From contig JAAILG010000469.1 in assembly GCA_012026655.1 (NCBI GenBank), forward strand, positions 1 through 64,000: a stretch of 64,000 nt of DNA, read 5' to 3'. The position numbers were made by a program, and so were the translations under genes. Source of the stretch: Hydrolagus affinis (taxonomy: Eukaryota). Below the pieces are notes generated by a model that saw only the letters and a program-made list of their open reading frames with translations, was not told the DNA's origin and made no database searches. Below, piece by piece: positions 1-64,000 of this stretch. Every line of letters starts with the position of its first letter. The stretch's first letter is position 1.

Positions 1-101
1 GATTTTTTGATATATCGATATTTTCGAAATGCCTATATCGGCGTATCGATCTGAAAATTATATCGGGTTTCAGCGATATATCGATATATCGCCGGACCCT
101 A
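1..101. mobile_element. Terminus of a non-autonomous hAT-like DNA transposon (partial, runs off window start)
   Basis: CpG-rich, repeated CGATATATCG subterminal motifs ending in ...CGCCGGACCCTA (reverse complement TAGGGTCCGGCGATATATCG), resembling TAGGG-terminated fish hAT MITEs. Confidence 0.55.
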
Positions 102-444
102 GTAGGCGCAAGGCATTACTGGGGAACGATTTTTTTAATATACGGAAACACAGTAGGGACCTCGCGCTAAACGCAATTTTTGCTTAACGAGGGGTTTTGA
201 AGTCCCATTTTACTTGGCATCTTTTCGCGCTGTAATTTTTTCGTTAAGTATCGGTAGGTTCTGGGGAAAATACTTTTTACTACAAAATACTATTTTTAGC
301 TTTCAGGAGTACTTTTTTTTTGTTAAAAAAAAGGTTGGCAGCTCTGGTTATAAGCCATGGTTTGCAAGGGTTGTCGCATTTAGCAAACCGTGGATGTATG
401 GGTTTCGTGATTGACGAGGCCGCAGTTGGGGCGGGGTACCTGTA
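102..444. mobile_element. Tc1/mariner (pogo/Tigger-like) non-autonomous element, right part
   Basis: CpG-rich block ending ...GGGGTACCTG followed by TA (443-444), i.e. a TA-CAG terminus on the minus strand; composition drops to AT-rich background right after. Confidence 0.45.
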
Positions 445-2282
445 CTTCAATTTAAATTTTCAGAATTATTATACAGTAAACGTTTTTCAGAGACTACTAC
501 TTGTGTGACTGAAAACCATAATAGGGGGGTGGATGGTGGAAGATGAGGAACTGGCATATAAACACAGGCGTCAGTGATGTGTTTACAGCTTGTGATGCAT
601 TGTGGAATCCTTTGGATGGTGGAGTTAAAAGTTTTTGTTCTGATTCTCACCCCCTGCTTTATGTGTTATAAAATGGCTCTCGCGGTCACTGTGACCAGAT
701 GATGTGGAAACAAAATGGGATTCAGAGCCAAAAATCCTTTAAAAAAAAAAACCACAACTTTGCGCTGATCATCACTATCCCAAGCCTTCGTGGGAAGTCA
801 TGCAACTGTACTTAAATTGATCCCCACAAAACACAAAAAGATTGGAAATTAGTAGTGTTCTTGCATTGTCTATGTGCATTCTGGCACAAAAAATCTATGT
901 ACTGTAAATATACTACCTGTTTTAAAGCTTTGAATTCTTATTGAAGGTGTTTGAATGATGTGTAATAACAGATCATCATCCAGGTCAGATATGAACTTGA
1001 TGAAATATATTGACAAAGTTCTCTTTCTTGACGAATCTATATACAGAATAATGTGAATATATGCTGTAGATGTAGTTCACGATTGATATACTGCGAAAAA
1101 AATCAATGAGTACAGTGTTCTCTGGAATATAATGGTCAACCTGTATGTACAAGTGATCGAAGCTATAGAGTTGATTGAAGCAATTGACACTACAGAACTG
1201 CTTCAGATAGTGCTACCGGTTTGAGCTAAGAGCATCCACTGTTTTGCTTCTTATACCCAACAAACTAAAGGCACCAATAGGGCAATTTAGATTTTCTTTT
1301 TTTTCTTGAATCAAGAAATTAACTTCTTGAAGAAATGCTGCTTGTTTTGTCAAGCATTTTTAGATTTAAATTTCTTTAAATATTGTCCTTATTCCTCTTC
1401 TATTCCTCCTCCCTCTCCAAATGTATGTATTGAATGAAATTCCATTTTAAGGTATTCCATTAGGTCTGTCATGTGTGCATTGGTTACTAAAGTGGTTACT
1501 GTCATTCTAAAATTTCTTATGTTAAGTCATTTAGGTGTAGCTCGTCTGAGTGATTTTGCTCAAAATAACTGTCTGGTGATGTGCCAGTGAATATCAAACA
1601 GTGCACACTGAAGTGCAGGATTCCCACCAGGCAATATTAATGGAAGATGAAGAAGTGATTACAAGGAATACCATCAGACAGCCATTTTGAGTTTAATCAT
1701 TCAAGCAAAATTGGTGTAATCATAGTAAATAGTACTAGGAATAGATCATACTTTTTGTTTAAAAAAAAACATGACATTTTAAATTAAAACATTTTGGGGA
1801 TCTTAGAAAACTCCTGTTTTTAATTCCATTTTTTTAGACCATCAGTGCGTGCAAAAAAAAAATAGTTAGTTAGTGTACAGTAAAAATTCTTTATCTGCTT
1901 GTGTTGGCAACGCTGAGTATTGCCTGAGGCTGAACAAATCTCAGACATTTAATGTCCATTCATGTACCAGAGAGGAGTCATGCAAGACAAAAACAAAGTG
2001 CAGCAAAAAGGAAATCTGTTTTGAAGCAAAATCTTGGGTGATTCTCATCATTTGCTATCACAATTTATAATCCACTTTAGTGCATTTTGTTTAAAAATAC
2101 AACCAGAAAATAGCATTAGAGTGGAAATACCTATTTTTCTTGTGATATGATTTTATAAGTAATGCTTCAGAAATTTCCCTAACCTCATTACCATGTATAT
2201 ACACATGTATTTTTGTGCCCATAATTTTTCAAATGTGACCAAAGATTGACAAATTTATTGTACATTTTAACACTATAAATTG

Positions 2283-2442
2283 TCATTTCAATGTTTGTGG
2301 GACACTGCTGTGAGCAATTGACTGCCGTGCTTTGCCCACATACTGTATATACAGTCAATTCACTTTACATTATATTCTGTGAAGCGGTTTGAGATGTCTA
2401 GAATGTGTGAAAAGCGCTATGTCAAGTGCAAGGATTATTATT
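2283..2442 (+). mobile_element. Deu-type SINE, 5'-truncated copy
   Basis: TTTGTGGGACACTGCTGTG..AATTG.CTGCC core and TGTGAAAAGCGCTAT..AA.TGCAAGGATTATTATTA tail shared with many other copies in the window. Confidence 0.85.
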
Positions 2443-5014
2443 AAAAGTAGACACCACTTTCATACTTTTTATTGGACAAAGATTTAAGATTTCTGTATCT
2501 GAATTGCTTTTACTGATACTTTTTGATTATAACTTGTTGTCAATCCCTCAAAATTCTGTGTTAATTCTGTGGGGATTGTTATGTGATAAAGTTGTATAAT
2601 TGTGTAGTAGCTTTATTACCAGCTGAATTAATAATGACATAATTCTGGTTGTAATCCATATTTATGTAATCATCTAATTGGTAATGGAATAGAGACTTGA
2701 CTATCTAATAGTAAAATTTATAAACAACATCCATAGTCTGTAATTGTTCAATAGCACCCATGGTGAAAGGACCTTGGTTATATGATGCTAACTTGGATGT
2801 ATTGCTCTGGGAAGTTATTTAATAATTTAGTCTAGCTTGATTTAAAAAAATTCAAGAATGCTAGATATTTTAAGGGTAGTAATGTTGCAATGATGTGATA
2901 TCTATCATACCTGTCTTGACATCTATCAAACCTGCTTCGTTCTGTTGAAAGTCCCACCCAAATATTACCTTATCTTACTTTTTCAGATGCTGATTTGACT
3001 GCTGTGTATTGCCAGCATTTTGTTTGATTTGATTTCTACAAATGCATGTCTTTCGCCCCTAAATTACTATTTAATCTGTTGTGAAATCTCTGTGGTTGGT
3101 CAGTAAACCATTCACTTTATATTGTGATTCATTTTTAAATTCCTCACGTCAGCACCAAAACACACAAGAATACAAGCTGCTGATCTGCTTTTAGGACAAG
3201 TGGAATATAAACCATCAAGATGAGTTTGCAAGGCTTTGACAAATTGCATGGTGAATCACAGCAGCCAACCTATTCCTACCAATACTGTTAAAGATTATTG
3301 GATGATAATACTACCGGTGACTGGGTCGTTGAAAGTGGTTCAGCACAGTGGTTATTCATCTCAGACGAATGGCTGTGAAGGGCTTTTCTTGTTTGCATTT
3401 AGGCTTCAAAGATCCACTAAGAAATTCAATGTAGAATCATATAACTACTCCCAATTCAGCAGTAATCTGTTCTCAGAGTTCATACGACAGCTGGTGTGGG
3501 AAGGAGAAATGGTTCTCAGCATTTCCGAGTTTTGTATTGAGGCAGTTTATTGAGAATAGAGCATAGGGAACTTTGATCTGCATTTATGCTTTGTTTGACT
3601 TGAATATGCTTCAGGCTGAAAATGGAAAGTGTTCCAATTTCCTACCCCTTTACATTTGAGTGAATATTTACCCACCAAGAGCTCAATATACTTTCAATTA
3701 CTTCACTACTGTTACCCAGACAAATGCACAAGAAATCTTCCAATGGTTTTTTATTAGTCTTTAGAGTACGTATGGACCGTCTTAACAGCAATTCTAGTCT
3801 TCAGCCTAAATTCACCTCTAATTTGGGAATTGAAGGTAAAACAGGATGTAAAGCAATCTGGTGTGGTCAGAGGTGCTTGTATGAGGAAATTAAGACATAC
3901 TTTCAATCTTGCCTGAGAGAGTTCAAAATTACTACTACCTTCTGCTAAATGTGAAGAATGCAAGCCTATTTTAAAAAAAAATATGTTTTCTATCTTGGTG
4001 CACAGAGTTTCTGCTGTGGAATTTAGAATTGCCTTGGGGTTATGAACAATAACTAGTTTTGAAAACAGTCTTGCACTTCCATAATTTTGATAGAAAAATG
4101 TGGTTTAGAAGTGAATTGTGGTTTGCACGTATATTCAGGAATTTATTGCAGTGTTTGAATTAATTCTGATAGTTTTTGAGGTGATTTGGTAAATATCTCA
4201 TTTTCATCAAATTGACCCCAAATTTAACAAGCTGTTAAGTATTAGGGATTTGTGGCCATTTATTCCTTGTATGGGAAATATTGCAGAACTGTTAAACTAG
4301 GCTTATGTATAATTTATAAGCAGTTTGAGTTTATTGTACTGAGAAATAATTGCTAAGCAACAGGACAGCACTTGGAAAAGAGTCATTGGACACAGGTTTG
4401 TTTCCTCTTTCGGATTAGTTCCTGCTGATCTCAACCTCATCGCTGTGGAGAGATGCAGAGTAGAAGTCCCTGTGGGGTTTGAAGATGGGCAGGAAAATCC
4501 TCTCCAGAGTTTCTTGTGCATCTCCTTGTCATTAAAAAAGAACTGGTTATTTTTGGAAATGCCTGGCTGCATTATGACAAAGCTTTTAACATGATATCTT
4601 GCAAACCTAATTCTTAGTTGGTTTCTGGCGTTGATGTGTGGTTTCCTATACAGTCATAACCGCCATCTCAACATACTAATTTAGGAACACCACTTACCTT
4701 AACAACCTTCCGTGCTAACAGATGTTTATCCTTGACCATGTCCTGTTTGATTTTAAAAGTAGTCCCAATTGTTTTTCTAGGTCACTCAAACCAATAGCAC
4801 ATTTGTTGCACTGCTGGCTCGTGAATTTATAGTGTCGTTACTTAAATCATGTCTGGAGGCTATTATATATACTGAGCGTATTCTCTATTGAGCATTGCCA
4901 CAATATATTTATGCAGAACTCAACTATTTATTTTGAGTGGATGTTGAAGCAGTACCTGATCAGCATTTACGTAGATCAGGTTTTGTTTGTTCTTGAGAGG
5001 GTTTACAATATTGA

Positions 5015-5077
5015 ACGCCTTGGGGCGTCCTCCTGACGTGAAAGGAGCTATACAAGTGTAATTTTGTTATTGTTGTT
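5015..5077 (+). mobile_element. L2-type retroposon 3' tail fragment
   Basis: CGCCTTGGGGCGTCCTCCTGACGTGAAAGGAGCTATA..TTGTTGTTG, same tail as 33095-33369 and 49615-50040. Confidence 0.7.
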
Positions 5078-6466
5078 GAATTATTTTGTAAATTTATTAC
5101 ATTTAATTCAGATTACAGTGAAATGCCGATGAGTGCATGACATAAATACTTGCGATAATGTCATCATATCTCAAGTAAATACATGATATCATCGCTCTGG
5201 TAATCGTTTACAAATGCTGAAAATATTGCTGAAGTATCACACTTTGACTGTTTCCATGGTATAAATCAGATTTGATATAGTTTTGCTTTTCCACACTCAA
5301 AGAGTTGCTGTTTGATGTTGCTGACCAATTTAGGTTGTGACATCCACTGTAAATTAACAAATACCACAATTGTGCTCAATATGATTAAAAGCAACCATTT
5401 TCTACAGGTTTTTGCGTGGACATTGATTCGATTATTTTATATGCCAGCTTCTTGTTTTTAGATCTATTCTTAAATCTTCTCCTGAAAATTGAGTGGCTAA
5501 TATCATTTTCTAAATCAATATGGTCAAGAAACTTGAGTTTACTTTCCTTCATGCTCAACTACATTTTATAAACAGACTTTTTTTTTGCAAATTATGATCT
5601 TATCTTGTGTTATTGCTGCACTGGAAGGAAATCTCTTGTTCGTACAATTAATTATATGATCCAAAGTCAGTAAACCAATCCAAGGAGCACAGTTTGTTTA
5701 TATGGCCTAAAATTCTCCCCAAACTGACTGAAAATTATCCATTGTTGGAGGTGCCACGTTCTGGCATTCCACATACTCCCAACGCCAAACTCTTCTAACA
5801 TGTAGCAACGCTGTGATGAACACAACCTCACAGTCCTTGCTGACTTTCAGTGGCTAGGAAGAACAACTTTGACTCAGATCGTTTGAATCCAGTGAACAGA
5901 AGGTAACTTATTCGCTCTCATCTGCTTGCGGGATTCAAACATTTTCAGTGTTGGTACTGACCTTTATTTTTGAACAATTCTAGTTCAATAAAATGCATAA
6001 TTTGCAGTAGCAATATCTCATAAAATGTAGAAGATTTTTTGGGGCCCAGATAAGCTGGAAAAATGAAATGTTGAAGTATGACCAACGTGGCCACAAATGT
6101 TTTTCTGTGGAATTTTTTTTTAAAAAAGACTAGCAATGTAATGACTTTCCCTCCTGGTTCTACTGTTTGTTGCTCTTTCTTCCTAGGAAAGGTTGATTTC
6201 TGCTATCAACTTGCTTGTTGCCAGCAGCATGTAGCAGCATTTTAGTTTCAACTCTACAATTTGTAAAATGGTGGCGCACATTTTACACTGCAAAATCTGC
6301 TTTGCTTTTGACATTTTCTCAGAATACCTGATTGTGGTTTTTTTCAATTACTCGGAATATTTTATGATGGGGATTTTATCCAAAATAATGGGATCAGTCC
6401 AGAAAATGTTAAGTTTTCAAGCAGCTTGTTTTTCCATTTAGTAATGCAATTTTATGTTCATAATAG

Positions 6467-6544
6467 GTTTGAACAGTGAAGGATTATATCGTGTGAGTGG
6501 AAACAAGACTGATCAAGACAACATTCAAAGGCAATTTGATCAAG
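6467..6544 (+). CDS. ARHGAP5: Rho GTPase-activating protein 5 (p190-B), RhoGAP domain exon carrying the arginine finger
   Basis: AG/GT-flanked 78-nt phase 1-1 exon encoding (G)LNSEGLYRVSGNKTDQDNIQRQFDQ; splices in frame to 9449. Confidence 0.96.
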
Positions 6545-7543
6545 GTAATATTTAATAGTCTTTCTGTACTTCCTAGCTGTACAGCTAACATTGTGAACTC
6601 TCTTGTAGGAAATTGCCTGCGCCAACTTTTGTGTACCCAAAATTACAGCCATTTGGTTTCCATAAAATTCTTGGATGTTAGGCTATTGTAAACACTATTC
6701 TATTGTTTATTTAATTATACTCATTTTTGTGAAGGTACAATTTTAAAATCCACCAGTACTTCCCATTTCTATATTAATGAAGTGTAGTTGTCTGTTTTAA
6801 GTCTCCCAGCTGCCTGATCTTTATTTTACTGGCGTTTCTTATTGACACCTATCAAATTTCATCAAGGCAAGTGAATGCAATTGGTACAGCCAGCATTCTC
6901 ACTAACTCTACAGGTCTTGTTAAAATGAGAACAATTGTGCAGTTCTAATTTGCAAGTAGATTAAGAATGAGAAAAGGTCATTCAGCTCACTCTGACACCC
7001 AGGTCCTCGATCATTATAACATAAGGATTCCATTAATGAAATGAGGATCCTTTTACAGAGAAAAGTGTATTCTGTGGCTTCTGCATAAATGCTTATTCTG
7101 TACATAGTAGTACAATGCTAAACTGTCTGCTGATTAGTGCTGGTAAAGGCATCATTAACATTGAACTTTTATCTATTTGTGGGCTGTTCCATTTAATTGG
7201 ATTCTATTGGATTTACTGTATCTGCTTATTGATTGACCCGACTATGTGTAGAAACACCCAGCACAGCTCAGTCAAAAGAGAGTAAATGTAATTTGACACA
7301 AGGTCTTGGTGTAACATTTCCTGGTGGAGGCAGCTGAGCTAATGAAGACATTGATACTTTAATTGGTGTTAATGTTCACATAAATGCACTTAGCTGGCTT
7401 GAGTTTGAATACATTATTGTTAGGAGTAAAATAGTTTCAAGCTTGAATACCAAATATTTCTACACTTGGAAGAAAAATGCAGAAATGTAAACAGTAGGTC
7501 CAATTCTACACCAAATTGCTGCATTACTGGAGATAATAAACAT

Positions 7544-8008
7544 AAATAATAATCCTTGCATTTATTATAGTACTTTTCATGCCTTTTACAACAACAACTT
7601 TGCTTTATATAGTGCCCTCCACACCAGGTGACATCTCAGAGCGCTTCACAATAACGGATCCCGGGGCTGAGATAGGGGCAGGGTGAAAAAGGTGACCGAA
7701 GACACAGTCAAAAAGAAATGTCTTTAGCCGAGACCTGAAACTTTTAGACATTTCAAAGTGCTTTACAGAATATACTGTAAAGTGAATTGACTGTATATTT
7801 GTGGGCGAAACACAGCAGCCAATTGCACACAGCAGTGTCCCACAAACAGTCATGGATTGATGTGCCATTTTTTATTGTTTTTTTTTCTGGTGGGAATATT
7901 ATCAGGCATGTGGGGTAAGGAAACTTGCCCAAGGTTTTGTCCTGCTGGGAATCTAATCCAGGATTCTCGCTTGCAAGGCGTGCTCTAACCACTGAGTTGC
8001 AGGACTCC
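7544..8008 (-). mobile_element. Full-length tRNA-derived Deu-type SINE interrupted by a LINE fragment
   Basis: Minus strand begins GGAGTCCTGCAACTCAGTGGTTAGAGC (A box), then Deu-like core; the (ATT)n tail at 7544-7588 is separated from the body by the 7589-7740 insert. Confidence 0.85.
7589..7740 (-). mobile_element. L2-like LINE 3' end inserted in a SINE
   Basis: (CAA)n tail on + strand, minus strand reads ..TTTCAGGTCTCGGCTAAAGACATTTCTTTTTGAC (FRSRLKTFLFD, typical L2 ORF2 end); flanked by CTTTTA at 7583-7588 and 7741-7746. Confidence 0.75.
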
Positions 8009-8929
8009 ACAATTGAACACAGTTACACAATTGGATTTTGTATTCAGTGGCTTTCGTCTCATATTTATTTTAATTTGCATTTACAAGTGTACATTTGATG
8101 TTAAAAATCTAAAATGGCAATGAAATTATTCATAAATACAGCTCTTTTCTCTAGAGGGTTGTCTATATTAAAGGCCCACATTGAAAAGTGTTTCCAAACA
8201 TTCATTTGCCATTACATTGCAGCTATGTGATTGGTGGCTGTGCTGTAATTTTACCTCAGGAAATTCTGCCACGTTTTCCTGAGGTGAGACTTGATGCGGT
8301 CCTTAATGGCAACAACATTCAGCACAGCAGGACGAGTGTTTCGCCTCCCTTTGCTGCTTTGTGGTCTGCTGGAGATCATTGTTTTGGTTTGGGTGAACTT
8401 TCAATCTTTTTCAGGTCAGCCGTGCAAAAATTGGAAAAACTCGGTCAGAAAATTAAATTGTGATTTACAGATTGCTGTGTGGTGGGATTTGGCATTTTGT
8501 ACGTCTGCAGTGATTTGCATGATAGTATAAGCAGCCTCAGGCTACTTCAGAAACTGTTTTATGTGTTAAAGTGTTTTGTTGATAAAATAATGCATTATTA
8601 TTCAATAAGAAACAGACCCATTTTGGAAGAAACAATTAAATTATTCTACAGGTTTGTTTTATTGTTCATAGGGGAAAAGGGATGACTTCAACAGGAAGTT
8701 GCATTCACTTTTTGCATTCAGTTAATGCCACCCTTTAATAGTACAGTGTTTGCTGAGAACATGACTTGATAAAAGAAGCTGACAAGGATGGTGTATATTT
8801 TTCAGAAAAGTAAACTATGCGTAGAAGAGTATTGTACATGGACTTCAGTTATCAGTCACTTTTGTATAATGCCACAGGCATGGAACTGAATAATTCTGTT
8901 TTTTAATATGTGTATATTTATTTATGTTT

Positions 8930-8985
8930 TAGATATTGATTCTGCATTTTACATATATATACATAAAATGCAGAATCAACATCTA
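8930..8985. repeat. Inverted repeat, 22-bp arms with 12-nt spacer
   Basis: TAGATATTGATTCTGCATTTTA (8930-8951) vs TAAAATGCAGAATCAACATCTA (8964-8985), 21/22 complementary. Confidence 0.9.
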
Positions 8986-9448
8986 GATTTGACTTTAGAT
9001 TTAAACAGGAGTCGTATCCAGCTTTGGCAACTCAGTCACAACACTGGGATGTTTTGCATTGCTGCTTGACACTTAACTGGCTGCCTGCTGATTTTATTGA
9101 TGTAAGAAAACACATTTCTATTTGGAAAATATTGCAATGCTTTCTCATAGATTTACCTCTAAAACTCCCGAATGATTACTCCGCAGGGCTTCCTCCAAAA
9201 TGCTTGTACAACATCTGATTTGGTGCATTTTCTGTTCATGGTTGTTTTCTTGCAGGAAGGATAGTTTGACAGATACATCTGGTTTAGTTAAGAGTTCCAA
9301 TTAAGGTCTTGGTGTACTACAATGTTTCTTCATGTAACAGAATTGTAGAAACATTTGATTTACAGGTATTCCTTATTTCTTACAGTCATGTACTTATGTA
9401 CAGTGGCAGCAGTCACTTTTTCTTATATTCTTTTATTCTGTGTTGCAG

Positions 9449-9580
9449 ACCATAACATTGATCTTGTTGCAATGGATGTAACAGTAAATGCAGTGGCAGG
9501 AGCTCTCAAGGCATTTTTTTCTGATTTGCCGGAACCGCTTATCCCTTACAATCTACATTCCGAGCTGGTGGAAGCAGCGA
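9449..9580 (+). CDS. ARHGAP5: ARHGAP5 RhoGAP domain exon
   Basis: ttgcag/GTAAGT-flanked 132-nt exon: (D)[43 protein letters not shown]. Confidence 0.97.
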
Positions 9581-10013
9581 GTAAGTTAACACAGTAACCA
9601 GTTGTGATTCTTCTACAGTACATTTATGTAGAAACATTCTCTTAACCTGTATATTAATTTTATTATCTTCTCACATGAGACTGCTATAGTTAATCAGAGG
9701 AACCCTGCTATAACATGATTTAAAATAATACTTGTCTTGCCAATAACATAAGGTCTTTTCGCCATTAGAACCTGAGTGGGCGTTCAGGGAGGGTGGAAGG
9801 CAGTGCTAGGGAGGGTGGAAGGTGGTGCTAGGAAGGGGCACAATTGATGAGGACGATCTTGAGACATTCTCAAATATCTGTTTTCATATCTGGCTATATC
9901 CAAATATCTGCCAGGCAGAAAGGTCCATAATGTGCAATGCACCAAACCCAACTTCTGTTGGAATGGAAAATCTAAATACATTTGTAACTACAATTAATTC
10001 CAGTCGTGATTCT

Positions 10014-10085
10014 ATCGCCTGGGGACGTCCTCCTGACGCTCTATATTTGTGTGAATGGCGCTCTATAAATGTAATGTTGTTGTTA
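10014..10085 (+). mobile_element. L2-type retroposon 3' tail fragment
   Basis: CGCCTGGGGACGTCCTCCTGACG..GGCGCTCTATAAATGTAATGTTGTTGTT. Confidence 0.65.
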
Positions 10086-10861
10086 TATCCTAAAATCAAG
10101 TCAATATCCATGGAAAGATCCCAATCCCTTGATATTTTCTTGGTATTTTTTGCTGAACAACATTCTCAGTGTTATGACTGAGTTGCTCCAAATTCAATAA
10201 GAACCGAGGTGGACCAGAATGTGTCTGTGGTGGGTTTTTAAATTTGTTTCCATCCCCTCAAAAGGACAATTTAAAAACTAATTATGCCCACATGCAAAAT
10301 AGAAGCAGAGAGACAGAAGAAGAAACGTAAGTCAAATATTTCAGTTAGAAAAAATTTAAATACAACGACCAGCATTTATATACCGCCCTTCCTTTCCTGA
10401 TTGGTAAAAAGATTAAATTGAATACTGTAGTTCAAATTGAAATTTCACTTTGCTGTTTGCTTCTCCAGGCAAGTGAATGGACAAAGTAGTGATGTTAAGT
10501 ACTGTACGTTGAGGGAAAGTGGGGGGATCCGGCTTGATTTTTTGTCCAGTGGTTTGAAGGGATATTGTTCCCATTTGTTTCTGGTTTGTGGCACTTAATT
10601 CTGTTAAGTTCAGAAAATATTGTTCAAACAATAAAGACATTGCAAAAAGTAAATATCAAAGAACAAGTTGGTCGTGTTCATGTAACATAAGTGCATGCTT
10701 TAACTGTACTGATAACACTTAAAACTAGTTATTCTCGGACCAATAGAAATGTCATTGTGTTTATCAGCATAATCCACAAATAACAACTGCTGTTAAATGA
10801 CAAACGTGCAGTAAACTTGTACGGGCACAGTTGATAGTAATTGTTTTTTTTTCTGTCTCAG

Positions 10862-10967
10862 AATATACTGACAGGTCAGAAAAGCTGAATGTTCTTCAGG
10901 ATTTGTTGAAGAAATTTCCTGTGGTAAACTATGAAGTTTTCAAATACGTTATTGCTCATTTAAATAG
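10862..10967 (+). CDS. ARHGAP5: ARHGAP5 penultimate exon
   Basis: Polypyrimidine tract + CAG, GTAGGT donor; 106 nt: (K)[34 protein letters not shown](R). Confidence 0.96.
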
Positions 10968-11554
10968 GTAGGTTGAATGCTTCCTAAAAAATATTTTTTA
11001 TTGTGTAAAATAATCCTTGCATTTGTCATTTTAAAAGGTATTCAAGCTTTGCCAGTTAGAATCAAATGTCAGTGTTGGAGGTGGTTTAATTTGTAATCCT
11101 GATTTTAAAATTGCTGTGAATTTTTGAACTGAGTGATATCCAAACTGTCAATCATGCATAGTAATCTGTGGATATGTATGGTGAATGGCATCCACAAGAG
11201 TTTCATTATAAATTCCATTCTACCTAAACAATATTAATCCAGTATTTAAAAGTAAGAAATCATACCTGCAGTATCCCTTTAAGATGTTATTACGTAAATT
11301 ACTTGAATTCTTCCCCTGGGGATATGAAGCTTAAAAACCGTGCAACTGAATTCTATATCAAAATCCAGCGTTTCTGCCCCTCATTTTCTTCAGGAAACAA
11401 AAAGCGAATAACGTGCTTTTCTTCTGTATGTTTTGGGGAATCTTACGCTTGTACAAACATTGGAATGTACGGGATCGGAAATGATCATTGTGGTCAATCT
11501 GTCCGATCCTGAAGTAGATTCCCAGAAATTTAAACAAAGAGAATAAACCTACAG

Positions 11555-11675
11555 TAATCTATCTGATACCTCCTTCCCCAAATATATTTCTAATTTCCTT
11601 CAAAATTACTTACACCGTCTACCTCCACCGTCTCCTTGAGTAATCTGTTCCATATGTTCACCACTGTGTAAAATA
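11555..11675 (-). mobile_element. Degenerate CR1 LINE 3' region
   Basis: ..TATTTCTAATTTCCTTCAAAA..CTACCTCCACC..GTAATCTGTTCCATATGTTCACCACTGTGTAAAA resembles the antisense of the CR1 ORF2 end (VVN.WN.L). Confidence 0.55.
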
Positions 11676-14307
11676 TGGACACAGACAGATAATTCTGAGG
11701 TAAAAGTGATTCATATTAACTACTGTACCAGTAATAAGCCTGAGGATATTAGACTTGATGAAGAAAAATGAAAGGATTAAAAAGATTTGCAAATCTGAGA
11801 TTAATGCTCTTTCTTGCAGTTCTACACATAAAAAATCAATGATGGATACAGTTTAAATACATTGAATATTGTGCAATGCTTCTGAAAAATGTGCACTAAA
11901 AGCATCTGCATGTTTCATGAAATAATTGCTTGCATTGCAGGTCAAATAACGATGAATTATTCCACTTGCTTTATAGTACTATTAGCAGAATAAGTATTTT
12001 CTCTTGTAGCTTGTACGAATTATTATAGATGGATGTCGGGAACCATGCTCCCACCTTTAGAGAAAATGAGAAGTTGCAACTGAAGCTGTGTGTCAGCATT
12101 CTAGCTGTTATGTTGCATCAGCTTCCAAGTCATCAGATTTTTTTTAAAAAAACATCTCTGTTATCCCCTACTAGGGTCTTGCCATCACAAAGAACCATTG
12201 TGCATCCCTTATAATGGCAGATGATTCACCATCACATAGTTTGCTCACCATGCTGAAGTTTCATCAAAAGAATAGACTTTAAAACCATAGCAGAAATGTA
12301 TTAGAACTAAATGAACTAAATACATGCCCATTGAATACTTGCATACTTGCAGAGAGTGGGAATGAGAGTTTTGTACTTGTAAGATAGGGATCTGTGGCTT
12401 CCTCCTGAATTTATAGTGTGTATAAAACGTGTTGTCCAGTTCAAATGACTTACCAATCAGACCAGTATCTTCACTATTCATTCGCAGTTAATTTCTGTTG
12501 ACAAGAAACATTTGCCCTTGAGTTTGATCCAAAGTTCTGGCTGTCAGACTGATTTTACAAGAATCTTCATCAACTGTGTGGTCATCAATCTGATTTGACT
12601 TAAAAGTGATAATTGTTGCTAAATCCCATATTCATTTGACTGTTCAACCACGCCATGTGTGTCTCAAATTGCTGATATTCAGGCCTGAAAACTGGAGGGT
12701 GACCCTTCCCATTTTTCCAGTTAAATGTGCGTATATCACGTTAGATTAGATTAGGGGAAAAATGTTCAAATATTTGGTCATTTCCTTGACATTTCCCCAA
12801 ATTTTATATCATTTTGAAAATATATATTTTTTTGCAATGGTTGGTTTTTCGATTGCAGCAACTCATGGTTGTGCTGTTTGAGACCAGAGCATTGGAGCAT
12901 GAAAATTTGCTGCTCAGCCTTAGGGAGTGCTGAGTTTCAAAATGTCATATTTCAGCACGTCAGCTTCAATTTCAACATTGTGTGCCAAAATGTTGCTTTC
13001 AGAAGTCCAGCCTTCACTGATGTCTCTGATCAAGAGGTTAAAAATTATTTTTGCCCCAGTTTTGTTTCCCCCACCTCTTATATTTGGTGAATTATGCCCA
13101 ATCTTCATGTGTGGTCTTAGGTTAGTAAGTGGCTGCTGAACTGAAGGAGGGAGACTTAATCACAGTTAAGCACTACCTTGTTCTCCCTTAGCATTCACAA
13201 GTAAACAGTTTCCGGGAGGCACGGAAAATAGTTAATACTCGATAGTTACGAAAAGAAAATCAAACTGATATTTGCTGTGCCTGAGGCAATTGTAGTTTTC
13301 TCCATTCTCCCCCCAATCAAGATCATCACTAAGTTCCTCCAAATAAAGACCAAACGTGTCACTCATTACATCACCACTTGTGGCCATCTAAACCATATAA
13401 AATGAAGTCCCAAGTAGTTTATATTGTTCACATCATTTTGCACTGAAGTAATTTTACAATTTTTACTTTTCTGAAATGGATGTGCAACAAATAATGTGTA
13501 ATGAGGAATAATTTTAATGGTACAAATTGTCTTCACATTAATTATCAAAAACTTAATAATAAAAATTAATCCTTGCATTTGATATAGTGCCTTATGTACA
13601 CTCAAGCGTTGTGCAAATGTTTTCTTTTTTACTTTGTATGAATGAATCGTGGGAGCAGTTTCAAGGCAATTGTGTGCTTAAATGCTAATGAATCACCTTG
13701 TCCAGATGTGTTTTTTCAGTGTTAACCACCATTTAAACATTTCTGCTGAACAATTGGAGGCTCCTCAATGACATTTTGTGCAAACTCTTGTTTGATCATC
13801 ATATTCACAGGAAATGTCTTGCTGTTTTGGCTTGCTTATGGTTTTGAAATGTCTGATTTACTATTAAGATTGCCTCTTCATAATCCATTTAGAGCTCATT
13901 TCTAAAACTAAAAAATGTCTAAAGCAAGCTGATGGTCTGTTGCAATAAACTAAATATAGAAAATAAGACATTTACTATTTTTCTAGGTTAACTATTTTTG
14001 AGTATTTGGTGTCCTAAGTTACAAGATTAATGAATGTCCAGTTTTGTATACAAAGTATTACTTTGTGTAGAGTGATAGAATTTGCATTTTTAGTTGTACA
14101 GTGAAAAAAATCGATTATTACAGAATACAATTTGTGTTCTGATGGCAAACCAAAACTGTGGCTGTGAAACTGATTTTCAGTTATGATACCTTGGGTTTGA
14201 GACCATTTTTATCCAGGTAGAAACGTATGAATATTAAGTACAACTTCAAATGTACAATTAGGACAAACCATTTTTTTACACACATGTTATGCATTTTTTT
14301 ATTACAG

Positions 14308-14629
14308 GGTTAGTCAGCAAAGCAAAACAAATCGTATGACAGCAGATAATCTCTCCATTTGCTTCTGGCCTACCCTCATGAGGCCAGACTTTGAAAACCG
14401 AGATGCTCTTACCACCGCCACAGTCAATCAGTCTATCATTGAGACATTCATTCAACAATGCCATTTCTTCTTTTACAATGGAGAGATTGTAGAAATGGCT
14501 ATGCCCCCTGGGGCGCCTAGCACAGGACAATTGGTAGAACCACTATTACCACTGCTGCCGTTACCACCGCCGCCAACATCTCAACAGTTCCAACCACAGA
14601 TGCAGACAGATCAGCTTGGTATCATATGA
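14308..14629 (+). CDS. ARHGAP5: ARHGAP5 terminal coding exon
   Basis: ttacag acceptor; [31 protein letters not shown]...PPPP...QTDQLGII*, matching the p190-B C-terminus (GAP end plus proline-rich tail). Confidence 0.97.
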
Positions 14630-16410
14630 AAACTGAGTAGGAACTGACCTCATAATCAGAAGAACTGACCAAGTTGCTGATATTTGCTAAAGTATGGAAG
14701 ACTCTATAAAGGCGAGGCATTTGCAAACTTTAATAGCAACGTTAATTTCAAACAATTTAGCATTCCTTTCCTGATCATTTTCCAAAGGAGACGTTTGTAA
14801 ATGTGGGTATTAATGGATTTTTTTTAGTATATATATAAAAAAAAATAAAACTGGCTGCAATAAATACATTCCACCTGCTGCATGAAAGCAATCTTGAAAA
14901 TTTCTGTGGTATTGTTTGTGGTTTTCTTCAGAACCTTTTTGACAGTTGTGAATAACAGTTTATCTATAAACTAAATTGTACAAAATGGAGTCAACTATAT
15001 TTCTCAACCAACGATAAAATGTATAAGAACTCACAACCTGTTTGACTGGATTTGACCTTTTATTTTGTGCTGTTTTGGGAGTCATTGTGTTTTGTGTCCT
15101 GACATATGTTTGCGTGGATGGGGAGATGAATATGCTGTCAATATAACAGCCTCCCAACAATTGCACTGCTTCTGAAAATGTGGTTTTAAATAAAATGCCA
15201 GGTGCACTATCATAGACTGTTGATTTCTATTGCACCTTCTGGTATTAGACCTGTGGTAGTCCTGTTTATTTTGGGGGAAGAATCCACTAATTTTAATGAC
15301 CAACAGCACAATACAGATCAGCTCATGAAGCAAATCTGATCTTAAAAATTCCAAGTTTTATCCTATACGTCTCATTGCATTTGTTTCATTTAATTAAAGG
15401 ATAAAATGTAGGCATTTTATAATAACGTTAATTGTTGGAAAAATAATGCATGTGTTTACTTCCTGGTTGGTCTTGTAACTTATCCTAATACATTTTTAGA
15501 TATTGTTTCCTCTTTGGCAGAAGGGGGAGAATGTTGGGTGTATTGGAAAGATGTCATTTTTTTCATAAGATTGTAAATCTTTCCATATTCGACAGCTGTA
15601 CTGCTTTCACCTGTGTTTGCAATAAAGATGGTGTATTAAATGGCTACAAGTACTACTTGTTTCTGTTAACTCATTTTAATGTTACACTAACAAGTAATTT
15701 AGTCATGACTGAAATATTGCTGACACAGCAATAAATATTTTGGGTATCGACAATTACACACTTAACAATTTATGTATGATTATGTAAAGCTAGTATTCAT
15801 GTTACTTCTGTGGTATATTGTACTAAAATTTATTTAGGTTATTCTTTTAGTTTTTTTTGTGCTAACCCATGTATGTGGCACCATTTTGTTTTTAAAAGTT
15901 TTTTTAAAAATTCTTTTCATACCGGTACCCATTTTGCTGTATAATGATGCTGCTTTAAGTAGATTTTTTTAAGTGCTGTAGTTTGGCTGAAGATTACTGT
16001 AAAATAATTTGGTGAGCTGGATGGTAGCTGTACTCAGTGCTTGATGGGGGGAAGCTGGCTGTATGAATAGCATCGATTGTGCTTCGATTCGTAAAGTTTT
16101 CTGTTAACGTTTGCATTTATTTCATGATTTTGTCAAAATACTACTTTTCCTTTTAAGAGAATTGTTAATCATTTGGTACACATTCTGCTGCTAGTATACG
16201 TTTTGTGTAGGTTTGGGTGTTGATTATGTATGAAAATAAATTTGTTTGCTAAATGTTGTAATTTGCCTCAGTGGGACTGGTGTGAAAACTCTTAAGATTT
16301 TGACATCATCTGCAATGTATTATAGTAAATAAATGATTTTGAGAATTAAATCTTAAGAGTTTCATGTACTCCATTTTCCTTAATAAAATTGCTTTTTTTC
16401 TATGAACCTG
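14630..16410 (+). other. ARHGAP5: ARHGAP5 3' UTR (end approximate)
   Basis: Repeat-free U-rich ~1.8 kb after the stop with a distal cluster of AATAAA signals. Confidence 0.65.
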
Positions 16411-16440
16411 TGTTTATACTGACTTAATAAGTATGTGTGA
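16235..16440 (+). terminator. Candidate polyadenylation signals of ARHGAP5
   Basis: AATAAA at 16235, 16328 and 16382; TGTA upstream of the last and TG-rich sequence (CTGTGTTT, GTATGTGTG) downstream. Confidence 0.6.
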
Positions 16441-16902
16441 ATGTACTCGGACCATCATTTTTGTTTCTTTTTTAAAAAAAAACTCAAGATAATTTTGCTG
16501 ATGACAACACTAATAATGATAGTAATCTTTGCAATTGATATGGCATCTATCACGCCCACAAAATGCTAAGGAATTAGGAGAGAAACACAGTCCATGTAAC
16601 AGCTAGTCTCACTAGTCATCATTAATACAAGCCCAGGCCCCAGGTACTTGCTATGTGAAGCATATGAAATATTTGCACTGAAACATTCTGAATACTGACA
16701 TCTATTGGAAATTGAATTGATATTTCAGAATATGTAATGGGAACATGTACAGTTTGAATAGCAATAAGAAATGTTTCATTTTAATTGTGGTATGATCATT
16801 TTAATGTCAATGGGATTTATGTTGCCCTTGAGTGAAATAGTGACCGGGTAGTGTAAGGTGCGGCAAACGAATTTAGGCGTGTTAGGTGTCACCAGAAATC
16901 GG

Positions 16903-17015
16903 CCACAAAACATAGTCAATTCACTTTACAATACTGTACAGTATGTTCTGTGAAGAGCTTTGGGACGTCTAGAAGACTTGAAAAGCACTATATCAAATGC
17001 AAGTATTATTAATAA
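16903..17015 (+). mobile_element. Deu-type SINE 3' fragment
   Basis: AGTCAATTCACTTTACA..TTCTGTGAAGAGCTTTGGGACGTCTAGAAGACTTGAAAAGCACTATATCAAATGCAAG. Confidence 0.8.
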
Positions 17016-19674
17016 TGTTCCCATTACATATTTAACCAATGATTGCTGTTATCTACTTCAAACAATATAATCAGAATTCCATATATTGAATGAAGTCATC
17101 TTACTGTATGATGTCCTAATTCTTGTGCTGCATTGAGGCAATTTTTTTTTATTGTGACAACCTTTAACTACTTCTGACACATGAATAGAAAACTGAGTAG
17201 TGTTCAGATGAAAAGATGCAGTTAAGGTGAACCAAATTTAAGTATTGAAGTATTAAAACTGTTTTTGTTTTGAATGTATCAAAAAAAGGCAGCCGTTCCC
17301 TAGGAAATACTAGTTTCTTCATATTTAACAGCAGCATAAACTAATTTGGACAGATGGCTGAAATGAGGATCTGATGGAAAACGTGCTTTGAGAATGATCT
17401 GGAACATTGTGGAAGATGCAACTTAGCTGATGGTCAGTGGGAGGAATGATGGAATGCGGAGGAAGGTATCACACTGTGGAATAAGTAGCATCAGCTTAAG
17501 ATCAGGCTCAAATCCAGTGCATATACAGAAAACGCGTTAAACACAAACTGTCAAAACTGTCAGTCACGACCCCCCCTGCCTTGTTTGGGTAGGAAAGTTG
17601 CATTGCATCATGTGATTTAGTGGAATTATGGTTGTGTGTTCAGACTTCCCTCCAGGCATATATGGGATGTATGAACATCAAACTGTTCTCTAGTGATAGA
17701 AACTACAAGGCCCCTTTTTGATTGAGTCAATCTTCCCAATAAAACATTCTGAAGTGGTAGCTTTATTTTCAAAAGTTATTTGATGAAATAAGAATGACAT
17801 GTTATTCTGTGTGTTAAATTTCACCTGTGAGGGCCTGGTCTCTTAAACTAATGTTACGATGAAATTACTACCTGATTTGAAAAATAATTATATTGGTTCT
17901 ATCATCTTTCTGTACAGCATTGTGCATTAATGTGACTGACGTTTTAGTGTACAGGTATTTCATTCTCACGTTAACATAGATTTTTATGCAAATTGAATGA
18001 AGTGTAGGCCATAGCAATCCTATAATCCTGCCTTTTTAATTAACAGCCACCCTGGAGCCTAAATATGGTTTCATTTTCAAAGCAAGATATTTCCTGAGTA
18101 AATCAAAGTCTCTTTCCTATCAGGGTTTATGGAGCCGGGGTGGAAGAATGTATGTGATTTCGCATTACAAATGAATTATTTATAAAAGATCTATATCTTA
18201 TTACATGTCCTTCCCCCACATCCCTTGAACTGGAAGTGGCAATATTGAGCACACACATTCATATGTTACATTGCTCACTTTAAAAGGTAAACAAGAACAT
18301 AATTTATATATTATATTTCAATATTATTTTGAATTGTTACACCAAATTTGTACCTATGTATTTGTAAATCTAAAACTGATATCTCAAATGAGTAGATTCA
18401 ATATAAAGATACTTTGTTTCTCCCGGATAGGACGTTTGCAAGACATTGTGAGATCAAATCTTGAAATACTGTATACAAAAACAAGTAAAGTTAGTTGTTA
18501 CAGGGTGGTAGGCACAGTCTCATCATAGTAGGTATCAATTGATCAGTGCATATGAAAAGTATCCTCATAAAAGGAAAACAATGAGAATATTCATGGTAGG
18601 CATGAAGGTATAAATTAGCTGCAGTATTATGGCTGATTATCTCTGGCATGATGAATATTAGCATCGACCTTAAAGTAATCTTTGTGGCTGTGTGAAGACA
18701 GCTGCTCTCCAGTGCTTCTCTCCATGTACCTGTATCTTGCTTATTTGACTGGAGTAAGTTTGCTTTGAGGCATACCTTAATTTACATTTACGTGACATAG
18801 GTAATGAAAAGAACTGAAGCCTTCATACAGATAAACCCAGGATGAAAGCTGTCCGAAGGAAAGATGCAGGGTGTAAAGACGATATGCAGCTGGAAGAGAA
18901 TACAACAATTCCAGTCTTGGAAATGAGATTTTGACTTGTTTATTTTATTTTTACATTTTGGTAACTAGTGAGAGAAGATGGTACAAGATCTTGCTTTGTT
19001 TTTCTAGACGGTGTAAGACATCAGCTGTACACATAAGGAGATGCTGAGAATCACTGTGCCAATGCAGATTCTCTCATTATCCTAATGTGTGCTTCTGGTT
19101 TTAGATCTAATGCAACAAATTGCAAGAAAAGGGCAACATTACTTATTTTCCCGTGGTTATAAATAAGGAGGTGCCATTGTAAAATCAGAATATAATGGTC
19201 ATATCCATCTTTAGTAATGTTCCCAAAACAAATCAAGTGCAGTTGTTGTTGCATTGTAAATACATATTTACTATTCCATGGCACTGCTTTAAGCATGAAC
19301 AAAAAGTCTTGTAAATTATTCATTCTCTATAGGCTCTAATACTTTTTCATTTCATTATTGACAAATAATGAACAGCTTGTTATCACAAAGTTTGTGTAAC
19401 AATGGCAGGAGTAAAACTTTCACTGATGTATTTGACTGCTTTCTCTCACAGACTATACCATTTCAGTTAGTTTTAGACGATTTGTACTCCCAACAGCAAA
19501 TTATTTCTGCTTGCTCTGCCAGCTGGGTTAATGTCAGTTGTGCTTTATTTTTGATGTTTTGTCAGTTTCGGTTTGTTGAAACGAAATGGGGAAAAGACTC
19601 AGGCAATAAACTCAGAAATGTATTCTGCATGAAACAAATTAAAATGAGTCCATGGACATATTTGTGCTCTCCGC

Positions 19675-19940
19675 AGCATCGCCTGAGACTCCACCACTGG
19701 CTCACACTTAAGCCGCCGACGCCCTCATACACACATTCACATTATCCAGGCTCGACTAGGGCCTCTCCAATTCCTCCCTCATAGGCTGCAGATCATCCAG
19801 AACTCTGCAGCCTGTGTCCTCTCCCACACCAGGCTCCACAACCCTTTCACCCCCATCTTCGCCCGACTATACTGGCTTACCATCACACAGAGGATACAGT
19901 TCAAGATCCTGGTCCTCACCTTCAAAGCCTTCCATAGTCT
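19675..19940 (+). mobile_element. L2 LINE ORF2 C-terminal fragment (decayed)
   Basis: Translates across frameshifts to ..ALIHTF..SRLD..LQIIQNSAACVL..WL....RIQFKILVLTFKAFH, typical of L2 post-RT region. Confidence 0.85.
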
Positions 19941-20007
19941 TAAAATACAGCAAAAGCTGCAGTTGCAATACTTGCATTGGCCTTGGACTCTAACCTCCTC
20001 CGCCTAT

Positions 20008-20069
20008 CCTTTGAGATGTCTCGAAGACGTGATAAGGCACTATTATCAAATGCAAGGTTTTATTATTAT
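20008..20069 (+). mobile_element. SINE 3' tail
   Basis: CTTTGAGATGTCTCGAAGACGTGATAAGGCACTATTATCAAATGCAAGGTTTTATTATTAT. Confidence 0.7.
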
Positions 20070-20169
20070 GGATCAGGCGTACATAACCTGTGTGGAACCT
20101 TAGCTTCAGATTTGAACATAGCTGAATGTTCTATCTCTCATCCTGTCCCTGACCAGGAATGCTTTCCTC

Positions 20170-20757
20170 CGCTGCCATATAACATGTCTCCAACTTTGCA
20201 CCCAAGGAAGCTGAAACCCTTATCCACCAATCATCACCTCCTGCTTGGATTTTTCCATTGCTTTCCTCACAGGCTTCCCCAGCTCCACCATGCATAAAAT
20301 CCAATTAATTCACAACTTAACAGCTTGTATCCTCACTTGTATTAAACTCAGTAACCCCCATCCTTGCCAGATTCCATTGGCTCCCTATTTCAGAACAGAC
20401 TGATTTTATGATTTTCACACTTTCATACAAATCATTTAATTCCCTGGCAGCTCTCTACCTTTCTGACCATGTTACATCCATACCTACATGCAACTTTCCC
20501 TCTACTGGCTCTGGCCTCCTGTACGTCCCTCTGCTCCCCCATCAGCATACATGCATTCAGCCATTGGCCCACGAGATTGTGGAACTCTGCCTCAATTTCG
20601 TCGCCTCGCCCACTTCTTGTCCAGCTTCAGAACACATCTGTAGACCTCTTGGGCTGTGCCTAGTCACCTCCTCTCTCTCCCTGATTCATCATCAAGGATG
20701 ATGCCACTGTTAAATGCTCCAAGACACCACTCATGTGAAGTGCGCTATATAAGTTGT
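20170..20757 (+). mobile_element. Older L2 LINE 3' fragment
   Basis: Pyrimidine-rich; remnants of HWLP, LYLSD, RLWNS motifs; ends GCGCTATATAAGTTGTT. Confidence 0.7.
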
Positions 20758-21055
20758 TGGAAAGTTTGAATTGACTTTCAAATGGATCGATTTTTGCACT
20801 CTGTCTTGCCTTTGTGCATTTGCCACTCTCAGCTGGGTCATGTGTTGCAGGGAAGAAACCAAATTGTGAAAATCTCTCCCTGTATCAGTTAACTACCTTC
20901 TTGCTAATGGAGGCCAGAAGTGCCTTTGGATCAGATATCGAGAACCAATCTTTTAGGGAAGGAAAGCCAAAAAGAAACCATTACCCTTATGTTATTGAAT
21001 ATGCAACCTAAAACAAAACCAACTAATTTTAACGTAAATGTATAAAATTATGTGC

Positions 21056-21403
21056 ATAAAATAATAATAATATAATAATCCTTGCATTTGATATAGCGCT
21101 TTTCACATCTTATCAACGTCCCAAAGCGCTTCACAGAATATACTGTAAAGTGAATTGACTGTATATTTGTGGGCGAATCGCGGCAGCCAATTGTACACAG
21201 CAGTGTCCCACAAACAGTCGCGGATTGAAATGACCAATTTTATTATTGTGTGTTTTTTTTGACGGATTATTATTAGGTGTGTGGAGTAAGGAAACTTGCC
21301 CAAGGTTTCGCCCTGACCTGCCTGGATTCGAACACAGGTCTCCACAGCTTGGTCTCCCCAGTTTGCAAGACAAGTGCTCTCTAACCACTAAGCCAGGAGC
21401 TCC
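21056..21403 (-). mobile_element. Full-length tRNA-derived Deu-type SINE
   Basis: Minus strand: TGGCTTAGTGGTTAGAG (A box), GTTCGAATCC (B box), Deu-like core, (ATT)n tail. Confidence 0.9.
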
Positions 21404-22479
21404 ACAAAGTGAACAAAAATCACATGATTTTACAGAGCTTCATTGCATTTTGCAGAAATGTACAACAGGAAAAGGCTTGAATGATTTAATTTAAGCAACT
21501 GAATACTTAGCACGTACTTTGTCTGAATGCAGATGAAAAGAATGAATAGACACTTGCTATGTTATGATGAGGTTTCACTGCTGGTTGAGAATACCAAAAG
21601 AAATTGGCAATTTCACATTGCATTTTTTGGGAGGGGAAAATATAAATGTGTAAATGAAGGTGAGAAAGGTGGGTTGGAAGGATGATGGCCACAAAGACCT
21701 GTTGACCAATGTGGCCAATATTGCTGCTTGAGAGGTGCTGGGGATTGTCCATTAGATTTTCCTTCTCTTTCCACATGCCGGGATTTTCTGCATCCTCTCA
21801 ATGCACCCAGATTGCATTTGTCTGATCTGCTTCTGCATTATTTTCAATCCAGCACTGATAAGATGGCCTCTTTCTCTGCCTTGCTGTCTCTGATATCCTT
21901 GCAATGTTTCTGGAGAGAATTCTCCCCCTATCTATCTTTTATTTTGAAATGTGTTTGATGAATTTGTCTCCTCCAACACAGCTTATTACCTATCAATGAG
22001 AGAAAGGTACCCATTGTACTGGATCGAGTCAGAAGCTTGTTGGATCCTAATGGGGCTGATTGCATGAAGCATGCACCATTTTTCAGGCATTTTGTCTGTC
22101 AAAGAAGATAGATGTGAAGTGAATCCATTGAACTCTTCTATTGTTGCTGTGGCCTCTGTAATTTGGAATTTAGAAACTCCAGTAGATATTGAAACTTCAT
22201 GTTTGGCTGTAGCTTTGCCAACTCTTTGAAAGATGAGACCCTGTGATGCAGCAACCAGATATGATTGTTCTTCTGTCGCTCACACTAACCCTAAGGTTTA
22301 CAATGTTTGGTGAAATGAATTGTCCTTCGGATGGTAAAGAATGCCTTTCTTCTTTACACAGTGCTGACCTTACTGATAGAAGTACAACTTTGTAAAAGAA
22401 GAATGCAAGCAGTAAAATTTATCTGTGAAAATTGGAAATGTTAAATATGATATTGATTATGGTTTCAATTTCTAATATC

Positions 22480-22522
22480 GTTGCTTAGCATTTCATAGCA
22501 ACCAAAGGATCTCCATGGTAAC
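22480..22522. promoter_or_regulatory. Cluster of RFX X-box-like motifs
   Basis: GTTGCTTAGCAT, CATTTCATAGCAAC and ATCTCCATGGTAAC within 43 bp. Confidence 0.45.
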
Positions 22523-23839
22523 AACACCCTTCCTCCCCCACATTGTTGACAAGAGGATAGAGAGAATGATCATGGTTCATATCAGGAATGGGTGGTATTT
22601 ATTTATAGCAAGTTGTATTGTGAGTAGGTTTTTAAAAAATCTATATTTGTATGAAAAAAGGTGGTGGCAAATAATTATTTGAACGCATGAAATTTTTTAA
22701 AAGCAGCAGTAAGATTATCGTTTTCTTAAAAATAAATCTTCAAGTGTTGAATGTGAAAAATGTGGAGTTGCAAGGAACAGCTGGGATATGATCTGGGTCA
22801 TTGAGCTTGTCATCATAAAATGTATGAAAAACGATTGTGTGTTTCTGGGGTGAAGTTTTATTTGTAAATCTGCACAGGATGCGGTGGCCTTTCTGTACAT
22901 TGCTTCCTACAAAGACAGAAACAGTTGAATAAATGCCGACTGCTCGGGAGGTGTTTTTATCATACACCACCTACATGGTTTTCCTTATTTGGTTGAAAAT
23001 CCCCCTTAATTTTATATTTGGATATGTTCTTCAAAATGCTTGATGCAATCAGACTGCAAGAGGTACATCTAGGCTAATCTGGGAATTATTGAATTTACTA
23101 CTGTCACTCAAACAAATGTGAGAGAGAACGAGCAACAGAAAAGCAAGAGGTCCTCTGAACTCCCGTCCCAAAGCCCTCTCCTGGTGAGGATGTGAAATCG
23201 AAAGCCTGTTAGGCAAAATAATTACACATTTAATTTTCTTCCATTACATTTTCATGAATTATATATTATTTTTCATCCTTTTCTTTTAGCTGAAATCTAC
23301 GCGGGGAGATTTCTCTACTCGAATTCAATGACTTGAACAACCTGAAATGAAACCAACCGAATTGAGATGCATTTGGGTTTCATGATGTGCTGCCACTGCC
23401 ACCCAGAGGTTAACAATCATGAAGACACACATCCTGTCTTTGCTCTTTATCAGATATTTCTTTCACTGGAAAGCCACTCAAGAATCTGCAAACATTAACA
23501 GTGCATTTAATGTAGCAACTGTACCCCCTGGTTTCCATGGATTGTAGTAAAGTTCATGAACTCACGTCATTCCCAAGACTGAGTGGCATTTTAAGAACCA
23601 CTAACTAAGATTTATGTCAGAAGGATGCAAACCAGACATGTTTTGATAAATTAACGATGAATGAATAGTTCAATCCATTCCTGAGGTTGCTCAAGGTTGG
23701 TGTTTATTATATCTTCAGTGGCTATGAAAGTGTGAATTTTTTTTTCGGTGCTTTCAGGGTAACATGTGTTACCTCTTAATTTCTTGTTACATCTGCATTG
23801 GCCAGTCCAAAAGAAGTAAAAATACTAAATGAATTATTT

Positions 23840-23940
23840 GAGACAATGTGCAAAAATTTTGAAACTAAACCTATTATATGAACAAAATGGAGACAATGTG
23901 CAAAAATTTTGAAACTCAAACCTGGTATATGAACAAGACG
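23840..23940. repeat. Tandem duplication, 2 x ~50 bp
   Basis: GAGACAATGTGCAAAAATTTTGAAACT(C)AAACCT..TATATGAACAA at 23840 and 23890. Confidence 0.92.
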
Positions 23941-24344
23941 TGGTTTGGAACAGAAATCAATTTCACAGTCTACATAACTCAGTTTCCTTTTTAGCTGACA
24001 CTATCAAACAATTTATTTTCTGTAAACCACTCTTAACCTAAATACACCTTCCCTTGCTGGTTATATTGCTGCTCTATTTCTAAATACAGTATGTGATACT
24101 TTACTTTGATCTGTACATACCTAAAGCAATTTCCAACCAAAGCCCTCATCAAAATAAGTGAAAATATTATTGTTATGTGAGCTAGTTTTTTCCCACTGTA
24201 ACATTCTTATTGAGGTGACAAGATTGTTACGGAAGGAAAGCTAAATTCCAGGTGAAGGAGATCTGTTCATTTCTTTGCTGCATTGCTCGTTTTTTTTCAA
24301 GTGCTATGAACCTCTTCTGTTGTTGTTTCTGCCTTTGAATGCCA

Positions 24345-24468
24345 TGTCTTTGCCTGTCTTCAGATCGCACCTGAAGACTTTCCTCTTCAACCATTTCCCA
24401 TCAGCTTGGTGTCCATCTATGCCATTGTTTAGCGTTCCGAGACACTATATAAATGCAAGTTGTTGTTG
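24345..24468 (+). mobile_element. L2 LINE 3' end
   Basis: FRSHLKTFLF remnant and CACTATATAAATGCAAGTTGTTGTTG tail. Confidence 0.7.
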
Positions 24469-25526
24469 AGACCTTCATTTATTTTTGGACCAACTATATT
24501 AGTATTTAAAAAAACAATTTTCGGTTCAGAATTTCAGACAAACAATTGTGCAAACTCTATTTTTCGGTAAAATGTCCCTGATGACATGTTTTAATTAGGA
24601 AACTGATATGAGGATGGACTTTAATACAGGTGCATATTTGGCTGCATGTTCATAGGGTTATATTATCAGGAAAATTAGGTCATTGCAACCCAGGTGGTCT
24701 AAACAATGGGTAGAGAGAATGTTGCAATCAGATGAATAATACCCAGGTGAGAGGAGCTCCCACCAATTAAGATGAGTCCATTGAGTCACACAAGAAGGAA
24801 TGTTTTCATGTTTGGCGTTAGTTAGTTGCTGGAGTTTTATACCTCAGGGATGAAGCTCTTATCTCTGACTCCAAGGAGTGCCGGGAACCGTTTGTTAAAT
24901 CCACCTGGCTTCAAAATGAGTTTTATTTGTGATTGGATTACTTTGTAAATGGTCTTTAAAAATTGCACAATATTCTGGTTGGAGGGATGCAAAACTGTCA
25001 AGTACATTTTGCCCTTAAAGTGAGCCTTTCTCAGTTGTTTTTGCGAGTTAAAAGTTATGTAGAAGAAAAAAACTCATTTTGAAATAATGATAAAACAAAT
25101 CAGGGTGCAGTCATAAGGCAAAGGTTTGTTTCTTGTATCTCTAACTTTCAAAAATCATAGGAAAAGGGTGCGGTCTTTTGTCATAGAAGAGAGGTAATAA
25201 TAATAATCCTTGCATTTGATATAGCAAGTTATCATTATCCAACAGAGTCAATATGATTGCTACAGGGAGGCACAACGGACTGTGAGACCACCACAGAGGG
25301 TTGACTCGTTTCCAATATTCCATTGCTCAGAGTCAATTCAGCTCCAACTGACCTCCCGCAAGAAGTACGTAGAGTCAAAAATAGTTGGTTATGGTGTTTT
25401 GGAAAAAAAAACACCTTGCAAACTATTGGATGCACACTGGCATAATTGCATAAAATGCTATTTGTAAATGAGATGGTGTTGTATAAATTTTGTTGTATAA
25501 ATTGTGCTGTTTCACTCTGCAGAAGA

Positions 25527-25543
25527 GTGCTGCCCTCTACTGT
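25527..25543 (-). promoter_or_regulatory. CTCF-like motif
   Basis: Minus strand ACAGTAGAGGGCAGCAC vs consensus CCASYAGRKGGCRS (1 mismatch). Confidence 0.45.
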
Positions 25544-26889
25544 TGTTGGAAGGGGAGAGTAAGTGCTGAGAGCAGAATAGTTCATGTGAAGCGACTTTGT
25601 ACCAAATATCATAGGAGGCAAAGGTTTCACTTTGTGAATGAGCGAGTACATGGCTATCAGATAGTAAGGAAAGTTTGAGAATAAAACTACATTTTAAATA
25701 ATTGTTTCTAATAAGTTGTTTTCTTGAAGTCCAGGTGATGTGCTTCTGCAAAAGTATAAAGAAGGTAATTTCACTAAATTGTCACATCAAGCAACAAGAA
25801 TCTATTTGACAGATATGTGGTAAGCTTCTGGTTAAAATGTTATAACTATTTGTATTCAGCAGGGAAACCATGTCCTTTGACAGAAACACCACTCTAGGAA
25901 CACATTGCAGGATTGGTATTTTTGAAATTCTGCACTTATTCTTGACATTATTGATTGTAGTTCTTGCTTGTTGCTGTGTTCATGTATATACTTAGCTAAC
26001 TGAGCTGTTTATAGGCCTGACAGGACCATAATTTTTATGCCAAGGATAAATGTTGTGGGAAACATTTCACACAGACTTTGTTTGTTTTGTAGGGATTTTC
26101 GAGTGGTGGTTCAGACTACAGTCGCATAATCTAGTTTGCGTAGGTCTAGGCTTTTAACCAAAGGATTTTAGATATCATGGTAGGAGAAAATGTTCTTTCT
26201 TTGTATGACCTTTTCTCACTGTTGGTTAGAAGACTGATGTGAGAGAGTTTTATTCATGAAATCCCATTGGCAAGCCTGTTGTGTGGGAAGTTCAGTTGAG
26301 TTCCACGACAACAGATTTTTTGGAAGTTGAATTGTTTTGGTAATCAGCAATCTCTATTTTCTGATATCTAAGGAGTTTCCGTTTTCCCACTTATTTAGCC
26401 TTTCTGAACACTTTATCGCTTCAGTTGATGGGACGTTTAACTTTAATGTCCCTCGAGAGACCACTGTGGAGAAGCATGTTGAACTTAGTACCTTCCCGAA
26501 GAATTTAAAGAGGCATTGTTTGTGAAAATCGGACATGTGCAAGTGGAGATAAAATAAGTGTGTTTTGCTCTAGTTAACCCAATGGGACACTTATCACTGA
26601 AACTGCTGCACAGACAAATGCTTTTTTGAAGTTTGAAATCTGGATTTCAGAGCACATATACCCAATTCATTAAAATTGTGGGAAGGAATGATTTCAGTGA
26701 TAACAATCACTTGTGACTGTTTTCTTGCTCTAAGTCTTATTCTTTTGTAATGCAGTTCCTCAATCGAGATTTGACAGTAAACATTTGATAAAAGAAAAGG
26801 ATACATCAATATTTTATAAACTGGAAAAGGTTTTCAGAATTCTAAGGTTGAGATATGTCTTGTACAGACTCATAGGATCCTGTCGACAG

Positions 26890-27345
26890 CTGCTCCCCTA
26901 TCTCAACCTCACTGATCTATCCCTTGGGCTTACTGAGCATGTGTGTGATACAGGAGTCAGGTTTGATTTCCAGTTGTCCTTCCAACTCCATATCCAGTTC
27001 CTGAGCAACCCCGCTTTCCTCCAACTCTGCCATATCACCTGCCTTCACACCTAACGCAACTTATCCCCTTTAATCTGCTGGCTCCGGCCTCCTGCACATC
27101 CAGGGTGCCCTCTGTTCACCACCAGCTTTTAGCCATTACACTCTGAGACTCTGGAACTGTATGTCTCAGTCCCTCCACCTTGCCCTCTCCTTGTTCATCC
27201 TCGAATCACACCTGAAGGTCTTCCTCTTCAACTGTAAATATGGTCACCTTCCCCAGCTCCCTGGCTCATCATCAAGCTCCACCATAGTTTGTGCTCCGAG
27301 AATTTACTCAGTGTAACGGGGACATATAAATGCGAATTGTTACTG
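26890..27345 (+). mobile_element. Decayed L2 LINE fragment with internal deletion
   Basis: GVRFD.QLSF.LHI remnant, CTCTGGAAC (LWN), CACACCTGAAGGTCTTCCTCTT and ATATAAATGCGAATTGTT tail. Confidence 0.7.
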
Positions 27346-27532
27346 AATGAGTCGACCTATCCTGCAACAGACGTGTTTCAATGTTCAACAGATTTGCAAC
27401 CGTAAAAAAGGGTATCAAATATTTGAGGAATCGGAGACTTAAACGGTCTAACTCTAACAGATAATGGATTGAAATCCGATATAAGTGTAATAACAGTTGA
27501 ATTAAAGAAAAATAATGGTTTTCTCCATCAGG

Positions 27533-27652
27533 TACGCATTTGGCTGCCGCGTTTCACCCACAAATATACAGTCAATTCACTTTACAGTGAAGCGCTTTGA
27601 GATGTCTAGAAGATGTGAAAAGTGCTATATCAAATGCAAGGATTATTATCAT
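27533..27652 (+). mobile_element. Deu-type SINE 3' fragment
   Basis: TTGGCTGCCGCGTTTCACCCACAAATATACAGTCAATTCACTTTACAG..TCAAATGCAAGGATTATTAT. Confidence 0.85.
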
Positions 27653-27999
27653 AAATGATAATCATTTATCATAGCTGACAGCAAAATAAGAGCTGTGATG
27701 CCCTTTAACCACCAGCAAAATATTTTTGTGGTTAGTGTTGTTGTCCTTTATTTTTATTGTAGAAATTCACAAGTCCTAAAGTATCATTTTTAAAATGGGA
27801 AAAAAACATTCAGTGTTTCATTCAGCCCACCCAGAAATCACTGTGTTCTTTTCTTGTTGAACAGACATGTTTTCTTCAACAAAAAAAAAGATTTTTTTTT
27901 AGGTCAGGCTTTACACAGTACATACTTAAATTAATTGGACTTCTCCTTTTCAAAAAAAAATTGAAGGATTTCTTTTTCTGTTGTTGTCTTCCTCCAGTG

Positions 28000-28285
28000 C
28001 TTGTGAGGAGGCAGACTGCCTGCACTGTGGTTTCAGTGTTCGGCTTATGCAAATGCTCTGAGCTGCAAATGAAATATTCTTGACAGATGAATTGCACTGT
28101 GTATGAAGCTGATCCCACTCTGCTCTGCTTTTATGATAGAAAACTGCAGCCTCCAGTAAATCAAGGGGACCACCTTCCTCCGAGCTCCAATTGGCCCCGG
28201 AGTAGGAATTCACATCACATCTTGATTTCCATGGCAACCGTAGCCTTTCCCATTATGAGCTGTATCATCTGACTGATGTCATAGC
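28000..28285 (+). promoter_or_regulatory. Probable AKAP6 (alpha isoform) proximal promoter
   Basis: Octamer ATGCAAAT 28047-28054, CCAATTGG 28187-28194, X-box-like ATTTCCATGGCAAC 28225-28238, CRE-like TGATGTCA 28274-28281, just upstream of the exon 1 donor; local CpG rise. Confidence 0.55.
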
Positions 28286-28372
28286 AGCATGCAGCAGGTC
28301 AAATCAGGCACCTCCCAATGCATCCGACAGAGGTACTGAGCAAACCTATGCAACATGGCATAAAGAGAGATG
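28260..28372 (+). other. AKAP6: AKAP6 non-coding exon 1 (5' boundary/TSS approximate)
   Basis: Strong donor ATG|GTGAGT at 28372/28373; CATGCAGCAGGTCAAA.CAGGCA.CTCC..TGCATCC.ACAGA..GAGATG resembles the human AKAP6 5' UTR as I recall it. Confidence 0.75.
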
Positions 28373-30139
28373 GTGAGTCTTATTCTTAATCCTATCTGCC
28401 AGAAATTTCATAGCGATTCGTGATTGTCTTTGGCTGTAGACTCGTACTGTAAAGTGTTTGTGGTAACACCTACGCAGAGATTTCTTTCTTTGTGTTCGAC
28501 ATTATTCATATCTTGTGAGAGGCGCTGCCGCATAAATATACTGTGCTCGGCAGACTGGAATAAGATGAAGGCCTAGCAATCTGAAGCACCGATTCCGGAC
28601 GATGTGGGACATACACGTATGATGGTTCTCAGATGGTACGATTTCAATGAATAATACTGTACAAAGCTTGATGTCAAAAAAAATTTTTTTACAGAATATT
28701 GTGGCTGCAGTTTTTACTCGCAGTGCATTATGTCTTGTTCAGTCGATGGAACAGTGCTCGAGATGACAGCTTTCCACACACCATAAACCCACCGAAAGGC
28801 CTAGTATTTTATACGACTGCTGTCAATAGCTGTACAATTATCTTGCAGCCAGCAGCACAGCTCTGCCCTCAAGCTGCCTTTCCATTGCAATATTGTGCAG
28901 AGTAATTGCTGATCAATTTTGGGTGTAAGTCACAGCCTGATAAAATAATGGAATGTTTATCGGACATCAATATTCATCAGCAGATTACATTTAGAGAAAT
29001 ATTAATACTTCCTTTAGTATTTCTTTCATTTAGTAAATGAGAAATGAATAGCAACAGTCTTGTAATAATAAGATGATGGTTGGTTGATAGAACATTTATC
29101 AATGAACATTATTAAAGAGAACAGTGTCTTAGAGGTCTTCATAATAGATAAATATTTAATATGAGATTGAAGGGAGATCTCTTAGGCTTGAAATTAAATC
29201 TGCCTGGTTTGTGCAGAACAAGAAAATCATTGCCTTGTATGATGGTGCTTGTAAACGGGTTAGAGTAAATGAGTGAAATATTACTGTTTTTTTGTGAGCT
29301 TGGCCTGTGGGTCTCATCTGGCAAAGGCAAGAGAGGAACCTTAAGAGGTCTAATTATTTTCTCTTTCATCCTATCCTTCGTTTGCCATTATAACATTTCC
29401 AATCAGTTTCATTGCAAATTTGTTATCCACTTGAGGCTATAGGATGTGTATGTGTGTATCTATGCACACATTCACCTACATATATATATATATATTCTGT
29501 AACTTATTTATTATTTTAAAACGAGAAGTATTTAAGGTTAAAATGGATTCTCTGGGCTGATAGGCATGCATTACTTGCGTTTTTAATTGGATTGTTAATA
29601 ATTCATAAGCAAGCGTCAGTAATTTGAGTGGAACTGGCCACAGCACCAGACAGTGGTTGGAGGTGGGGCTGGAAGGCTTTGCCGGGAAGGGCAAAATGTC
29701 TGACAAGGCAGCTGAGGTAACATCTTGAACAAACTGGGCAAATACAAAATGTTTGTTAATCACTGGGGACCCAATGCTGTGCTTCGATTGGGCCTGGGTC
29801 ATTTATCAAGTTGTTTTCTTCACCAGCTAGAGTTGGGATGGGCCAAGGTCGAGTCGAGAAACCTGCAGAGTTTCAAGATGATTAATATGTCTTGTTGAAA
29901 AGGGAACTGCTTGTTGATCGGAATTATTTCATGTGTTCAGCAATCTAATTGATAGAAATTCGGATATTTTAAATTCGTGTGAAATGCCCTTTTTTGTACA
30001 TTGATAGTAAACTTTCACTACCACATATGCGTCTCTGGATGATTTTACATTGTAGCTTCCATTTTATTCATTTATAACAACAACAACAAAATTATATTTG
30101 TGTAGCAGATAAATCAGTATAAATCCCTAAATATAAATA

Positions 30140-30240
30140 GTAAGGCTATCAGAGGGTATAGAAAAAAGGTAGGTAAATAGCATTGAGTTACAGATCAGCT
30201 CTGATTCAACAGAAGGGCGGGTCCAGACTTCTGTTTCTGA
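30140..30240 (+). mobile_element. CR1 LINE 3' end fragment
   Basis: ATCAGAGGGTATAGAAAAAAGGTAGGTAAATAGCATTGAGTTACAGATCAGC, resembling chondrichthyan CR1 3' ends. Confidence 0.5.
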
Positions 30241-32489
30241 AAATCATGTTAAGCATGTTTTCTGTGGGTTGTACCCAACTCAGGACATTGACACAGTTAT
30301 GAAACAAATTCAGGAACAAGACTAGAATTAATGTGCGGTTCAATCAGAAATGTAGTCACTTCCAGACTAAATAACACAGCGTGATTGATAAATTAAATGT
30401 CACCTAAGATTAATTCTGGACCCAGCCAATTCTGTACAACTGTTTCTCTCGCCTGATGACTTTACTAACTGTCCCTTTCCAGCAATAGGGGCTGTTTAGA
30501 TGGAGTTGAAAGCAAAAGCCAAACGATGCAGAGGCCTCACGTGAGATCTAGGACGACCTGTGCCTTGGAAGCATTTCATTATGAGGTTGCCATGAAAGCT
30601 TTGCCTCCCATCTTTTTCTTTGTCAGTCCTTCTTTGTTTTTTCTTGGTTTGTTTTTTCTAAAAGGCTAGTCTTCTACTGAATAGCTAAAGGCATGTTTAC
30701 TGAGAGATGAATCTCTCCCCTAGCATTGGTGTACCCACTAGGGAGCATGTTTATGGGAACAGTGAATTCAGCAGTTGTAGCATGGTGTCTGGATGATGCG
30801 ATTTGCTTTGTAACCAGTATTGATCATCTTTATTGGTTATGAGAACACACGCCTGTATTATTTGAGGAAGTAAATCATTGCTCTCTGTGTCATCCTAAAA
30901 TGGAAACCATGTTGCCCATGTGGATGAAACTCAAGCTGCTTTGGGGACCATTTGTTCCACCGATGTCTCATTCTTTTGTTATTTGCTAGTAGAAGTGGGT
31001 GGTGGTGCAATCGGGATTATGTTCCCAAGGTTTACTCGGCAAGTTCAGGGCAGGATTTATTGACCATTTTTAATTTAGAATTTTTATTGTTGACTAGTTT
31101 GGTTACATAGGGTCTGACACTTTTTCAGCTTTTGTGGATAGAGATGGATCTCAGTTTGGGGACAGCTACTTGGTATGGGTACAGCTCACTATCCTATTAT
31201 CTATGATGTTGGTTTATTTCTCATTTTCCTTTTAATGCTTTCATCAAAATGTGATTTGCTGCATTGATTTGGCTGTGATTGCAGGAAGCATTTTTGACCA
31301 GTTGATGTATTGTATAACCTGGGGAGCGCATTTGTCGCCCTTTGCACCTCCGATAATAAACCATGGGTGAATAATTGTCCCACGTGTAATCTGAGTATTT
31401 CTCTCATCAAGAAATCATACAAAATGCTATTGATGTAGTGTGTTCCATTGGCAAAAACATTTTGCCATAAATACCAGTTTGGCTTCCAAAGGCAATTATC
31501 ACAGGCAAGCTTTCCTTTGCATATCCAACTAGGACCACCCTACAGGTTAGGCGATTGGCTTTGCAGGGTTAAGAAAAGCTGTGTGGAAAGAATCCCGTCC
31601 CCCAGGGAAAGGCAATTATTCCCCCTCCCCTATCCATGTCTCCTCCCACCACATATCATTACCTTTGTTTAAAAGAGGGTGAAGTCAGTTACTCAACAAA
31701 GAATCTCTGTTATAATGAAGATATTAGTTAACCAACATGAAAATAAATCTACGAATATCTTGATGCAGAGTTAACATTTTATTTTTCTGTGTTGCCTCTG
31801 CCTATTTTTCAAATGAGGATCTTAAATGTGGATTCACGTCTATACTTATGTCAGTATACTGAATAATTCTAATTTTTTTTCCAGGAATAAATGGATTCCT
31901 AAGCAAGTATTGCCTTTGCCTTGTAGATTTGCAATCCTTTCACAACCCTTCCTTTTCCCTTCGGTTAGGTCTCTCTGACTCCTAGTTGGACCAAATGGCC
32001 TGGTATGGTGCTGTATTTAGAGACAATTTATCCTCCCTGATAGATGCAATTGTATATAGATTTGCAATAGCTTTCAGCAGCTCAAGGTTGATTTTTTTCT
32101 TCTCTCTGGCCTCAACCAAGATGCCTCCACCCTTTGATTACATGTCATTTCCTGTCACTGGTCTATTCCCAGTATTGTTGCAGAGCTTCTCATGATATCA
32201 TACCCGATATAAGATTACATTCTTCAGATAAGATGTGTCCTGACCTGCAAGGCTAGAAAGCAAACATGAGATAAAATCATTAATGATCAGAAATTCCAGA
32301 TGATTTTTATTTGGAGGTTTTACTCTCTATTTAGATCTCTCCAGATGCTTCCCATTCACTGATGGACAGAACAAGACTTTCCTCCCTGATGCGTATCATC
32401 AGTTTGTTGCTGCAGGTATTTTTGCTCTGTTTACCTAGCAATAAGTAGAAACCCAGTTGTTAGTCAATTGAGGGTCACTTTCTGGAGGG

Positions 32490-32684
32490 GGTAATAATCC
32501 CTTTAATAAATAAAATAATTATAATTTGGTCATTCACTCCACAACTGTTTGTGGGACACTGCTGTGCGTAATTGGCTGCCATGTTTTGCTCACAAAATAC
32601 AGTCATATATACTTGACAGTATATTCTGTGAAGCGCTTTGAGACGCCTTGACGATGTGATTAAATGCAAGGATTATTATTATTA
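32490..32684 (+). mobile_element. Deu-type SINE, 5'-truncated
   Basis: TTGGTCATT..CCACAACTGTTTGTGGGACACTGCTGTGCG..AAATGCAAGGATTATTATTATT. Confidence 0.85.
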
Positions 32685-33094
32685 ACACTAAGAAATGAGT
32701 ACAGTTGTCTGATCTTGCCAGTCTTCCGGGATGCACAAGGAAATCAAGGATTCACTCATTTCAGTGCTCAACAGTGCCACCTGCAAATGGCTGTCTGGAG
32801 CTATGTACTGTATAAACATTCATGAGAGCAATCACGCAGTTGACTTGTTGGTTACATTTACTTTTCCAAGAGATTCTCTGTCTTGTCCTTTGTTGTTAAT
32901 TAGCTATAATTAATTAACCCCTGTGCATGTGCTGAATGTTTTTTGAGGGGAGTTTTAAGGTTGCATCTGTAAACATATTATTTCCTACAAAACAATCTGC
33001 AAATATGATATTTTATTGAAAGCTCCTTTGGAAACCATTTAAATCCAACCAGGCATCCGGTTGAAAATTGTTAGACTGTGTGGGAATGACTGAG

Positions 33095-33369
33095 CAACAA
33101 CAACAAAATTAATTTATAGAGCGCCTTTCATGTCGGAAGGACGTCTCAAGGCACTGAACAGTTAGGTCAGCACCCGAGCAGGAGAGCAAGGGTTGGGGTA
33201 GGAGCAGGGGAAAGTAGGAGAGTAGGAATGGGGGGAGAGTTAGGAGGGCAGCAGAAGCCACGGTCGAAGAGGAAGGCACAGTTGAGGCCGGCCTTGAAGG
33301 AGGAAAGGGAGGAAGCTAGGCGAAGGGATTGCGGGATGGAGTTCCAGAGTGTGGGGGCAGAGAGGCTGA
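33095..33369 (-). mobile_element. L2 LINE 3' end
   Basis: Minus strand encodes SLSAPTLWNSIPQSLRLASSLSSFKAGL, then 3' UTR, stem-loop and (TTG)n tail. Confidence 0.85.
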
Positions 33370-36300
33370 TACTTATGGCCATAAATATCCCCCGTATTTT
33401 GAATCAGCCACACAATTACACCAATTTATATACAAGGATGGCTAAATTGTTTTTCACACTACACACAACATTACAACACTTACAGTTTACAACAGAGAGA
33501 GAATCAGAACACAGTCCTTTTCCCATTGAGACAAGCTTTTAAATCCACTCCACAGTGATGTGACACACCCCTTGCAGCTCAAATCTTCACCAGGAATACA
33601 AGAAAGACAAAGACTCTTTTTAGACCATTTCATGAATGATATATGTATTAATTAGGTGCAATAAGATTGCTTTTTTCTGCAGTTGTGTGCTGTTTCGAAG
33701 GTCTGATTAACATAAGTCCCACCTACCCTGGAAAGCTTGAATAGTCAGAAATGAAGTGTATCGACAATTCCTGCAGCAGTGCACTGCCTGCTGCTGAACA
33801 ATTTCCAGCTAAACCATTTTATTTTCAAATTGTCTTGATGGGTGTAAGGGACATTAAGGTGTTTATTTAAGATCAATTGAATGTCCATTTTATTCGATTC
33901 TTTCACAGGGATAATGTCAGTCAATCCAGAGTAAACTGGCATGATTAGAAATGTGATGCAAAAGGAAAGGAAATGGGTTTTGTTGGGCAGGTTAGCTGTA
34001 TGTTTGCTAACAATCTAACGCTGCAGAGCTGGTCTCCTGGCTATCGGAGTGAAGTCGTGTGAATTTCATTTCAACTCTCGTTTCTCATTGGTGATCTGAA
34101 ATGCTTCTGGGAAGAGTTTCTTCAATAGTATAGTTGGCAAGATGTCTTGTTTATACAAGCTCTCAACAAAAGTGCTGGACTGTAAATATTCGCTTTTCTA
34201 AAACCACAGCCTCAACACTGAAATCGCGTTGATTCTATGCTACAGTGAAGCAGAGGCAGACAACAACACAGGCTTGTGGCTCGTTCCAAAATGTGTGTGC
34301 TCTCTGTTAATTCTGAGGGTAGACGGGAGAACTCTTTCACACCTGTGCTGCATGCATCAGGCTTCCAATAATTTACATATTGATATGATGACATGTGTTT
34401 GCTTTTGAAAACACACATCCGTTCCGAATGAGAGTCTGGCATAAAACAAGCTTATGTGGCAGGAGATCTGAGGCCTGACATTGGGCCCAACGTCTAATTA
34501 ACCAGATGCATTCAATTTGTTTCAGTGGTAGTTGCCCAATAATTCAAATTTGCTTCAGGAAATCAATCTGGGTCTATTAAATAGCAACCAAACTGAGAGA
34601 ACAGCATCATGTGGGATTGGAAGAAAGTAGAAACTTTTGTCGGTCAATTTATGTCTACTTGAGGAGCAGCAATACAGAGGATTAGTTTGACAGATTTTCA
34701 AAGCTCCAGTGTAAAGTGTAAAGCTGAGGCAAAACATGTAGCCATGGTCACAAGAACCATTCTGATACACCTACCTCACAGTAGAAATGTGCATGGGAAA
34801 GATTGAAATTGACTCGTGCAAGAGAGCAAGATTGCAGATATATTCAAGAACAAAATCATCCATAGCGATACAGAAGTAACATTGAATATTCATGAGGAAT
34901 TCACTGTGAGACATTTCAGTATACTGTACTGTAGTCATAAGCAGTCTGATGGGTTTAACCTAAAGACCTATATATACAGCAAGCTTATAAAGCAGTCCCC
35001 AGCCCATTGAGCTGTGTTGGCAGCAGTGATGCTTTTTATTCTTTGGATTTTCATCCAATATAAATAGATTCCTCTTTAGATAATTATTAAATTAGAAAAA
35101 TATATGAGTTTTTTTTAAAAATGACTGGAGATTGAACAGCAGAAGATGGAGCATTGTCTGCATTGCTAACTACCTGGTGGAAATTCAGTGATGTTCACAT
35201 TGTATTTGTATAGCTTGGACTTGGGCCGAGTAGAATAACAGGTATCTCTGTTTTCCACTGATTCATCCTGTTATTTATCATGTTTGGGTGTTGAGTTTAA
35301 AGACCATCTAAGCCTGAAAAACACCTTCATTTGCCCCATAAGATGTTTGACTCAGAAATATAACTTGCCGTTTAGAGAACATTTCTTTCTTTATCCTTCT
35401 GGGGAAAACAGAAGGATGTGGGGAAAGTAAGAAGTAAGTGGACAGTAGTATGGAGTTTGAACACTTGCACGGACTATTTGAGCCAAATGGCTTGTTTCTG
35501 TAATGTACAGTGTACAGTATATAGATCTCTGGGTGATATTGGCTTGTTTCCATTGAAGATTGGACAATCATTGCCAGAACAGCTTTGATGAGTTCCATGT
35601 GGAAATGGTAAATAAGCAGCCCAGGGCTTTTGGGGGGTCAAATGAAAGATTTAGTTTATTCAAAGAAAAGGGACATAAGCTTTACATCTGGAATACATGG
35701 ATACATTGAATAATTAATTAACTAAAGCCAATAATCGAGATAGTCAATGAAGCTTGAAACTATAAATGGTTGAATGTAGTTGAGGTATTTTCAATAGCCA
35801 GATAATTAAACACATACACTACATACAATGGACCTGACCATGTTTGAATGAATTGCAATCATTGTTGCTATGAATAAACTTACATTTTGATACTCTTTTG
35901 ACATTAAAGCATTTCAGAGTAACTCCTATCACAATTAGTGAATATCTTGACCATAATGAATAGACACAAGTTATTTGCATCAGCATGGCCTCACAAATAG
36001 TCCTGAAATGATTAGTCAATTCATCTGGAGAATTATTGCATACGTCACTGGTAGAAAATAACTTAATGTCATGGGATCCTTAACTTCCACATGAGCAAGA
36101 AATGTCTCGTCTGAAAAACAGCACCTTTGACACTCCAATCGGGTGAGAGAGGCTGAATACTCTGTTGGGAGACAAAAGCTCAATCAGTCCTGACATAAGA
36201 TATAAATATATAAATGCTCATTTACATTGCTTTCATCACATTATGATACAAAATTAATGCTGGCATTATCACAGTGGAAGGAAATGTACCTATTGTGGCA

Positions 36301-37604
36301 TTAGGATTACTTTCATATAACCCCTCATGAAATTCCAGTGTGTGTTTACCTGGGATTGTTGTGATTTTAATGCATACAGGTATAGCTGGGATTTTAAATG
36401 TCAAATGGTAGCAATGGCACCAAAGACAACATAGTGATTCAATGTCACTGTGATTCTTTCCCTGTTCTGTTCCTATGTGACTGGAGTTGAAAAGCCCAAG
36501 GTCAGCAATTTCTATAAATCTTGCACTAATTCTTAATATCAACCAACTGCAGTCGTTCCATTATTCCAAGTGTAATTGGAGTCAGATTTCGACGGCTATA
36601 GTTCCAGTAATTGGGCCATCTGGCTGGGCTTGTGTAACTCTCGTATTGCTGGGTTGGAGAAGATTAAGTAATTATATCCAATGAACATCAAGGAATAGAG
36701 AGCAGTCAACTATCACACAAGTGGTTGACCGAATCCATCCTGAATGTCACTTCACCTAATGTAGGTTAAAATTGCTGCTCTGAGCACATGCCTGACAATC
36801 TTTATTAGTTGCAGTTGGAAAATGTCTTATGTTTGTTAAAGGTTAAGATGTCATAAATGTGGGATTTTGTGTTTTGACTGCAATCTTTGGATGCAGGAAT
36901 AATGTATTCTAATGGTTTCATACATTAATAACAACTTGAATTTATGTAGCACCTTTTACACAGGCTGAAATCTCAGAGCTTTACTGAGAGGGGAGGTGGC
37001 CATACATAGGTAGAAACGAAGAGGCATTTTCAATTTTAATGGTGAAAGAATTTAGGGAGAGAGTTCCAGATGGAAGGGATAAAGTGATTATAAAAGACAA
37101 GAAGATTACTGTCATACCTGTCTCCTTTGAGAGCTGAACGGAAACTCAATTATTTAGCTTTGAATAGCTGATTTCGAGCTGAAAAGTCCCATCTGGAAGT
37201 GTTTAAAGAATTAAGACAGTGATATGAAGGGTTCAGAAATGGGATCTGTGTAGCTGTGATTATCTGTTTATATTTCATTTGCATGTTGTATTTATGGAAG
37301 CAAATAGAGTGATGCTTATTGTTAGAGAATTGACAGAATGGTTACCTGTTCATTTCTGTAACTATAAAGATTGAGTTGTACTTCCACAGCAAGAGAGGCA
37401 AAGACATTCTTCAGACCACTTCTCCACTCTTTCATGAGAGTGAGTTTCAAATTGACATTGGTGGAGATACAGATACAAATTGCAGAATAAAACAATAAAA
37501 TGACCTGGTAAGTCGCAGCCATTAAATAAAGTATGGAACAAAAAAAACAAATCAGAATCGCACTAATTTGCAACCAGGAATATTTCTGCTTCCAAAGTAA
37601 AGCT

Positions 37605-37690
37605 CATAAGAAAATAGAAACATAGAAATAGGAGTAGGCCATTCAGCCCCACAAGCCTGTTCCACCATTCTATTCAATCATAGCTGATCA
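37605..37690 (-). mobile_element. CR1 LINE extreme 3' end
   Basis: AGAAACATAGAAATAGGAGTAGGCCATTCAGCCCC..GCCTGTTCCACCATTC..ATCATAGCTGATC, as recalled for shark CR1 termini. Confidence 0.7.
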
Positions 37691-38424
37691 GTACTTTATA
37701 ATCTGTAGTTTGTGCAGGCCAATAGTATTCTTTGTTAAAGATTCAGATTAAGAAATATCCCAATAATAAATTAGACCCTGTTAGTTCCAAGAGGCAGTGC
37801 ATCAAAATATATAATTAGATGAATTACAATTAAAATGAGCTCCTAGATTTGCTGATTTAAAATAGATGTAAGTTGCTGAACTTTGAATACTGTACTGGGA
37901 GCTTTGCCTCCAGTTGCTCAAGCTGCACCATGGATTGAAATTTGCAAATCAGGAGACACAAGATGTTTTTGGAGCTGTTGTATGAATTAAACGAATGTGA
38001 GCAGACAAGCAGGAAATTATACCTTCAGGATAAACTCATCAACATATACTGTATATAGCCTTATGCCACTGCAGTTTGATTTGCTCAATTCTATGTATCT
38101 CTTCCTACTAGTGATAAGGCGCTGTATCAAATGCAAGGATTATTATTCTACATTCAGGTCAACTAAGATGCTTCTATCCTGGTAAATTCAACTTATTAAA
38201 ACCACAAACTTGCAAGGGAATGACAAGTATCTTGTATTGAATTAATTCTTCAAGTCCATCCGGTTTGAGGCAATTGCTTGAATTGTTCCAGCAAAGTTTG
38301 TATGTATAATCCATTCTGCTTCACATTTCCGCTGCCAAATTCTACCAGTGATTTTTATTATTTCAATATTTTTAGTTCTAGTATTTTGGGGGAAAGAATT
38401 GAATTGAGCCTTCAAAAGTATTTT

Positions 38425-38737
38425 GGAGTCCTGTAGCTCAGTGGTTAGAGTACTCGCCTTACAAGTGTGAGATCCGTGTTCGAATCGAGGCAGGTCAGGG
38501 TGAAACCTTGGGCATGTTTCCTTACTCCACACGCCTAATAATAATCCCTCAAAAAAATAATAAAATTGGTCATTTCAATCCACAACTGTTTGTGGGATAC
38601 GGCTGTGACAATTGGCTGTTGTGTTTCGCCCACAAATATACGGTCAATTTACTTTACAGTATATTCTGTGAAGCAGCTTAAGATGTCTAAAATATGTGAA
38701 AAGCACTGTATCAAATGCCAGGATCATTATTATTATT
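38425..38737 (+). mobile_element. Full-length tRNA-derived Deu-type SINE
   Basis: GGAGTCCTGTAGCTCAGTGGTTAGAG (A box), GTTCGAATC (B box), Deu-like core, (ATT)n tail. Confidence 0.92.
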
Positions 38738-41677
38738 TTCTTTACAATAGTAACAGCACTGGCTTCCGTAACCTCTGGCTAAATGATTCCATCTCCACTT
38801 GTGTTTGTTTTAGCTTCTTCACACCATTAATTCCACTGGGCTCATTCTTCTGGCAAGGTTATCTGCTTTCTTCTTGGAAGAATACATTTTTTTTATATAA
38901 ACTCATTTTTTGGGGAGTCGGCCCGGTGTCTGATACGTGTGGAAACCATCACCATGCTTAAAAATATCCAGGCTAAACGGAGATAGATAAAAGAGCACTT
39001 TGAAGCTGATCAAAATCCTTTGCATTAGCTTTACTTTTAGAAGTGCTCCGAATGGGCAGATTCCTTGTCTTCAATGTATTGAGACATTTCCTATCCCTTG
39101 TGGCAATTGAAGTTGCAGCTGACATTTTGTACAAATGAAAAGCTTACAGAAGATTTCATCCTATTGTTGTTGACCATAATCTTCCGGGGTTTTTCAAAAC
39201 AAACCTAGCCTGTGTTGATGGACATTTGTCTGCATGATATTGAATGTGATTACACCAAATTTCTGCTCCTTCCAGTCAGAAAGGATTAGATCCGATTAAC
39301 AATCACTGATACGACAGCACTGGGGAAAGCTGGGGCACTGCGAGATTTATTGTGGCTTAAGGGATCTGTGTTTCACTGGACTGTCAGAAGCGTACTGGTA
39401 AAGACAATCAGCTGATTATTGAGAGAACTTCCTGCAGTGAGACTGTCGCATCTGTGGCGATTTGGATAAAATTGACAGAATAAGGGAAAGTGACAAGAGG
39501 AAGGATGGCTATTATCAGTAATTTAGGGATTGCATCACCAATTAGGTAAAAAAAAATGATTTCAATTATGAAGAATGCAATAAGGCCATTTGTTTGCAAT
39601 TGTCTACATTCTCATTAGAGTAGTTATAAGACTGAATATTCTGTTTAAGAACACTGTATAGAAAATGCCTAGATTCCAATTTGAACTATTAGTAATCATG
39701 TAATTGCATGCTGTACTGTACGTCTATTCTTATTTTGGTACATTTCCAAGTCACATTTTGTATTCGTGTTCTTTTTATAACAGATAAATGAAGTACCGCA
39801 TGTGACGGATTTGTGTAGACAGAAACACACAGGCAGGCAGGGCCACAAGGGCAAGGTGGAAAGGATGAGAGAGCATGAAGAGGGAGGAGGAGCCTAACCT
39901 TCCTCAGGCTGGCATCAGGCACAGACACAGAATGCTGATGCAGATCTCCTCACAGGGGAAGAGGAGTAACCACCTTTTTCCATTTGCTGATGCATTTTTT
40001 TTCCCCCTCCGCAAACAATTGATTTCATAAGAAAAATAAGAAGAGACTTGGAAGGCCAGAGTTGGAATGTTATAGGATTTTATGCTACGAATAACAAAAT
40101 AACACCTCTAGTAGTCCTCAAAAGGATGGGCATCATTCAGCTTGCTTAAAGCACTGTACACAGTAGGTGTGGCTTTCTTCTATGCCTTTCAATGTTTGAT
40201 GAATTTGTGATTTGATTTGCTCGTTAATGACAGATTATGGGTTGGTGCTCCTGTTATGCTCTGTGTTGACAGTGAACATGCAGAGTGAATGCTCAGACAG
40301 GCAGCAGAAGGGTGTGTGTGTTTTTTAATCTGCATTGTTAGAGATAGATCTGCAGTTTCCGGGATCCAATGACGAGACAGGTCAGCAGGTTGTAAAGGTC
40401 AGTACCGTACACATCCTGTACACCAATCTACCTCGTGTTAGTGTTTCAATAAGGGTACAAACAGGTTAATGTACTGCATCTGTGGTAGATCGCTTTTTAT
40501 ATCTATTGAGCAATTGAATTGAAAGTGAATGGAAAGCTGTGTATGTGAAAGCTGGAGATTGAGGGACTGCAGTACAATGTGTTTATTCCAAGTTGGGTGG
40601 AATTATCTTATTATTAGTCTTACTGAAAGGTTCTGATTATATGGTGTTAGGTGAAGGTTGAGCTGTGCAGTAAATCAAATATTTACAAGCAGTCTGCATA
40701 CTAATACTTATTTTTTGTACAACATTATTTTTTAAAGAAATACAAAAGAATTCCTGTTGTCTTTACAGCATTGGCCTGCTTGAACAAATCTTGATTTTTT
40801 GGCTAAATAACTTGTGAGATAAATGGCAGTAGGATGAGCCCGGATAAAACAACGTAGAATACCTGATAGTCGATAACTCCTTTTAGTGCACACTGAGGTA
40901 CACAGAATCATTTTCTCTAGCATAACGCACAGTTATACTGTATGACTAATTTTCTTTACAGCATGCAGTTTAACGGTCTAACTCATGCAGGCTGCTGTCG
41001 CTCCTTCAAATGCTAATCTGTTCATTGTTGAACTCTGAAGTCGTGCTTTGAGCTCTCTAAACACTTTTAAATTCCACTGGTATAAATAGAAAGTATGTTT
41101 GATACAGTAATTGCAGCTCAATTCAATGGCCTCCCAAATGTACACACAACTGATATCTGTAAAAAAAAAATTGTGGAATGCACCACCACAGCACATGCCT
41201 TCAATGATGTTTTAATTGTAAAACAGTTTAATCCTAATGAAAGTAACATGATGCATCCTTAGTGACAATCTTGCTGAAGATTAGATTATGAAGAAAAAGC
41301 ATGTTGCCACTACATAAAATATTTAACTACATTTTTGGCCTATTTGGGTAATGTTATTTTGATTGGAGCCAGTTTCTGTTTGGTTTCACTTGCCTGCTAC
41401 GTAGCTGTTGTTTTGAACAGTTTTTGAATCCCTCTATATATAGTACTTGGCTGGAACTTTTGAAACTGAAACAGTCTCATAGGATAGGATAAGCAACACA
41501 CTGATATTTTAATTAAACGCAGGCAGCTAGAGTTTGTTTTTTATATATAAAAAACCTTCATGAAATAGAATTCTTCCTGTATATCAGCATTCTTTTCTAA
41601 AAGTCCTATGTCTCAACTGCTCTTTGGTCCACTTCATGCGCTTTGACCATCTGAGGTTTATCATAGTCTTTATTTAC

Positions 41678-41986
41678 ATAATAATAATAATCCTTGCATT
41701 TGATGTAACGCTTTTCACATCTTCTAGATGTCTCAAAGCGCTTCACAGAATATACTGTAAAGTTAATTGACTGTATACTTATGGGTGAAACACGGCAGCT
41801 AATTGCCACAGCAGTGTCCCACAGTGGGTTGAAATAACCAATTTTATTATTGTGTGTGTTTTTTTTTTAGGGATTATTATTAGACGTCTGGGGTAAGGAA
41901 ACTTGCCTTTGGTTTCGATCTGACCTGCCTGGATTTGAACACGGGTCTCACGCTTGTAAGGCGAGTGCCCTGAGCTACAGGACTCT
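41678..41986 (-). mobile_element. Full-length tRNA-derived Deu-type SINE
   Basis: Reverse-complement copy of 38425-38737 with a small deletion in the A box. Confidence 0.9.
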
Positions 41987-42595
41987 ACATTACATGAGCA
42001 ATCTATTCTAATGAGAGCTGCTCTCATCTGCAGGGTGACACTCGCGTTCACCTTTTCTATCTGTTGTCCATGCTCCATTCTACAGAATATACCAGCTGGC
42101 TCAACGATTGGGTAGAATGATGTCTCAATCTTGAACAGTTCCTTGTTTTAATTTTCATGATTGATGTTTACCTTACGTTTTAATGCATTTAACAATTATC
42201 CAGATTCAGAATCCACCAATAGAAATCCCGATTGAGAAGAAAACATATTCAGAGGAAGATGAGGCAGATTATCTGAGGGTATTGCTGGCTCATGCTTCAT
42301 AAGAAAATGTCTGTTGCACAACTATTAATCTGAAGATCATATGTGGGATTCCCCATTTCCGTCAAGACCACATAGGAAACCTACCATTAATCACAGCACC
42401 AGCTGCAAACACGCAGGTTTACTGCATGTCTTGAATGTCAACCATTTTGGTTGTGGACAAATTTGAGCATAGTTTATTTTGGACTGAGTACATAGATCTG
42501 TTGAGGAAAAGTAATGGATTTGTTTATCATTTTGCATTCATTGTTTTTCATTTAAGTGATATGGTTGCAAAACATTTACATTTTGCTGGTTCATA

Positions 42596-42613
42596 GTGTG
42601 TGTGTGTGTGTGT
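42596..42613. repeat. (GT)n microsatellite
   Basis: About 9 GT units. Confidence 0.85.
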
Positions 42614-42629
42614 ATATAAAGCTAAAATG

Positions 42630-42810
42630 CAGTCAAACCCATCTTCAACAACCTCTCAGAGGCCTCGTCCAAAGTGTCTTTTATATGAGGGTGGCCACTG
42701 AGTAAGGGTATGTTGATGTGTGAAAACACACTGAAAGGGCTGTTCCAGGCTGGTTGTATGTAAACAGGGGGTGGTTGCTGAATTGGAAGTGATTGCTTGA
42801 ACAGGTTTGA
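42630..42810. mobile_element. Decayed Tigger-like MITE
   Basis: CAGTCAAACC left end and GGTTTGA right end form a short degenerate TIR. Confidence 0.35.
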
Positions 42811-45800
42811 AGGCAAGAGCTTTACATCCTTTAAAATGCTCTTTCAAGTTCTTAATATATTCAGCAATAACGGGATAGTATCTATCCCACTCTCCATAAT
42901 CTTAAGTGTAGATGACAATCTCAAGGTGTATATCATAGTACAGTTAAATTTAAAGACATTTACTCACATTCTATTGTTGGATGTTTGACCTGACCAAAAG
43001 TGTTTTTGGACATGGAATGCTACTTTATGTCAACTTTGAAATTAATTCTGCCATTTTTTTTGGAATTCCAGTAGAATTGTTCCAGTCATTCTTTCAGTCA
43101 CAGTCTGGCAGACCCAGCAAGTCTATTTCTTGGTGCCTGTGCTATTCTGTCCGACCTAGGCGACTTGGTAAAATTAATGATTTGTAACTTGGATACATTT
43201 AAGACCAGAAGAGGTCAATTTTGTCCTTAAACTGATATTTTACATGAAATAATAAACTGCAGCCACAAATTCTCTTCAGTTATAACGTTTGTTTAGAGAC
43301 TAAGCTGCGAGCCATCTGAAATGACATCCTTAGGGCTTTTGGGCAGAGTTATCTTTGGGGTTGTAATCGTTGAACTTTTTCATGCTGAAAATTTTATTCA
43401 GTCCAAAAGTATGTTCCTAATGGCAATCGCGAAGATCCAAAACCTCTGTGGTATTTCAATACAATAGATATGAGAAAGATGCATTCATGTATATAAAATT
43501 AAATTATCTTCCTTCAACTTGTCATCAAATATCATCAAGATGTAACCTACAGCTTTGACAACAGCTTAACAACAGCTTAACTGGAAGCCTTCAGTGAATG
43601 ATCAATAAATTCCTTCACTTCTGCTCATGGACACTATTTCATTATTGCATATGTTTATGTTGCAATTTTCAATATGCACCATCTTCTGTTTTTCACTACT
43701 TGTACAAATGAAGGGTTGTCCATTAGTAGGATTGGGAAAGGAAAACTACTGCATTATATATGAGCATTGATCATTCACTACAGATTTTCAGACGAGGTGA
43801 AGCTGGGACACAATATTGTATATGTGTGTTACTGGAGCTGAGGGTAAATTGGTTAAATGAAGATTATTTTTGACTACATGATAAGGTGTTATATCAAATG
43901 CAGTAGTCATGTGTTTATATATCTAATGCTGTAGTCATATTTAACCTTAAATTGCATGTAAATAGTCCAATATAGACATTCCCCAGTTTATCTTAAGATG
44001 ATTTGAAAGACTGATTCATTTAAGATGGAACTGTCCAGGTCACTCACTTAAATTGCAGAATATTGATATTCATTCTTTCCAAGTGAGCTCCTGTTTTGCC
44101 TTTCAGCTGTCATCCACTAATTTGGATCATTTTCTTTCCAAATACTTAAAGGTGGATTTCCTGTTTTTCGAAAGGATTTTCTTAGTACCTCTCATCAATC
44201 CCTGACAGCTGAGCCATTTCTATAGTGCACTGGCATTTTGTGTCCAATGTGCACTGAAGATTAATGTTAGTTTAATTTGTAATTCATTTGAGCAGCTCAA
44301 CAGGGCTTCAGAATAGTGTATAACTTAAGTTCTTCATGTAGTGGAACAAATTCATGTCATATAATAAATGTAAGAATATACTCTGAAATTGATGAACCGT
44401 CAAAATCACCACAAGGATCCTGGAAATGAGAAGCCAGTTTTATAAAAACTTTCAAAACTTACAGGAAGGCAGCCCTTCTACTTTTTTGTGCAATTGTATC
44501 TCAACTACTTACAATACAGGGCAATTTACTTTTATATAGTGTCATAGGATATCTCAATGCACTTGAACCTGCTGGCTGTGAACCCAAGCTGGAGCCACGG
44601 GGGGTTGGGGAGGAGAACAATTACTGAAAAAGCATCGTAGGGATTCACCTTGAGACAGGCCTTCAATGAGCAGAGGGAGCTTGTGATCAGAGGGATTCTG
44701 AGATGGAGTGCTGGGTTTAATCCTAATAATTTAACAGTTCTGCATATCGTTTGGAAAATGAGCATTTATGCTCTATACTTGACCTTCTGTGTAACTTCCA
44801 CAAAACAAGTAGATCTGCCTAGAAGCGACCATACAAATTTCCCCTCCATAATCCTAAGAGTTGGGAAGCCATCCCCAGTTCATTTCTGAGCTCTTCAAAT
44901 AGTTTGACCTGCAGAAGAGTAGAAAGAATTGTTGCTTTTGATATGAGTTGGATCAACCTCAGGATCCTCGTGACTTCTTTTAGCATCATAAAAATGTCCT
45001 AGAATCCTTCTAAGTAAAATCACAAATTTGAATCCATGTCCTGCGAATCTTGAGTGCAGGATGGGTATTGTGAGGAAGGGTGGGAAGGGTGGCAATGAAA
45101 ACATTTCACTGGAGGAATTATTGAGCCTAATGTATTTGATTTACTTTTTAAAAATAAACATTTAGCCCTTCTTGAGTAAAAGATCTAGCATGACAGTGTC
45201 CACAGTGATATTCCTGATAAACCCCTGGTTAAAGTACACAGAGAGCTCTTTTTATCGTTCAGAAAGGAACAGAAACAGCAGGGAATTCAAAGCCTTAACA
45301 TGGCCTCCGGGTTCAAATAATATTCAGAAGCAGGTTGAGTTTTGCTCCTGTAGTTTGTGATATGTCAATTGAATTCTTCCATTGATACTTCCTGCTGGGA
45401 GTATATATAGATGCATCTTTGCATTTTATAAAGCATTTTAGGATTTGTTCTATTCGTCCTCTTACATTAAGATGCACTTGTGTCTCTACTGATTCTTTCC
45501 ACCCACTCACCTAGATAAGTCTACCTTGGTCTCAGTGCTTTGTAGGCTTCTTTGATCACATCTTGTTCAGTGAGGGGAATTATTGGCTATCCATTCCAAT
45601 CCTTAGGACTCCAGGCACACTCTTGAGAGTCACACTAATCCCTCCTGATAGTTTTATCCAATTTACATTACATGGATTTTTTCATCACATCCTTGCGACT
45701 TGTATCCATCATGTCAAGCTGATTATATCTTTATCATTAACATTAAATCCTCTACGCATATCAGATGGAGTGTAAAACATCTGCTGTGGCCAAATCATGT

Positions 45801-47129
45801 ATATTAACCAGAGTCTCCACAGAACAGTTCCTGTGGCAACAGTGTAAATGGTTCCATTCCCACACCAGCTATTTCCGAATTAAACTGACAATTAGTACTA
45901 GTTTTGTTTTGCTGTGGACTTGCACTCACTGTGATGTGGTTTCTCATTGTCCAAGCACATTTTATATGGGATCTTTAAGCTTGAAAAGCTATCAATGACA
46001 ACAACAAAATAAAATTTGTATAGTGGCTTTCACGTCGGGAGGACGTCCCAAGGTGCAACGTCATTATTCTACCACTTGCAAACTGTTTTACAGAATTTAA
46101 GATAGAAATGCAGGCATTTTGAGGACAGTTGGACATGCAGTAATATCTGTGCCACTGCCACCTTTTTTAACATCCTTTTCTATTTGTTTTACTATATTAT
46201 AGGCTATTTATAACTATGGCCGGGGTTTAGAACCTGCCATTGAAACAATCATTCGACTTCCCACACCACTGAACTCATACATTACTGTTACATTACTCAA
46301 AGGCTTTCCGCCCTGTACCTAATTGAAAGTAAAACTCTAAGACACATCTGTTCAGTGGTATTTTGTGCTCTGCTTAATGCCCTCCAGCCGTACAGTCACC
46401 TGCCCCTTTGTGGATCAACCTAATACTGGAGTCAAATTAACAGTGTTTCTTAACCAGATGCAAATCAAAGCTTTTCTGGGTTCATCATGTTAACCTGTGA
46501 GTATTTCACTATGACATAATCTGCTTCTGGCGAGCATTGTACTGGGATTGCTTATTTTAAGCACTTTTGAGAGAGGGGGATGCTAACATTGCACAGGAAT
46601 GATGATTGATTTCCAATGGCCCTCACCTCCATCATTACTGCAGCTATTCACAGCTAACTCAGTTTGGCAATGCACTGTGCTTGAGAGTTGGCTCATCTGT
46701 ATGCATGACTTAATGGTACATCTCACAGTGCGTTAATCCACTGAGCCATGAAAGAACTTGTAAACCAGATACAGTATAATGTTATATTTAAAACTGTAAT
46801 GGTGAAAAGTCAGAAGGCTATGTGCTTCTTTCATTTGGTTCATTTAAAGAGCCCATTAATCTCTCTGGACATTCAGCTTGTCTTGGCTCACTGCAAGGAA
46901 CCATAACATGAAGCATGGAGACTGCGAGATGATAGTCGAGCCAACGTTTAATATTTAAACACTTTTTCTTCTGTTTGGATAAAGAAGAAAGAGACCCACA
47001 ACAACAAGTTGTATTTATATAGCACCTTTCGCTTTGGTAGAATGTCCCAACATGCTGGACACTTGAGGATTTGCACCTCGGGAGGGGTGGAGGTGATGAT
47101 GGATGGTTGGGGGCAACTAACCAAATTAG

Positions 47130-47330
47130 AAGACAAAGGTTTAGCAGTATAACAAGCCTGTTCTGTTTCAGGACAGGTGCCAGGAAATATTTCTTTACCC
47201 AAATGGTAACTAACAAACAGAACAGATTATCAAGAAAGGTGCTCGTGGCTTGATGTTGTGATAGGCTGGCTGGGTATTCTGGAAGGCTGAAATGAAATGG
47301 GCTGAAGGGCCTCATTCATCTGAACCTCTC
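47130..47330 (+). mobile_element. CR1 LINE 3' fragment
   Basis: FRTGARKYFFTQMVT...NRL remnant followed by AATGGGCTGAAGGGCCT 3' UTR motif. Confidence 0.7.
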
Positions 47331-47728
47331 TTTGCTGTGTAACAATCTGTTTTCTGCAATTAAAGAGATGAGTAGGCAACTAAATTGAACTACTGTACTG
47401 AAGAATGGAGCGCAAGTGAAATGGATGGAAACCTAGTAAATTGTTGAATAATTGAGAAATTCAGATGAGAATGAATGAGGTTTGGAAGCAATGCAATATG
47501 AGAGAAAGCAAAAGAGGTTGGAGAGTGCAAAAGATTTTTTCTTTGGAAAAGTGGAAATGCAATAAAGATGGGAAGAAACAGAGCCAGTGAATCACTCTGC
47601 AGTATATGCTCCATCTTGTGTTCCTCACTGGATAACCAACAGTGAAACGAATGCTGCCAGTCTCAAAATAGTGGTTTTAGCATTTTAAAGCTATCATCAT
47701 AAGTTATGTATTTTTCTTCCAATTGCAG

Positions 47729-47845
47729 TTAGAAAGACACCAACAGCGACTTGGCACAGCAGAAGGAGGCTCTGGAATTTAAGGCAGTGATTCAACCAAA
47801 GGAGTCTCAGGCGACAAATCACACTGATAATCAGGGATAACTCAG
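47729..47845 (+). other. Candidate 117-nt cassette exon of the AKAP6 5' UTR
   Basis: tttttcttccaattgcag acceptor, perfect CAG|GTAAGT donor, purine-rich body, no ATG, 381 nt upstream of the first coding exon. Confidence 0.5.
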
Positions 47846-48269
47846 GTAAGTTTGCAAACCAATAACCTTGAGGCCAAGCAGCAAGGAACGATTGGTCAGG
47901 TCAAGAATGAGTAAGTAGATAAAGATGATCATTTGGAATTCTTAAAAAAGGGCTAATCCTCGACCTACCCCTATGATCTGCTAACCTTTTAACAACTTGT
48001 CTGTCACTCCGCTCAGTAGGCTTCAGTCTGCTCCACGTACCCCTCCCAGCCCACTTCACCATCTTGTGACATTAAGAGAATAAAAGCATGTTACAGAACT
48101 GAAAGTAATAGATCTCACACAATCAAAATCAGATGAGTTTGAATTTTTTGCCTCCACTCTACCTATTGAAACATAATTTTTGTATTTTATCAGTTTATTT
48201 TTGTGCTATTACGTATTTCTCTGCAGCTATACCTAAAAAGATTGCAGTGTGGATTTAATCCAGATAGCC

Positions 48270-48581
48270 ATGAGCATCTTACTCTCTCCCGTGAGGAACC
48301 AGGAGTTGGATCCCATGGCAACTGACACATCTCCCATGGTAACGAACATGACCCCAGTGGAAGAGCCTGAGGGTAATGGAAGCATGAAGACGCTTGACTC
48401 CAGCCAGCGCTATGAGAAGCCTCCACCGCTTCACACAGGGGCAGACTGGAAGGTGGTTCTTCATCTGCCAGAGATAGAAACCTGGCTACGCATGACGTCA
48501 GACCGCGTTCGAGATCTTACCCATTCCGTGCAGCAAGATGCTGATAATAGACACGTCGATGTGCACTTGGTGCAGCTGAAG
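48270..48581 (+). CDS. AKAP6: A-kinase anchor protein 6 (mAKAP alpha), first coding exon (exon spans 48227-48581)
   Basis: gccATG; 104 codons MSILLSPVRNQELDPMATDTSPM...YEKPPPLHTGADWKVVLHLPEIETWLRMTSDRVRDLTHSVQQDADNRHVDVHLVQLK; ctgcag acceptor at 48226, AAG|GTAAGA phase-0 donor; upstream in-frame TAA; follows ARHGAP5 as in other vertebrates. Confidence 0.96.
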
Positions 48582-49269
48582 GTAAGAACTAAAGAGAGAT
48601 GTTCTGCTCATTGTTCTGGATTTGTCCTCCAAAGGAACTATATTGCCTTTGGAATTGACATACGAGGTTAATTGAAGTTACTTTGTTAAATTGCCATTAA
48701 ACGTAGGTATGAACAACAAGTTACGTTTGTATAGCGCCTTTCATGTTGGGAGAATGTCCCAAAGCGCTGGACAGTCAAGGATGTGTGCACAAGCTGGATC
48801 AGAAGAGTTGGAGGGGAGGGCAGGGAGGAAATAAGAAAATTAAAATAAGATAAACAGACTTGGAAATGTGAATTTCCTGGTTGATTTGTGGCTTGTTCAA
48901 TGCAATCAGATGCAATTTACTGCAGCATTGAGAGGGTATCAACATGGAGGTGGAGTTTTAGCAGCTGATGTTGTTGGTGAACCAGTGGTTCAAAGTGGTG
49001 GTTCACAAGCAGTGCAGCTTGTGTTGTTCAGCTTTGGCAGCTGGCAAATTAGACGTGTGAAAAAATTACAATCTATTAAGAAGGAAAAGTACTTATTTGT
49101 TTGCAGATGCATGATTTCTAGGACAAAAATCAGCACTGTGCTCTGGTCTGTCAGTAGTGAAATAGACTTTGAAGTGATCCTCTGGTTAATCTCCTGCAAC
49201 AATTTAATTAAAAACAAATAAATTGTTCTTCTGATGGCTGAGTTGGTCAATATAACAATATAACCCATG

Positions 49270-49600
49270 GTGTGAACATGGACTTGGTGTGATGGACAAA
49301 CCAGGAAAGCTCCAGTTTGGATCTTTATTCTTTGCTGTAGATCATATTATTTGAGCCATTCATGGGCAACTTGTTGACCTCAGTGTTCCTTGCTGGGGAG
49401 AGCAATTACAAACCCAGGAATTCCTGTTCCTTTTTGCTGTTCAGCGCCCCCTGCTTTCAGAAAATTGATGTGTGGATGGTTGAGGAAAGGATCAGGTTTG
49501 GCTATGGCGCTCCTATAGCTTAAAAGTCTATGGATACTCATTGTCTGTGCTCAAACATGCAACCAAGTCACTTGGGTGAAATTTAAATGACTGTTGGGCC
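49270..49600 (+). mobile_element. Old SINE-like interspersed repeat (copy 1 of 3)
   Basis: Loosely similar by eye to the reverse complements of 50570-50860 and 60550-60760. Confidence 0.5.
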
Positions 49601-49614
49601 TCATTGGGTGGTAA

Positions 49615-50040
49615 TTTTGTACTTTCTCATCTGGATTTACGGCTTTGCCCCCTCCTACCTCTCTGACCTGACCCTAAATCACCTTGTCTGTGCCCCCGTT
49701 CAGCAGGCTCTGGCCTGCTTCCATTCAGCAGCCTCTGGCCTGCTCCATATCTCCCACCCGACCCGCCCTACCATCGGTAGCAGGGCTTTCAGCCTCTCTG
49801 CCCCCACTCTTTGGAACTTCAGCTCACTTGGGCTCCCTCCCTTGCATCCTTCAAGACCCTCCTTTTTGACCATGCCTTCAGCTATCCCCTAACTCTCTGC
49901 CCTCCCTCATGCCAATCCTGCCCCATGCTCAGATCCTGACCCCTGACTGTTCAATGCTTGAAACAATGACTGTCCAGCGCCTTGGGACGTCCTCCTGACA
50001 TGAAAGGTGCTCTACAGGTGTAATTTTGTTGTGGTGGGTG
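49615..50040 (+). mobile_element. L2 LINE 3' end
   Basis: GFAPSYLSDL...PTIGSRAFSLSAPTLWN, then CAGCGCCTTGGGACGTCCTCCTGACATGAAAGGTGCT and TTGTTG tail. Confidence 0.88.
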
Positions 50041-50569
50041 TTGGATTCCATAGAAACTGACCTGGTCGACTGTTTGAAAGGTGATTGTGAGCCTCAACTT
50101 ATCATTCCAGCTAGGAATGGAACATTCATTGTGGTGCTGGTAACAGAAATGGAGGCATGTGCAAATAGACCAAAATCATAAACAAATCCTTAAAATAGGC
50201 TTGTAATCCCTCAAGGAGAATATTTTCTGAAGAACCATTCTATAATTAGTGGTTATTTCTGATTAGAAGCAGGTTGACACGATTGCCGGATAATTGTTCA
50301 AGCAATAGAATACAATAAGTCATTCAATCTTTAATCCAATTGGTAAGTTTTAATATCCTGCTGCTTTAAATGACTATAGATGGTTTTGCTACATTAATCT
50401 TTCTGGAAATTATCCGGAATGAGTTTCACATTCCAGATACCTCAGGGTATGTTTTATTCTAATTGCTCTGCTGATTTTCTTACATTTATCTTAAGTACAT
50501 ACATTACTTTCCTTGCCTGTTTTCACTTCCGTCTCCTATTCCTTTATTTCTATCTGAGACCCTTTTGAA

Positions 50570-50860
50570 TCATGCCTTGTTGTTTGACTTCAAGTCTAAC
50601 CTGAGAAGGTCGTTACATCTGACCCCTATCCTAGCTTCAGCCAAAATCCATGCATTGTCAACGGAAATGGCTAGATAGCTAGCAATCAGCAGCATTGCTA
50701 CCTGATCCCCCACTTCCCTAATCTGGGTTAACGATTATAGCACCAATTGCTTTTGCTCAAATCAGCTTGCTCAGCAAAGGCCTGAAATGGATCCTGGGGC
50801 CTTCCCAGGCTGTATGTCTCAGCTGTTCACCAGATAAACTGACATCCATCAGATGAAGCA
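50570..50860 (-). mobile_element. Old SINE-like interspersed repeat (copy 2 of 3)
   Basis: Diverged antisense similarity to 49270-49600 by eye. Confidence 0.4.
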
Positions 50861-52551
50861 TGATATCACTTAACTGGGAAAGAACAGCCAACTATAGACC
50901 AATCAGATCGATAGTATCTTCCAACACATACTATGCTCTCCACTTTTGTGTTACCAAATACAGTAGTGTTTATGTTACGAGTTAACCCTATATTAAAGCA
51001 GTATATGGTTTCTATAATCCTATCAACAATTATTGCATTTGGAAGACATCATTACCTTTATGATGTCTCTAGCACATACTATGGGCCATCTTTGACAATT
51101 CTGCTTTCTGTATTCAGATGTTCCTTGGGAATGCATGTGCTAGAGTTTAATTGTGGTCTGCTTTAAATGATTATTTTTATCGTACAAGTAAAATATTTTA
51201 GATATTATTCAGCTGAACTACACCTGGATAATGTGGTTGGATATCTATTATTTGGTGTTCCTTTTCTTTTGCAGAATGCCTTAATGGCTTGAGCAGAAAT
51301 ACCCATGTACAAATATCATAAATTACATTGGCAATAAAAATGTTAATCGGTTCAATAGATTTTTTCAGAATGATACAGATTACACTTATTCTTTTGTAGC
51401 ACATAGCATATGTTGACATTTGGAGTCTAATTAGCAAGAAGGACTTGGAGATTAAAAGTTCAGATCCACTGATCGTGATCTGTTTGCTGAAATCATTCCA
51501 GTAGATGATGCTTGAGAACATTTTACAATAGTAAAATACTTTGAAGAGTGGGACTGAGGTTTCTGTACACTTAGTTGCTGAGAACTGTTTGCATTTTAGT
51601 GCACTGGTCCCTAACTTGAATATTCATGACTAGACATTTACAGAAATTCAGCTTTTTACCAGAGTAAAAATCTGAGTTAAAAGGGACTTTCAAAGGAGTA
51701 AATTTACAACTGTGCAACTAGAAGAGCAACGGCATCCACATGTTGCAGATGATGTCCAACTGTAACATTTTGTTGGATTTGTGTTGAAACCTCACTGAAG
51801 CAACTGTAAAAATAATAAAGCATCTGAATTCTTGGAGCAAAGTTCTCCTGGAGCCTGCCTCAAAACCACCTTATTTAGCTTGCTTATTCAAAACAGCTCA
51901 AAAGTAAAATAAAATGAGCTACTAAGATTGTGTTTTGATTAAGTAGGAATGTATGTCGGGGAAGAAGGGACGATTTCAGCAAACCTTTAATATTCCCCCA
52001 ACTTTGTTTTACAATGAGATGTATTTGTTTTGTTGCCTGGCAAAATGCTTGAGGTTAGAAGTTGGACTGTTAACTCTTTTTAATGTTACTAAGCTCAAAC
52101 GTGGATTGATTTTAAAGATGTACAGAAATGTTGCCTTCCCCCTAACCTCCACCCTTCCCATTGAACCTTCCATCTCTTGAAATATTACCTGCTTCAATAA
52201 AGTACTCACTCATGACTGATGATGAGAAATGTGGTTCTAGGCACTGGATTGGTGATTGGCCCCATTATCTTCTCTTCTGCCCCTCCAAGATGAAAGATTA
52301 CCCAATTGTGAAACTTTTGCTTAAACGGCTATTTGGAACAATAAATGAGACAGGACTTCAAATATAGGGCGTATATTTTTGCCCTGAGTTGGGAATTATG
52401 ACTGACAGACACACCATAATTTATTGATGTCAGTTCTTAAATGTCATGTCAGTTCTTAGACTTCTTTTTGTGTCTAATGTGCAGTTTAAAACTTAAATGA
52501 ACAGACGGTAGATTCGCTCAGCTATTTAGCCTTAACTATGATGTATAGTAT

Positions 52552-53012
52552 TGTCACATTTGCTGGAGCCCCAACGATACGAGTCGACACAAAAATTCAA
52601 AGAAAAGGTCTTTATTCACACACAATTAATATCGATTCCGCTGGGTAGTGTGTTGACAACTCCAACTGTTTCAAAGTTACATCTTTTATGTGTTTCTAAC
52701 TCCACCTCCCTTTGTCACAGAAGTAGTCCCCACTCTTCGCAGGCTGCTTTGCAGAGAGAGATATATGGACAACTTCTGGCCAGGTTTCCACAACCTACTT
52801 GTTTATCAGCCTTGAGCGAGGCATGTGTTGAGATTATAGTCTTTCAATCAGAAGTTGACCTCAACCGGTCCAATGAAACTACTTTTAACCGCTGCTAAGA
52901 TAGTCATGAAATCAAACAAACCCTATTTATAGGATTATGAGTAGGTTACATTCTAAACATATATAATAATTCATTAAAAGCCTTAAAAAAACATCACAAA
53001 TATAATCTTACA
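52552..53012 (-). mobile_element. Probable solo LTR (Gypsy/BEL-like), 461 bp
   Basis: TGT...ACA termini, flanks GTAT/GTGT (3 of 4 TSD), minus-strand TATAAA about 80 nt from the start and AATAAA about 60 nt from the end. Confidence 0.55.
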
Positions 53013-55436
53013 GTGTTGACCTGCTCATTATGTGTGGACAGTATAGATCCATCTGATATGGGGCTAAAACTATTTTGTATAATATTTTAAAAAAATTCCA
53101 GCCAAATTTATTTTGATCAGCTGCATATCTGATACACGTGGACTTAACGTTTTTAAAGAGCTTCCCAAATGAAACCAAACACTTATACAGCAGTAACCTA
53201 GAAAACAGTGACTGAAAAAAAATGATTCTGTGTAGGATGATGAACTATGGGTTAAGTCTCATGCACACCCAGGTATGTAGGTTATTTTTCAGCAATGAGA
53301 TGGCATTCTCAACTTTGGAATCATTTGGGGAGCCTTTTTAAGCTGCATTGAAAGATGAGACCATATTTCAAACCAGACTCAACGTTTGTGATGGACTTTT
53401 TAGTTGGCAGTTTGGTGCTCAGTAGGGATTCACTGCATATAGTTTTTCTTTTTGTTCTAAAATATTTGCAGGTATCTGTTACCAACAGTGGTTTTCAAAG
53501 TGCTAGAAAAATGGAACATGAAGAATTACCCAGGAAAAAGACACACACTTAATCTCTCCTCCCCCACCCACCCTCCACATTTCAATGTTTATACTGCTGT
53601 TAATTCCTTTTTGGAAAAGAGAAGAGAAAACTAAGCAAGCAAGATGTCAGAACAATTTGCATTAAAACCATTCTTGTAAGCCGTCCTGACTGATTATGAT
53701 GAGAGCCAGACTGGAGCCAGTGCAAATGTGTTGCTTACCATGAATGCAAATGCCTTTGCATCTGCGTGGAGCTCACATCCGCTGCCTTTGTGGGAAATTT
53801 TGAAGATAAACATAAGATTAAACTGAATACTTCTACAGTTAATTTGCTAAAACAGTTCACCAGAAATATTGTCCAAACTATCACAGTCTGCCTGCTGTGC
53901 GGTGTAATATTAGCAAAAATAAATTTGCACAGCGAGTCACTGGACCAAAGTGTCCTTGATGTTTAAGTAAAGTTCTCTGTAACTGTACTAGATTATTTAG
54001 TCAACCCCTTAAACTGGTGTTAGTTTATGATAAGTGATATCTGTTTCAAACCAAAACGTTTATATTTGCTTTTTTGGTGCAAAATCTAGTAACTTGGATA
54101 CCTTTGTGTGGTAGTTTTTTTTTACAATTAATCCTCATTGTTCTGTTAGGTTTAAGGAAGATTATTTTGTAAGTTTTCACTTAATGAAACTAAAACAGTT
54201 GAGATGCGATTTTGAGACGGAAGCAGACAAATAACCAATCTATTTCTGCCATCTCTGTACTCGACTTTTCCAGCTCCCTATTTGCCGATCTCCCCAGTTC
54301 CACCCTCCGGTGATCCAGACCATCCAGAAATTCCCTGCTTCCCTAAAGGCCCTGATGCGAGTTGGATTATTTTTCTATCGATGCCAGCAACCCAGCACCT
54401 TGCCCAAGTGGCCGACTTTGTAACTTGGGCGGGGGGGTTACAGCTAATCTGTCTGACTTCCACATGCAGATGCACACAAGATACAGCCAGTGTCCCCTGC
54501 TAAAAAAAAAATGCATAAAATAAATTGGCAACTTCTAATCTATTACCTATGGAAATAAATGTACTGCATCTGAATATACTCCGTAGTCAAACATTCAAGA
54601 TTCCATCCTTTTTTTTAAACTTAAAAAAATTCTATAATGAAAAATGATTCAAAAGCCTTTTAAAATAATAAAGATTTAAAATCACAGGATTCTTGCATAG
54701 AACACGAGATTGATTTATATTGAAAGCCTCCATTTGGTGGATTTACAATTTGAGACATATGATGATAAGAAACTACATACATGATTGCTCATCAGTAAAC
54801 ATAATAATAAACCAATTACATACATTATTATTAACAACTTTAGTGAATTTTTAAAAAGATTCTACCTTTCAGATGACATCAAGTGAGATGTTGTTTTAGA
54901 GATTATGAAGTGTGAGTGAGCTGGTATGTTGTTCTGAGATTCACGAGGTATCCCTCCTAAACAAAAGGATTATGAGGTTAAGTGCAAGTGAGATTGTCTC
55001 CCACAGAGTGGGAATGAGAGCTAAAGGCCTCTTTATCAAAGTGGTTATGAGTGTGAATGAATGACATCTTATTATTGGGGGATTCAAAGACTTTATCCCT
55101 ACCCCTTGTCACAGGATTATGATGTGTAAATGTTCTGTATATAACACTGAGGTTGTGCATTTCACCAGTGGTAACAGTGACGGGGTAATTAAGATAAGAG
55201 GTGTTAACTAACATACACACTGTGATACAAGACTGGTGCTGTAATGATTGCACCTGTTTCTTTTTCAGCCAAATGTCCAAAGATGTAATGTTGTATTTTC
55301 TCACAGCACAAGTGCAAACATTTGTGTAGAAGTGGAATTAGAAACCTCAAGACTTTGCGATTTGTTTACATTTTCATGTTTATTTTTGTCTTCTCGTCAC
55401 CCTCTTCCCTTGGAGTCAACTCAATAATAATAATCA

Positions 55437-55545
55437 AAGCACAAAATACTACAGATGTTGGAAATCTGAAACAAAAACAGAAGTTGCTGGGAAAACTCAG
55501 TAGATCAGGCAGAAGAAAGGAAAGTGAGACAACGTTTCGAGTCCA
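55437..55545. mobile_element. Penelope-like element terminal fragment
   Basis: AAATACTACAGATGTTGGAAATCTGAAACAAAAACAGAAGTTGCTGGGAAAACTCAGTAGATCAGGCAG..AACGTTTCGAGTC matches a widespread chondrichthyan repeat as recalled. Confidence 0.6.
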
Positions 55546-57222
55546 CAATCCACAACTCTTCGTCTTGAATGTTGTATGTTCTGCTACTAAGGCATCAACC
55601 CTCCAAGCACATGAGTCATCAATAGGCTACTCTTATTTTAAAATCAAATTTCAGGCAATTGTTACATGAAATATCTGAACCGGAATCATTCTGCCTTGTA
55701 AAGTGTGTCAAGTGAAAATAAAATCCCTTTATGGTTAATGGAGGCAGAGCGGAGGAATGTTTTTCCAAAATATGAATTATTAATAGCCATTCCATCCAAC
55801 AATGATTCTGAAGGAAATGGAGGATTAGTTGCAAGCTTTTGGGAGCACAATAGATGCATTATTTTCATAGGTCTCTCTATGGGTATTTTCCTTTCAATGA
55901 ATAGTGTCAAAAATAATTTATTGATAGTTACAGCAACAAAAAACCAACAAAATTATATAGTGCCTTTCACATCGGGAAAACGTCCCAAAGCGCTGGACAG
56001 CAGAGGTCAATATACCTGAGGGCTGTGATGGTAGAGTTTTCAATTCACCAATCTCGGCATATCTAGAGTTGAGTGCATGACAGCATGAAATTTTCATTCA
56101 TTCTCAAAATATCATTTTTATCTGATTGCAGAGAAATCCAGATGTCTCAGAAACTGTGTTTTAAAGGTATTTCAGTTGTTTTTTGACAATTTCAGATAAA
56201 ATTGATAAAGTTTACCTTTTGTTAATGACTTTTCCATTGCTGTAAATAGGCTGTTTGAAATACACTTGTGTCCTACACTATTAACCTTGTCCACTTTTTT
56301 AAATGAGGCAAACTCTGAATATCCCCAGTATTGAACATTATTAGAAATTACTCAGATCAAATGAGGACAGGTTTGAAACAGATTGGCCGCCATAAATGAC
56401 CGAAGCTTGAGCAGAATTGGAGAAATCAATTTACTGAGTACAATATCTTTATTCTTAGGACTGTAATGTGTGTGCAACATTGTTACATTAACATAATAAT
56501 GTAATACAGTACAGTATTCTTATGTTACTTCATCAGCAAAACAGTGATCGTGCTCTTAAAGTGCTTGTCTTATAAATACACAACTTAATATGGAAAAGTG
56601 TTCATTTCCTACAGGATGAGATTTATCAAGTATGTGCTATTAATGAGGGAATGTATATATTGGGCCGATATCTTCCTATGAAAACTGATTGGAAATTTCT
56701 TTCTTCACTGAATTGCAATTGTGCTCAGTGATAAATTCCAGAACTCCGATACAGACTCAACTTTTTGTTTATAGTTATAATAACAAGCCACCAAAATAAC
56801 AACACAAGTGAAAGGTGATGTTTGTGTAAAGAAGCTGTGTGCAATTGGTGAACACTATCTGCCTGTAGGTCGATCTGTAGCAGCAATTGTCCCAGTGCAA
56901 ATATTATTTGTTATAATATATAAAAAATAATACGCAAAGAAAATAATGTAAGATTAAAACTACACCCATTGTTGTTAGTCCTGCCATCTTTCCAACTCAA
57001 GGTGGTTGGTTGCCTGTCGGCTAACTATTAAGGAGTACTTATGGCCATGATGAAGTCCACAAATCATGAGTAGGTTAGAAACCAGAGCAGTCTGGATTTA
57101 GATAGATGGGATAATGAAGGGCATAAACTAAGAGGAGGAAGATAGAAGATTTAGGACAAAGCCTCAGAGTTCAGTATTCAAATCCAAGTGACGTGGTTTG
57201 GATGACAGTACAACTGTTGGTA

Positions 57223-57556
57223 CAGTAAAACCTTGATAATCCGACACAGTTGAACCCACTCACCTCGCAGATTTCGGAGTTTGCCTGTATTTAGAACCGA
57301 GCCAGAAATGGGGGGGGGAAACCTTGCCCCATACACTACATGTGCTGTAAGCCCAGCACTGAACCAAAAAACAGCCCAAACTCCCACAACAGCACCAGAT
57401 CACAGAGCGGCCAGACCGGGAACTACAAGCAGCTGTTCCCAACTTCAGGAGATTTGCTGACATCGGAAGAAATCTTAATCCTGTATGTATTTTGAAATTT
57501 TGCTGGTTTTAGTGAATTGTTGGCTTTTGGAATGTCGGATTATCGAGGTCTTACAG
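57223..57556. mobile_element. Tc1/mariner (Tigger-like) MITE, 334 bp
   Basis: 24-bp TIRs CAGTAAAACCTTGATAATCCGACA / TGTCGGATTATCGAGGTCTTACAG (21/24), TA at left flank, CA at right. Confidence 0.8.
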
Positions 57557-60039
57557 CAGTTGTTAACAAGCTAAATGCATTTGGGCAGTTTCCATACTTT
57601 TCTCACTTGAAGCAACAGGAGCCCACTGAACAAGCTTATTTCGTAATGTCACGGAGAACTAACCAGGATAAGAGAATTTTAGAATATCAGGTTAGTGTAT
57701 GAAGAAATCCTTTTTGATTTGGAAGCTTAGGTACATGCGACAACAATAATTTGCACTTATATAGTGCCCTCCACATCAGGTGGTGTTTCAGAGAGCTCTT
57801 ATGCGCTACATGAGCCAAACTTCCATTATAACCATTCCATACATTTCTTGACCTACTATTTCTTGGCTACACATACTCTGGTTGTAATTGCTTAATTCCT
57901 CCAGGTTTTCCAGGACCTCAGTAAAACCGATTACTATATGTGCGGCTATAAAATTGCTCCTGCAAAATGTGCCCATCAAATCACTTTTCTTACTGAGTAT
58001 TTTCTCTCAAGGATTCTTCAAATGCCCTTCAGTTAACCTTCCCTGAAGTCTCTACCGCATTCACAGGTTTCTGAAGAGTTTTTCAAAAAGAATGGGGGTG
58101 GGGGAAAGCTGCTAATTGTAAAATAAATGTAATTCAAGGCATTTAAGCAATTTGCAGCTTTCATTGCCAAGATGTTTGAAATGCTGTCAAGCTGCAAATA
58201 GGGAAACAGCTTTGCCCACTGCAATGCAGTGATTTTTTTTTATTGGTCAGCCAGACTATTGTCTGACACATGTGGAAACCCATCACTATGTTTAACAGTT
58301 AACTCGACTGAGAGTTCCATGTGTATATAGCACCTGCACACTGAAAGTTCCATGTGTCTGGAATAGAACTCTCTTCCTGGAGGGATATGCTCTGCGGACT
58401 TAATTCTGAGAGTATTAGACACAGGATGACAAGAGCTAAGGCTTGGGTACCCCAGTATGTGTTGGAGTTCTGCTGGAGTTCAGCCATCTAAAACTGAATA
58501 CTGTAGCTTGCTATTGGCAAGCTTCCCACTACCTATCGCAACTATGACCACCTTCCTTTTTGGCATTGGCTTGCGAGGTGAACAGGAATCAAGTGAAAGA
58601 ATCCCTGTACTCGGTATGCTCTGTAAATGATTCACTAAAATGTAACGAAAAGGTACAGTAACCATCTTGATCAAACAAATATCTATTTCTGAGAAAACAT
58701 TCCAATTTCAATACAACTGGACAGATTTAGCGGTCGTGGGCAAGCAGCCTGTTTGAGGATGGTTAATGGTGCTGTACAAATGAGCTCATTAATTGAAACC
58801 ACTCAAGGTCGACATTTGCAATCTGCTCTCTCCAGCTGAATTGACCTTTTGATCAACAGCATAACAATTAAAGGATCTTTCTTTCCTCTGCTGACTATTA
58901 AGTAGAGAGACATTCAAAATATAAGGTGACGTGGAAAAATGAAAATCAATTAAACCTATAATCCCTTCACCAAGCAATGATTCATTTATAATCACATTAC
59001 TGGAAGATTGTATTTTGTTTTGTTTTCAAAAAGAAAGCATACTTTGTAGTGGTACCAGCTAATACTATGGGTCAAACATAGAATTTTGCTTAGGAGTATT
59101 CAGTTTAATAAAAGGCCAGAGTGCACAAGGCAGAAACCCAGTCCAGTAAAGAGGTTGATTGAAAGTGACTTTATGTTCAGTTCTCTAGGTTGTTCACGGT
59201 GACTGCCCCATCTCTCTGAAGAATGCAAAATAATTGCACCATTAACTTCTGAATAACTGGGTAATATGGGAACCCATCTCCTGGAATATAGTTCAATTTA
59301 CAATGTCTGTCAGACTGACCATTGAAATAAATGACTTGATTGCTCTGTGTAGTTGCCATTTCTGAAGAGTTATTGTTCTACATTTATCTTTTTTTGACTT
59401 CTTGTACAGTAGCTGCTCAGAGATATTTGACTTATTTACAGACATTTTGCAGAAAATGAATGTTGATATGTGCTGTAGCCTACGGTGCTTAATTGGAGCA
59501 CTAGAAGATAAATTGTCAACTTTAAATTTTTTTTTAAACTTGGCTCCTGGCTTTTCTGTATTTATCTGATATCTACCATTATTTAATCACTATTATTCAT
59601 ATCCAAAGACCGAAGGGGTTTGATAGCTACTGTCTAGTTGTCTACTCTCATTTTAAATATAGTTCCATACACTGATGTCTCTTTATATTCAAATATATTT
59701 AAAAATACAAAAATGAATCTCTACAATTCTGGAGTGAATTTTAAGCACATCATCTGTCAAAAAGGAGGCATTTGTACCAAAATGAATTCGTATCATACAA
59801 TCACTGTACTGCACTTGTGTATCTGCAGCACATGTGTTACTCACAGTATACAGGAAGCGATGAAGCTGAATTGGTTAACATTATGGATATTTGGATGTGC
59901 TGTGGTGTAGTAGTGTACAAATGTATCCATTTCCCGAGTGTGAAAGGCTCACGATTAGCAATTTGCAAGACACTAGTGTCTTAAAAGGCCTTTCCCATAA
60001 AGGGGATGAATCCAGTACCAAATCATCACTAGTATTCCA

Positions 60040-60235
60040 GATAGATAGGTAGGTCGGTCGGTCGGTCGGTCATTTAAATGTGCTCCTTTCATGTTGGGAG
60101 GACGTCCCAAAACTCTTTACAGGATATACTGTAACATGGTGTGACTTTGTGTTTTTTGGCCAAATACAGCATCCAATTTGTGCACAACAATGCCTCACAA
60201 ACAGCCACAAAGTGAATGACCAATTTTATTTATCA
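60040..60235 (-). mobile_element. Older Deu-type SINE fragment with tetranucleotide tail
   Basis: Antisense Deu core (CAGCATCCAATTTGTGCACAACAATGCCTCACAAACAG), GGGAGGACGTCCCAAA stem, tail AGAT/AGGT/(CGGT)n on + strand. Confidence 0.65.
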
Positions 60236-60549
60236 TCAGAGTGTGTTCTGCTTTTGGTGTGTATTGTTCTGCTTTTGGTGTGTACTCTTGGATTTGTGTG
60301 AACTTAGTTTTATTTTCAGTGCTGTGGAGTATATCTATAGTGAAAACAGCACTGCTAAATATATAAAGAATATTACTATTATTATAAGAATAGTTATTTA
60401 TCTACAAGACGTCACTCAAAGTTTTTCCTCACTTTCCTACTATTTTTCATTTGGTAAGTTTTTTTAAAAAAAAAATCTCTTGACTTCTCTTAAAGCTGCT
60501 GATTTATGTTAGCCTGCATGCACACACTACTTACCCTCTGATCCCTCTC

Positions 60550-60760
60550 ACAAGTGACCATTCCTCATATGTGGGCTGCGGGAAAAGGCATTGAGTTCAG
60601 ACTCAGATAGTGAGTGTTGGCAGGCTATTTGACCATTGAGGGCTGAGCCACAATCCACCTTCACCCAATATTATATGCATTCATTTTCCAGCAGAGGGCA
60701 ATGTTTAGCAATCAATATCAGGACATTTTGGTTGATATTTCCCTTTCCTTTACTACATGC
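60550..60760 (-). mobile_element. Old SINE-like interspersed repeat (copy 3 of 3) containing a CTCF-like motif
   Basis: Antisense similarity to 49270-49600; CCAGCAGAGGGCA at 60688-60700. Confidence 0.5.
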
Positions 60761-60867
60761 AATTCCTTCACCATCTCGTCCTTTGGGGAAACTTGCAGGT
60801 GTCATTAAAACAGCAACTTGCATGTATACAGCATCCGTCATGTAGCATAGCAGCTTAGATAATGTAA

Positions 60868-60982
60868 TATAATAATAAATATAATATTCCTGCATTTGGT
60901 GTAGCGCCTTATGTCTTTGAGGTGTCTCAGAGCACTTCACAGAATAAACTGTAAAGTTAATTTGCTATATATTTTGTGGGGC
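60868..60982 (-). mobile_element. Deu-type SINE 3' fragment
   Basis: ATAATATTCCTGCATTTGGTGTAGCGCC..GCACTTCACAGAATAAACTGTAAAGTTAAT. Confidence 0.75.
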
Positions 60983-62019
60983 AATAATGTAATATTATCC
61001 AGATGCTGATGGTATGTTATTCACACGCTGTCCTTCATTAATTAAAATTTGAGGGATCAGTGTTCTCCAGGTGCTCAGTTCCCAATTTGCCATCAACATC
61101 AGAACATTCCTGGCAATAGAAGTACTACATTAAAGGCTGTGGCAGGGTATTGTTGCTGATTGAATAGGGTATTGTAATGCAGACTGAAACGCTATCACTA
61201 CTCCATCCAGTGGTCAAAGAGATAAGTGCACTTGTGATTATTTGTACCATCCAACAATGAGTTTCTTGGTTTTGGATTTGGCTCTTTTGGGGGAGATTGC
61301 TGGTGTTTTTATTGAATAAAATGCCATCAAGTTATTGCATTGCCGGAGGGTCTGTCACTATCCTTTAATATACCTTTGTCAAAAGTAAACCTAATGCACA
61401 CAGTGGAGCAAAACGATTAATTTCATAGCTAGCTCTGTCAGAGGTGGTTACTGTTTGTTGGTTTTGATGATGTGAGGACTGTTAATTACAGTCTTTTGCA
61501 CTTGAGGTCAATTCTCTTAGTACCCTCCCCACGAGGCACTTTCAGACAATGTACTAGATGATAAACACTTGCAAATCCAAATGGATGAAAATATATTATT
61601 TTGTTCCTAGTTCATATTTAGAATTTCACTCTCATTCTTAAATTTACAAGGTTCCCCCCCATCAACTGCCTTTGGTATGTTTAGTTACGTGCACAGTAAG
61701 CACAGTGCCCACGCACTCTGAGCCGGTCATTAACCTAGTTAGAGGAATGTAGTGAATGCAAGGAATACCATTTGTGACACTGAAACTGAAGAGGTGACAA
61801 TGAGAAGCTAGTCGATTAAAGCAGTGCCAGCTTTAACTGTGTGGTTCCCCATTGTATTGAAGGATGAATTGAAATGTCAAACAAGGCAATAGGAAAGGTA
61901 AACAAACACAAAGCTGGCTGGCACACGTTCACGTTTATCATTTTCATATTTACTTGATGTTGGGAAACCAATCCAATCTGTTGAAGGTTCTCAGGAACAT
62001 GGAAGTCGTCACAGGGTAC

Positions 62020-62236
62020 ATTATTACGCCTGACATTAATCGCTCAAAAAAAGCGAACAATAATAAATTGGTCATTTCAATCCATGATTGTTTGTGGGAC
62101 ACTGCTGTGCGCAATTGGCTGCTGTATTTTGCCCACAAATGTACAGTGAATTCACTTTACAGTATATTCTGTGAAGCGCTTTGAAACGTCTAGAAGATGT
62201 GAAAAGTGCTGTATCAAATGCAAAGATTATTATTAT
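62020..62236 (+). mobile_element. Deu-type SINE, 5'-truncated
   Basis: AATTGGTCATTTCAATCCA..TTTGTGGGACACTGCTGTGCGCAATTGGCTGC..TCAAATGCAAAGATTATTATTAT. Confidence 0.9.
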
Positions 62237-64000
62237 ACGTTATTGAACAGTACTGTATAAGGTTTATGTAGATTACAAGAAGGAACCATTTAACCAACTC
62301 TACAAAGCTTTGTGTGGTGTAGGGGTTGGAGAACTTAACACTCTCAACAGAACACCATATCCAGAGTTCGTTGAGGCTTAAAATTGGGTGTGAAGATCAG
62401 TTATCAACTTGAATTCCAAATGAAGCTGTGAAGTTGCCAAAGGGCCCCATTTATTGAACTGGTTGCTGAAACGACTGACTCTAATAAATGATAATAACAA
62501 TAATAATCTATAATACTGCAGTTAATATTGCAGTTAAGTGGGTGCTTGGATCTCTTACTTGGGTTCCGTGCCTCTGTTAATCAAGGAGCTGTTCTAGTGC
62601 AGCTGACTTCATTTAGTTTAAACCAAGTGCACTGTAGTTGCAAACATGGCAACTGAAGGAACAGCTGAACAGCTCACGAGTTATTCTATATATAGGTCAG
62701 GGTCCTAAGACATAGAGTAACAACTGTTTTTTTTCTAAAATAATATAGAATTATGTAAACACGCAGAAGGTTTTCTGGAATTTGTTTGGTGACAGTTCAC
62801 ACCAGAGCGACAAAAACAAACTGAAGCCAATGAAATACACTTTAATATTCCAGTCTTTTTTTGGTTCACATGAGAATTTCAGTGATCCATCACTTTATGC
62901 TGCTGTGGCTGAATTACTGTAAGTCACGAGATTTTGGCTGTGAGAGTGAATCTCGAGTCGAGAGTGCCGAGTTTCATGGGTAACAGTACTTTAGTGAAAC
63001 TTGTGAAGGTAATTCTGTGTGTTATTGAAAGGCTGAGAAGAGATTAGATTGTGTGTGTGTGTATATTCCCAACTATCAATACAATCCTAAACCACGAAGC
63101 AGTAATGCATGCTTTTGCATACAAACAAAGCCTTTCTTATGTTTTGTATAACATATGTGCCTCACTTCATTTTTTTGTTTGTGAAAAGTGGTGAGTGTCA
63201 CGTCTGACATGAAGAGGACAATGAGCTATAAAGGACACAGATGGTTCAACATCTCAATGGCTTTGTGATATGAAGACAGGAGAATAATCCACATGCTCTA
63301 AAATAAGTACAACCAGAATGCAAGGTTCATTTTAAGTGTCCAGTGAGACAGTAGCCGATGTCTCTCTCCTGAGTAATAATAATCTGGGTTTGTTGTTGAA
63401 CAAGATATAGTACTTCTTCTTTACAGGCAACACAAGCTTCAGATATTCTTTTGCCTCAACAACCTGCGAAAGTCTTTCTTCCTCCCTTTGATGAGATCAC
63501 TTTAAGGTCACCGGCCACTTCTGTGTTGCTGAGATCCCAGTTGTCATCTCTGAACTTCAACCAGCATTCTGCTGGCACTTAGGTCAGGTCCCAAAATAAA
63601 GCTGCTAATTTCAGTCACCGGCTCCTGCTAGAATCCACGTCAGGAGGGTGAAATGCTCACCCCTCCGCAATGATGTTCATGTCAGTGTTTCCAGATCAGT
63701 TTTGTGGAAACCCGGACCAAATCGGCAGTGCAGGACGATAGAGAAACCAGCAGTAGATCTGTAAGTCCATGTTTTTTTGGAGTTATGCGTTTGCCAGTTC
63801 ATCGTTAATGCTGATTGAATTGCTGTACCCATGAGGAAGGGTTGGGTTACTTAGCATGTAGCATTCCTCCCAGCTAGCTTGCAAACTGTTGGTTTGATCT
63901 GTTGGTATCTGTTTAAATAAATCATTTCTGCCTTGCTTGTCCAAGGAGAGGAAAGCAGGCAGAAAGAATTTCAGTTCTTTACACTTTAAAGCTATAATGT

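What the first reader, a model, noticed from the sequence alone, without database searches (positions are those of the whole stretch)
28370..48325. AKAP6 exon 1 ends in an ATG that opens an out-of-frame uORF overlapping the main start codon
Seen: the last three bases of exon 1 are ATG (28370-28372, G at -3). Spliced to 48227 it reads 33 codons (MLYLKRLQCGFNPDSHEHLTLSREEPGVGSHGN*), passes the main ATG (48270, 43 nt into the exon, so a different frame) and stops at 48323-48325 inside the CDS. Established: overlapping uORFs prevent reinitiation at the main AUG (ATF4-type repression). Recalled, unverified: human AKAP6 exon 1 also ends GAGATG with 34 nt to the start codon, the same frame offset. 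Inference: a translational brake conserved across jawed vertebrates, possibly diverting initiation to Met23 (48336) or Met27 (48348).
Basis: partly seen in the sequence, partly recalled or inferred. Interest (0 to 1): 0.7.

Follow-up and report, generated by a model that had tools for sequence, protein, structure and literature searches.

The report
Old upstream start codon in AKAP6
In a cartilaginous fish, the likely first exon of the brain form of the scaffold gene AKAP6 ends in an extra, out-of-step start codon that mouse also has, and it likely damps production of the protein as one of several small upstream reading frames, an ordinary kind of control whose exact overlap with the real start is not kept in all vertebrates.

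Summary
The junction was not seen in RNA of this species. A mouse hippocampus Ribo-seq table shows the same exon-end GAGATG, so the ATG is old. But the frame called translated in mouse is a different, non-overlapping uORF that reads across this ATG; the window has its counterpart (28318/28348 to 48256-58). The acceptor-to-Met offset is not fixed: 43 nt here and in bird-, snake- and mouse-type sequences, 41 nt in a related fish transcript, an inferred 44 nt in three teleost ORFs. So the overlap is not universal, and the 6-nt spacing to the short uORF is not ATF4-like. Best reading: one member of a multi-uORF leader that likely damps AKAP6-alpha; 15% of human leaders have such an overlapping ORF. 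One twist: skipping exon 2 would put this ATG in frame with exon 3, and a frog RefSeq isoform starts exactly so. The scan held no earlier AKAP6 note, only similar cases in other genes.

The parts
28289..28372 (+). 3' part of the likely first (alpha, brain-form) exon of AKAP6; 5' end unknown
   Evidence: Donor at 28373 ranks 11 of 4,151 + strand GT sites (recalled weights); single copy; exon end matches the mouse junction, and the mouse transcript model starts 60 nt before its exon end
28370..28372 (+). Exon-terminal ATG (G-3, C+4 after splicing); opens the 33-codon overlapping ORF with exon 2; would be in frame with exon 3 if exon 2 were skipped
28373..28378 (+). Splice donor GTGAGT of intron 1
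28355..28363 (+). Two-codon uORF (Met-Ala-stop), A-3/G+4, ends 6 nt before the terminal ATG and 52 nt before the main ATG
   Evidence: no such ATG in the mouse 43 nt
28318..48258 (+). Junction-spanning, non-overlapping uORF in the -1 frame: ATG 28318 (28 codons) or 28348 (18 codons), stop TAA 48256-58, 11 nt before the main ATG
   Evidence: same frame as the mouse uORF called translated; the stop block is kept in organism A
28289..28339 (+). 16-codon uORF, A-3, in the leader only if transcription starts upstream of 28289
48227..48581 (+). Exon 2: 43 nt of leader plus 104 codons, ending in phase 0; spliced to exon 3 (contig 69474) in organism A
48270..48272 (+). Main AKAP6-alpha start codon (G-3, A+4), homologous to mammalian Met4
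48323..48325 (+). TGA ending the overlapping ORF, formed by the Thr18-Asp19 codons of AKAP6
   Evidence: Thr-Asp or Ser-Asp at this place in 54 of 57 proteins scored (redundant set)
48315..48350 (+). Downstream in-frame Mets: Met16 (48315, inside the overlapping ORF), Met23 (48336, 10 nt after its stop), Met27 (48348, 22 nt after)
47729..47845 (+). Predicted 117-nt cassette or alternative first exon; if included, the 28370 ORF stops at 47780 and no longer overlaps
   Evidence: Top-scoring donor of 4,151 sites, single copy, frame effect; no RNA evidence

Best explanation
The likely first exon of brain-form AKAP6 ends in an old upstream ATG that is out of frame with the main start, and it likely diverts part of the scanning ribosomes, as one member of a leader with several upstream ORFs that together likely keep AKAP6-alpha synthesis low. 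Shown: the sequence, the frames and the contexts in the window; the same exon-end ATG in mouse; a ribosome-supported mouse uORF in the -1 frame that reads across this ATG and stops just before the main start, with a same-frame counterpart here. Inferred: ribosomes that start at 28318/28348 read through the terminal ATG and those leaving the 2-codon uORF 6 nt upstream are probably not yet able to start again, so the terminal ATG catches only ribosomes that leaked past the earlier ATGs; those that do start there pass 48270 and Met16 and are lost, or restart at Met23 or later; full-length protein comes from leaky scanning and from restart after the short uORFs. What appears kept in evolution is 'an out-of-frame ATG at the exon end', not the overlap or the peptide.
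For: Sequence and contexts. Mouse exon-end GAGATG followed by C, and a 22-codon uORF with 58 in-frame reads, frame Q 0.042, in hippocampal CA1 (methods). Same 43-nt offset in bird-like P0004 and snake-like P0118 read-through ORFs (Cys-Ser then 14 codons, as in the window) and a colinear turtle model P0009. None of the seven offsets I could read or infer (43 here, 43 twice, 41, 44 three times) is a multiple of three. Overlapping out-of-frame uORFs typically repress and are bypassed by leaky scanning (PMC10275272, passages). 15.0% of 18,764 human leaders have one (PMC11057154, Results part 1).
Against: No initiation at this ATG is shown anywhere: it is not among the stored mouse rows (5,783 of about 19,475), nor in the 7,264 human Ribo-seq ORFs, which list only two internal AKAP6 ORFs, nor in the RiboTIE supplements searched (no AKAP6 row at all). 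The junction is not shown in this species. Exon-1 ends were seen for two species only. The G of ATG is part of the donor consensus. A Xenopus tropicalis model (P0235) has no Cys/Trp at the junction codon, so at a 43-nt offset its upstream exon would not end in ATG (its exon structure was not seen).
Confidence: 0.55

Rival explanations
1. By-product: the ATG is simply the last three bases of a slowly evolving exon next to a splice donor, is shielded by upstream uORFs and has little effect on translation.
For: G at -1 is donor consensus; 2 of 19 strong donor-like sites in the contig end in ATG, 4 of 30 GGTRAG sites in the window; the frame has changed in organism A and probably in teleosts; not called in mouse or human tables; the stop comes from conserved Thr/Ser-Asp codons of the protein.
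Against: T at -2 is a non-consensus donor base (A would score about 2.2 bits higher, recalled weights), yet ATG is kept in mouse while most of the upstream leader is not (by eye); any AUG with a purine at -3 captures some ribosomes (established).
Confidence: 0.22
2. Dual-use start codon: the ATG is kept because exon 1 can splice straight to exon 3, where it is in frame and starts an AKAP6 lacking the 104 exon-2 residues; with exon 2 included it is a decoy.
For: Exon 2 ends and exon 3 starts in phase 0, and ATG plus exon 3 is open. RefSeq Phyllobates terribilis isoform X2 (XP_073495180.1, 1814 aa) is a lone Met joined to exon 3; isoform X1 (1905 aa) has exon 2.
Against: Only 1 of 163 exon-3-containing proteins starts this way (full-length forms over 2000 aa were mostly outside the search). 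Its upstream exon is unknown: a beta-like first exon in intron 2 of this contig also has a donor ending in ATG in phase 0 (65943). The organism A contig at depth 305 runs unbroken from exon 2 into exon 3 (contigs drop rare forms). Brain and retina show one band above 250 kDa (PMC4703706, passage), though an 11-kDa loss could hide there.
Confidence: 0.12
3. ATF4-type stress switch: the 2-codon uORF feeds ribosomes to the overlapping ORF in normal cells and past it under eIF2-alpha phosphorylation.
For: A short strong-context uORF followed by an overlapping one is present.
Against: Only 6 nt separate them; restart generally improves with distance (PMC10275272, passages; ATF4 spacing of about 90 nt is recalled); the short uORF is missing from the mouse 43 nt.
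Confidence: 0.04
4. Wrong leader: the main transcripts include the 47729-47845 exon or start elsewhere, so the ORF does not overlap the start.
For: Best donor score in 71 kb, good acceptor, single copy; acceptor-like site at 27995-97 could make exon 1 internal.
Against: The mouse model joins the GAGATG exon directly to exon 2; no RNA supports the extra exon.
Confidence: 0.07

Closest known systems
Out-of-frame overlapping uORFs (oORF/uoORF) of vertebrate 5' leaders (PMC11057154; PMC10275272)
   Same: Upstream AUG, out of frame, no stop before the main start, stop inside the coding sequence; expected repression bypassed by leaky scanning
   Different: The AUG is the last three bases of an exon; the overlap is lost in at least one relative; translation from it is not shown
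Mouse Akap6 22-codon uORF in hippocampal Ribo-seq (PMC13526858, Data S1 row 857)
   Same: Same gene, same junction with exon-end ATG, same -1 frame as the window's 28318/28348 uORF, stop just before the main start
ATF4 / GCN4 delayed reinitiation (PMC10275272 passages; ATF4 geometry recalled)
   Same: Short uORF upstream of an overlapping out-of-frame uORF
   Different: 6-nt spacing, short uORF not in mouse, no stress data
Start-codon introns, phase 0 right after ATG (PMC1626468, abstract)
   Same: ATG directly followed by an intron
   Different: There the ATG starts the protein; here it would do so only if exon 2 is skipped
AKAP6 alpha/beta isoforms from alternative promoters (PMC8523159, PMC4703706, PMC13632692, passages)
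   Same: This leader belongs to the alpha (neuronal) form with the extra N-terminus
   Different: None of the passages read mentions uORFs or an exon-2-skipped form

Membership tests
Overlapping uORF (oORF) | AUG upstream of and out of frame with the main start | tested here: met
   46 nt upstream after splicing, frame +1
Overlapping uORF (oORF) | No in-frame stop before the main start; stop inside the coding sequence | tested here: met
   stop 48323-25
Overlapping uORF (oORF) | Lies in the mature mRNA leader (junction 28372>48227 used) | tested here: inconclusive
   Not seen; homologous junction in mouse
Overlapping uORF (oORF) | Ribosomes start there and main-ORF output falls | not testable with these tools
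   Not listed; no reporter
Overlapping uORF conserved across jawed vertebrates | Same frame and overlap in all lineages | tested here: not met
   41 nt in organism A (assuming the same acceptor), inferred 44 nt in P0030, P0122, P0125
ATF4-type delayed reinitiation | Short reinitiation-permissive first uORF | tested here: inconclusive
   Present here (28355-63), absent from the mouse 43 nt
ATF4-type delayed reinitiation | Spacing long enough for restart at the overlapping uORF | tested here: not met
   6 nt; uORFs at 28276 and 28289 end further upstream but need an unproven start site
ATF4-type delayed reinitiation | Induction by eIF2-alpha phosphorylation | not testable with these tools
   No data
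Start-codon intron | ATG is the last codon before a phase 0 intron | tested here: met
Start-codon intron | That ATG starts the protein | tested here: inconclusive
   Not with exon 2; in frame with exon 3; 1 of 163 proteins starts so
Conserved-peptide uORF | Peptide sequence kept between species | tested here: not met
   3 of the first 9 residues match mouse (by eye); frame changes in organism A

The most novel reading that the evidence does not exclude
A splice-controlled start codon: the ATG at the end of AKAP6 exon 1 has been kept since sharks and mammals split because it serves twice. With exon 2 it is an out-of-frame decoy that damps AKAP6-alpha; when exon 2 is skipped it becomes the start of an undescribed third AKAP6 form, between alpha and beta in length, of the kind a frog RefSeq model already shows.
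Probability: 0.12. Interest if true: 0.6.

Novelty: new member of a known kind. Interest (0 to 1): 0.27.

Why it matters
AKAP6-alpha is a neuronal signalling scaffold needed for survival of injured retinal neurons (PMC4703706), so an old brake in its leader would be a handle on its dose, and human variants at this ATG would be worth checking. As a mechanism it is common. It would matter more if exon-2 skipping turned the same ATG into a true start, giving a third isoform and a clean case of splicing that switches one codon between decoy and start.

Tried and rejected
RNA: no listed run is on record as an RNA holder. Laying 20 kb (X1, X2, X4, X5) was swamped by repeats and showed no exon joint; X3, the deep contig, was laid on exon 2 only, so its 131 further upstream letters were not seen. 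Other vertebrates' exon 1: a 22-letter exon-1 motif gave 4 metagenome loci, all chance; a prokaryote-genome scan gave 2 weak unrelated loci. The search of protein representatives never ran, so full-length shark, coelacanth and mammal isoforms were not checked for a Met-exon 3 start. Literature: AKAP6 with uORF or upstream open reading gave one unrelated paper each (listings only); searches gave no uORF report in titles or abstracts. Supplements without an AKAP6 row: PMC4890304 (one 4-kb file), PMC11788427 (9 files, one unreadable), PMC10591829 (two small files). Not seen and able to change the verdict: PMC13010147 supplement (too large), sheets S2-S9 and most of S1 of PMC13526858 (cut), the human-brain Ribo-seq tables of Duffy et al. 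(preprint text has no AKAP6; tables closed; journal version not held), Johnstone 2016, Mudge 2022 and Passariello 2015 (not held), Michel 2005 (not looked up). Leader folding: -50.8 against -40.3 +/- 4.4 kcal/mol for mononucleotide shuffles, a weak control, not used. The GC-richer stretch at 19-21 kb looks like repeats by eye, not an upstream gene. Rows left out of the offset count: P0009, P0010, P0017, P0026, P0110, P0235 (spliced gene models, acceptor not readable) and P0032, P0217 (too short), 8 of the 13.
Full report
Observation. Every coordinate holds: ATG at 28370-72 with G at -3, donor GTGAGT, acceptor at 48225-26, a 33-codon spliced ORF in the +1 frame that passes the main ATG (48270, 43 nt into exon 2) and stops at 48323-25. 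Exon 2 codes the N-terminus of AKAP6, single copy in G000. The best matches are to sharks (81% for exon 2; 98% for exon 3), so the organism is likely a cartilaginous fish. Exon 3 lies past the window at contig 69474. The leader belongs to the neuronal alpha form; beta starts from its own promoter at residue 245 (passages of PMC4703706, PMC8523159, PMC11853192, PMC13632692).

The ATG is the last of several: 28289 (16 codons), 28318 and 28348 (one ORF in the -1 frame that crosses the junction and stops at 48256-58, 11 nt before the main ATG), and 28355 (Met-Ala-stop, A-3/G+4, ending 6 nt before 28370). Met16 at 48315 was missed. Exon 2 ends in phase 0 at 48581.

Chance. In one species the pattern is weak evidence: about 3.7% of exon ends are ATG by recalled donor weights, 2 of 19 strong donor-like sites in 71 kb end so, and a frame stays open over the 43 nt in 33% of shuffles. 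Of 18,764 human leaders, 42.5% have an upstream AUG and 15.0% an overlapping ORF (PMC11057154, Results part 1).

RNA evidence. The junction 28372>48227 was not seen. One search was swamped by repeats. One search shows exon 2 spliced to exon 3 in three contigs of organism A (RNA by guess) and 4 raw reads of organism C on exon 2, none reaching the 5' junction.

Mouse. The supplement of PMC13526858 (hippocampal CA1 ribosome profiling, Ribo-TISH; row, sections 6 and 18, layout) has one Akap6 row among 5,783 stored: a 22-codon uORF, 58 in-frame reads, frame Q 0.042, spanning a 96-kb intron. Its letters include GAGATG followed by C; what follows translates in the main frame like the reptile read-through residues Cys-Phe-Gly-Lys, which places the junction right after the ATG (my inference; the table gives no exon boundary). 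So mouse keeps the exon-end ATG in the same context. But the ORF called translated starts 43 nt before the exon end, reads Asp-Ala across the junction in the -1 frame and stops 26 nt into exon 2. That is the frame of the window's 28318/28348 uORF, not the flagged ORF. The call is modest in strength and the file is cut, so absence of the flagged ORF is weak evidence. The human list of 7,264 ORFs has only two internal AKAP6 ORFs (PMC10032668 supplement).

Frame across vertebrates. ORFs that read through the genomic acceptor give the offset. Bird-like P0004 and snake-like P0118 show Cys-Ser then 14 codons, exactly as the window: 43 nt. Mammals add Met-Leu-Thr before the homologous Met, which gives the recalled 34 nt. 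Three teleost-like ORFs (P0030, P0122, P0125) show Thr-Val, Ala-Val, Thr-Ala there, which fits an acceptor at 44 nt (inferred from amino acids). The deep contig of organism A (X3, depth 305, 25 differences in 321 letters) is 2 nt shorter between a conserved leader block and the Met: 41 nt if the acceptor is the same. With 41 or 44 nt an exon-end ATG reads the -1 frame and would stop before or on the main ATG. In organism A the stop of the junction-spanning uORF is kept. Whether these species keep the ATG was not seen. A Xenopus model (P0235) does not fit an exon-end ATG at 43 nt. None of the seven offsets is in frame, but that rests on about two independent shifts and is not significant. The stop at 48323 is made by Thr-Asp codons; Thr/Ser-Asp stands there in 54 of 57 proteins scored, so the protein alone can keep it.

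How it likely works. A leaky, multi-uORF leader (0.55). Ribosomes starting at the -1 frame uORF read over the terminal ATG; those leaving the 2-codon uORF are probably not ready again within 6 nt; the terminal ATG, in moderate context, takes part of the rest and carries them past Met1 and Met16, leaving restart at Met23 (10 nt on) or Met27 (22 nt) as a minor route. Overlapping uORFs typically repress and are bypassed by leaky scanning (PMC10275272, passages). Shown are sequence, frames and the mouse call; initiation here and its effect are inferred. The ATF4 reading fails on spacing and on the mouse leader.

The bolder reading. Exon 1's ATG is in frame with exon 3. A RefSeq isoform of the frog Phyllobates terribilis is a lone Met joined to exon 3, beside a full isoform. 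It is 1 of 163 exon-3-containing proteins, and its upstream exon is unknown; a beta-like first exon in intron 2 of this contig also has a donor ending in ATG in phase 0. The X3 contig shows no break at exon 3. I give this 0.12. It would be a start-codon intron (PMC1626468, abstract) switched by splicing.

Caveat on the leader. A 117-nt exon-like unit at 47729-47845 has the best donor score in the region, is single copy and, if included, would end the flagged ORF 106 nt before the main ATG. No RNA tests it.

Novelty. No paper on AKAP6 uORFs turned up (listings), and the scan's own notes have none on AKAP6, though they hold similar cases in KLF4, STARD4 and protocadherins (unchecked). Verdict: real, old, a new member of a common kind; interest 0.27.

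Noticed in passing
window 47729-47845 (+): Single-copy 117-nt exon-like unit 381 nt before exon 2, with a pyrimidine-tract acceptor, the best-scoring donor of 4,151 sites and no ATG; a cassette or an alternative first exon that would remove the overlap.
   Followed up: partly
L008 3460-3943 (contig C469 65460-65943, intron 2, beyond the window): Candidate AKAP6-beta first exon: two CAGCTG E-boxes and two donors 272 nt apart, recalling the two mouse beta 5' forms about 200 nt apart; the longer form would end in ATG in frame with exon 3.
   Followed up: partly
window 28180-28285: Promoter-like motifs by eye and recall: CCAAT near 28187, RFX X-box-like near 28224-38, CRE-like near 28274; raised GC and CpG at 28000-28800.
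   Followed up: no
window 27960-27997: Pyrimidine tract ending in CAG, 375 nt before the donor; could make 'exon 1' an internal exon in some transcripts.
   Followed up: no
window 32500-33400, 38100-38740, 41680-41970, 46050, 47000, 48712: High-copy interspersed repeats in and near intron 1, some as inverted pairs.
   Followed up: no
P0189 (Acipenser ruthenus model): A model with Pfam PF19518 and PF00620 joined to AKAP6 exon 3, likely a mis-joined prediction with the upstream neighbour gene, recalled as ARHGAP5.
   Followed up: no
P0144-P0168 and similar teleost ORFs: In many spiny-finned fish ORFs the exon-2 peptide starts near the KPPPLH motif after intron-like residues, suggesting an extra intron inside exon 2.
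   Followed up: no
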